Source of the DNA: Lachnospiraceae bacterium
GTDB taxonomy: Bacteria; Bacillota; Clostridia; Lachnospirales; Lachnospiraceae
Direction of reading: 5' to 3'
DNA: 40,647 nt
NCBI GenBank assembly: GCA_900772685.1
Contig: CAAGRP010000090.1
Coordinates: 1 to 40,647, forward strand
Under the pieces are notes generated by a model. The model had not been told where the DNA came from and did no database searches. It saw nothing but the letters and a program-made list of their open reading frames with translations. Positions 1-40,647 of the stretch are shown piece after piece. The position numbers and the translations under genes are program-made. Each line of letters starts with the position of its first letter. The stretch's first letter is position 1.

Positions 1-603
1 ATCCCCGTTCTCCTCTGACTCTTTAGCTATCTTTTCCGAAAGTTTCCCCGTGGTTATAAAATCCGAAAGCCCGGCTCCTTTCGGATGAACCATACATACA
101 CAATACTTCCAGTTCCTTGAATATCCCTTGCCTTCGATCTTGTATTCATAAAGCTCCCGTCTGTCAGGATATTTTATTGCGTTTTCAAATATAGTCTCAA
201 GCTCCGGATCAGAAGATCGGTCATCTGATGATATCTTGTAAACAGCCTGCAGAAGCTCTTCTATATGGATGTGCCATGGCACTGTAAAAAGAGGAAAAGC
301 ATTTTTGTCGCAGAATCCCAACAGCTCATTTGAGATTTCTTTTATATAAGGGCCGATATTTACAACAAGTGCCGATGAGCCTGCCTTAAAGCTGTCTTTT
401 GCGATCTCCGATAATTCGCTGGTATCATCCAGTGCAACTCCGGTCGTAAATACTATTTCCCGTCCGTCCAGAAATTCCGAGAATGATGGTTTTTCTATTA
501 TATGCGAGCATGAAACAGGATTTATAAGGCCCTTTTTTCCTGCCACTGCCTTTACTTCTTTATCTTTTACTATTTCAAACCAATCCGAAACACGAGCCGG
601 CAT
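1..603 (-). CDS. PucR-family transcriptional regulator, N-terminal part (gene start in window, continues past left edge)
   Basis: Absent from the ORF track because it runs off the window. My translation of the minus strand from ATG 603-601 is open for all 201 codons (MPARVSDWFEIVKDKEVKAVAGKKGLINPVSCSHIIEKPSFSEFLDGREIVFTTGVALDD...AFPLFTVPWHIHIEELLQAVY...). GGAGGTGG RBS at 608-615 (minus). The VAG..GL / L.G.E.VFTTG / PLF.VP pattern fits the PucR N-terminal (purine catabolism regulator-like) domain. Confidence 0.6.
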   Translation of the reverse strand, partial: MPARVSDWFEIVKDKEVKAVAGKKGLINPVSCSHIIEKPSFSEFLDGREIVFTTGVALDDTSELSEIAKDSFKAGSSALVVNIGPYIKEISNELLGFCDKNAFPLFTVPWHIHIEELLQAVYKISSDDRSSDPELETIFENAIKYPDRRELYEYKIEGKGYSRNWKYCVCMVHPKGAGLSDFITTGKLSEKIAKESEENGD

Positions 604-641
604 AATACCACCTCCGACAAGCAGCTCATTTCATGTAATTA

Positions 642-804
642 AAGTCGAACGCTCGCAAGACTTGATGTGTGATTTCAGTGCAGCGTCAGCCGGCATATTC
701 TTCTTAAAACCGCTGTGCATACTCGCGGAACGTTTATCTCAGTCGGAGATCTGGCTCTCACTGAGATAAGCCAAAAAAAGTTCACCACTTATAGCAGAGG
801 GATC
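642..804 (+). repeat. Copy A of an unclassified conserved intergenic element (candidate structured RNA or protein-bound DNA element)
   Basis: Colinear identical blocks shared with 35596-35747: AAGTCGAAC, GCATACTCG, TTATCTCAGTCG, ACTGAGATAA, CACCACTTATAG. Perfect 10-bp stem TTATCTCAGT/ACTGAGATAA at 734-769. No ORF. Functional strand unknown; + only denotes the shared orientation. Confidence 0.65.
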
Positions 805-815
805 ATTCCGGACTG

Positions 816-860
816 AAAAAATAGAGCAAGGGCTGTAAAAGCTCCCTTGCTCTATTTGAG
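816..860 (-). terminator. Rho-independent terminator of the two-component operon
   Basis: Stem ATAGAGCAAGGG (821-832) / CCCTTGCTCTAT (844-855). The A-run at 816-821 on plus is a T-run after the hairpin on minus, about 100 nt downstream of the kinase stop. Confidence 0.6.
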
Positions 861-893
861 AAATAATAGCAGAAATATGTGATTTGTCAAGCC

Positions 894-942
894 ATGGCAA
901 AGCTGTCTTAACATTGTCTATGGCAAAATCTTAACATTGTCT
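894..942. repeat. Tandem direct repeat, 26 nt + 23 nt
   Basis: ATGGCAAAGCTGTCTTAACATTGTCT (894-919) is immediately followed by ATGGCAAAATCTTAACATTGTCT (920-942). They are identical except GCTG versus A. The ATGGCA word recurs at 955-960 and 965-970. Confidence 0.6.
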
Positions 943-961
943 CAATAGTCTTTTATGGCAC

Positions 962-2092
962 TCATGGCATGATTACCTCAAATGTCGTTCCGCAAGGATC
1001 ACTTTTGCTTACCGATATCGTTCCTTCATGCAGCCTTACGATCTCATACACAAGGGCAAGTCCAAGTCCTACTCCTCCAAGCTCCCTGCTCCTTGACTTA
1101 TCCACTCTGAAAAAAGGTTCAAATATCCTTTCCCTGTCATTTTCAGATATCCCTTTTCCGGTATCCTCCACCTCTATTACGACATGTTCGCTTCTTTTGT
1201 TTATCAGAACTCTGACTCTTCCGTTCTGTACATTATATTTAATGGCATTTTCAACGAGATTATATACCATACGATAAAGCAGGATATCACTTCCCATCAT
1301 ATGTGTCTCTTCTCCAATCACCGCAAGCTCAATATTTTTCTCCTGTGCAAGCGGCTCAAGATCTGTAATGACCTCCTCGGCAAGAGAATACAGCTCCACA
1401 TCATTGCTGCGTTCTACGGTCTGCAGCTCGCTCATATCAAGCAGCGTTCCGACAAGCTTGGTAAGCCGTTCATTCTGTTCCGTTATCATCCTTATGGTCT
1501 CTGCAGTCTCAGCATCGTTCCCCGGATGCTCCGAGGCATTATACATATCCAGCTGTGACTGTATCAGTGCAAGCGGCGTCCGAAGCTCATGCGCGGCATT
1601 TCCCGTAAACTGCCTTTGTATCTCAAATGACTCCGAAAGCCTTCCCAGCATCTTGTTGTAGGCCTTTCCGAGCCTTTCGAATTCAGCAACTCCCTTTTCA
1701 TCTATATAGCTGTCTGTCAGATTTTGGAGCTGTACTTTTTCAACGCTGTCCGAAAATTCCCGAAGAGGTTTCAACGCACGCCCGCTTACAAAATACGTAA
1801 CCATGCCGCCCAATACCGTAACGATAGCCGTTATTATAAGATTCTTCTTGCGATAATTCTCCTTCGTATCAAATACCTTTACCGAAAAATCATCACAAAA
1901 ATTCTCCCATTCATCTTCCGGGATATTTATATAAATATCCTCTGTGTTTCCCTGATCTGTGACTGCCTTGTTGAGCGAATCCATATAATAAATGCCGTTT
2001 TTATATAAAAGAAATTCCAGGCTCAGGCATATAACTACAATCAGGATCGCCGTGAGTATGGTAAGCCGCCATTGAAGCGAGAGCTTTTTCAT
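962..2092 (-). CDS. Sensor histidine kinase (TM-HAMP-HisKA-HATPase_c)
   Basis: 376 aa ORF. H-box AAHELRTPLALI; N/G boxes (NAIKYN, DTGKGI, GGVGLGLALV); N-terminal TM segment. Its start overlaps the regulator stop by 4 nt. Confidence 0.9.
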   Translation of the reverse strand: MKKLSLQWRLTILTAILIVVICLSLEFLLYKNGIYYMDSLNKAVTDQGNTEDIYINIPEDEWENFCDDFSVKVFDTKENYRKKNLIITAIVTVLGGMVTYFVSGRALKPLREFSDSVEKVQLQNLTDSYIDEKGVAEFERLGKAYNKMLGRLSESFEIQRQFTGNAAHELRTPLALIQSQLDMYNASEHPGNDAETAETIRMITEQNERLTKLVGTLLDMSELQTVERSNDVELYSLAEEVITDLEPLAQEKNIELAVIGEETHMMGSDILLYRMVYNLVENAIKYNVQNGRVRVLINKRSEHVVIEVEDTGKGISENDRERIFEPFFRVDKSRSRELGGVGLGLALVYEIVRLHEGTISVSKSDPCGTTFEVIMP

Positions 2093-2766
2093 TTGCCGTC
2101 TCCTCCTATCTTATAGCCCTCTCCTATCTTGTTCGTGATAGGATCATGTCCAAGTACACTGCGCAGCTTTTTTCTAAGCGAGGACATATGCACTCTTACC
2201 GATCCGTTAAAGGAGTCAACAGTCGCATCCCATACATGCTCTATAAGCTCCTCCTGACTTACCGGTCTTCCTTCATTTAATAAAAGGTACTCCAGAATAC
2301 CGCTCTCTTTTCTCGTAAGTGCAACCTTTTCCCCGTTTGCCAGAGTTGTCCTCTCCTTTGTATCAAAGCACACCCCGTCACACTCAAGGATGACATCCTT
2401 TTGGATAAACCTGCGCCTTGTAAGGCTTCTCACTCTTGCCTCAAGCTCCTTAAGATGAAACGGTTTTTCCATGTAGTCGTTTGCCCCTGCATCAAGCCCC
2501 TCAACCTTATCAGCTATCTGACCTCTTGCTGATAATATAAGGACCTTGGTCTCTTCGTTTTCTTTTCTGAGCTCCCTTAGGATCTCCATCCCGTCTGTTC
2601 CCGGGAGATTAAGATCGAGTATTATAAGATCATACTCTTCCGAAAATATCATCTCTAGGGCATCATCCCCGTTGTAGCAAATATCTGTCTCATATCCTGC
2701 ATTATGCAGGCTTTTCGCTATCATATCACAGAGTCTTTTTTCATCTTCTACTATCAGTAATCGCAT
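2089..2766 (-). CDS. OmpR/PhoB-family response regulator
   Basis: 225 aa. Receiver domain (MRLLIVEDE...DLIILDLNLPG...KP) plus a winged-helix C-terminus (LTRKESGILEYLL...GYKI). Confidence 0.92.
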   Translation of the reverse strand: MRLLIVEDEKRLCDMIAKSLHNAGYETDICYNGDDALEMIFSEEYDLIILDLNLPGTDGMEILRELRKENEETKVLILSARGQIADKVEGLDAGANDYMEKPFHLKELEARVRSLTRRRFIQKDVILECDGVCFDTKERTTLANGEKVALTRKESGILEYLLLNEGRPVSQEELIEHVWDATVDSFNGSVRVHMSSLRKKLRSVLGHDPITNKIGEGYKIGGDGK

Positions 2767-2937
2767 ACGGCTCCTTTTTATTTCATTCAGAATTCTTAAC
2801 AGAGATTTTACAATGACAATTGTATAATGACAACGTCAGAGGGTCAATAAAACAAATCCGTCATAGTTTTCATGTGATATTCAAACTGGTATACAATGCA
2901 TCCGGACTGACAAAATACTACAAAAAGGAGCGTTATT

Positions 2938-3084
2938 TTGAAAAGCAGGACAAAAACGGTACTTCAGATAATCCTCATAGCCGCCGGCATAGCCATGGTC
3001 GTTTACGGTGCAATGCGCGGGGAAACGGAAACTGTTTTAAGCAAGGCAATAAAATTATGTTTGGAGTGTGTAGGAATTGGATAA
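2938..3084 (+). CDS. CD1871A-family small membrane CXXC peptide (48 aa), not in the ORF track
   Basis: TTG start 8 nt after AAAAAGGAG (2921-2929). Translation: LKSRTKTVLQIILIAAGIAMVVYGAMRGETETVLSKAIKLCLECVGIG*. One TM helix plus a C-terminal CLEC..GIG tail, as in the CD1871A family, which typically precedes NapH-like 4Fe-4S proteins. Overlaps the next gene by 8 nt. Confidence 0.7.
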   Translation: MKSRTKTVLQIILIAAGIAMVVYGAMRGETETVLSKAIKLCLECVGIG

Positions 3085-3994
3085 AAGGACTAATATAATA
3101 TCAAACTTTTTTGCCCGCTTTCGCGGATTGATACAGGCGGCAGCTACGCTGCTCACGAACATACACCTTCCCAATCTGTTTAACGGAACTATATACCGGG
3201 GAAGCGGAAAAAATGCATGCGTTCCCGGACTCAACTGTTATTCATGTCCGGCCGCATCAGGTGCCTGTCCTATCGGAGCATTTCAGGCAGTCCTCGGTTC
3301 ATCAAAATTCAAATTCTCTTATTATATAGTAGGATTCTTTATTCTGATGGGAGTGCTGCTCGGAAGGTTCATATGCGGATTCCTTTGTCCCTTCGGATGG
3401 TTTCAGGATCTTATCCATAAGATTCCGTTTTTCAAAAAGCTTTCAACAAAAAAGCTGAAGCCGCTTAGGTACCTTAAATACATTATACTTGTCGTATTTG
3501 TTATAATCCTTCCTCTTACGGCAATAAATTCCTTAGGCATGGGAGATCCGTTTTTCTGCAAATTCGTATGTCCGCAGGGTGTTCTTGAGGGAGCGATACC
3601 TCTTTCTCTTGTAAATGACGGAATACGATCGGCTCTCGGAAGTCTCTTTACATTCAAAAGCATCATACTAATAAGCTTTATAGTCTTAAGCCTTTTGTTT
3701 TACAGACCGTTCTGCAAATGGATATGTCCTCTCGGAGCCATATATTCACTCTTCAACAAAGTATCTTTAATGAAGATGAATGTTGATGAGGATAAGTGCA
3801 TCGGCTGCAAAAAGTGCGTAAAGGCCTGCAAAATGGATGTCGACGTAACCAAAGCACCTAACCATCTCGAATGCATACGCTGCGGTGCATGTATAAAGGT
3901 CTGCCCTGCAGATGCCATATGCTACAAATACGGATTCGGAAACTCATGCAAAAAGCAGGCTAAATCAGCCAAAACTCAGAAGTCTAACCGATAA
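3077..3994 (+). CDS. NapH/MauN-like membrane polyferredoxin (4Fe-4S binding protein)
   Basis: 305 aa. Repeated membrane C..CP motifs (CYSCPAASGACP, CGFLCPFGW, CKFVCPQG, CKWICPLG) and a C-terminal 2x[4Fe-4S] ferredoxin motif (CIGCKKCVKAC...CIRCGACIKVCP). TTG start. Confidence 0.85.
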   Translation: MDKRTNIISNFFARFRGLIQAAATLLTNIHLPNLFNGTIYRGSGKNACVPGLNCYSCPAASGACPIGAFQAVLGSSKFKFSYYIVGFFILMGVLLGRFICGFLCPFGWFQDLIHKIPFFKKLSTKKLKPLRYLKYIILVVFVIILPLTAINSLGMGDPFFCKFVCPQGVLEGAIPLSLVNDGIRSALGSLFTFKSIILISFIVLSLLFYRPFCKWICPLGAIYSLFNKVSLMKMNVDEDKCIGCKKCVKACKMDVDVTKAPNHLECIRCGACIKVCPADAICYKYGFGNSCKKQAKSAKTQKSNR

Positions 3995-4213
3995 AACGAA
4001 TATGGCCTATGCTCACCCATTTCACCGATTATAGAAGGACTTCACCCGAATCGAGATAAATCAATTATCCGGTAAACCATGAACTCAAGAAACCACTAAT
4101 ACAAGTAACCAATCGAATCACAATCAAGCAAATTTATCAATCAATTATTTCAATAAACCAATTGATTTGACAAATAAATATAAATAACAATAACATTTAT
4201 AAGGAGAAACATT

Positions 4214-5164
4214 ATGAAATCAAAACACTTAGTCACAGGAATTCTCGCATTTTCCATGATACTTGCACTTGCAGGCTGTTCGGCAGACAAAGGCTCATAC
4301 GCACAAAGCAGCTCTTCTGCACAAAGCAGCTCATCCGTCAAAAGCGGTTCAACCATGGAGGAAAGAGACAGCGCTATAATCAACGGTTCCGATGACACGT
4401 CTTCAGCGGCATCAAAAATCGATGATCTTTATGCAAAAGAGAACCAGATCTTCAGCGATCATCAGGATGTATGGAATAAAGTCTTCGGTCTTATGAGCAA
4501 GGATACTGCAGAAAGCAATCAGGAAATGGAATATGCAGACTTCCTCGAAAACACCATAAACTCAAACAAGGATTCCTTCACGGAAGACGAGCTTAAGACT
4601 CTTGAAGAAGATATAAAAGCTATACGCGAAATAGAAAAACAGATTGCAGACCTCGGTGACCCGTCAGTAGGCACTAATTCAGCTGCTCCATCCTCAGAAG
4701 CAACAGGTACGTTCAGCAACATCAAAGGAAAAGATCTTGACGGAAACGACGTTGACAGCAGCATCTTTTCAAAAAGCGCTGTAACAGTTGTCAACTTCTG
4801 GTTCAACGGCTGCAAGCCATGTATCGCAGAGCTTCCTGACCTTGATAAGCTCAACAAAGAACTCGAGTCAATGGGCGGACAGGTAATCGGAATCAACTCC
4901 GAAACTCTTAACGGAGATCAGGCCGGTATCGAGGAAGCAAAGAAAATCTTAAAAGAGCAGGGCGTTTCATACAAAAACATCTATTTCGATGACACCACAG
5001 ATGCCGGAGCATATACCCGCAACATACTCGCATTCCCGACCACGGTCCTTGTAGACAGAAACGGAAACATCGTAGGTGAGCCACTCCTCGGCGGTATCGA
5101 CAAACAGGAAAACTACGACAGCCTCATGGCACAGATCAAGCAGGTAATCGAAGCCGACAAGTAA
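4214..5164 (+). CDS. Exported TlpA/redoxin-family thiol-disulfide oxidoreductase lipoprotein
   Basis: 316 aa. Lipobox LALAGC; long Ser-rich/acidic linker; thioredoxin fold with WFNGCKPC active site. RBS AAGGAG at 4201-4206. Confidence 0.85.
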   Translation: MKSKHLVTGILAFSMILALAGCSADKGSYAQSSSSAQSSSSVKSGSTMEERDSAIINGSDDTSSAASKIDDLYAKENQIFSDHQDVWNKVFGLMSKDTAESNQEMEYADFLENTINSNKDSFTEDELKTLEEDIKAIREIEKQIADLGDPSVGTNSAAPSSEATGTFSNIKGKDLDGNDVDSSIFSKSAVTVVNFWFNGCKPCIAELPDLDKLNKELESMGGQVIGINSETLNGDQAGIEEAKKILKEQGVSYKNIYFDDTTDAGAYTRNILAFPTTVLVDRNGNIVGEPLLGGIDKQENYDSLMAQIKQVIEADK

Positions 5165-5172
5165 AAAAAGCC

Positions 5173-5455
5173 AAATTTAAAAGAAAAAAGAAGCTTCATT
5201 CCGGAAGGGACATCTGCAATGCCGGTGCTTATAAAAACATATATAATGCTCCGGCCCCGGGTGCGGCGGTTTAATTTAAAAGAAAATAATATAGTAGTGT
5301 AGTACAAAAATAAAAGTATATTTGTCATGGGACATCCGCAACGCCGGTACTTAGCGAAGGCAAAGCCTGAGCTTAGTACCGCTGCGTGAGGACTAAGTGA
5401 AAACGGTCCCATGAAAATATACTTTTATTATTTTAATACTATTTTCTTTTAAATT
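5173..5455. repeat. Composite inverted/direct repeat structure between convergent genes
   Basis: AT-rich arms 5273-5333 and 5406-5455 are imperfect inverted repeats (AATTTAAAAGAAAATA...AAAGTATATTT.TCATGGGAC). They enclose a GC-rich core that can itself hairpin (CGGTACTTAGC...GCTTAGTACCG). GGGACATCYGCAAYGCCGGTRCTTA occurs twice in direct orientation (5207-5231, 5329-5353). The AAATTTAAAAGAAAA word is also at 5173-5187. Confidence 0.6.
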
Positions 5456-5458
5456 CGG

Positions 5459-7282
5459 TTATTTTTTCTTATTCACCAAATGCCTTATTATAAACAGCGT
5501 CAACAGCATCAACGCAACCGCGATCGGCAATGTGATAACCCAGCTGCACACGATACCCGCAATCACGTAGCTGACAGCCGATACCGCTGCAACGGTAAGT
5601 GCATACGGAAGCTGTGTAGAAACATGATTGATATGGTCACACTGTGCTCCGGCCGATGCCATAATGGTCGTATCCGATATAGGTGAGCAGTGGTCTCCGC
5701 ACACAGCACCTGCCATACAAGCAGAAACCGCAACGATCATAATAGGATCTCCTGCATGGAATACGCTGAGGACTATAGGTATAAGGATACCGAATGTTCC
5801 CCATGATGTTCCGGTTGCGAATGAAAGTCCTACAGCAATAAGGAAGATGATAGCCGGAAGGAGCATCTGGAATCCTGCCGCACTTCCTTCAACGAGCTGA
5901 GAAATAAATATCTTTGCTCCGAGTGAATCGGTCATGGATTTAAGAGTCCATGCACAGGCAAGTATAAGTATTGCCGGTACCATTGCCTTAAATCCCTCAG
6001 GGATAGATCCCATGAGATCCTTAAACGGAATTACTCTTCTTATTATATAGTAAACTATCGCGATAATGACAGCCACAAACGATCCGAGTGCAAGACCTAC
6101 GGATGCATCACTGTTTGAGAATGCGGTTACAAAATCATTTCCTTCAAAGAATCCGCCCGAATAGATCATTCCTATTATACAGCATACTATAAGGATGGCG
6201 ATCGGGAATACAAGGTCGGAAACCTTTCCCTTAGGATTGACATCCATCTCTTCGACAGCCTGTCTTGTTCCTGTTGTAAACAGATCATTCTTTTCAACTG
6301 CGTTCTTTTCGTGTTCAGCCATAGGGCCGTAATCCACGTTTGTAAATGCAAGGAAAAGCATCATAACGATAGTAAGCAATGCATAGAAGTTATACGGTAT
6401 TGCCTCTATAAAGAGCGCGATTCCGTTTTCCGCACCGGCTGCATTTGCAAATCCCGCTACGGCTGCTGCCCACGATGATATAGGAGCGATTATACATACC
6501 GGAGCTGCTGTTGCATCAATGATATATGCCAGCTTGGCTCTTGAAATATTATGCTTATCCGTTACAGGTCTCATAACAGAACCAACGGTAAGGCAGTTAA
6601 AATAGTCATCTATGAAAATGAGTATACCGAGTGCTATAGTCGCACACTGAGCTCCTACCCTTGTCTTGATCTTTGATGTTGCCCATCTTCCGAATGCGGC
6701 AGATCCGCCGGCCTTGTTCATCATTGCAACAAGAGCTCCCAATAGTACAAGGAAGAAGATGATACCCATGTTGTAGGAATCCGCAAGGTTTGCGATAAAT
6801 CCGTCACTTACTACATGTGTAAGTGTACGCTCAAAATTACCGCCGGCATAGATCACAGCTCCTACGATAATTCCTATAACAAGAGATGAATAAACTTCTT
6901 TTGTAATAAGGGCAAGTATGATAGCTACAACAGGTGCCAGAAGCGCAAGCCATGTTGCATATGTCGGAATATCTTCCCTCACCTTATTGATAGCTGTGCC
7001 TACATGTTCTTTAAAATTCTCGTCTGCGCTGAGGTTGTCAGCGTAGCTGTCCACATAGCTGTGTGCAGATTCTCCGTCGGAAAGATCATAGTCAACGACC
7101 TCATCGTCGCCGTAATCCACGGAAAATACATTTGGATCCGCCTCCTGTGCGGCAACTGCCTTGCTGTCGGCTGTTTCCTCTGCCGAAACAGGCTTCATCA
7201 TTGCGGTGAAAAGCCCTATCGCAAATGTGATGATACACATTATCACGACAGCCCTGAATCCGCGTCTGCTGATACGTTTCAT
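5459..7282 (-). CDS. NhaC-family Na+/H+ antiporter with N-terminal extension
   Basis: Polytopic membrane ORF. I prefer ATG 7282 (MKRISRRG...), preceded by GAGGGG, over the track start at 7297. About 100 aa of signal/acidic extension precede the transporter core. Confidence 0.85.
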   Translation of the reverse strand: MKRISRRGFRAVVIMCIITFAIGLFTAMMKPVSAEETADSKAVAAQEADPNVFSVDYGDDEVVDYDLSDGESAHSYVDSYADNLSADENFKEHVGTAINKVREDIPTYATWLALLAPVVAIILALITKEVYSSLVIGIIVGAVIYAGGNFERTLTHVVSDGFIANLADSYNMGIIFFLVLLGALVAMMNKAGGSAAFGRWATSKIKTRVGAQCATIALGILIFIDDYFNCLTVGSVMRPVTDKHNISRAKLAYIIDATAAPVCIIAPISSWAAAVAGFANAAGAENGIALFIEAIPYNFYALLTIVMMLFLAFTNVDYGPMAEHEKNAVEKNDLFTTGTRQAVEEMDVNPKGKVSDLVFPIAILIVCCIIGMIYSGGFFEGNDFVTAFSNSDASVGLALGSFVAVIIAIVYYIIRRVIPFKDLMGSIPEGFKAMVPAILILACAWTLKSMTDSLGAKIFISQLVEGSAAGFQMLLPAIIFLIAVGLSFATGTSWGTFGILIPIVLSVFHAGDPIMIVAVSACMAGAVCGDHCSPISDTTIMASAGAQCDHINHVSTQLPYALTVAAVSAVSYVIAGIVCSWVITLPIAVALMLLTLFIIRHLVNKKK

Positions 7283-7374
7283 TTTATCCCCTCTCATATC
7301 TGGTATTTTAATTATATGATGTTGGAGGCAAAAACCTCCAAACCATTATACTTGACAAATCCGATACTAATGAA

Positions 7375-7788
7375 TCATATCTCATCTACCGTTTTAAGTC
7401 CGCTCTTCTTTATCGTATCGTTAAAGAGGTCGGCATCCGGTACCTTAAATATCATATATGCCGTATTTCCGTCTTTTCCAAGCATGGAATACATATATTC
7501 TATATCTATCTTCATTCCGGATATCGTGCTGAGCACAAGATTAAGTCCTCCCGGCACATCCGGCACCTGTACCGCAGCTACCTTTGTGACCGAAACCACA
7601 TATCCCTCATCAACAAGTACATTGAGAGCCTTATGATAATCGCTTACCACAAGTCTTATGACCCCGTACTCCGTTGACTCGGCTATATTAATGGCCCTTA
7701 TGTTTATTTCGTTTGCAGAAAGTGCTTTTGTTATTCCCGAAAGCTGTCCTGCCTTATTTTCAAGAAAGACTGAAATCTGATTTATCAT
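7375..7788 (-). CDS. ACT domain protein
   Basis: 137 aa. Two ACT-like halves (ISVFLENKAGQL...). Typical partner downstream of paaK-type ligases in iorAB clusters. Confidence 0.8.
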   Translation of the reverse strand: MINQISVFLENKAGQLSGITKALSANEINIRAINIAESTEYGVIRLVVSDYHKALNVLVDEGYVVSVTKVAAVQVPDVPGGLNLVLSTISGMKIDIEYMYSMLGKDGNTAYMIFKVPDADLFNDTIKKSGLKTVDEI

Positions 7789-7801
7789 ACCGATCCTCCT
7801 T

Positions 7802-9100
7802 TCAGATCTTACGTTTATCTATTACTCTGACAGCTTTTCCCTCGCTTCGTGCGATACTCTTAGGATCAACAAGATGTACCTTAACGAGGATTCCGAGCAT
7901 TGCCTTAAGGGCAGAAACAAGCTTCTTTTCCTTTTCCGCAAGCTTACCTAAGTTATCGGAAAAGCTTTCGGCTGTCATTTCAACAAATACCTCAATGGTA
8001 TCCGTTGTCTTAACCCTGTCAACTACGATCTGGTAGTTGGATGTATATCCCTGCTCCATGAGTACCGATTCGATCTGTGACGGGAATACGTTTACTCCCT
8101 TAACAATGAGCATATCGTCACTTCTTCCCATCGGCTTTGTCATCTTTATGTGAGTCCTTCCGCATGAGCATTTCTCGTTTGAAAGAACACATATATCTTT
8201 GGTCCTGTAGCGAAGGAGCGGGAATGCCTTCTTTGTAATGCATGTAAATACAAGCTCTCCCTGACTTCCCATAGGAAGCACTTCCTCAGTCTTTGGATCT
8301 ATGATCTCTGCAATAAAATGATCTTCGTTTATATGCATTCCGTTCTGCTCGGAGCATTCGAATGCAACTCCGGGTCCCGAAATCTCCGTAAGACCGTATA
8401 TATCATATGCCTTGATGCCAAGCTTCTGCTCGATGTCATGACGCATTTCTTCGCTCCATGCTTCCGCACCGAAAATACCTGCTTTAAGCCTGATCTTGTC
8501 CTTAAGACCTCTCTCCTCTATACACTCTCCAAGATATGATGCATACGAAGGTGTACAGCAAAGAAGAGTAGAGCCAAGGTCTGTCATAAACTGAAGCTGA
8601 CGCTCGGTGTTTCCCGATGACATAGGAAGAGTCATACATCCAACCTTATGGCTTCCTCCGTTAAATCCGGCTCCTCCGGTAAAAAGACCGAAACCGTAGC
8701 TTATCTGACATATATCTTCATTTGTTGCCCCTGCAGCCATAATAGCTCTTGCACAGCAGTTTTCCCAAAGATCTATATCTTCTTTTGTATAAAAAGCAAT
8801 AACTCGTTTTCCTGTAGTTCCCGATGTCGACTGTATACGCACTACATCATCCTTTGGAACACCCAGAAGTCCGAAAGGATATGCATCTCTGAGATCCGTC
8901 TTACAGATGAACGGCAGCTTATGAAGGTCTTCAACTCCCTTTATATCCTCGGGAGTAACTCCCTTTTTTTCCATCTTCTTTCTATAGTAAGGAACGTTAT
9001 TCCATACATGCTTAACCTGCTCTACAAGGCGCTCATCCTGCCACGCCCGGATCTGAGCCCGGGACGCACACTCGATCTCCTCTTGATAATACCTCTCCAT
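7802..9100 (-). CDS. paaK: Phenylacetate-CoA ligase family protein
   Basis: 432 aa. AMP-binding motif STSGTTGKR; PaaK-type size and C-terminal domain. Confidence 0.9.
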   Translation of the reverse strand: MERYYQEEIECASRAQIRAWQDERLVEQVKHVWNNVPYYRKKMEKKGVTPEDIKGVEDLHKLPFICKTDLRDAYPFGLLGVPKDDVVRIQSTSGTTGKRVIAFYTKEDIDLWENCCARAIMAAGATNEDICQISYGFGLFTGGAGFNGGSHKVGCMTLPMSSGNTERQLQFMTDLGSTLLCCTPSYASYLGECIEERGLKDKIRLKAGIFGAEAWSEEMRHDIEQKLGIKAYDIYGLTEISGPGVAFECSEQNGMHINEDHFIAEIIDPKTEEVLPMGSQGELVFTCITKKAFPLLRYRTKDICVLSNEKCSCGRTHIKMTKPMGRSDDMLIVKGVNVFPSQIESVLMEQGYTSNYQIVVDRVKTTDTIEVFVEMTAESFSDNLGKLAEKEKKLVSALKAMLGILVKVHLVDPKSIARSEGKAVRVIDKRKI

Positions 9101-9115
9101 CGGTGACCCCTTTCG

Positions 9116-9688
9116 TTATGCTTCTCTTCCAAGCATAAATGCTTTTTTATTCATTTCTATGAACTTAGGCGGAACGCTCTGTTCGATTGCCTCGATCCAT
9201 GTTTCCTCGGAAAAATCGAAATATTTCGATATCCTTCCCATAAGTACGAGGTTTACCGCCTTCGAAGAGCCTGCCTCCTCGGCAAGCTTCAGTGCATCGA
9301 ATGCATCCACATGGATACCCTTTGCTCTCATCTTTTCAACAAGCTCCGAAGGATATTCGGCGGCACCCGTTATAACAGGCATAGGATTGATCTGCTGTGA
9401 ATTTGTTATTATCTTTCCGTCCTTCTTAAGATACTCTGTCCACCTTGCAGCTTCCAGAAGCTCAAATGAAAGAATAAGATCAGCCTCACCCTTGTCTATT
9501 ATCGGGGAATAAACGTGCTCTCCGTAACGTACATAAGTGACAACGTTTCCTCCTCGCTGGCTCATACCGTGAACCTCGCTTACCTTTACGTCATATCCCT
9601 TTGTAATGAGCAGTCTTCCGAGCAGCTTACTTGCAAGAAGAGTTCCCTGTCCGCCTACTCCGACTATCATGATATTCTTTGTAGCCAT
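9116..9688 (-). CDS. iorB: Indolepyruvate ferredoxin oxidoreductase subunit beta
   Basis: 190 aa. GVGGQG nucleotide-type loop; position immediately after iorA. Confidence 0.9.
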   Translation of the reverse strand: MATKNIMIVGVGGQGTLLASKLLGRLLITKGYDVKVSEVHGMSQRGGNVVTYVRYGEHVYSPIIDKGEADLILSFELLEAARWTEYLKKDGKIITNSQQINPMPVITGAAEYPSELVEKMRAKGIHVDAFDALKLAEEAGSSKAVNLVLMGRISKYFDFSEETWIEAIEQSVPPKFIEMNKKAFMLGREA

Positions 9689-9691
9689 CTC

Positions 9692-11434
9692 TTAACCCTC
9701 CTTCCTTGCATCCAGTGCGCCTAATTTGCAAAGCTGTCCGCATACTCCGCAGCCTGTGCACAGAGTATTGTCTATAACAGCCTTTTTGTCAACTATACTT
9801 ATAGCAGGACATCCTATCTGCATGCAGGATCTGCAGCCTACACACTTAGAGCTGTCGCAGGAGATAGGTCCCGGATGCTTAACATATTTGAGAAGTGCAC
9901 ACGGACGTCTTGATATGATGACCGAAGGCTCCTTAACCTCAAGCTCTTCTTTTAATACCTCATCACACTGCTTAAGATCATAAGGATCAACTACCCTTAC
10001 TCTCTTTATACCAACGGCGTGGCAGAGTGCTTCAAGATCGATCTTGGTACACGGATCACCCTTGAGGTTGAATCCTGTGGTAGGATTCTGCTGATGTCCC
10101 GTCATTCCCGTAATAGAGTTATCAAGGATAATGACTGTGGAATTTGATTCGTTGTATGCTATGTTGATAAGTCCCGTTACTCCGGAATGCATAAAGGTCG
10201 AATCACCTATAACAGCTACGGTTTTATCGTCGCTGCTGCCTTCATTTGCCTTATTAAATCCATGGATACCCGAAACCGATGCTCCCATGCATATCGTATA
10301 TTCGATGGAATTAAGCGGTGCTACCGCGCCCAATGTATAGCATCCGATATCGCCAAGTACCGTGACCTTATTTTTCTTTAATGTATAGAAAAGACCTCTG
10401 TGAGGACATCCCGCACACATAACAGGCGGACGTACCGGTATGGCATCCTCAAGCTTCTCTCCTTTTTCAATCTCTACTCCAAGCTTTTTAGCTACGATAT
10501 TCTGGCTGAATTCTCCGAGATATCCAAAGAGCTCCTTGCCATTTACCTCAACGCCTATATTTCTGCAGTGTGTCTCGATTATCGGATCAAGTTCTTCAAC
10601 AACGATAACCTGTTTTACGGTTGCGGCAAAGCGTTTGATAATATCCTCGGGAAGAGGATTTACAAGTCCGAGCTTCAATACCGGATACTTGTCTGCAAAA
10701 ACCTCTTTCACATACTGATAGCAGGTAGAGGAAGTGATTATTCCTATGCTTGTATCCTTTCCGTCCTCAACTCTGTTGAGCGGTGTTATCTCCGCATATG
10801 CCGCAAGAGCCTTTGTCCTCTCCTCAACTATAGGATGACGTCTTATCGCATTTCCCGGCATCATAACATATTTTGCAATATTCTTTTCATAAGGGATCTG
10901 CTCGGGAACTACTCTGTCAGAAGTCTCGATAATGCTCTGTGAATGCGCGACTCTTGTGCACATCTTTATAATGAACGGAGTATCGAATTTTTCTGAAAGT
11001 TCAAATGCAAGCTTTGTATACTCAAGTGATTCGGCTGAATCAGATGGCTCGATCATAGGAAGCTTTGCAGCTATCGCATAATGTCTGGAATCCTGCTCGT
11101 TCTGTGAACTGTGCATACCGGGGTCATCAGCAACGGCAATGACCATACCACCGTTAACGCCTGTATAAGAAATAGTAAATAAAGGATCTGCGCAAACGTT
11201 CATTCCGACATGCTTCATCCCGCAGAAGCTTCTTTTTCCGGCAAAGCTCGCACCGAAAGCAGCTTCCATAGCCACCTTCTCGTTCGGAGCCCATTCAGCA
11301 TAGACCTCCGGATACTTTGCAACCATCTCTGTTATCTCGGTACTGGGTGTACCCGGATAACTCGATACAAAGCTGCATCCGGCTTCATATAAACCTCTGG
11401 CAACCGCTTCGTTGCCGAGCATCAGTTTTTTCAT
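9692..11434 (-). CDS. iorA: Indolepyruvate ferredoxin oxidoreductase subunit alpha
   Basis: 580 aa. TPP-binding region (GDSTFMHSG) and C-terminal 2x CxxCxxCxxxCP ferredoxin motifs. Confidence 0.92.
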   Translation of the reverse strand: MKKLMLGNEAVARGLYEAGCSFVSSYPGTPSTEITEMVAKYPEVYAEWAPNEKVAMEAAFGASFAGKRSFCGMKHVGMNVCADPLFTISYTGVNGGMVIAVADDPGMHSSQNEQDSRHYAIAAKLPMIEPSDSAESLEYTKLAFELSEKFDTPFIIKMCTRVAHSQSIIETSDRVVPEQIPYEKNIAKYVMMPGNAIRRHPIVEERTKALAAYAEITPLNRVEDGKDTSIGIITSSTCYQYVKEVFADKYPVLKLGLVNPLPEDIIKRFAATVKQVIVVEELDPIIETHCRNIGVEVNGKELFGYLGEFSQNIVAKKLGVEIEKGEKLEDAIPVRPPVMCAGCPHRGLFYTLKKNKVTVLGDIGCYTLGAVAPLNSIEYTICMGASVSGIHGFNKANEGSSDDKTVAVIGDSTFMHSGVTGLINIAYNESNSTVIILDNSITGMTGHQQNPTTGFNLKGDPCTKIDLEALCHAVGIKRVRVVDPYDLKQCDEVLKEELEVKEPSVIISRRPCALLKYVKHPGPISCDSSKCVGCRSCMQIGCPAISIVDKKAVIDNTLCTGCGVCGQLCKLGALDARKEG

Positions 11435-11490
11435 ATTCTCTCTCCACCTTATCTGTAATTAGAAGTCTGATGTAAAAAATCTTTACTATT

Positions 11491-13128
11491 TTACCTTGTA
11501 ATCTGAGCTTCTACAAGTCTTCCGTGATAATATCTTTTTCTAAGTACAGGTTTTTCTATCTTTCCTGTCGGATTTCTCGGTATCTTATCAAAAATGACCT
11601 TTCTCGGACGCTTATATCTGGGAAGTCCGAGGCAGAATTCATTGATCTCCGCTTCAGAGCATTCAAAACCTTCCTTGATCTCTATTATTGCCGCGGATAT
11701 CTCTCCGAGTCTGGTATCCGGAAGTCCTATGACCGCAACATCCTTTATCTTGTTATTCTTCCTTAAGAAGTCCTCTATCTGTACCGGATAGATATTCTCT
11801 CCTCCCGAAATGATAACATCCTTCTTTCTGTCCACAAGATAAATAAAGCCATCTTCATCCATACGTGCCATATCTCCCGTAAGAAGCCAGTCGCCCCAGA
11901 GGATCTCTTTTGTTGCCTCCTGGTTCTTGTAGTAGCACTTCATAACTCCCGGTCCCTTTACGGCAAGCTCTCCGACCTCGCCCTGCTCTACATCATTGCG
12001 GTTTTCATCCACGATCCTTGTTTCCCACTGGTATCCGGCCTTTCCTATGGCACCTACCTTGTTGATGTTTTCAAGCCCGAGATGAACGCAGCCCGGTCCC
12101 AGAGACTCGCTGAGTCCGTAGTTTGTATCATATTTGTGGTTCGGGAAATGCTTTTCCCATCTTTCGATAAGACTCGGCGGAACAGGCTGTGCACCTATAT
12201 GCATAAGTCTCCACTGTGCAAGATGGAAGTTTTCAAGATGTATCTTTCCCGACTCTATGGCATCGAGTATATCCTGCGCCCACGGAACAAGCAGCCAGAC
12301 TATCGTACATCTTTCACGGCTTACCGTTCTTATTATATTGTCCGGAGTAACGCCTCTTAAAAGAACCGCCTTTGACGCTGATATCAGACTTCCGAACCAG
12401 TGCATCTTGGCACCTGTATGATAGAGCGGAGGAATGCAAAGGAATACATCTCCCCTCTGCTGTCCATGATGGTGCTGCTCCGTAACACATGATGCATAAA
12501 GACCCCTGTGGTCATGCAGTATGGCCTTCGGAAATCCCGTAGTACCCGAAGAAAAATAAATAGCGGCATAATCGCTTTCTTTTATCTCAACAGGCGGTGC
12601 GGTAGATGAGCAGAATGACATGAGCTTCCAGCACTCCTCTGCATATGCCGGACCGTTCTTGCCTACGAAGAACATGATCTTTATAAAAGGCATATCATTT
12701 GCTACAGCATCTATTCTTTCGATAAACTCGGGACCGAATACCAGCACCTCGACATCCGCAAGGTCTGCACAGTATTTTATCTCATCCGATGAATACCTAA
12801 AGTTCATAGGTACGGCAATGCAGCCTGCCTTTAATATTCCGAAATATATAGGCAGCCATTCTATACAATTCATAAGAAGGATTCCCACCTTCGTCTCCCT
12901 ATGTATGCCGCGGCTCAGAAGAAGATTTGCAAAACGGTTTGCCTTGCTGTCAAATTCGCGCCAGGTTATCTCTCTCCTTAAAGGCGTTCCGTCCTCTGCA
13001 ATCTCTATAAGGTTTGCTTCCTTCCATGTTGCCGTTTTCTGATATTCCTCAACGGGATTTACCTCTACAAGCGCAACCTCATCCTTGTAGAGTCTGGCAT
13101 TTCTCTCCAAAAGATCGGTAATAACCAT
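11491..13128 (-). CDS. AMP-dependent acyl-CoA ligase (class I adenylate-forming enzyme)
   Basis: 545 aa. Motifs YFSSGTTGFPK, TGD, GKIEK. Confidence 0.88.
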   Translation of the reverse strand: MVITDLLERNARLYKDEVALVEVNPVEEYQKTATWKEANLIEIAEDGTPLRREITWREFDSKANRFANLLLSRGIHRETKVGILLMNCIEWLPIYFGILKAGCIAVPMNFRYSSDEIKYCADLADVEVLVFGPEFIERIDAVANDMPFIKIMFFVGKNGPAYAEECWKLMSFCSSTAPPVEIKESDYAAIYFSSGTTGFPKAILHDHRGLYASCVTEQHHHGQQRGDVFLCIPPLYHTGAKMHWFGSLISASKAVLLRGVTPDNIIRTVSRERCTIVWLLVPWAQDILDAIESGKIHLENFHLAQWRLMHIGAQPVPPSLIERWEKHFPNHKYDTNYGLSESLGPGCVHLGLENINKVGAIGKAGYQWETRIVDENRNDVEQGEVGELAVKGPGVMKCYYKNQEATKEILWGDWLLTGDMARMDEDGFIYLVDRKKDVIISGGENIYPVQIEDFLRKNNKIKDVAVIGLPDTRLGEISAAIIEIKEGFECSEAEINEFCLGLPRYKRPRKVIFDKIPRNPTGKIEKPVLRKRYYHGRLVEAQITR

Positions 13129-13163
13129 AATTCTTTCCTCTCATCCACTGATTACTCAACTCC

Positions 13164-13191
13164 AAAAAAACCTCTGTGCACAGCACAGAGG
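13164..13191 (-). terminator. Rho-independent terminator after the Xer-like gene
   Basis: Stem CCTCTGTGC (13171-13179) / GCACAGAGG (13183-13191). The A7 run at 13164-13170 on plus is a T-run on minus. Confidence 0.65.
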
Positions 13192-13218
13192 AGTTTCTTC
13201 TGAAATAGCCTTTTTACT

Positions 13219-14013
13219 TTAGCACGTAAAACCGCTGAAGTCAACAGTTTTACCCTCAAATAAGCATTGTACCGCAAAGGTCTGTCTTAAAAGCTGCGGC
13301 GTGATATCCCTGTTGATATCGGCATCCTTTGCATATTTCTTTAACAGCTTCCAAAATCCCTGTCGGCTCATACCCGCACCCGAGCAGTTTACAAAAAGAT
13401 ATGTGCTCTCGCCGCCCTTTAAAAGGATGTCCCTTGCATGTTCCAGATACAGTGCCAAGGCCTTATCAGCCCTGTCGGAAAAACGGATCCATCTGTCGCT
13501 TTTTTCTCCGTGACAGACTATGCAGCCTCTTTTTATATCCACATCCTGTATTCCAAGCCCTACGAGCTCACTGACTCTTATACCCGTTGCACATAAAAGT
13601 TCAAGCATTGCCCTGTCTCTTATTCCCTTTACCGTATGGCTGTCCGGCTGTTCAAGAAGTCTTTCGATATCGTACTTTGAAAGTATCTCCGGTGTTTTCC
13701 TTTGCACCTTAGGAAGCTTGAGCATCCTTGTCGGATCTGATACCGCGCTTCCGTTTGAAATAAGAAACGCAAAAAAAGACCTAAGTGATGCGATCCTTCT
13801 CGACACGGTAGCTGCCGACATATTTTCACATTCCAGCCACAGCATGTACGAATTCATGTTCACTTCGGTTATCTCTTCCGGCTTATCTATATTATGCTCT
13901 TTAAAATACTCTGCCGCTTTTCTTATATCTCTTTCATACGATAACTCGGTATTGTATGAAACCTTCCTGACATTATGCAGATAATCAATATAATCCTGAA
14001 TTGCTCTTTCCAT
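13219..14013 (-). CDS. XerD-like tyrosine recombinase homologue lacking the catalytic C-terminus
   Basis: 264 aa. Normal N-terminal SAM-like domain and ATGIRVSEL (Arg I). The H-x-x-R-H box reads QLLRQ, and the protein stops (…FEGKTVDFSGFTC*) before the LGH...Y segment. A terminator follows directly, so no frameshifted remainder exists. Confidence 0.8.
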   Translation of the reverse strand: MERAIQDYIDYLHNVRKVSYNTELSYERDIRKAAEYFKEHNIDKPEEITEVNMNSYMLWLECENMSAATVSRRIASLRSFFAFLISNGSAVSDPTRMLKLPKVQRKTPEILSKYDIERLLEQPDSHTVKGIRDRAMLELLCATGIRVSELVGLGIQDVDIKRGCIVCHGEKSDRWIRFSDRADKALALYLEHARDILLKGGESTYLFVNCSGAGMSRQGFWKLLKKYAKDADINRDITPQLLRQTFAVQCLFEGKTVDFSGFTC

Positions 14014-14368
14014 ATGTTCCTCTTATGCCCCGAAACTATATTTGTAAGCACAATTCACCCTTCAATTCCCAAAAACATTATATAGTCAAACCTCACAAAA
14101 TGCAAACATCATTTTGCCGCTCATTTGTACAAAAACACTGTATTTTCCTCAAAAAAGACAAAATATAGATGTCCCGGCAGCTTCTGTCAACTATATATTG
14201 TAAAAAATTCCGTAAAATTTATTTTCAAAATTTAAAAATCCGTATTTTACATGTGTCTTTATTTTTGCTATTCTAAAACATTGTAAATGCTAACATGATG
14301 ATAGCGGAGACAAAATATCCCTTTGTCCCGACATTATAATTTACTTTGAACGAACGGGAGATATATTA

Positions 14369-15247
14369 ATGAAGATATCCAAATTATTAAAGCAAGACAA
14401 ACGACGTATTTCATTTGAGGTTTTTCCGCCAAAGACAAGTACCTCCTTTGATAATGTCATGTCAGCCGCAAAACAGATAGCATCCTTAAAGCCTGCTTTT
14501 GTCAGCATAACCTACGGCGCAGGCGGCGGCACAAGCCGTTATACACTCGACATCGCAAAGAGCATACAGGATGATATGCAGGTTCCGGCTCTTGCACATC
14601 TTACATGTGTATCTTCAAGCCGTGAAACCATACATGAACGTATAAACGATATCAAAACATCAGGGATCTCGAATGTCCTCGCATTAAGAGGCGACCTCAC
14701 CCCGGAGATGGAAGCCGGCGGCCTTGTATCCAGAGACTACCATCATGCCACCGAACTCATAAAAGAGCTTAAAGCCGCAGACCCTTCATTCTGCATCGGC
14801 GGTGCATGCTACCCGGAGGTTCATCCTGAAAGTCCGAATCAGGCCGAGGATATAAAACACATAAAGGAAAAGGTCGATGCGGGCTGTGAATTCCTTACGA
14901 CCCAGATGTTTTTCGACAACAACCTGTTCTATAACTTCCTATATAAAATAAGAGAAGCCGGCATAACTGTTCCTATCATTCCCGGAATAATGCCGATAAC
15001 AAGGGCAAATCAGGTCGAGCGTGCCATAAAGCTTTCAGGCTCTTTCATGCCGCAGCGCTTCAAGAGCATTGTCGACCGCTTCGGTGACGACCCGGAGGCA
15101 ATGAAGCAGGCCGGCATCGCATATGCCACCGATCAGATAATAGATCTTTACGCAAACGGCATAAAGCTCGTTCATATATATTCCATGAACAAGCCCGACG
15201 TTGCCGAAAAGATAACCGATAATCTTTCAAACATTATTAATAAATGA
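14369..15247 (+). CDS. metF: Methylenetetrahydrofolate reductase
   Basis: 292 aa. SFEVFPPKT, ITYGAGG and LRGD motifs typical of MetF. Confidence 0.92.
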   Translation: MKISKLLKQDKRRISFEVFPPKTSTSFDNVMSAAKQIASLKPAFVSITYGAGGGTSRYTLDIAKSIQDDMQVPALAHLTCVSSSRETIHERINDIKTSGISNVLALRGDLTPEMEAGGLVSRDYHHATELIKELKAADPSFCIGGACYPEVHPESPNQAEDIKHIKEKVDAGCEFLTTQMFFDNNLFYNFLYKIREAGITVPIIPGIMPITRANQVERAIKLSGSFMPQRFKSIVDRFGDDPEAMKQAGIAYATDQIIDLYANGIKLVHIYSMNKPDVAEKITDNLSNIINK

Positions 15248-15264
15248 TCCCAGGAGAACCTTCA

Positions 15265-17688
15265 ATGCTTGTTACCGAATATATCAAAGAGCACATAACA
15301 TATCTTGACGGAGGCATCGGCACTCTGCTTCAGGAAAAAGGGCTTAAGCCGGGTGAACTTCCGGAAAAATGGAACATCACGGCTCCCGATATGATCAGAT
15401 CCATACACAGATCATACTTTGATGCCGGAAGTAATATCGTCATATCCAATACCTTCGGCGCAAACTCGTTTAAGTTTTCGGACAGTGAGCTCGATGAAAT
15501 CTTAGGTGCGGCAATAAACAACGTAAAAGAGGCCGCTGCCGAAAGTACCTCATCACAGCCAAAATTCACTGCTCTTGATATAGGCCCTTTAGGCAGACTT
15601 TTAAAGCCACTCGGCAACCTTGATTTTGAAGAAGCCGTTTCTGTATTTAAGAAGACAATATCGATCGGTGCAAAATATTCTCCCGATCTCATCTTTATAG
15701 AGACCATGAACGACTGCTATGAAACCAAGGCCGCTCTCCTTGCGGCAAAGGAGGCCTGTGATCTTCCTGTTTTTGTTTCCAATGCATACAGCGAGAACGG
15801 AAAGCTGATGACAGGTGCCGATCCTGCCGCTATGGTCGCAATGCTCGAGGGCATGGGTGCTGACGCAATCGGAGTAAACTGCTCCCTTGGTCCTAAGCAG
15901 CTGTCAAAGGTAGTAGACGAGTACCTTAAATATGCTTCTGTTCCGGTACTTGTAAAGCCGAATGCCGGACTTCCCGCAATAAAAGACGGAAAGACCGTTT
16001 ATAATGTTCTTCCGGATGAGTTTTCCGAGGACGTAGGCGAGTTTATAAAAAAAGGAGTACGTATCGCAGGCGGATGCTGCGGAACGACTCCCACTCATAT
16101 AAATGCGGTAGTAACCAAGACAAAAAACATGACTCCTGTCGAGATCGGCATGAAGCATTTTACATATGTTTCTTCCTATACACATGCCGTAATTTTTGAC
16201 AGATCACCTATCCTGATAGGCGAAAGGATAAATCCTACCGGCAAAAAGCGTCTCAAACAGGCTCTTGTCGAAAAAGACATGGATTATATCCTTGATCAGG
16301 GAATCTCCGAGCAGGAAAAGGGCGTTCAGGTGATCGATGTAAATGTGGGTCTCCCCGAAATAAATGAAGCTGAAATGCTTACAAAGGCAGTCTGCGAGCT
16401 TCAGGCTGTTATCGATCTTCCTCTTCAGATCGATACCTCGGATCCGATTGCAATGGAGCAGGCTCTTCGCCGTTATAACGGAAAAGCCATGATCAATTCC
16501 GTAAGCGGAAAACAGTCTGTCATGGATGCAATCTTCCCGCTTGCAAAAAAATACGGCGGACTCATCGTAGCTCTTACTCTCGATGATGACGGGATACCTT
16601 CTACCGTAGAAGGAAGAATGAAGATAGCCGAAAAGATACTTAAGGAGGCCGGTAAATACGGTATCGATAAAAAAGATATCATCTTCGATCCGCTTGCCAT
16701 GACGATAAGTGCCGACCCCGATTCGGCAAATGTCACTCTCGCCTGCATCAAAAAGATCAGGGAAGAGCTTGGATGCCATACCTCTCTCGGAGTATCAAAC
16801 GTTTCTTTCGGTCTCCCGTCAAGAAGTATGGTAAACAGTACATTCTTCTCGATCGCAATGCATAACGGTCTTTCTGCCGCTATCATGAATCCGAACTCCG
16901 TAGAGATGCTCGGTGCATACCATGCATTCAGGGCGATTTCGGGACTCGATGACAACTTTGCCGAATATATCGAATTTACTCAGAACAATGTACCGGCAGC
17001 ACCCGCTGCGGCAGCAAGTCCAAAGGCACCCGCAGCTCCTAAGACAAACGATTACGGATCACCGTTAAAAAACGCGATAATAAAGGGGCTCAAGGATAAA
17101 GCCGGCGAACTGACTTCGGAGCTTTTAACCTCTACGGATGCTATGGATATCGTTACGGATGAGATAATACCCGCTCTTGACATTGTCGGAGACGGCTATG
17201 AAAAAGGAAGGATGTTCCTTCCTCAGCTTCTGATGAGTGCCGAATCGGCTCAGGCAGCCTTTGAAAAAATAAAGACCGCAATGCAGAACAGCTTGGAAAA
17301 GACCACTGTAAAATGTCCTTTCGTTATAGCAACCGTAAAAGGTGATATCCACGACATAGGCAAGAATATAGTCAAGCTGATCCTGGAGAATTACGGCTTC
17401 GAAGTTTATGATATGGGAAAGGATGTCCCTGCAACCGATGTAATAGACAAGGTCAAAGAGGTCCACTCCCCGCTTCTCGGTCTGAGTGCCCTTATGACTA
17501 CCACCGTTCCTTCTATGGAAGAGACCATTAAGCTTGCAAGGAAAGAAGCCCCGTGGTGCAAGGTCGTGGTAGGAGGTGCCGTACTCACACAGGAATATGC
17601 CGATATGATCGGTGCGGACAAATACGCAAAGGATGCTATGGACACCGTACGCTATTCCGAAGAGATATACTCTCAGATAAATTCATAA
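15265..17688 (+). CDS. metH: Cobalamin-dependent methionine synthase (Hcy-binding, pterin-binding and B12 domains; no AdoMet activation domain)
   Basis: DxHxxG (GDIHDIGKN), SALMTTT and GGA B12 motifs; GCCGTTP Hcy zinc motif. The track start at 15244 (ATGA overlap with metF) is possible, but ATG 15265 has AGGAGA 8 nt upstream. Confidence 0.9.
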   Translation: MLVTEYIKEHITYLDGGIGTLLQEKGLKPGELPEKWNITAPDMIRSIHRSYFDAGSNIVISNTFGANSFKFSDSELDEILGAAINNVKEAAAESTSSQPKFTALDIGPLGRLLKPLGNLDFEEAVSVFKKTISIGAKYSPDLIFIETMNDCYETKAALLAAKEACDLPVFVSNAYSENGKLMTGADPAAMVAMLEGMGADAIGVNCSLGPKQLSKVVDEYLKYASVPVLVKPNAGLPAIKDGKTVYNVLPDEFSEDVGEFIKKGVRIAGGCCGTTPTHINAVVTKTKNMTPVEIGMKHFTYVSSYTHAVIFDRSPILIGERINPTGKKRLKQALVEKDMDYILDQGISEQEKGVQVIDVNVGLPEINEAEMLTKAVCELQAVIDLPLQIDTSDPIAMEQALRRYNGKAMINSVSGKQSVMDAIFPLAKKYGGLIVALTLDDDGIPSTVEGRMKIAEKILKEAGKYGIDKKDIIFDPLAMTISADPDSANVTLACIKKIREELGCHTSLGVSNVSFGLPSRSMVNSTFFSIAMHNGLSAAIMNPNSVEMLGAYHAFRAISGLDDNFAEYIEFTQNNVPAAPAAAASPKAPAAPKTNDYGSPLKNAIIKGLKDKAGELTSELLTSTDAMDIVTDEIIPALDIVGDGYEKGRMFLPQLLMSAESAQAAFEKIKTAMQNSLEKTTVKCPFVIATVKGDIHDIGKNIVKLILENYGFEVYDMGKDVPATDVIDKVKEVHSPLLGLSALMTTTVPSMEETIKLARKEAPWCKVVVGGAVLTQEYADMIGADKYAKDAMDTVRYSEEIYSQINS

Positions 17689-17724
17689 ACTTTGTTGACA
17701 AACACAGTTATTTTTGTATAATTA

Positions 17725-17771
17725 CTCAAATAGAGCAATGGCGCTCATTAATGCCCTTGCTCTATTTTTTT
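17725..17771 (+). terminator. Rho-independent terminator of metFH
   Basis: Stem ATAGAGCAATGGC / GCCCTTGCTCTAT followed by T7. Flanks and stem are nearly identical to the inverted element at 816-860. Confidence 0.7.
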
Positions 17772-17808
17772 ATGAATTTTTATGCACTATATACACGGAG
17801 GTTTTTAT

Positions 17809-18141
17809 ATGACAGCTATTGCCTGCAAATCCATTACTGTTGACACACTGCTTGATGCGCTTAAAGGCAGCCCGCTTCCCGAACTCATATACAGAAAATA
17901 TCTTGAGCCCATCGCCGAATATGACAAATTCTGCGGCACCGACTACATGGATTTTGTCGCAGACTATATCAAATATGACGGGCACATTAAGACGATCTCC
18001 GAAAAGAGCTATGTCCACCGGAACACTGTACACTACAGGATACGCAAGATAGAGGAGATCCTGGGCTGTGACATCTCAAGGCTCGATACGAAAATGAATA
18101 TAATGATCGCATATGCTTACTACGAGCACATGACGGCCTGA
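17809..18141 (+). CDS. Stand-alone PucR C-terminal HTH domain protein
   Basis: HIKTISEKSYVHRNTVHYRIRKIEEILG is the PucR_C/HTH_30 signature. I prefer ATG 17809 (GGAGG at 17797-17801) to the track start at 17782. Confidence 0.65.
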   Translation: MTAIACKSITVDTLLDALKGSPLPELIYRKYLEPIAEYDKFCGTDYMDFVADYIKYDGHIKTISEKSYVHRNTVHYRIRKIEEILGCDISRLDTKMNIMIAYAYYEHMTA

Positions 18142-18265
18142 CTCTTTTAAACTGCCGTTTTTTTATTTTTTTTGTGCTGATAATTGACTTTTTTTCTCTT
18201 ATATTATATACAGTATCCTTGGAAATAATTTCCCTTTATAATCTCTCTTGAAAGGAAATCAATAA

Positions 18266-19708
18266 ATGAACAATGCCGGTGAAAATATTATAGAACTCAG
18301 GAATGTCTGCAGAACCTTCAGCGATGGCTTCAGTGCCGTTTCGGACTTCACTCTTGAAGTCAAGCGAGGTGAATTTGTAACCTTCTTAGGTCCTTCGGGA
18401 TGCGGAAAAACAACCACTCTTCGAATGATAGCCGGTTTTGACCTGCCAACTTCAGGTGAGATACTTCTTAACGGAAAGAGCATAACGGATCTTCCGCCGA
18501 ATAAAAGACCGATTAATACCGTTTTTCAGCGGTATGCTCTTTTTCCCCATATGAATATATATGAAAATATCGCTTTCGGTCTCAAGCAGAAAAAAATGGA
18601 TAAGTCCCTTATCGAAAAAAAAGTTAAAAAATTCCTTGAGCTTGTCGATCTTGAAGGCTTTGAGGACCGCCGTGTATCAACCCTTTCAGGCGGCCAGCAG
18701 CAAAGGGTCGCTATAGCACGCGCACTTGTAAACGAACCTGAAATACTCCTTCTTGACGAGCCTCTGGGTGCACTCGACCTCAAGATGCGTCAGGAAATGC
18801 AGATAGAACTTAAGGCAATGCACGATGAGCTCGGCATTACCTTTATATATGTTACCCATGACCAGGAAGAGGCTCTTACAATGTCTGATAAGATAGTTGT
18901 CATGTCAGAGGGCCGCATACAGCAGATAGGCACGCCTGAGGACATATACAACGAGCCGCAGAATGCATTTGTAGCCGACTTTATCGGAAACAGCAACCTC
19001 TTTAACGGAATAATGACAGATAAACTTACCGCAAGATTCTGCGGAGGCACATTTAAATGCGTGGATGATATAGATGTCGGAACACACATAACGGCTGTAG
19101 TAAGACCGGAGGACGTTATAATAACCTCTCCCGAAAACGGAACCATACAAGGTACCGTCACCTCTGTCATATTTAAAGGAATACATTATGAGATAACCGT
19201 TGAATCCGGCAGATATGAAGTGGTCATCCAATCCGTAGACCGCGCAAACGTCGGAGACGTCATCGGAATGAACGTCATCCCGGACAATATCCATATAATG
19301 ATAGCCGAGGATCACACCAACATATTTTTTGCCGATATCAATAAGGATTTCAGGCTCGAATACAACGGCAGCGTTCTTGATACCAGCGTCACAAGACTGT
19401 TCCCCAACAGCAAGCGAAACAGCGACGGCACCATCATAGATTCCGGCGGTGATGCAGTCGACTTAAGACGTGTAAAGATAATGATAGCCATGCAGCCTCA
19501 GGACATCACCCTTACCGATGACAAGGAGCAGGGTCTCGTACAGGGCTATATAAGCAACCTTATATACAAGGGTGACCATTACAGCTATGTTATCAAAACC
19601 GATATAGGTCAGGACTTTGTCGTAGATGACGAATATCTCTGGAACATGAACGATAATGTCGGCCTTATCATGCCTGTTGATAAAATGAAATTCACAGTTA
19701 AAAAATAA
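18266..19708 (+). CDS. potA: Spermidine/putrescine-type ABC transporter ATPase with extended C-terminus
   Basis: Walker A GPSGCGKTT, LSGGQQQR, LLLDEPL. 480 aa, about 100 aa longer than the usual PotA because of a second TOBE-like segment. Confidence 0.9.
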   Translation: MNNAGENIIELRNVCRTFSDGFSAVSDFTLEVKRGEFVTFLGPSGCGKTTTLRMIAGFDLPTSGEILLNGKSITDLPPNKRPINTVFQRYALFPHMNIYENIAFGLKQKKMDKSLIEKKVKKFLELVDLEGFEDRRVSTLSGGQQQRVAIARALVNEPEILLLDEPLGALDLKMRQEMQIELKAMHDELGITFIYVTHDQEEALTMSDKIVVMSEGRIQQIGTPEDIYNEPQNAFVADFIGNSNLFNGIMTDKLTARFCGGTFKCVDDIDVGTHITAVVRPEDVIITSPENGTIQGTVTSVIFKGIHYEITVESGRYEVVIQSVDRANVGDVIGMNVIPDNIHIMIAEDHTNIFFADINKDFRLEYNGSVLDTSVTRLFPNSKRNSDGTIIDSGGDAVDLRRVKIMIAMQPQDITLTDDKEQGLVQGYISNLIYKGDHYSYVIKTDIGQDFVVDDEYLWNMNDNVGLIMPVDKMKFTVKK

Positions 19709-19722
19709 ACCGGGAGAGATCA

Positions 19723-20520
19723 ATGCCAAAAATGACCTTTTCAAGAAAAGCCCTGTCTATTCCGTATATGGTTTTTCTTTTAATATTTGTTATCGCTCCG
19801 CTCGCAGTGCTTGTCTTCTTTGCATTCACCGACGGAAGCGGTCACATTTCAGCAATGAACTTTATCGGATTCTTTTCGGATCCGAATACGCTCGGCACGC
19901 TCGTATACAGTCTTGCCGTGGCTGTTGTAACGACCGTCGTATGCCTTCTTATCGCGTATCCGACGGCATATATCCTTGCCAAAAGCCGGCTTAAGCAGAA
20001 ATCAGCGATACTTCTGCTCATAGTCGCACCCATGTGGATAAACTTTTCTCTCAGAATATCCGCATTGAAGGAGATCCTCACTCTTATAGAAGGAAATCTG
20101 GCCCTTTATCCGTTCTTCAATACGATAGTAGGCATGACCTATGACTTCCTTCCTTTTATGATCCTTCCTATATACAACACTCTTGTAAGGCTCGACAACT
20201 CTTATATCGAAGCCTCAAGAGACCTTGGTGCCGGAAGCTTTTCGACCTTTATGAAGGTGACCCTTCCTCTTTCGGTTCCCGGGATCATAAGCGGTATAAT
20301 GATGGTTTTCCTTCCGTCAATGACAAACTATGTCGTTCTCGACATGCTTTATAACAGCACATATATCATGGGAAGCCTTATCGGAAGCTATTTCTCCGCC
20401 TACAACTGGCACGGCGGATCGATGATAGCCCTCATCCTTCTTACGATCATATGTCTCTTTACGCTTCTTACAAACGACCGTGAAGCGGATGATCAGAAAA
20501 GAGGAGGTGCATTGCTGTGA
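19723..20520 (+). CDS. potB: ABC transporter permease
   Basis: 265 aa; 6-TM BPD permease with EAS.DLGA loop. Confidence 0.88.
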   Translation: MPKMTFSRKALSIPYMVFLLIFVIAPLAVLVFFAFTDGSGHISAMNFIGFFSDPNTLGTLVYSLAVAVVTTVVCLLIAYPTAYILAKSRLKQKSAILLLIVAPMWINFSLRISALKEILTLIEGNLALYPFFNTIVGMTYDFLPFMILPIYNTLVRLDNSYIEASRDLGAGSFSTFMKVTLPLSVPGIISGIMMVFLPSMTNYVVLDMLYNSTYIMGSLIGSYFSAYNWHGGSMIALILLTIICLFTLLTNDREADDQKRGGALL

Positions 20521-21323
20521 AAAAATTTCCAAGAGCCTTATTTATCTCTCTTGTACTTTTGTTTTTATATGCGCCGATACTCATCCTCGCTGTTTACAGC
20601 TTTACCGATGCAACAAACATAGGAGCTATCAAGGGATTTTCGCTGCATAATTACATAACATTATTTACGACCGACGAACTCCTTGGAATGATAATCGGAA
20701 CGCTTCTTCTTGCAATCCTTTCCGCTGCTATCTCCACGGTACTCGGTACCATGGGTGCCATCGGAAGCTTTTACTCAAAGAAACGCATGGGCTCGTTTAT
20801 CTCCACAACAAACCAGATCCCGGTCATAAACGCAGATGTCGTAACAGGATTTTCGATCTGTATACTGCTTGTAGTCGTTTTGGGAGTGAGCAAGGATACA
20901 TATATCCCGCTTATATTCGGTCATGTGACCCTTTGTGCACCGTTTGTCTATCTTTCGGTAATACCAAAGCTTAAGGAGATGGATCCGAGCATATACGAGG
21001 CCGCACTTGACCTTGGTGCTTCTCCGTCCTCCGCACTCAAGAAAATAATAATCCCTCAGATAGTTCCCGGGATCCTTTCCGGATTTATGCTTGCCATAAC
21101 ACTGTCTCTTGACGATTATTTTATTTCGACATATACAAAGCCGGCAACCTTCGATACGATCAGCACATATGTGGTAAATGCCACAAAGGGCTCACAGACA
21201 AATATCAAAACCGCGCTCTGGGCTCTTTCGGCCGTAATATTTGCCATAGTGATCATCTTCGTTGTATGCATGAATATCAAGGCTTCAAAACAGGCAGAAA
21301 AGGCAGGGAAGAAATATGAATAA
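20517..21323 (+). CDS. potC: ABC transporter permease
   Basis: 268 aa. GTG start overlapping the potB stop, with GAGGAGG upstream; EAA loop (EAALDLGAS). Confidence 0.88.
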   Translation: MKKFPRALFISLVLLFLYAPILILAVYSFTDATNIGAIKGFSLHNYITLFTTDELLGMIIGTLLLAILSAAISTVLGTMGAIGSFYSKKRMGSFISTTNQIPVINADVVTGFSICILLVVVLGVSKDTYIPLIFGHVTLCAPFVYLSVIPKLKEMDPSIYEAALDLGASPSSALKKIIIPQIVPGILSGFMLAITLSLDDYFISTYTKPATFDTISTYVVNATKGSQTNIKTALWALSAVIFAIVIIFVVCMNIKASKQAEKAGKKYE

Positions 21324-22800
21324 GAGATTTTTATCATTATTGATATCCGCTGTTTCCGTGTTTTCGGCAACCGTCCTCCCCTGCACTATCGCATTTGCAG
21401 AGGAAACTCCCTCCGTAACCCTTAGGGTATGCAACTGGGAAGAATATATAGACCTTGGCGACTGGGATGAGGATGAGACAATAGAACTCGAAAGCGGAGA
21501 TATCACCTCGGAAAATTCAATGATCAAGGATTTCGAGAACTGGTACTATGAGACCTACGGTATACGTGTAAATGTCGAGTACAGTACCTTCGGAACAAAC
21601 GAAGATCTGTATAACAGGCTCATGCTCGGCGACACCTACGATATCATCTGTCCTTCCGAATATCTTATAATGAAGCTTATGACCGAAAATGCACTTGTTC
21701 CGCTCTCCGACAGCTTCTTTGATGCGTCCGTTGAAGAGAATTATTATATAAGGGGGCTTTCTCCTTATATCTCATCGGTATTCAACGAAAATAAGATAAA
21801 CGATGAAGAGTGGAGCAGATATATGGCCGGATATATGTGGGGTATAACCGGTATCGTTTATAATCCGGAGTATGTTCCGAAGGAAGATGCTTCATCATGG
21901 ACCATACTGAATGACCCGCAATATAAAAGAGCCGTTACCATAAAGGACAATGTCCGTGATTCGTATTTTGCGGCAGTAGGTGCCATAAAGCACGACCTTC
22001 TTACAGATGAAAGCTTCCTTTCGTCTCCCGACTACAAGGAAAAACTCCTTGAAGAAATGAATGATGTGTCGGACGAGACTATAGCCGTGGTTCAGGATTA
22101 TCTTCAATCCGTTAAAAACAATGCGTATTCATTTGAAACCGACTCCGGTAAGGCCGATATGATAACAGGAAAGGTCCTTGCAAACTATCAGTGGTCCGGA
22201 GACGCCGTATATACGATGGATCAGGCCGATGAGGATGACTACACCCTGAATTTTGCCGTTCCTGCGGAATCAACAAATATCTATTTCGATGGCTGGGTAA
22301 TGCTAAAGAGCGGGATCGGAAACGATACGGCAAAGCAGCATGCCGCAGAGGCCTTTATGAACTTTCTTTCAAGGCCTGACAACGCGATAAGAAACATGTA
22401 TTACATCGGTTACACCTCTGTTATTTCGGGCGGTGACGATGACCGTATATTTGAATACGTGGATTACTGCTATGGTGCCGAAGAGGATGAAACGGACGTC
22501 ACGGAATATCCTCTTGACTATTTCTTCTCGGATGATCCTTCTTCCGATGAATATACTCTTACTGTTCCGACGGAACAGCTTGACCGCCAGCTCTCCGCAC
22601 AGTATCCGTCTGCGGATGCGCTCGGCAGATCCAGCGTAATGCTGAATTTCGATAATGAAAGAAATGATAAGATAAACCACATGTGGATCAACGTGAGATG
22701 CTTTAATATAAACAACATCCCTGTTGTGCTCCGTATTCTTATATGTGCGGTTATCGCAGGTGCTGTCATTTTCCTTGTACGAAACAGGCGGAGACACTGA
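21316..22800 (+). CDS. potD: Polyamine-type periplasmic binding protein homologue with signal peptide and C-terminal TM anchor
   Basis: 494 aa. N-terminal signal sequence, PotD/PotF-like core (CPSEY, WSGDA) and a terminal hydrophobic helix VVLRILICAVIAGAVIFLV followed by RNRRRH. Confidence 0.85.
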   Translation: MNKRFLSLLISAVSVFSATVLPCTIAFAEETPSVTLRVCNWEEYIDLGDWDEDETIELESGDITSENSMIKDFENWYYETYGIRVNVEYSTFGTNEDLYNRLMLGDTYDIICPSEYLIMKLMTENALVPLSDSFFDASVEENYYIRGLSPYISSVFNENKINDEEWSRYMAGYMWGITGIVYNPEYVPKEDASSWTILNDPQYKRAVTIKDNVRDSYFAAVGAIKHDLLTDESFLSSPDYKEKLLEEMNDVSDETIAVVQDYLQSVKNNAYSFETDSGKADMITGKVLANYQWSGDAVYTMDQADEDDYTLNFAVPAESTNIYFDGWVMLKSGIGNDTAKQHAAEAFMNFLSRPDNAIRNMYYIGYTSVISGGDDDRIFEYVDYCYGAEEDETDVTEYPLDYFFSDDPSSDEYTLTVPTEQLDRQLSAQYPSADALGRSSVMLNFDNERNDKINHMWINVRCFNINNIPVVLRILICAVIAGAVIFLVRNRRRH

Positions 22801-22895
22801 CCCGGACTCTTTACGCGGCATAAGCATATATTCCGCGAATCAAAAGCTTCAGCGCATCATATATACAATATAACAACGGATATACATCTTAAAAT

Positions 22896-22927
22896 AAAAA
22901 GGCGTGGCCGCAAGCCACACCTTTTTT
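22896..22927. terminator. Bidirectional terminator between potD and the convergent gene
   Basis: AAAAAGGCGTGGC-CGCAA-GCCACACCTTTTTT: hairpin with an A-run and a T-run on either side. Confidence 0.65.
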
Positions 22928-22945
22928 ATATACATAAATGTTTAA

Positions 22946-23374
22946 TTATCGATCATCGTCGTCAACTAAGTCTTCGAGTTCTTCCTCTTCAAGCATCATA
23001 GCTGCAGCGACTGCCTTCTGCTTTTCATCGTCGGCTTCCTCTGATGCATCATCCGCTTCCCGGTTATCTTCTTCTGTGTCAGCATCGTCTTCCGAGCTCT
23101 CGTCATTTTCTTCTATCTGCTCAGGCTCGTTATCCGTTATCTCTTCAGCCGGCTCCATCGAAGCCTCATCCGGCTCGTTCTTCATCTTTATAAGGCTCGT
23201 AACTATAAGAACGACCGAAATAACGATAAATAAAACTCCGAAAAGAACGAACAGCCATGGGTTATCCGGATTATCCGTTCCCTTTATCACTCCGCTGATA
23301 AGCTGCACTCCAAGATAAATAAGATATGCCGCAACAATAAACCTCACTATATACCGGCTGTATTTTCCTCCCAT
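22946..23374 (-). CDS. Small 2-TM membrane protein with highly acidic C-terminal tail (hypothetical)
   Basis: ATG 23374 (MGGKYSRYIV...), preceded by AGAGAGG, is preferred to the TTG track start at 23422. Two hydrophobic helices, then a D/E-rich tail. Confidence 0.6.
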   Translation of the reverse strand: MGGKYSRYIVRFIVAAYLIYLGVQLISGVIKGTDNPDNPWLFVLFGVLFIVISVVLIVTSLIKMKNEPDEASMEPAEEITDNEPEQIEENDESSEDDADTEEDNREADDASEEADDEKQKAVAAAMMLEEEELEDLVDDDDR

Positions 23375-23474
23375 TGTAAGACCTCTCTGCTTTATATTAT
23401 TTATATGCCGCTTTAAAACCAAAGCATGGCATCAACCTTTTAAACTATACCAAAAAAAATAATATATGTAAATG

Positions 23475-23502
23475 AAAAAGAGACATCCGTAAACAATGTC
23501 TC
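23475..23502 (-). terminator. Terminator of the tRNA operon
   Basis: GAGACAT (23480-23486) / ATGTCTC (23496-23502). The A5 run at 23475-23479 on plus is a T-run on minus, about 45 nt beyond tRNA-Val. Confidence 0.55.
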
Positions 23503-23546
23503 CTGAAATACTCTTTATAAATACAGTTTGATTTTTTGCATAAAAA

Positions 23547-23619
23547 TGGGGCCTACAGGGCTCGAACCTGTGACCCTCTGCTTGTAAGGCAGATGCTCTC
23601 CCAGCTGAGCTAAGACCCC
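23547..23619 (-). tRNA. tRNA-Val (anticodon TAC)
   Basis: Reverse complement GGGGTCTTAGCTCAGCTGGGAGAGCATCTGCCTTACAAGCAGAGGGTCACAGGTTCGAGCCCTGTAGGCCCCA folds as a cloverleaf with anticodon loop CTTACAA. Confidence 0.9.
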
Positions 23620-23650
23620 AAATAAATCTTATTTGATTATAAAATAAAAA

Positions 23651-23724
23651 CGACCCGGATCGGGTTCGAACCGACGACCTCCGCCGTGACAGGGCGGCGC
23701 TCTAACCAGCTGAGCCACCGGGCC
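23651..23724 (-). tRNA. tRNA-Asp (anticodon GTC)
   Basis: Reverse complement GGCCCGGTGGCTCAGCTGGTTAGAGCGCCGCCCTGTCACGGCGGAGGTCGTCGGTTCGAACCCGATCCGGGTCG; anticodon loop CTGTCAC. Confidence 0.9.
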
Positions 23725-23746
23725 GTATTAAATTATCAAAATAAAA

Positions 23747-23820
23747 TGGACCCTCGGGGACTCGAACCCAGGACCGATCGGTTATGAGCCGATTGCTCTA
23801 ACCAGCTGAGCTAAGGGTCC
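23747..23820 (-). tRNA. tRNA with CAT anticodon (elongator Met or lysidine-modified Ile2)
   Basis: Reverse complement GGACCCTTAGCTCAGCTGGTTAGAGCAATCGGCTCATAACCGATCGGTCCTGGGTTCGAGTCCCCGAGGGTCCA; anticodon loop CTCATAA; one T-C mismatch in the T stem. Confidence 0.85.
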
Positions 23821-23825
23821 AAAAA

Positions 23826-23898
23826 AGCCGATGATCGGACTCGAACCGATAACCTGCTGATTACAAATCAGCTGCTCTGCCAATTGAGCCACATCGGC
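23826..23898 (-). tRNA. tRNA-Thr (anticodon TGT)
   Basis: Reverse complement GCCGATGTGGCTCAATTGGCAGAGCAGCTGATTTGTAATCAGCAGGTTATCGGTTCGAGTCCGATCATCGGCT; anticodon loop TTTGTAA. Confidence 0.88.
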
Positions 23899-23929
23899 AA
23901 TTTCCATTTCTTTTGGACTTGCACGATTG

Positions 23930-23958
23930 ATAATACCATAGGGTTTTTTAAAATGCAA
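23930..23958 (-). promoter_or_regulatory. Sigma-A type promoter of the tRNA operon
   Basis: Minus strand reads TTGCAT - 17 nt - TATTAT, about 30 nt upstream of the tRNA-Thr 5' end. Confidence 0.55.
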
Positions 23959-23977
23959 GCACTTTTTTCAAAAAGTT

Positions 23978-24006
23978 TTGACCTATTTTTTAAAATGTGT
24001 TATCAT
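23978..24006 (+). promoter_or_regulatory. Sigma-A type promoter for the DUF1461 gene
   Basis: TTGACC - 17 nt (ending TGT) - TATCAT, an extended -10 configuration, about 55 nt upstream of ATG 24060. Confidence 0.55.
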
Positions 24007-24059
24007 ACGCCTGTTTCACTGCTTAACTGCCTAATCTTAAATGAATTCAGGGAGATAAC

Positions 24060-24704
24060 ATGAAAAGATTTATTCAGATAATATCGGGGCTTATCACCGC
24101 TGTATTTATACTTTGCATCGCAACAGTGATAACTCTTAACTCCGGCTTTTTATATGAAGCCGATGTAAAGAAATATGATATAGAAGAAACGACTTCTTTA
24201 TCTCACGATGAGATAATGGCCAATTATAAGGCGATGATCAACTACAACAACCTCGGTGGTCCTTCGGAGCTTAAGTTCCCGACCTTTTCAATGTCGGACG
24301 GCGGCCGTATCCATTTTAAAGAGGTTAAGCGTATTTTTAATATAATGGAGTACGCTGCCATCATATGCGGTATAGCGACAGCATTCTTTATCATCTTCTA
24401 TATAAGAAAGAAGATGTACGGATATTTCCTGTGGAGCGGCATTATAACCGTTGCCCTGCCGGTTATCGCCGGCATCTATGCGCTTGCAGCCTGGGACAGC
24501 CTCTTTGTGACATTTCACAGACTGCTGTTCAACAATGACTACTGGATCTTTGACGCCGCTGCAGACCCCGTCATAACGATCCTTCCTGACGGTTATTTTC
24601 TGCACTGCCTTATAATGATCATAGTCATCTCATTCGTACTTGCAGTGCTTTGCTTTGCCGGATATTTCAGCTTCCGAAAACGCCTGCGTTCAAGGAACGG
24701 TTGA
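24060..24704 (+). CDS. TIGR01906/DUF1461-family integral membrane protein (family containing lipoprotein intramolecular transacylase Lit)
   Basis: 214 aa, 4-5 TM. The FHRLLFNNDYWIFD...DPVITILPDGYF segment resembles the conserved DUF1461 core as I remember it. Confidence 0.55.
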   Translation: MKRFIQIISGLITAVFILCIATVITLNSGFLYEADVKKYDIEETTSLSHDEIMANYKAMINYNNLGGPSELKFPTFSMSDGGRIHFKEVKRIFNIMEYAAIICGIATAFFIIFYIRKKMYGYFLWSGIITVALPVIAGIYALAAWDSLFVTFHRLLFNNDYWIFDAAADPVITILPDGYFLHCLIMIIVISFVLAVLCFAGYFSFRKRLRSRNG

Positions 24705-24763
24705 TAGTTTCTATGATTTGATATATACTGTAACGTGACTTTTTAGAAATAAGGAGTATTGTT

Positions 24764-25540
24764 TTGGCAACATATATTCAGAATTTTTTGAAATTCAAGC
24801 CTCTTCTTTTAGAGCTTGTATCAAGAGACATTAAAAACAAATACCGTCGTTCGGTACTCGGAGTACTCTGGACGCTGCTCAACCCTCTCCTCATGATGGT
24901 CGTGCTCGCCATTGTATTTTCTAATCTTTTTAAATTCGATATAGAAAACTATCCCGTGTACATCCTGAGCGGTCAGGTAATATATAACTTCTTCTCCGAA
25001 GCGACCAATATGTCGATGTCGGCTATAATCGACAACGCGCCGCTTTTAAAGAAGGTATATATACCAAAATACCTTTTTGTGTTTTCGCGCGTGCTCTCAA
25101 GCATCATAAACGTGCTTGCATCACACTGTGCTCTTATACTCGTTATGATAGCAACCGGCGTTGAGCTTCATTGGACAGTACTTCTTTTCTTTATACCAAT
25201 GATATTCCTTGTTTTATTCAGCCTCGGCTGCGGACTCATACTGTCGACCGTAGCGGTCAAATTCCGCGATATAATGCATCTGTACGGCGTTTTCGTAACG
25301 GCTCTTATGTACCTCACACCTGTGATCTATGCACTGAGCCTCCTTCCGCACTGGTTATATCAGGTCGTTCGCGCAAACCCTATTACAAACTATCTTATGA
25401 TGTACAGGGATGTAATGCTGAACGGTGTTATCTTTGATCCGATCCAGTTTTTGATCGGTGTAGTCGAAGGTGTTGTAATGCTCCTTCTCGGTCTTTATGT
25501 ATTTGCTAAGAAACAGGATTCATTTATTTTGGATCTCTAA
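24764..25540 (+). CDS. ABC-2 type exporter permease (TagG/Wzm-like)
   Basis: 258 aa, 6 TM. RDIKNKYRRSVLGVLWTLLNP is the ABC-2 N-terminal signature. TTG start 8 nt after AAGGAG. Confidence 0.85.
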   Translation: MATYIQNFLKFKPLLLELVSRDIKNKYRRSVLGVLWTLLNPLLMMVVLAIVFSNLFKFDIENYPVYILSGQVIYNFFSEATNMSMSAIIDNAPLLKKVYIPKYLFVFSRVLSSIINVLASHCALILVMIATGVELHWTVLLFFIPMIFLVLFSLGCGLILSTVAVKFRDIMHLYGVFVTALMYLTPVIYALSLLPHWLYQVVRANPITNYLMMYRDVMLNGVIFDPIQFLIGVVEGVVMLLLGLYVFAKKQDSFILDL

Positions 25541-25558
25541 TAAATATTTGAGGTAATT

Positions 25559-26293
25559 ATGGAAAACGATCTTATGGTAAAAGTGGATCATGTATCCATG
25601 CGTTTTAATCTGGCTTCCGAAAAGGTCAACAGCTTAAAAGAGTATTTTATAAAGACCCTTAAGCGTCAGATATCCTACAACAGCTTCTGGGCCTTAAATG
25701 ACGTCTCTTTTGAGGTAAGACGAGGCGAGGCTGTAGGTCTCATAGGTCTTAACGGAAGCGGAAAGAGCACGATGCTCAAGATAATCGCAGGAGTATTAAA
25801 ACCGACAGAGGGTTCTGCTGCCGTATACGGCTCTATGGCTCCTCTTATCGAGCTCGGTGCAGGTTTCGACTTTGACCTTACCGCAAGAGAGAATGTCTTC
25901 CTCAACGGCGCCATACTCGGTTATTCACGCGAATATATGCAGCAGTATTACGACGACATCGTAGAATTCTCCGAGCTCGGACAGTTCATGGACACACCTG
26001 TAAAGAACTTCTCTTCAGGTATGATCTCAAGGCTTGCCTTCGGTATCGCAACTATCGGCCAGCCCGATCTCCTCATCGTCGATGAGGTGCTTTCCGTCGG
26101 TGACTTCAGATTCCAGAACAAGTGCGAAGAAAGGATCCGCAGGATGCTTGATGCCGGAACGACGCTTCTTTTCGTTTCGCACAGCATTGCTCAGGTCAAG
26201 GAGCTCTGCAGCAAGGTCGTATGGCTCGAGCACGGAAACCTCCGCGCCTTCGGTCCGTCCGAGATATATTGCGAAGAATACGAAAATTCATAA
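25559..26293 (+). CDS. ABC exporter ATPase (TagH/Wzt-like, short form)
   Basis: GLNGSGKST, FSSGMISRLAF, LLIVDEVLSVGD. Confidence 0.9.
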   Translation: MENDLMVKVDHVSMRFNLASEKVNSLKEYFIKTLKRQISYNSFWALNDVSFEVRRGEAVGLIGLNGSGKSTMLKIIAGVLKPTEGSAAVYGSMAPLIELGAGFDFDLTARENVFLNGAILGYSREYMQQYYDDIVEFSELGQFMDTPVKNFSSGMISRLAFGIATIGQPDLLIVDEVLSVGDFRFQNKCEERIRRMLDAGTTLLFVSHSIAQVKELCSKVVWLEHGNLRAFGPSEIYCEEYENS

Positions 26294-26320
26294 GCTATAA
26301 ACTTTTTAATAACAGGAGAT

Positions 26321-26932
26321 ATGATGAAGAAGAAACTACCCATGATCATAGGGTTGATCGCAGTCATTGCATTTTCGATCTTTTACGGCTTTACCGATAA
26401 AGCCCACAAAATATATGACAACAACGTAAATACGGCTCAATACACCGATCTCGGTGCGCTTCCTGACGGTCAGGAGCTCAATCAGGCCTTTACCTCCGAG
26501 GAGGATGTTCTGGACGGCTTTTTGATCAAGTGTAATCCTGCAGGTGATTACGCAAACTCTGTCGTAAATATCGAGGTTTTAGACGGGGATACAAGAGAAG
26601 TGCTCGCAAAGGTCTCCGAGCCCGGAACAAACATAGCTCCGAGAAAGCTTCACCTGTTCAGGCTCGATACACCTCTCACAGGCTGCAAGGGAAAGGATTA
26701 TATCCTTAAGATCACAGAAAGCGGCTCCACTGTAGGCAACGGAATAGACCTTTATTACCAGCCTCATCCGGAGATGACAAGCGGCTTTACTTCAAACAAT
26801 GATGCCGTACCGGGCTGTCTCGTAATGAAGACCATAACCACCCGCTTCGACGCGGAAACGTTTATCATCATGTTCCTTTCGATCATGTTTATATGGGGAT
26901 TTATGTACTTCCTCTACAGATTATTCAAATAA
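26321..26932 (+). CDS. Hypothetical protein with N- and C-terminal TM helices
   Basis: 203 aa, with AGGAG RBS. The central ~150 aa are predicted extracytoplasmic. No motif I recognise. Confidence 0.6.
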   Translation: MMKKKLPMIIGLIAVIAFSIFYGFTDKAHKIYDNNVNTAQYTDLGALPDGQELNQAFTSEEDVLDGFLIKCNPAGDYANSVVNIEVLDGDTREVLAKVSEPGTNIAPRKLHLFRLDTPLTGCKGKDYILKITESGSTVGNGIDLYYQPHPEMTSGFTSNNDAVPGCLVMKTITTRFDAETFIIMFLSIMFIWGFMYFLYRLFK

Positions 26933-26955
26933 CGACTCCGATTTTTGCGGGTTCC

Positions 26956-26988
26956 AAAAAACAGATGCATGGCTTGCATCTGTTTTTT
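26956..26988 (+). terminator. Rho-independent terminator
   Basis: ACAGATGCA (26961-26969) / TGCATCTGT (26975-26983) followed by a T-run. Confidence 0.7.
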
Positions 26989-27052
26989 AATACTGTTATT
27001 ATCTAATTTAAAAGTACAGAAAGGCTCTGCCACACAGAGAACGGTGAATGAC

Positions 27053-27367
27053 ATGATACTTGTAAATACCGATTATATAACCGGAAAGAAGCTCGAAATG
27101 CTCTCTCTTGTAAAGGGCAGCACGATACAGTCAAAGAATATAGGCCGCGATATCACCCAAAGCTTAAAAACGCTCATCGGCGGCGAACTCGGTGCATACA
27201 CCGAAATGATGAATGACGCAAGAGCACTCGCAACACAGCGTATGACAGAGGAAGCAGAGGCACTCGGAGCCGATGCGGTTGTAAACATACGCTACGCCAC
27301 TTCAGCTGTCATGCAGGGCGCGGCAGAGGTCATAGCTTACGGCACCGCAGTAAAATTTGTAGATTAA
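27053..27367 (+). CDS. YbjQ/UPF0145 family protein
   Basis: MILVNTDYITGKKLEMLSLVKGS...GADAVVNIRYATSAV...AYGTAVKF is a full-length YbjQ fold. The track start at 26945 would read through the terminator at 26956-26988, so I use ATG 27053. Confidence 0.85.
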   Translation: MILVNTDYITGKKLEMLSLVKGSTIQSKNIGRDITQSLKTLIGGELGAYTEMMNDARALATQRMTEEAEALGADAVVNIRYATSAVMQGAAEVIAYGTAVKFVD

Positions 27368-27382
27368 TATGCAGCTCTATTA

Positions 27383-28003
27383 TCAGGGAAGCAGCTTTTT
27401 GATCTCATCAAGGAGCTGCTCCTGCGAGTATATCGTAACAGCTTCTATGCCGAGCTTTTCGGCCGCATCCGTATTTTCTTTTCTATCGTCAAAGAAGATG
27501 CATTCTTTTGCCTTAAGATCATATCTCCTAAGCAGACATTCGTATATCTCGTCCTGCGGCTTTAAATAATGCACCTCATATGAGACAATCCTTCCGTCAA
27601 AGTCCTCCATGAACCTAAGTCCCTTTGTATGAGCTTCAAAAAGCTCCCTGGAATAATTCGACAAAATATACAGACCGTACCCCTTTCTTTTAAGGACCGG
27701 TATCTTCTCCCATACCTTAGGCCTGTCTATCCTGATCTCATCTATATGATCCATAAAACAGTTTACCGCTGCAGCATCCAAAGGGTGCTTATTTATATAA
27801 TAATCCCTCGCCTCTTCGAGAGTACACAGTCCGGCATCCCATTTAAGCCATATCTCATCATGGAAAATTTCCCGGCCTATACGCTGTATATCATCATCCG
27901 GCACTCCGTGATCCCTGAACGGCTTGTGCCAGTCATAATCAAAAAGCACGTTTCCTACATCAAATATAACATTTCTGATCATATCCTGCCTGCATCCTTT
28001 CAT
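27383..28003 (-). CDS. HAD-superfamily hydrolase
   Basis: Motif I VIFDVGNVL and motif IV FFDDRKEN. The start may be Met8 (27982). Confidence 0.8.
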   Translation of the reverse strand: MKGCRQDMIRNVIFDVGNVLFDYDWHKPFRDHGVPDDDIQRIGREIFHDEIWLKWDAGLCTLEEARDYYINKHPLDAAAVNCFMDHIDEIRIDRPKVWEKIPVLKRKGYGLYILSNYSRELFEAHTKGLRFMEDFDGRIVSYEVHYLKPQDEIYECLLRRYDLKAKECIFFDDRKENTDAAEKLGIEAVTIYSQEQLLDEIKKLLP

Positions 28004-28161
28004 TTTAAATATTCTAAGAACGCCGAAGCATTCTCCCCTGTGAGAAATCCGGCAAACAAATTTACCGGAGCATACAAAGAACCGGAAACCTGTATCGGTC
28101 TCCGGTTCACTATTATAACTTATATTCTGCCTGTTTTAAAGTAATTGAAGAATTATATATA

Positions 28162-30543
28162 TCAGTTACCTGAATCCTTTGAAGGATCTGTGATCTCTCC
28201 TGTCTTGAAGATATACTGCACCTTACATTCGGTATCTGCCGCAACGCCTGCGAAATCGGTCTTTTCATTAGCATAATCAGCTATTGCCTTAAGTCTGTCA
28301 TAGAATTCACCGACCTTATCACCCATAAGCTCTGCAATCTTCGAGATTCCATCCTCATTAAGAGTATTGATACCGTCTGAGAGGGTATTTGTTCCTTCAA
28401 GTAGCTGAGCTGCTCCCTCGGCAAGAGTCTTTGCTCCGCTGTCGGCAGTACCGGCTCCGCTTGCAAGCTCTTTTGCTCCGCCTGCAACCGCAGCCGCTCC
28501 GCTGTTAAGCGTACCTGCTCCATCTGCAAGGCTCTTTGCTCCGCCGTTAAGTGTATTCGCTCCGCCTGAAAGCTGTCCTACCGCATCGATGAGCTGTTCA
28601 CTCTGTGAATTGAGCTCTTTAAGTCCTTCCGTAAGTGCTCCCATGTTTTCGCTTCCGGCCATATAGTCTATTTTAGGCGCCAGCTCCGAAGCCGACTGTG
28701 AAAGCTCATCCGCTCCGGCATATGCAGCTGCAGCCGCCTCATAAAGACCATATTTTGAAGGTTCCGTGCTGTTGCTCTTTGCTCCTGCCGCAATAGCCTG
28801 TGCACCCTTATTCAAATCATCGGCTCCTGACTGTATCTGAGCAATAACCGCATCAGCCTGTGTTGTATCTGCATTTACTGCCGCAAGTGCCTGCTTAGCT
28901 CCGGAGACTGTCTGCATCTCACCCTGAATGTTTTCGAGTATAGCTGCTGCCTGCTCCTCGTTAAGCGTTCCGCTTTCGATCAGTGCATTTACCGCATCCA
29001 CCGCACTCTGTCCGTATCCGTTTGCACTTTCAAGCGTCTGTACGGCCGTTCCTATATTTGTTTCAAGATTTTCTACTATCTGATCAAGGTTTGCCTTCAA
29101 TGCTCCTGCCGCCTCATAAATACCGAACTGCTTAGGATCTGTGCTTCCGCTTTTTGCTCCGTCCGCCATAGTAAGTGCATTGTCATACAGCGACTGAGCA
29201 CCGTTCATGATAAGTCCGAGAACACTCTTGAGATCTTCGGCTCCGCTTTCCATTGCCGATACTGCTTCGTAAACACCGTATTTGTCAACGCTGCTTGAAT
29301 CTCCGCTCTTAAGAGCTGCCGCAAGCTTAAGGGATCCCTGATACAGCTTGTCTGCTCCGTCAGGAAGCTGTGCTACAGAAGTAGAAAGAAGATCAAGTCC
29401 TCCCACAAGCTGTCCTGCTCCTTCCGATAATGAGTCAGCTCCCGATGAAAGTGTTCCTGTTCCTTTTGACAGCTCATCGGCTCCGCTTGAAAGCGTATCT
29501 GCTCCCGATGCAAGCTTTCCTGTTCCTTCCGATAAGGTATCAGTACCGTCCTTGAGCTCCTTCATATAATCCGAAAGCTCCTTTGCTCCATCCACAAGCT
29601 TATCTGCTCCGTCCTGAAGCTCTGTGGCCGAATCCTTCATGCTGTCGATGTCACTGCTGTATTTATTAAGATCCGTTTCTATAGGAAGATCAAAGCTTGC
29701 AAGTGAAACGGTTCCTATCATTGAGAAATCCGTAACATCAGCTTCTACGGTAACCGTATCCGGTATTATATCATTTATCTTATCAGCTTCTTCCTCATCA
29801 AGCTCGCTAAGATCCAGATTTTCCTTCATTCCCGGAAGCGCGAGACCTACCACAACGCTCCTGTCTCCGTCATTTACAACCTTTCCGTTGGTGACCTTAA
29901 CATTAGAAGACTTCTTGCCATCCATAAGAAGACCCGAAACGACGGCACAAGGCTTGTTAAGAGTTGTCTTCTCCCCGTTTATGGCAATTGTCTTGGAAAG
30001 CCTGTTTTCATATGAAAATTCAACCTCAAGATGTCCGCTTGCTCCTTCAAGCTCCTTTGCACTAACGGTTTTTCCGTCAAGCTTATATGTGATATTTACA
30101 TTTACAGGAAGCTCCTCGTTTGAAGTTCCCTTATAGAAAATATCATCTCCGTGAGCATCCCATGTTATCGTTCCGTCCGGATTCTCGGTATAAGTCTCGT
30201 CGCCCTTTGTATTTTCTATGTCAGTAAGATTTGTCTTGTCGACAAGCTCATCCTTTCCGTCACCGTTCTTCAGCCAGTTGCTGACTATGACGCTGTCCTT
30301 GTTGCCGTCTGCATCCTGTATAACATATACTGTTTCTTCTTTTCCGTTTTCGTCACTCTTTGTTGTCGTTTTAAGCAGCTCCCTGGCTGTCTTTGTAAGT
30401 ATATCTTCGCTTGAAGAGCCCTCCTGTGTGCTGACCTGTGAGCTTGCTTCTGTCTCAACGGCGCATGCCGTAAGTGAAGCTCCCAGTAAGACAGCTGCTG
30501 CAAGAGCGATCATCTTTTTTACTGCCGGTTTAATCTTCAACAT
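28162..30543 (-). CDS. Lipoprotein with YhgE/Pip-type X-X-X-Leu-X-X-Gly heptad repeats
   Basis: 793 aa. Lipobox SLTAC. Long runs of L..GA..L..G repeats, and three internal K(Y/F)G(V/I/L)YEA units. AGGGAGG RBS. Overlaps the MMPL gene end by 14 nt. Confidence 0.8.
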   Translation of the reverse strand: MLKIKPAVKKMIALAAAVLLGASLTACAVETEASSQVSTQEGSSSEDILTKTARELLKTTTKSDENGKEETVYVIQDADGNKDSVIVSNWLKNGDGKDELVDKTNLTDIENTKGDETYTENPDGTITWDAHGDDIFYKGTSNEELPVNVNITYKLDGKTVSAKELEGASGHLEVEFSYENRLSKTIAINGEKTTLNKPCAVVSGLLMDGKKSSNVKVTNGKVVNDGDRSVVVGLALPGMKENLDLSELDEEEADKINDIIPDTVTVEADVTDFSMIGTVSLASFDLPIETDLNKYSSDIDSMKDSATELQDGADKLVDGAKELSDYMKELKDGTDTLSEGTGKLASGADTLSSGADELSKGTGTLSSGADSLSEGAGQLVGGLDLLSTSVAQLPDGADKLYQGSLKLAAALKSGDSSSVDKYGVYEAVSAMESGAEDLKSVLGLIMNGAQSLYDNALTMADGAKSGSTDPKQFGIYEAAGALKANLDQIVENLETNIGTAVQTLESANGYGQSAVDAVNALIESGTLNEEQAAAILENIQGEMQTVSGAKQALAAVNADTTQADAVIAQIQSGADDLNKGAQAIAAGAKSNSTEPSKYGLYEAAAAAYAGADELSQSASELAPKIDYMAGSENMGALTEGLKELNSQSEQLIDAVGQLSGGANTLNGGAKSLADGAGTLNSGAAAVAGGAKELASGAGTADSGAKTLAEGAAQLLEGTNTLSDGINTLNEDGISKIAELMGDKVGEFYDRLKAIADYANEKTDFAGVAADTECKVQYIFKTGEITDPSKDSGN

Positions 30544-32632
30544 TTTTTAAACCTCCCTTATGATGTATCAATTTTCTCATTCCCACGGTCGTTGCGCATA
30601 TCGCCTTATCAAAGGTCATAAGCACGCTCGGCAGGAAGAGTATAACTACTATAAAGCTTATGATCGCGCCTCGTCCCATAAGCAGACAGAGCGATGAAAG
30701 CATATCTACATCCGAATAGATCGCAACTCCTATTGTCGCCGCAAAGAATCCCAATGCACTTGTAAATATAGACTGAAGCGAGGTTGAAAGAGCAGTTGTT
30801 ACCGCATCGTGCTTATCCGCACCGCTCATTCTTTCCCTCTTATACCTAGTTGTCATAAGTATCGCATAATCGACCGTAGCTCCAAGCTGGATCGTTCCTA
30901 TACATACCGAAGCGATAAACGGAAGTGTTGTTCCCGTATAGAAAGCCATACCCATGTTCAGGTATATCGCCAGCTCGATGACTGCCACCAGAAGTACAGG
31001 CAGCAGTGCCGAACGAAGTACCAAAAGGATTATCAGGAATATAGCTCCTATCGATACGAGACTTACAACCGCAAAGTCATGATCGGTTATCGTTATAAGA
31101 TCCTCGGTACCGGCCGCCTCACCTATAAGCATTCCGTTCGGATCATATTTCTTTATTATGTTGTTTATCTTACTGCACTGATCTCCGACCTCATCTGTCG
31201 CTACTTCGTATTTTGACGCTACAAGCATCAGCTTCCAGTCATCCGTCTGAAGTATATCCTTTATCTTCTCGGGAACCAGCTCGTCCGGGAACTGTGCGCC
31301 TACTACACTGTCCAGACCGAGTGCAAATGTTATGCCGTCAACATTTTCGATCTCCTGCGTCATAGCTTTGGTTTCTTTAGAAGAAAGGTCTGCATCCACA
31401 AGGATCATCGACATGGAGTTCATATCGAAGTGTTCTTTAAGCTCCTCATTTGCCTGCGTACTTCCAAGATAGGCAGGAAGGCTTGTATCCAATTTGTAAT
31501 AAACCTTAACATTATTATTTCCTATAACCGCCGGTATCCAAAGGACCAGCATTATGATGAAAAGCATCCATGAATGCTTTGTGATCTTTTTACTTATATT
31601 GTCCGGCTTGATATTAAGCGGTTTGTGTGAGAATTTTGCGATCGGTGCATCAAATACTACGATCATTGACGGAAGTATCGTTACACAGCATATAACTCCG
31701 AACAGCACACCCTTAGCCATTACGATACCAAGGTCAAGACCCAGAGTGAAGCTCATGAAGCACAGTGCGACAAAGCCCGCTATCGTAGTGAGCGACGAAC
31801 CGGTTACCGATTCTATCGTCATGGAGATTGCTTTGGCCATCGCCTGTTTATGGTCCGCATAGGCCATCTTCTGCTCCTTGTATGAGTGATACAGGAATAT
31901 CGAATAGTCCATCGTAACACCCAGCTGAAGTACCGCGACAAGCGCCATTGTTATATATGAGATCTCGCCCTGTATGAAATTCGTTCCCAGGTTATATATG
32001 ATCGCCATTCCTATATCTAATAGGAAGAGAATCGGTATAATAAACGAATCCATCGTAAGCGCAAGCACTATCGCACACAGCACAACCGCTATCAGTACAT
32101 ACCAGAAGATCTGTGAATCTACCAGGTCCTTGGTGTCCGTTACAACTGCGGACATACTTGAAAGGAAGCAATCCTTTCCGGCTATAGACCTTATTTCCTT
32201 GATCGCATCCATCGTCTCGTTAGAAGATGTACCCGTGTCAAAGAAAATGAACATCATCTTTGCTTCACCGTCTTTAGAATAAAATACATCCTTTACTTTA
32301 TCCGGAAGCATCTCGGGCGGTATCGAATCCGCGATCTCGCTGTAACCCAAAACGCTGGCAACATGGTCTACATCCTTTATATCCTCGGAAAGCTGCTTCA
32401 CATATTTGTCCTCCATGTTTTCACAGACGAACATCGCATATGCGCCCTTTCCGAAATCATTAAGCAATATATCCTGACCCTTCATCGAATCGATCGAATC
32501 CGGCAGATAATAAAGGATATCATAATTGACCTTTGTAGCAGCAAAGCTGATAAAACTCGGAATAAGCAAAAGTATACTTATTATAAGTATCGGTATTCTG
32601 AACTTTACAACACCTTTTGAAAAACTACTCAT
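30530..32632 (-). CDS. MMPL-family (RND superfamily) transporter
   Basis: About 700 aa, 12 TM in two 6-TM halves with two large loops. I prefer ATG 32632 (MSSFSKG..., AGGAGG 6 nt upstream) to the track start at 32659. Confidence 0.88.
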   Translation of the reverse strand: MSSFSKGVVKFRIPILIISILLLIPSFISFAATKVNYDILYYLPDSIDSMKGQDILLNDFGKGAYAMFVCENMEDKYVKQLSEDIKDVDHVASVLGYSEIADSIPPEMLPDKVKDVFYSKDGEAKMMFIFFDTGTSSNETMDAIKEIRSIAGKDCFLSSMSAVVTDTKDLVDSQIFWYVLIAVVLCAIVLALTMDSFIIPILFLLDIGMAIIYNLGTNFIQGEISYITMALVAVLQLGVTMDYSIFLYHSYKEQKMAYADHKQAMAKAISMTIESVTGSSLTTIAGFVALCFMSFTLGLDLGIVMAKGVLFGVICCVTILPSMIVVFDAPIAKFSHKPLNIKPDNISKKITKHSWMLFIIMLVLWIPAVIGNNNVKVYYKLDTSLPAYLGSTQANEELKEHFDMNSMSMILVDADLSSKETKAMTQEIENVDGITFALGLDSVVGAQFPDELVPEKIKDILQTDDWKLMLVASKYEVATDEVGDQCSKINNIIKKYDPNGMLIGEAAGTEDLITITDHDFAVVSLVSIGAIFLIILLVLRSALLPVLLVAVIELAIYLNMGMAFYTGTTLPFIASVCIGTIQLGATVDYAILMTTRYKRERMSGADKHDAVTTALSTSLQSIFTSALGFFAATIGVAIYSDVDMLSSLCLLMGRGAIISFIVVILFLPSVLMTFDKAICATTVGMRKLIHHKGGLKNVED

Positions 32633-32647
32633 AATCAACCTCCTCTT

Positions 32648-32669
32648 AAAAATGACCATCGGTCACTTT
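32648..32669. promoter_or_regulatory. Candidate TetR operator 1
   Basis: AAAAATGACCATCGGTCACTTT contains the palindrome TGACC-ATC-GGTCA (32653-32665), located in the MMPL operon 5' UTR. Confidence 0.45.
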
Positions 32670-32723
32670 CAACGTGATACAATTTAGCAGAGTCCTTATT
32701 ATAAGTCAATACTTTCGTTGTAT

Positions 32724-32745
32724 AAAAATGACTAACGGTCACTTT
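32724..32745. promoter_or_regulatory. Candidate TetR operator 2
   Basis: AAAAATGACTAACGGTCACTTT is a 20/22 direct copy of operator 1, with palindrome TGACT-AAC-GGTCA (32729-32741). Confidence 0.45.
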
Positions 32746-32901
32746 TTTGTGGTATTTGTGCACTGTCAGTTTCAGGAACACCGATTTTTTGTGTCTTTTG
32801 TCATTTGACTTTGCGGCTCTTTAGCCTTAGTCTAATTATAAGCCGCAAATATTTTACATGGCTTTTGCAATGATAATATAAGATCTGAAAGAGGTAATGA
32901 T

Positions 32902-33510
32902 ATGAGCAAGGTATCTGATAACAAGCTTCATAAAAAAAATCAGCTGCTTGATACCGCTTTTAAACTTTTTACTACAAAGGGTATCTCCGAAACATCCGTT
33001 TCGGACATTACAAAGGAAGCTAAAGTGGGAAAAGGCACATTTTATCTTTATTTTAAGGATAAATACGAGCTTGAAGCTAAGCTTATCAGCCGCAGAGCCG
33101 CAAAGCTCTTTCAGCATGCCGAAAGTGCATTGGCAAATTATCCCAAGGATATTTCCCTTGAGGATAAAGCCGTAATCCTTGTGGGCGATCTTATAGATCA
33201 GCTCGCAATCGATCCGAGTCTTCTTAAATTTATTTATAAAAATCTTTCATGGGGAATATTCAGAAATGCGATAAAGCAACAGAACAGTGACTGTGACAGT
33301 GATATCTATTATTCCTTTGATAAGCTGATAAATGATTACAGAGATGAATTTATAGAGCCTGATCTGATGCTTTATACGATAGTGGAGCTCGCAAGCTCCA
33401 CCTGTTACAACGTGATACTGTGGTCCGATCCGGTGTCCCTTGATGTTTATAAACTGTTTCTCGATAAAAACATCAGGGCTATAATGAACAACCACAAAAA
33501 AGAAAAATAA
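32902..33510 (+). CDS. TetR/AcrR-family transcriptional regulator
   Basis: 202 aa. N-terminal HTH (LFTTKGISETSVSDITKEAKVGKGTFYLYFKDK). Divergent from the MMPL operon. Confidence 0.9.
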   Translation: MSKVSDNKLHKKNQLLDTAFKLFTTKGISETSVSDITKEAKVGKGTFYLYFKDKYELEAKLISRRAAKLFQHAESALANYPKDISLEDKAVILVGDLIDQLAIDPSLLKFIYKNLSWGIFRNAIKQQNSDCDSDIYYSFDKLINDYRDEFIEPDLMLYTIVELASSTCYNVILWSDPVSLDVYKLFLDKNIRAIMNNHKKEK

Positions 33511-33566
33511 AATGAGGGCTGCCTTGTTTCGGCTGCAAAAGGCATCTCTTAAAGTATACTTTCCAC

Positions 33567-34112
33567 CTACTCGTCCCAGTATTCATCCCAGTAGTCTTCG
33601 GCATCCTCGAAGCCGTCAAACTCCTCGGGCCACTCTTCGTAGAAATCCTCCGGGTCGTCGTAGTCATATACATAGTACTTATCATCGTCCATGTAGCTGT
33701 TGCTTCCTTGTGTTTTGTTACTGCCATCTGAACTATTATTGTTATTACTACTATTGCTGCTATTATTACTGTTTTGGCTGTTTTGTTCTTTTCTTCGTTT
33801 TGCGAGTTCCTCTTGTCTCTTTTTCTTCGCCTCTTCTGCTTCACGGCTTTCCTGCAGCTGTTTTTCTATGATCTCAGCATGTTCTTTGCAGTATTGGCCT
33901 CTAGCCTCCGCATATTCATCGCAATCGCCGTTCCTGCATCTATGGATTGCGCAATATTTTTTACCTTCTCTTATTACATCGCATCCCTCAACCTTACATT
34001 TCGGCTTATAATAAAGAGCTGCTTTATATATCTCTACTATCAATACCGGCGCTACGAAAAGGCCTATGAAGCCAGCCAGTGCTAACTTTTTTTCAGTCCA
34101 TTTAATTCTCAT
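33567..34112 (-). CDS. Membrane-anchored Cys-rich protein with poly-Asn/Ser tract and acidic-aromatic tail (hypothetical)
   Basis: 181 aa, with GGAGGGAGAGA RBS. One TM helix, then CKVEGC..x9..CAIHRCRNGDC..x10..C.EH, a charged helix, NSQNSNNSSNSSNNNNSS, and ...DYWDEYWDE. Confidence 0.6.
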   Translation of the reverse strand: MRIKWTEKKLALAGFIGLFVAPVLIVEIYKAALYYKPKCKVEGCDVIREGKKYCAIHRCRNGDCDEYAEARGQYCKEHAEIIEKQLQESREAEEAKKKRQEELAKRRKEQNSQNSNNSSNSSNNNNSSDGSNKTQGSNSYMDDDKYYVYDYDDPEDFYEEWPEEFDGFEDAEDYWDEYWDE

Positions 34113-34302
34113 TCTCTCCCTCCGAACTGTCCTCAGACTTACCCATACAGAGTATTCTTAAATGCCTAAATGCTCATATACCGCATCCATTAAGGACTGT
34201 CTCATTACTTACTTAACATTACTATAATAGCACACTCTTCTTTGTTTTTGGATTAAAGCTGCGGCAAGTGTTACCAATATTAGTATTCCGCTCATGCAGA
34301 TA

Positions 34303-34331
34303 TTGACATCCGCACCGATAAATGCTATTTT
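34303..34331 (+). promoter_or_regulatory. Candidate promoter for the CDF leader
   Basis: TTGACA (34303-34308) - 17 nt ending TGC - TATTTT (34326-34331). Confidence 0.4.
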
Positions 34332-34369
34332 ACCAGCAATAAGTTTTGCACTGCATAAATCTACAGTAC

Positions 34370-34450
34370 ATACTGAGCAGGCAATGAACACATCGTTCAT
34401 CTTGCCGGGCCGTTTTGGCAACAGATCATACTACATCTGTGGGACAGTAT
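34370..34450 (+). promoter_or_regulatory. Candidate czcD (NiCo)-class metal riboswitch aptamer
   Basis: Four-way junction read by eye. P1: ATACTG (34370-75) / CAGTAT (34445-50). P2: GGCAA-TGAAC...GTTCA-TTGCC (34380-34406). P3: short GCC/GGC hairpin (34409-34419). P4: ACAGAT/ATCTGT (34421-34440). G-rich junction strands GGG (34407-09) and GGGA (34441-44). Located upstream of a CDF exporter and overlapping a terminator. Confidence 0.55.
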
Positions 34451-34478
34451 TTCGATAATGTTCCGCAGGTGTTTTTTT
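34433..34478 (+). terminator. Leader terminator (expression platform) upstream of the CDF gene
   Basis: ACATCTGTGGGAC (34433-45) pairs with GTTCCGCAGGTGT (34460-72) over 13 bp including 3 G-U pairs, followed by T7. The 5' arm overlaps the P4 and P1 3' strands of the aptamer, so the two structures are mutually exclusive. Confidence 0.7.
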
Positions 34479-34528
34479 ATACCTTGATACGGAATAAACA
34501 TTCTTAAAAGGAAACGAGGAAAATTATT

Positions 34529-35482
34529 ATGAAATCAAAAACTTCTTCACCTGACGCCGGGCAAAGGTCCGACAAACAGGTTGCAATGCGCGTATCGGCG
34601 ATCAGCATAACCGTCAACGTGCTTTTATCACTGTTCAAGCTGGCAGCCGGTATCCTGGCAAGATCAGGCGCAATGATATCCGATGCAGTTCATTCCGCCT
34701 CGGATGTGTTCAGTACATTTATCGTTATGATAGGTGTAACGGCTGCAGAAAAAAAATCTGACAAGGAGCATCCGTACGGTCATGACAGGCTGGAATGCGA
34801 AGCCTCGATTATTTTGGCCGTGGTGCTCGCGATAACAGGCGCGGGTATCGGCTATGCCGGTATAAAAAAGATCATGGCAGGAAACTACGGAGACCTGCAG
34901 ATACCGGGCTTGCTTGCGCTTATTGCCGCCATCGTCTCTATCATTGTAAAAGAATGGATGTACTGGTTCACCCGTATAGCTGCCAAGAAAATACATTCGG
35001 GTGCTCTTATGGCAGATGCATGGCATCATCGTTCGGATGCGCTCTCTTCCATCGGCTCCTTCGCCGGTATATTGGGAGCAAGAATGGGCTTTCCAATCCT
35101 TGATCCTATCGCCAGCATCGTTATCTGTATTTTCATTGAAAAGGCAGCTTTAAATATCTTTAACGATGCAATGGATAAAATGGTCGATAAGTCCTGCCCT
35201 GACGATGTTATAGACGAAATGAGGAGCGCAATCCTCTCTAACAAGCAGGTTCTCGCAATAGATGTTCTTCGTACAAGGCTTTTCGGTTCAAAAATATATG
35301 TCGAGATCGAGATCTCGGTCAACGGAAATGATACGCTTATAGAAGCCCACAAGGTTGCGGAAGCTGTTCATAAAAACATAGAAGCCAGCTTCCCGGCTGT
35401 AAAGCATTGCATGGTCCATGTTAACCCGATGACTGTTCCTAAGGTTGAGGCGAAAGATACTCAAACAGCGAAAAACAATTAA
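34529..35482 (+). CDS. Cation diffusion facilitator (CDF) family metal exporter
   Basis: 317 aa, 6 TM. HSASDVFS and HHRSDALSS metal-site motifs; C-terminal cytoplasmic domain. Confidence 0.9.
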   Translation: MKSKTSSPDAGQRSDKQVAMRVSAISITVNVLLSLFKLAAGILARSGAMISDAVHSASDVFSTFIVMIGVTAAEKKSDKEHPYGHDRLECEASIILAVVLAITGAGIGYAGIKKIMAGNYGDLQIPGLLALIAAIVSIIVKEWMYWFTRIAAKKIHSGALMADAWHHRSDALSSIGSFAGILGARMGFPILDPIASIVICIFIEKAALNIFNDAMDKMVDKSCPDDVIDEMRSAILSNKQVLAIDVLRTRLFGSKIYVEIEISVNGNDTLIEAHKVAEAVHKNIEASFPAVKHCMVHVNPMTVPKVEAKDTQTAKNN

Positions 35483-35492
35483 CTATCTATAT

Positions 35493-35547
35493 AAAAGACA
35501 GGTTCAGATGTGTTGAACAAATTCAAGCATCCGTTCCTGTCTTTTTT
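35493..35547 (+). terminator. Terminator after the CDF gene (large loop, possibly bidirectional)
   Basis: AAAAGACAGG ... CCTGTCTTTTTT with an inner GTTCA/TGAAC hairpin. Confidence 0.5.
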
Positions 35548-35595
35548 AATGTACAGTTTTTCATATACCTTTATACATGTAAAAGTTATACATTC

Positions 35596-35747
35596 AAGTC
35601 GAACACATGCGAGGCTAAGTGCATGATTCTATACATATTCCACTTAGAATCACTGCGCATACTCGTAGAGCGGTTATCTCAGTCGAAGATTGAATCCCTA
35701 CTGAGATAATTTTGAAAGCAACTCACCACTTATAGAAGTTAGAATCT
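35596..35747 (+). repeat. Copy B of the unclassified conserved intergenic element
   Basis: Same ordered identical blocks as 642-804. 10-bp stem TTATCTCAGT/ACTGAGATAA at 35674-35709. No ORF. Lies between the CDF terminator and the AT-rich defence locus. Confidence 0.65.
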
Positions 35748-35854
35748 TCTCAACTGAGATGACTCAGATTAGAAAAAAGCTGTCTTTATCTACCATTTAT
35801 CATGTGAAACATAGTATAATGACCGGTAGCATCATTTTAAAAGGAGACGCAATT

Positions 35855-36142
35855 TTGAAAACGATCAAAGTTGTTGCCGCGATAATCCGTGATAAAGACA
35901 GAATATTTGCTACCGAACGCGGCTATGGCGAATACAAGGGCCGGTGGGAATTTCCCGATTTCCATCTTTCGATGGACTGTTTCTGGTGTAATATCATCAG
36001 CGGAGACCTTATGTTAAAGGAGCATGAAGCCGCCAGATGGCTGACATCTGAATCTCTTTATGATGTAAACTGGCTTCCTGCAGATAAGTCATTGATTCCA
36101 AAAATAAAAAAGAAATTACAGGAGGTCCACCATGGATGTTAA
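35855..36142 (+). pseudogene. MutT-like NUDIX gene with in-frame loss of the Nudix box
   Basis: TTG start after AAGGAG. The protein reads LKTIKVVAAIIRDKDRIFATERGYGEYKGRWEFP|DFHLSMDCFWCNIISGDLMLKEHEAARWL...LPAD. Family members normally carry about 40 aa (GGK.E.GE....A..RE..EE.G...) between WEFP and (Y)PDF...; that segment is missing here. Confidence 0.55.
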
Positions 36143-36686
36143 GGTGATCCGCTCAAATAGAAAAACCGTAGCTATCAGTGTTAATTCCGATCTGAGTGTT
36201 ACGGTTAAAGCTCCGCAAGGCGTTTCGGAAAAAGATATATACAGGATCCTTGAAGAAAAAAGGGCATGGATATGTACGCACCTTGAGCAGGTCAAAAGAG
36301 ACAAGGCCAGATATGAATCGTCAGGTGCAAAGAAGCTGACCTATGAAGATATAAATATGCTCGCCGACAAGGCTATAGATGTTATTCCCAAAAGGGCTGC
36401 ATATTATGCCCCCATTATCGGCGTCACCTACGGACGTATAACGATCCGCAATCAGAAAACCAGATGGGGCAGTTGCAGTGCCAAAGGAAATCTGAACTTT
36501 AACTGTCTTCTAATGCTGGCACCTCCCAAGGTGCTTGACTATGTTGTGGTCCACGAGCTGTGTCACCGAAAAGAAATGAACCATTCCAAGGCATTCTGGA
36601 CGGAGGTTGAAAAGGTGATGCCGGATTATAAAGAGGCTGTCAGATGGTTGAAGGAAGAGGGCAGTCTGATAATGCAGCGGCTGTAA
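36132..36686 (+). CDS. YgjP/DUF45 (M48-like) HEXXH metallohydrolase
   Basis: 184 aa. RWGSC, then VVVHELCHRKEMNHSKAFW. AGGAGG RBS. Overlaps the NUDIX remnant by 11 nt. This family is commonly linked to type I R-M loci. Confidence 0.85.
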   Translation: MDVKVIRSNRKTVAISVNSDLSVTVKAPQGVSEKDIYRILEEKRAWICTHLEQVKRDKARYESSGAKKLTYEDINMLADKAIDVIPKRAAYYAPIIGVTYGRITIRNQKTRWGSCSAKGNLNFNCLLMLAPPKVLDYVVVHELCHRKEMNHSKAFWTEVEKVMPDYKEAVRWLKEEGSLIMQRL

Positions 36687-36786
36687 TATTTAGTTAAACC
36701 ATATAAGCTCGTTTATATATCGCGGTGCGCTTTTCGTTATTCGAACACTCGAAACGATACAAAAAGTATCAATTGTCCCAGTTTTA

Positions 36787-36815
36787 TTGACCATTTTGGA
36801 ACATGATGATAGAAT
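36787..36815 (+). promoter_or_regulatory. Sigma-A type promoter for the ATPase/TOPRIM pair
   Basis: TTGACC (36787-92) - 17 nt - TAGAAT (36810-15). Confidence 0.55.
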
Positions 36816-36853
36816 AATCTTGTGATATAAACACATAAATGGAGAGGTGTATC

Positions 36854-38245
36854 ATGAGAAAAGGTTGCGTAAGAATAGAAAAAATAGAGATTGAAAACTT
36901 CAAAAACGTTAAAAATGGTCATATCATCTTGAAAAACAACCGAAAAAACTATAAATCAAGCATTCTTGGAATATATGGTCAGAACGGCTCCGGTAAGACA
37001 GCATTAATAGATGCAATTATGCTGTTAAAACTTGCTCTTTGCGGACAGGTTATTCCACCGCAGTATGCAGATTACATTCATGTGGATGCAGAAAATGCAA
37101 AGCTGAAATTTGAACTTTCTGTAGAAGATCCCGAAAACGGAACAGCATATGTTACTGTGTATGAATTCAAAATTAGAAAAGAGCAAAATGATAGCACTTC
37201 AAATCTATCCGAATCAGAAAATACTAAAGCTGTAATTTATGACGAAATACTCAGCAGTTCTTACACACACGATAATAATAAATACAGAATGTCCACTCTT
37301 ATCAACACAAATGCTAAGGGTGCATTCTCGCCAAGAAATAAATACCAGGAGTTTGTCGGTAAAGATAAGGAACTTGCAACAAGCCTTGAAGTTGCAAAAC
37401 GTCTTGCGTCTGCGACTTCAAGATCATTTATTTTCTCAAAAGAACTTTTGTCAGTAATAAAAGAAAATTGCAAGCAACCGATTTATATCGATCTTATTGA
37501 GCTGATGGTACAATATGGAAATTTCGAACTGTTTGTAATTAATACTCAAAATAACGGACTTATTACAATGAATGCCCTTCCCCTGGCATTTAAATACGAA
37601 AACGAAAATTCAGGCGTTGCTGGAAACATCATGCTTCCGCTTGACGAGGCAGCAACAATACCGAAAGAAGCTGCAGAGTTAATTGAAGAGATCATCCCAA
37701 ATATGAATATGGTCCTTACTCAAATCGTTCCAGGACTTACTATCAGTATGTACAACTTTGGTCCGCAGGTATTGAAAAACGGAAATATCGGATGCCGGGT
37801 TCAGCTAATGTCTAAGAAAAACAGTAAAGAAATCCCTTTGCGTTATGAATCTGATGGTATTAAAAAAATCGTATCCATCTTACAGCTTCTTATCGTTGTT
37901 TATAATAAGCCTTCCATTACAGTAGCAATCGGCGAGCTTGATTCAGGAGTGTTTGAATACCTGCTAGGCGAACTACTCAGAATAATTTCCGAAAAAGGCA
38001 AGGGGCAATTAATCTTTACTTCACACAATCTGCGTCCATTGGAAACTTTAGATCGTGGATTTATTGCATTCACCACAACAAATCCGGAAAATCGTTACTT
38101 GAGAATGACTAATGTAAAAGAGAACAATAATTTAAGAGATTTCTATTACAGAGATATCGTTCTGGGTGAACAGAACGAAGTAATTTACGAACCTACAAAC
38201 AACTATGAAATAGCACTGGCATTTAGAGAGGCTGGTGAAATGTAG
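36854..38245 (+). CDS. ABC/SMC-head type ATPase (AAA_15/AAA_21-like) of a two-gene defence-type module
   Basis: IEIENFKN...GQNGSGKTALIDAI (Walker A), about 250 aa helical insert, ESDGIKKI (signature-like), VAIGELDSGV (Walker B position, Gly where Asp is expected), FTSHN (H-loop). ATG 36854 follows GGAGAGG; the track start at 36839 is in-frame. Confidence 0.85.
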   Translation: MRKGCVRIEKIEIENFKNVKNGHIILKNNRKNYKSSILGIYGQNGSGKTALIDAIMLLKLALCGQVIPPQYADYIHVDAENAKLKFELSVEDPENGTAYVTVYEFKIRKEQNDSTSNLSESENTKAVIYDEILSSSYTHDNNKYRMSTLINTNAKGAFSPRNKYQEFVGKDKELATSLEVAKRLASATSRSFIFSKELLSVIKENCKQPIYIDLIELMVQYGNFELFVINTQNNGLITMNALPLAFKYENENSGVAGNIMLPLDEAATIPKEAAELIEEIIPNMNMVLTQIVPGLTISMYNFGPQVLKNGNIGCRVQLMSKKNSKEIPLRYESDGIKKIVSILQLLIVVYNKPSITVAIGELDSGVFEYLLGELLRIISEKGKGQLIFTSHNLRPLETLDRGFIAFTTTNPENRYLRMTNVKENNNLRDFYYRDIVLGEQNEVIYEPTNNYEIALAFREAGEM

Positions 38246-38934
38246 TGGCAAAACGAAAAATCGTCTTTGTAATTGTAGAGGGTCCATCTGACGACGAAGC
38301 ATTAGGTGTCCTTTTTTCAAAAATCTATGATAAAGATTCTGTCTATGTTCACATCATTCACGGTGATATAACTACTCAGACAGGAGTCACATCTGCCAAT
38401 ATTGTATCAAAGGTCGGAAATTGTATAAGACATTATGCTACGCAAAATCATTACAGAGCATCTGATTTTAAGGACATCATTCATATTATAGATATGGATG
38501 ATGCTTATATTCCGGATTCAGCAATAAAAAAAGACGAAACTGCTGTAAAACCTTTTTACAGCACTAATAAAATACACTCTGCAAATCCAGAGGCAATCAT
38601 TAACAGGAATGTCAGAAAGCGCGAAAATATCGATCGTCTGAAATCCACAGGACATATCTGGAAACTTCCGTATGGAATTTATTACATGTCCTGCAACCTG
38701 GATCATGCTTTATACGGGAAACTCAACAGCTCAGATGAAGAAAAGGAAAAAGACGCATATCTCTTCGCCAAAAGATACCGGAACGATATTTCTGGATTTA
38801 TAAAGTACATAAAAGAATCAGATTTTTCAACAGGTTCTGATTACAAAGAATCATGGGATTACATCACAAAAGATCTGCACTCATTAGAACGACATACTAA
38901 TCTTGGTTTGTGTTTTAACGAATCTGCTAATTAA
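38245..38934 (+). CDS. Small TOPRIM-like protein (RloB / DUF4276 / AriB-like class)
   Basis: 229 aa. The GTG start shares one nt with the ATPase TAG stop. VFVIVEGPSDDE (TOPRIM Glu) and IIHIIDMDDAY (DxD) lie at the spacing expected for a TOPRIM fold. Confidence 0.65.
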   Translation: MAKRKIVFVIVEGPSDDEALGVLFSKIYDKDSVYVHIIHGDITTQTGVTSANIVSKVGNCIRHYATQNHYRASDFKDIIHIIDMDDAYIPDSAIKKDETAVKPFYSTNKIHSANPEAIINRNVRKRENIDRLKSTGHIWKLPYGIYYMSCNLDHALYGKLNSSDEEKEKDAYLFAKRYRNDISGFIKYIKESDFSTGSDYKESWDYITKDLHSLERHTNLGLCFNESAN

Positions 38935-38999
38935 AAATGCAATTAAGAATTAAAACAGTAAAAAGATAACTTCTTACATAAATAGGGAGAACAGACAAC

Positions 39000-40502
39000 A
39001 TGGTTACAGGTGAATTAAAAAATAAAATAGACAGTTTATGGGAAATCTTCTGGACCGGCGGATTAACAAACCCGTTAGAGGTAATTGAACAGATGACATA
39101 TCTGATGTTCATACGCGATCTCGATGATTCAGATAATCTTCATGCAAAGGAAGCAACCATGCTAGGACTTCCACATAAAAGCATATTTGCTGATGAAGTA
39201 CAGATCGGAGACCGTACTATTGCAGGCAACCAACTGAAATGGAGTGTATTCCATGATTTTCCCGCTTCAAAAATGTACAGCACAATGCAGGAATGGGTAT
39301 TTCCATTTATCAAAAACCTCCACGGTGATAAAGACAGCGCATATTCTAAATATATGAACGATGCTATCTTTAAAGTACCCACACCATTGATGCTTGATAA
39401 AATCGTCACTGCAATGGATGCCATTTATGATCAGATGGCTCAATTGAAATCTGCTGACACGAGAGGAGATGTGTACGAATATCTCCTTTCAAAACTTGCA
39501 ACAGCAGGCGTGAATGGTCAGTTCCGCACACCCAGACATATTATTCGTATGATGGTGGAAATGATGGATCCGAAAGCCGATGAGATTATATGCGACCCAG
39601 CATGCGGCACATCCGGTTTCCTTGTATCTGCAAGTGAATATTTAAAAGAAGAAAAAAAAGAGGAAGTATTCTTTAATAAGCACAATAAAAATCATTATAT
39701 GAACCATATGTTTCACGGATTTGATATGGACCGAACCATGCTTCGAATCGGTGCCATGAACATGATGACACACGGTGTTGATAACCCTTATATCGAGTAT
39801 CGAGATAGTCTGTCAGATCAGAATCCGGACAAAGATAAATACAGTTTAATCCTTGCAAATCCTCCGTTTAAAGGAAGTCTTGATTACGACTCCGTAAGTG
39901 CGGATCTGCTTAAAGTATGCAAAACAAAAAAGACAGAATTATTATTCCTAGCCTTATTTGTCCGCATGCTTAAAGTCGGCGGCCGCTGTGCATGTATCGT
40001 TCCCGACGGAGTATTATTTGGTTCTTCAAAGGCTCACAAAGATATCCGTAAGGCAATAGTTGAAGAAAATCGACTTGAAGCTGTTATTTCTATGCCTTCC
40101 GGCGTCTTCAAACCATATGCCGGAGTATCTACTGCTATTCTGATCTTCACCAAGACCGGACACGGCGGAACGGACAATGTATGGTTCTATGACATGAAGG
40201 CTGACGGCTTCAGTTTAGATGACAAGCGAAGCGAAACAAATGAAAATGATATTCCGGATATCATTGAACGTTTCAAAAACCTTGATAAAGAGATTGAAAG
40301 AAAACGAACCGACCAAAGCTTCCTTGTATCCAAACGGGAAATTGCAGATAATGATTATGATCTGAGTATCAATAAATACAAAGAAGTAGAATATGTAACA
40401 GTAGAGTATCCGCCAACTCAGGAAATAATTGCTGACCTTCGCGAATTGGAGACGCAAATCAGCAGGGAAATGGATGAGTTGGAGAAGTTATTGGGGTTAT
40501 AA
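39000..40502 (+). CDS. hsdM: Type I restriction-modification methyltransferase subunit M
   Basis: 500 aa. HsdM N-terminal domain, motif I DPACGTSGFL, motif IV NPPF, and a C-terminal NDYDLS tail. Confidence 0.92.
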   Translation: MVTGELKNKIDSLWEIFWTGGLTNPLEVIEQMTYLMFIRDLDDSDNLHAKEATMLGLPHKSIFADEVQIGDRTIAGNQLKWSVFHDFPASKMYSTMQEWVFPFIKNLHGDKDSAYSKYMNDAIFKVPTPLMLDKIVTAMDAIYDQMAQLKSADTRGDVYEYLLSKLATAGVNGQFRTPRHIIRMMVEMMDPKADEIICDPACGTSGFLVSASEYLKEEKKEEVFFNKHNKNHYMNHMFHGFDMDRTMLRIGAMNMMTHGVDNPYIEYRDSLSDQNPDKDKYSLILANPPFKGSLDYDSVSADLLKVCKTKKTELLFLALFVRMLKVGGRCACIVPDGVLFGSSKAHKDIRKAIVEENRLEAVISMPSGVFKPYAGVSTAILIFTKTGHGGTDNVWFYDMKADGFSLDDKRSETNENDIPDIIERFKNLDKEIERKRTDQSFLVSKREIADNDYDLSINKYKEVEYVTVEYPPTQEIIADLRELETQISREMDELEKLLGL

Positions 40503-40554
40503 ATTCAAGGTTTGTCAAATTGGAAAATTAGAATTATGAAAGGAGAGTTTGCTT

Positions 40555-40647
40555 ATGGGACAGATAGCAAATCAAATGGCATTAGAATTATTTTTTAAGA
40601 TTAAAGAGCGAATAAAAGAAAAAAAGAAGCAAAAACAAGACAATAAA
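40555..40647 (+). CDS. 5' end of an unidentified ORF downstream of hsdM (partial)
   Basis: AAAGGAGAG RBS, then ATG 40555. MGQIANQMALELFFKIKERIKEKKKQKQDNK... is open to the window end. It does not look like an HsdS N-terminus. Confidence 0.3.
   Translation, partial: MGQIANQMALELFFKIKERIKEKKKQKQDNK

Follow-up and report, generated by a model that had tools for sequence, protein, structure and literature searches.

The window analysed here, a stretch of 40,647 nucleotides of Lachnospiraceae DNA, carries a pair of overlapping genes that we read, with a probability of roughly 0.65, as an autonomous mobile module of the phage-abortive type, in which an OLD/Rad50-type ABC ATPase (gene A) is paired with a separately encoded TOPRIM nuclease (gene B). 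The whole cassette, comprising promoter, A, and B, occupies positions 36752–38934 of the plus strand, where all features described below are located, and its limits are drawn from nucleotide homology and GC content. In the nearest relatives (L012 and L013), DNA homology is restricted to window positions 36752–38916, which correspond to the promoter, A, and B, and the GC content of the cassette (0.34–0.385) is lower than that of its flanks (0.40–0.48). Neither repeats in the flanks nor structured RNAs or terminators that would delimit the cassette were found, and exact-protein look-ups gave no empty site with the YgjP-like gene directly beside hsdM.

A and B form an overlapping pair driven by a single predicted promoter. 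This sigma-70-type extended −10 element (36787–36815), already described in the first-pass annotation as a near-consensus promoter of the pair, consists of TTGACC (36787–36792), a 17-nt spacer, and TAGAAT (36810–36815), the latter preceded by TG (36807–36808) to read TGaTAGAAT, and is the top match within a 5-kb region (10/12 plus TGn). Since promoter-like matches in this region are no more numerous than in shuffled sequences (15 observed vs. 17.1), the support for a true promoter is comparative: 49 of the 81 distinct cassettes have an equivalent extended −10 promoter (TTGACA-17-TGnTAnnnT) at a distance of 15–90 nt on the 5’ side of A, whereas the same pattern occurs in 0/154 control windows and on average 0.3 times in shuffles, and the promoter of L012 and L013 has a position identical to that of the window. 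At the junction of both genes, the TAG stop of A and the GTG start of B (ATG-TAG/GTG) share one nucleotide, the G at 38245, exactly as first reported. Moreover, a gene-neighbourhood survey of homologues found A and B to be conserved neighbours, with A immediately 5’ of B and overlapping it in all 91 loci examined (by 11 nt in 83 loci and by 1 nt in 6).

Gene A (36854–38245) encodes a Rad50/SMC/OLD-type ABC ATPase of 463 aa, as determined from Pfam, PADLOC, and an AF2 model. The ATPase had been assigned 464–468 aa, and the longest reading of the ORF (36839–38245) does yield 468 aa; however, the best start is the internal ATG at 36854, which follows a Shine–Dalgarno sequence read from the DNA (GGAGAGGTG, 36841–36849), was picked by gene callers on eight sister contigs, and encodes the residue at which the alignment of most A homologues begins. 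In profile HMM searches, A exceeds the Pfam cut-offs of SMC_N (43.7 bits; cut-off 40), AAA_15 (43.6; 32.1), AAA_21 (41.4; 27), and AAA_23 (41.4; 27). The best PADLOC model is AbiLi (3.8e-25), which aligns with residues 8–437 of A over profile positions 45–277 of 326, a partial profile coverage, followed by the AriA models (6e-14 and 8e-14), mad3 (9e-13), HEC-01A (5e-10), and PtuA. The AF2 model places a helical insert at approximately residues 160–290 and matches Rad50 (5e-14) and PtuA (1e-10 to 1e-12) in Foldseek, while the N-terminus matches RecF (TIGR00611, 5.5e-8; PDB 2o5v). The motifs by which an ABC/SMC-head ATPase was recognized in the first place all hold: Walker A GQNGSGKT (residues 42–49; 36977–37000) is invariant in 47 homologues, the ABC signature-like YESDGIKK (residues 331–338; 37844–37867) contains the invariant residues E332, S333, G335, K337, and K338, and the H-loop FTSHN (residues 388–392; 38015–38029) is also invariant. 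Thus, the data support A as an ABC ATPase that carries a helical insert and belongs among the AAA_15/AAA_21 defence ATPases. In addition, its C-terminal tail (residues 424–463; 38123–38242) is near-invariant, although the monomer model gives it a pLDDT of about 30, and could be a candidate docking surface for B.

The exception among the catalytic motifs is Walker B. According to the homologue comparison, the window encodes TVAIGELD (37919–37942), in which GGC at 37931–37933 specifies Gly360, and the stretch IGELD differs from the homologue consensus [IV]DE[LMIF]D. This position is occupied by Asp in 84 of 85 homologues and Gly is unique to the window lineage, where it is also found in eight independent metagenome contigs (L092–L099). 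Therefore, window A lacks the Asp–Glu of Walker B and, with it, the complete catalytic set that the homologue family possesses as a whole, even though its Walker A, signature, and H-loop are present. The Gly had been missed in the first-pass annotation. A search for general decay of the window pair found none, the count of deviations at conserved sites being average, and both ORFs are otherwise intact. In PARIS, ATP-binding-deficient AriA is still loaded with AriB without being able to let it go, and defence depends on the ATPase activity (PMC11464382). By analogy with these AriA ATP-site mutants, A with the Walker B Gly would still load B and fail to release it, so that the window-lineage copy would probably be both non-toxic and defence-dead, or else altered in function.

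Gene B (38245–38934) starts with GTG and encodes 229 aa that, judged from homologues and an AF2 model (pLDDT 84, pTM 0.83), probably constitute a TOPRIM-like effector, the C-terminal half of which is specific to the family. Window B showed no meaningful match against Pfam, NCBIfam, PADLOC, PHROGs, or PDB, and none of its 1,458 homologues (clusters at 90% identity) has any Pfam domain. Clustering at 50% identity divides the family into at least 1,781 clusters, and it is abundant in Clostridia of the human and animal gut; it was found in at least 501 of 185,579 species genomes, a number that counts the genomes carrying the search motif. Beyond the putative core, R121, N122, K125, S149, K167, and N219 of the C-terminal half are invariant, and N151 and H154 near-invariant. 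The direct scans of B and the PDB scans with family profiles gave no more than Cas7e, Mre11, and chorismate mutase, with E values of 1e-3 or worse, and a tblastn search of plasmids with B and the family consensus (E up to 10), aimed at recovering annotated DUF4276 or RloB relatives, returned solely family members labelled ‘hypothetical protein’. The partner protein of an Enterococcus faecalis plasmid (195 aa, IVHGKSE) was considered as a bridge to RloB and discarded, as neither Pfam nor a profile matched it. The B family, a probable effector family, lacks a database model.

The TOPRIM signature that had been assigned to the 229-aa protein is borne out, in that VEGPSDDE (E12) and IDMDD (D83, D85) are present and E12, D83, and D85 show no variation in sets of 37 and of 49 sequences, but window B itself matches no TOPRIM model. 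In the putative core (residues 4–95; 38254–38529), β1 ends at E12-G13 with D16 beyond, followed by α1, β2 with G40-D41 after it, α2, and β3 ending at D83-x-D85, an order taken from the AF2 secondary structure (β1 5–11, α1 17–31, β2 33–39, α2 53–67, β3 75–83). The core therefore shows the TOPRIM arrangement, a β-α-β-α-β fold in which strand 1 is followed by a Glu and strand 3 by a DxD, and the spacing EGxxD...GD...DxDG on β1, β2, and β3 agrees with the TOPRIM definition in the form in which it is quoted from Aravind (1998). E12, G13, D41, D83, and D85 remain invariant across 32–57% identity. Among 49 relatives of B, the three commonest Pfam matches are Toprim (18/49), DUF4276 (15/49), and OLD-like_TOPRIM (7/49), all below gathering cut-offs and all running in register from the N-terminus through the DxD, and the PADLOC partner models matched are HEC-01B, mad4, and PDC-M38B. 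These matches span positions 1–69 of 96 in Toprim, 1–86 of 192 in DUF4276, 4–38 of 67 in OLD-like_TOPRIM, and 4–77 of 195 in RloB. The best E value for Toprim among the relatives is 1e-3, and the family consensus reaches 18.6 bits (cut-off 23.1); the best relative reaches 20.2 bits for DUF4276 (cut-off 30.2), whereas RloB (PF13707) matches 1/49 relatives with E 0.06 and 13.9 bits (cut-off 31.5).

When the B family was aligned by hhalign with P2 Old (E 0.07) and Escherichia coli DnaG (E 0.12), the catalytic-Glu strand (LLVEGKTE in P2 Old) was chosen in both cases. Against an alignment of 40 true DUF4276/HEC-01B sequences built from the published HEC-01B sequence, the B Glu pairs with Glu and the DxD with DQD, in register over 74 columns, although not significantly (E 0.025, probability 2%). 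On the other hand, the TOPRIM similarity sought in the fold itself failed to appear: when the B model was run through Foldseek on PDB and BFVD, no match was significant and the top ones, with a best TM of about 0.3, included no TOPRIM structure but the SGNH acetyltransferase PatB, PurE, flavodoxin-like, and TIR folds. Considering the invariant E12, D83, and D85 and the in-register sub-threshold matches together with the missing fold match, B is best described as a probable TOPRIM effector whose family has no model so far, an assignment that its sequence features favour weakly.

On the 5’ side, outside the cassette, lies the gene of a YgjP-like metallopeptidase (36132–36686; Pfam PF01863, 2e-52), and on the 3’ side a type I hsdM (39000–40502; Pfam N6_Mtase, 5e-67, and HsdM_N), so that the reported location of the pair between these genes is correct. 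A terminator scan between B and hsdM revealed no terminator-like site. The further statement that the pair is nested inside a type I R-M locus holds in part: hsdM does adjoin, but it is the sole type I R-M gene of the window and the pair lies on its 5’ side. Moreover, in the 99.96%-identical strains represented by L092, hsdM is followed by hsdS (165 aa), YhcG, and hsdR, while in L095 and L099, which are 100% identical to the window, neither hsdS nor hsdR follows hsdM. Therefore, the pair borders, on the 5’ side, a type I locus that is polymorphic and in part eroded, and does not clearly lie inside it. Among 80 species-representative loci from other genomes, none has a homologue of hsdM, hsdS, or hsdR within 6 kb of the pair, and none has the YgjP-like gene; in the remaining 11 loci, a methyltransferase is found near L010 and L011 and hsdR near L008. 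Relatives of the pair at 80–85% identity are sited elsewhere. R-M linkage is confined to the window lineage and a type I location does not recur, which gives no support to the functional tie to the adjacent R-M system that had been put forward.

The contexts of the relatives are unrelated to one another and include a Tn916-like ICE, a sugar operon, a TniB region, and a cobalamin operon. Bacillus, Paenibacillus, and Lysinibacillus plasmids carry members of the family as well, as does a phage-plasmid of Clostridioides, and a solo A without B exists in E. eligens. Hence, the cassette is an autonomous and horizontally mobile two-gene unit that is carried by chromosomes, ICE, plasmids, and a phage-plasmid.

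If the pair works as a defence module, a course of events can be proposed by analogy with PARIS (PMC11464382). A would oligomerise and keep B inactive, an ATP-dependent meeting with a phage-made trigger would free or activate B, and the metal-dependent TOPRIM site of B would then cleave host or phage nucleic acid, aborting the infection. In PARIS, an anti-restriction protein such as Ocr brings about activation, and tRNA is what is cleaved.

Other readings of the same data have to be weighed against this one. The mobility of the cassette, which is found on ICE, plasmids, and a phage-plasmid, together with the tight gene overlap and its own promoter, would also suit a toxin–antitoxin-like addiction module, with B as toxin and A as neutraliser, that stabilises its carrier elements without sensing phages; PARIS has itself been described as type II TA-like (PMC13064643), and the solo A of E. 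eligens fits a loss of the toxin with the antidote kept. However, many cassettes are chromosomal and non-mobile, an ABC ATPase of 463 aa whose catalytic site is conserved would be a costly antitoxin, the dyads for which data exist (PARIS and AbiL) are phage defences, and TA behaviour is in any case compatible with defence, so that we hold this reading to be unlikely. A guard linked to R-M, comparable to PrrC and PARIS, would watch the adjacent type I enzyme and fire upon an anti-restriction block. Such a role, suggested by the same-strand site between the YgjP-like gene and hsdM with no terminator ahead of the latter, by the frequent presence of ABC-ATPase dyads in type I R-M, BREX, and Hma loci (PMC12839542), and by the original recognition of RloAB in Campylobacter type I loci, is very unlikely in view of the absence of R-M genes around the pair in the 80 loci of other species, the different sites of the 80–85% relatives, and the retention of the pair in window-identical strains that have neither hsdS nor hsdR.

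Doubts can also be raised about the molecular nature of the pair. RecR, a small protein of the TOPRIM type, has an SMC-like ATPase as its partner, and the RecF match of the N-terminus of A and the presence of Rad50 among its best fold matches could indicate a RecF/RecR-like or Rad50-like pair for DNA maintenance, in which a non-catalytic TOPRIM partner acts at DNA ends without any immune role. This is the least credible reading and a highly improbable one: the pair is mobile and sporadically distributed, with the species-genome count given above, B has neither the HhH nor the Cys4 zinc-finger sequence features of RecR, every acidic catalytic position of B is invariant, and the RecF matches span only the generic P-loop lobe. 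It is also quite unlikely that B has another flavodoxin/Rossmann-like fold, e.g., that of an SGNH-like hydrolase or a nucleotide-binding regulator, bearing the E/DxD residues by chance. The top Foldseek matches and the sub-threshold level of all TOPRIM profile matches speak for such a fold; nevertheless, the rival folds match only at TM 0.2–0.3 and E 1e-3 or worse, whereas the three TOPRIM-clan Pfam models and the three PADLOC partner models are the commonest in the 49 relatives, in constant register, and the motif spacing follows the quoted TOPRIM definition. Finally, there is a small though real chance that the B family represents a distinct effector class, with a TOPRIM-like core and a conserved C-terminal module to which no PDB or viral structure is similar, and would form with the AbiLi-like ATPase a widespread gut-Clostridia defence system with a trigger or substrate unlike those of PARIS and AbiL. 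In that case, the lineage-fixed Walker B Gly with otherwise intact ORFs would mean that the complex can do without ATP hydrolysis in some function that it has kept.

[quoted passage not shown] Since Pfam, NCBIfam, PADLOC v2, and PHROGs all fail to recognize the B family, its loci are labelled ‘AAA family ATPase + hypothetical protein’, and a model of this family would add a considerable number of candidate defence loci from commensals of the gut. Moreover, the compact, self-promoted cassette of 2.2 kb offers a handle on how ABC ATPases gate TOPRIM effectors, for which the natural Walker B variant is a ready-made control.

In comparison with known systems, the mobile defence module proposed here is probably a variant of the ABC-ATPase/TOPRIM defence dyads (PARIS, AbiL, RloAB, HEC-01, and MADS3-4), the architecture of which is already known. 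AbiL of Lactococcus and RloAB of Campylobacter are likewise two-gene operons of an ATPase and a small TOPRIM protein. A shares with AbiL its best PADLOC model and, thus, the AbiLi-type ATPase, albeit over part of the profile, and AbiL occurs in Firmicutes and on mobile DNA, as does the cassette. However, window B matches neither AbiLii nor RloB, the AbiLii model of PADLOC matches none of the relatives, and PF13707 matches a single one of the 49. The N-terminal motif of RloB is also said to differ from the VEGPSD of B.

PARIS (OLD class 4) also encodes ATPase and TOPRIM in separate genes, and A resembles AriA in size and in its helical insertions, while its match to the AriA models falls far behind that to AbiLi; AriA structures are absent from the best 50 Foldseek matches of A. 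Both proteins had been judged to be smaller than AriA and AriB, which holds for B (229 aa), clearly below AriB (35 kDa), but not for A, whose 463 aa make it approximately AriA-sized. Among the reported families, AriB (PADLOC) and DUF4435 (Pfam) are matched neither by B nor by its 49 relatives.

The partners in HEC-01 and MADS resemble B through the matches of its relatives to DUF4276, HEC-01B, and mad4, all of them below threshold. Window B has no match to DUF4276 (PF14103) and does not belong to it, the C-terminal 130 residues of B are unrelated, and these systems are mainly proteobacterial, whereas the B family is mainly found in Clostridia. HEC-01, among modelled dyads with a DUF4276 partner the nearest one, showed no defence in assays (bioRxiv 10.1101/2024.01.29.577857). 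PtuA, associated with Septu and retrons, and Rad50 heads share the ABC fold with a helical or coiled-coil insert (Foldseek 5e-14 to 1e-10); however, their partner is the HNH nuclease PtuB or Mre11 instead of a TOPRIM protein, and their identity to A is 11–15%. OLD proteins of class 1 and class 2 (P2 Old and GajA) also combine an ABC ATPase with TOPRIM, but both domains are fused in a single polypeptide, in contrast to the separate overlapping ORFs of 91/91 loci, and the OLD-like_TOPRIM matches of B relatives are sub-threshold. Because B fails every partner model (AriB, AbiLii, RloB, and DUF4276), the comparison supports a pair outside textbook PARIS, AbiL, and OLD, in line with the earlier suggestion that it may be a distinct subfamily.

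The sequence description in the first-pass annotation, in which the gene of an ABC/SMC-head ATPase (A) precedes and is coupled to that of a small TOPRIM-like protein (B), the pair having its own promoter, is borne out by the ORF map and the raw sequence. In its longest reading on the ORF map, A spans 36839-38245 (+) and encodes 468 aa, while an internal ATG at 36854 (+), preceded by the Shine-Dalgarno sequence GGAGAGGTG, yields a product of 463 aa. Gene callers picked this shorter start on eight sister metagenome contigs of the same lineage, and it is the point at which the alignment of most homologues begins. B (38245-38934, +; 229 aa) begins with a GTG whose first base is the G of the TAG in the ATG TAG end of A; GGTGA lies 6 nt upstream of this GTG, and B homologues start with MAKRK or MARKK at the matching position. 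The promoter TTGACC-17-TAGAAT (36787-36815, +), with a TG two bases before the -10 hexamer, is the top match within the surrounding 5 kb, a region where promoter-like matches as a class are not enriched. Of 81 distinct cassettes, 49 have an extended -10 promoter of the form TTGACA-17-TGnTAnnnT (9 or more of 12 matches) at 15-90 nt upstream of A, against 0/154 control windows and 0.3 expected from shuffles. Rfam families, terminators and flanking repeats delimiting the pair were looked for and none was found.

A and B together form a mobile unit that is conserved and self-contained. B homologues form 1,458 clusters at 90% identity, all of them unnamed and without Pfam domains, and a profile search of 1.84 billion representatives at 50% identity recovered 1,781 at E ≤1e-3 and 628 at E ≤1e-30. 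When one genome per species was scanned from a motif seed, a relative was present in 501 genomes, mainly Lachnospiraceae, Oscillospiraceae and other Clostridia, with Erysipelotrichaceae, Negativicutes, Sphaerochaeta and Fretibacterium as minor hosts. In all 91 fetched loci a homologue of A (53-85% identity) is immediately upstream of B and overlaps it, by 11 nt in 83 loci and by 1 nt in six, the window type being among the latter. The genomic contexts are unrelated to one another and include a Tn916-like ICE, a sugar-nucleotide operon, a region with TniB/DUF6937 close to an hsdR and a cobalamin operon adjoining a methyltransferase. The pair is also carried by plasmids of Ruminococcus albus, Bacillus, Lysinibacillus, Paenibacillus and Cetobacterium and by a Clostridioides phage-plasmid, and these copies are always annotated as 'AAA family ATPase' and 'hypothetical protein'. 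The window shares nucleotide homology with its nearest relatives only over 36752-38916, that is, promoter, A and B, and the GC content of the cassette (0.34-0.385) is lower than that of its flanks. The 132-kb Clostridioides phage-plasmid record CP069348.1 (phage pCD1602_4), which lacks annotation, holds a B-family homologue at 28037-28717 (34% identity, E 2e-32).

The only locus seen with A and without B is on the megaplasmid of [Eubacterium] eligens ATCC 27750 (NC_012780.1; 4001-5760 of the fetched locus), where an IS256 transposase lies upstream of a 59%-identical A and where a hairpin-like inverted repeat and unrelated small genes follow it, with no trace of B downstream. On an Enterococcus faecalis conjugative plasmid (NZ_CP090559.1; 4010-5968 of the fetched locus), a distant A (25% identity, AAA_21 4e-18) is followed after 4 nt by a 195-aa partner whose N-terminus, FKKALVIVHGKSEY, reads IVHGKSE, with His at the TOPRIM Glu position; this protein has no match in Pfam and may represent another unmodelled partner family.

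The identity of A as an ATPase is clear, its product being above the Pfam thresholds for SMC_N, AAA_15, AAA_21 and AAA_23. PADLOC ranks AbiLi first (3.8e-25), followed by AriA (6e-14), mad3 (9e-13), HEC-01A and PtuA, and the AF2 model (pLDDT 74, pTM 0.79) displays an ABC head that is interrupted by a helical insert at about residues 160-290, and its top structure matches are Rad50 (5e-14) and PtuA ATPases from Septu systems and retrons. The last 40 residues (424-463; window 38123-38242) are near-invariant, yet the monomer model gives them a pLDDT of about 30; they are likely a partner-binding tail, which A might use to contact B or to oligomerise. The Walker B motif reads TVAIGELD, with Gly (GGC, 37931-37933; residue 360 of the 463-aa form) at a site that is Asp in 84 of 85 distinct homologues (TVA[IV]DE[LMIF]D), among which the window Gly is unique. 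Since all eight independent contigs of the lineage carry the GGC codon, the substitution is real and fixed. The pair is otherwise not decaying: where 95% or more of the sequences agree on a residue, A departs from it at 2/143 sites (the median being 1) and B at 1/50, which is an average count.

B probably, at about 0.8, combines a TOPRIM-type catalytic core with a C-terminal half specific to its family, and the rival reading is that it has a fold other than TOPRIM. Window B has no match in Pfam, NCBIfam, PADLOC, PHROGs or PDB sequences, nor do the B-family profiles in PDB or NCBIfam, and a Foldseek search of PDB and BFVD with the whole model gave no significant match. Across 49 relatives (32-57% identity), E12, G13, D41, D83 and D85 are invariant, including the acidic triad, as are R121, N122, K125, S149, K167 and N219. 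The AF2 model (pLDDT 84, pTM 0.83) runs b1 (5-11), a1, b2 (33-39), a2, b3 (75-83), placing E12 after b1 and D83-x-D85 after b3, the arrangement quoted as the definition of TOPRIM (PMC12065111). When the 49 relatives were scanned singly, the commonest Pfam families were Toprim (18/49), DUF4276 (15/49) and OLD-like_TOPRIM (7/49), all below the gathering cut-off and all covering the N-terminus through the DxD, and the commonest PADLOC matches were the ATPase-partner models HEC-01B, mad4 and PDC-M38B. The hhalign comparisons of the family with P2 Old and E. coli DnaG are weak and pick exactly the catalytic-Glu strands; the one with an alignment of true DUF4276 members, which was assembled from the published HEC-01B sequence, puts 74 columns in register at an E value of 0.025 and a probability of 2%, pairing E with E and DxD with DQD. 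B belongs to none of DUF4435, RloB and DUF4276. In the family alignment, one 413-aa representative (P0172) carries about 247 extra N-terminal residues and single members match Ribosomal_L12, or DUF2828 with DUF7788, at E 1e-16 to 1e-20; these members may be fusions or gene-calling artefacts.

A further rival casts the pair as a guard of the type I R-M locus in which the first-pass annotation had placed it. A YgjP-like peptidase gene is indeed upstream and hsdM downstream, and in one strain of 99.96% identity (contig L092) the order is YgjP, A, B, hsdM, a half-size hsdS (165 aa), YhcG/DUF1016 and hsdR. Another sister strain has no hsdR at the R-M locus, and in the two contigs that match the window at 100% identity hsdM is followed by neither hsdS nor hsdR. 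Because homologues of the window hsdM, hsdS, hsdR, YhcG and YgjP occur within 6 kb of the pair in 0/80 species-representative loci, conserved linkage does not mark the pair as an R-M accessory, and its R-M neighbourhood is local. According to the literature, ABC-ATPase dyads are frequently found within R-M, BREX and Hma loci (bioRxiv 10.1101/2024.01.29.577857; PMC12839542). The pair could also be read as a toxin–antitoxin-like addiction module or as a RecF/RecR-like maintenance pair, and both readings stand beside that of an ATPase-gated effector, which is the best supported.

The type I locus is itself polymorphic among strains of 99.96-100% identity (window 39000-40647; L092 10756-17631; sister contigs L093, L095 and L099), and in the window-identical contigs hsdM is directly followed by an opposite-strand gene for D-Tyr-tRNA deacylase; this breakpoint is where the window stops. 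Upstream, a 127-aa ORF (35759-36142, +) overlaps the start of the YgjP-like gene by 11 nt and may be a degraded MutT-like gene, with only a weak NUDIX_4 match (E 0.002) and apparently no Nudix box. In a 181-aa ORF (33567-34112, -), which has no Pfam match on the sister contigs, the N-terminal half is rich in Cys, and the product also has a poly-Asn/Ser tract and a highly acidic tail with abundant Asp, Glu, Tyr and Trp.

The best-supported reading is an ABC-ATPase-gated TOPRIM effector module of the same known class as PARIS, AbiL/RloAB, HEC-01 and MADS3-4. A would hold B in a complex, and the putative nuclease would probably be sequestered until a trigger frees it to act on its substrate, with abortive infection as the probable outcome of its release. 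In PARIS, defence requires ATPase activity, and ATP-binding-deficient AriA loads AriB and fails at trigger recognition or AriB release (PMC11464382); by analogy, Gly360 may leave the window copy non-toxic and defence-dead. The pair is set apart from PARIS, AbiL and DUF4276 systems by its partner protein, B, and from fused OLD nucleases by its architecture, and is therefore a variant within a known class, ordinary to a specialist in its architecture and equipped with an effector family that is large and unmodelled.
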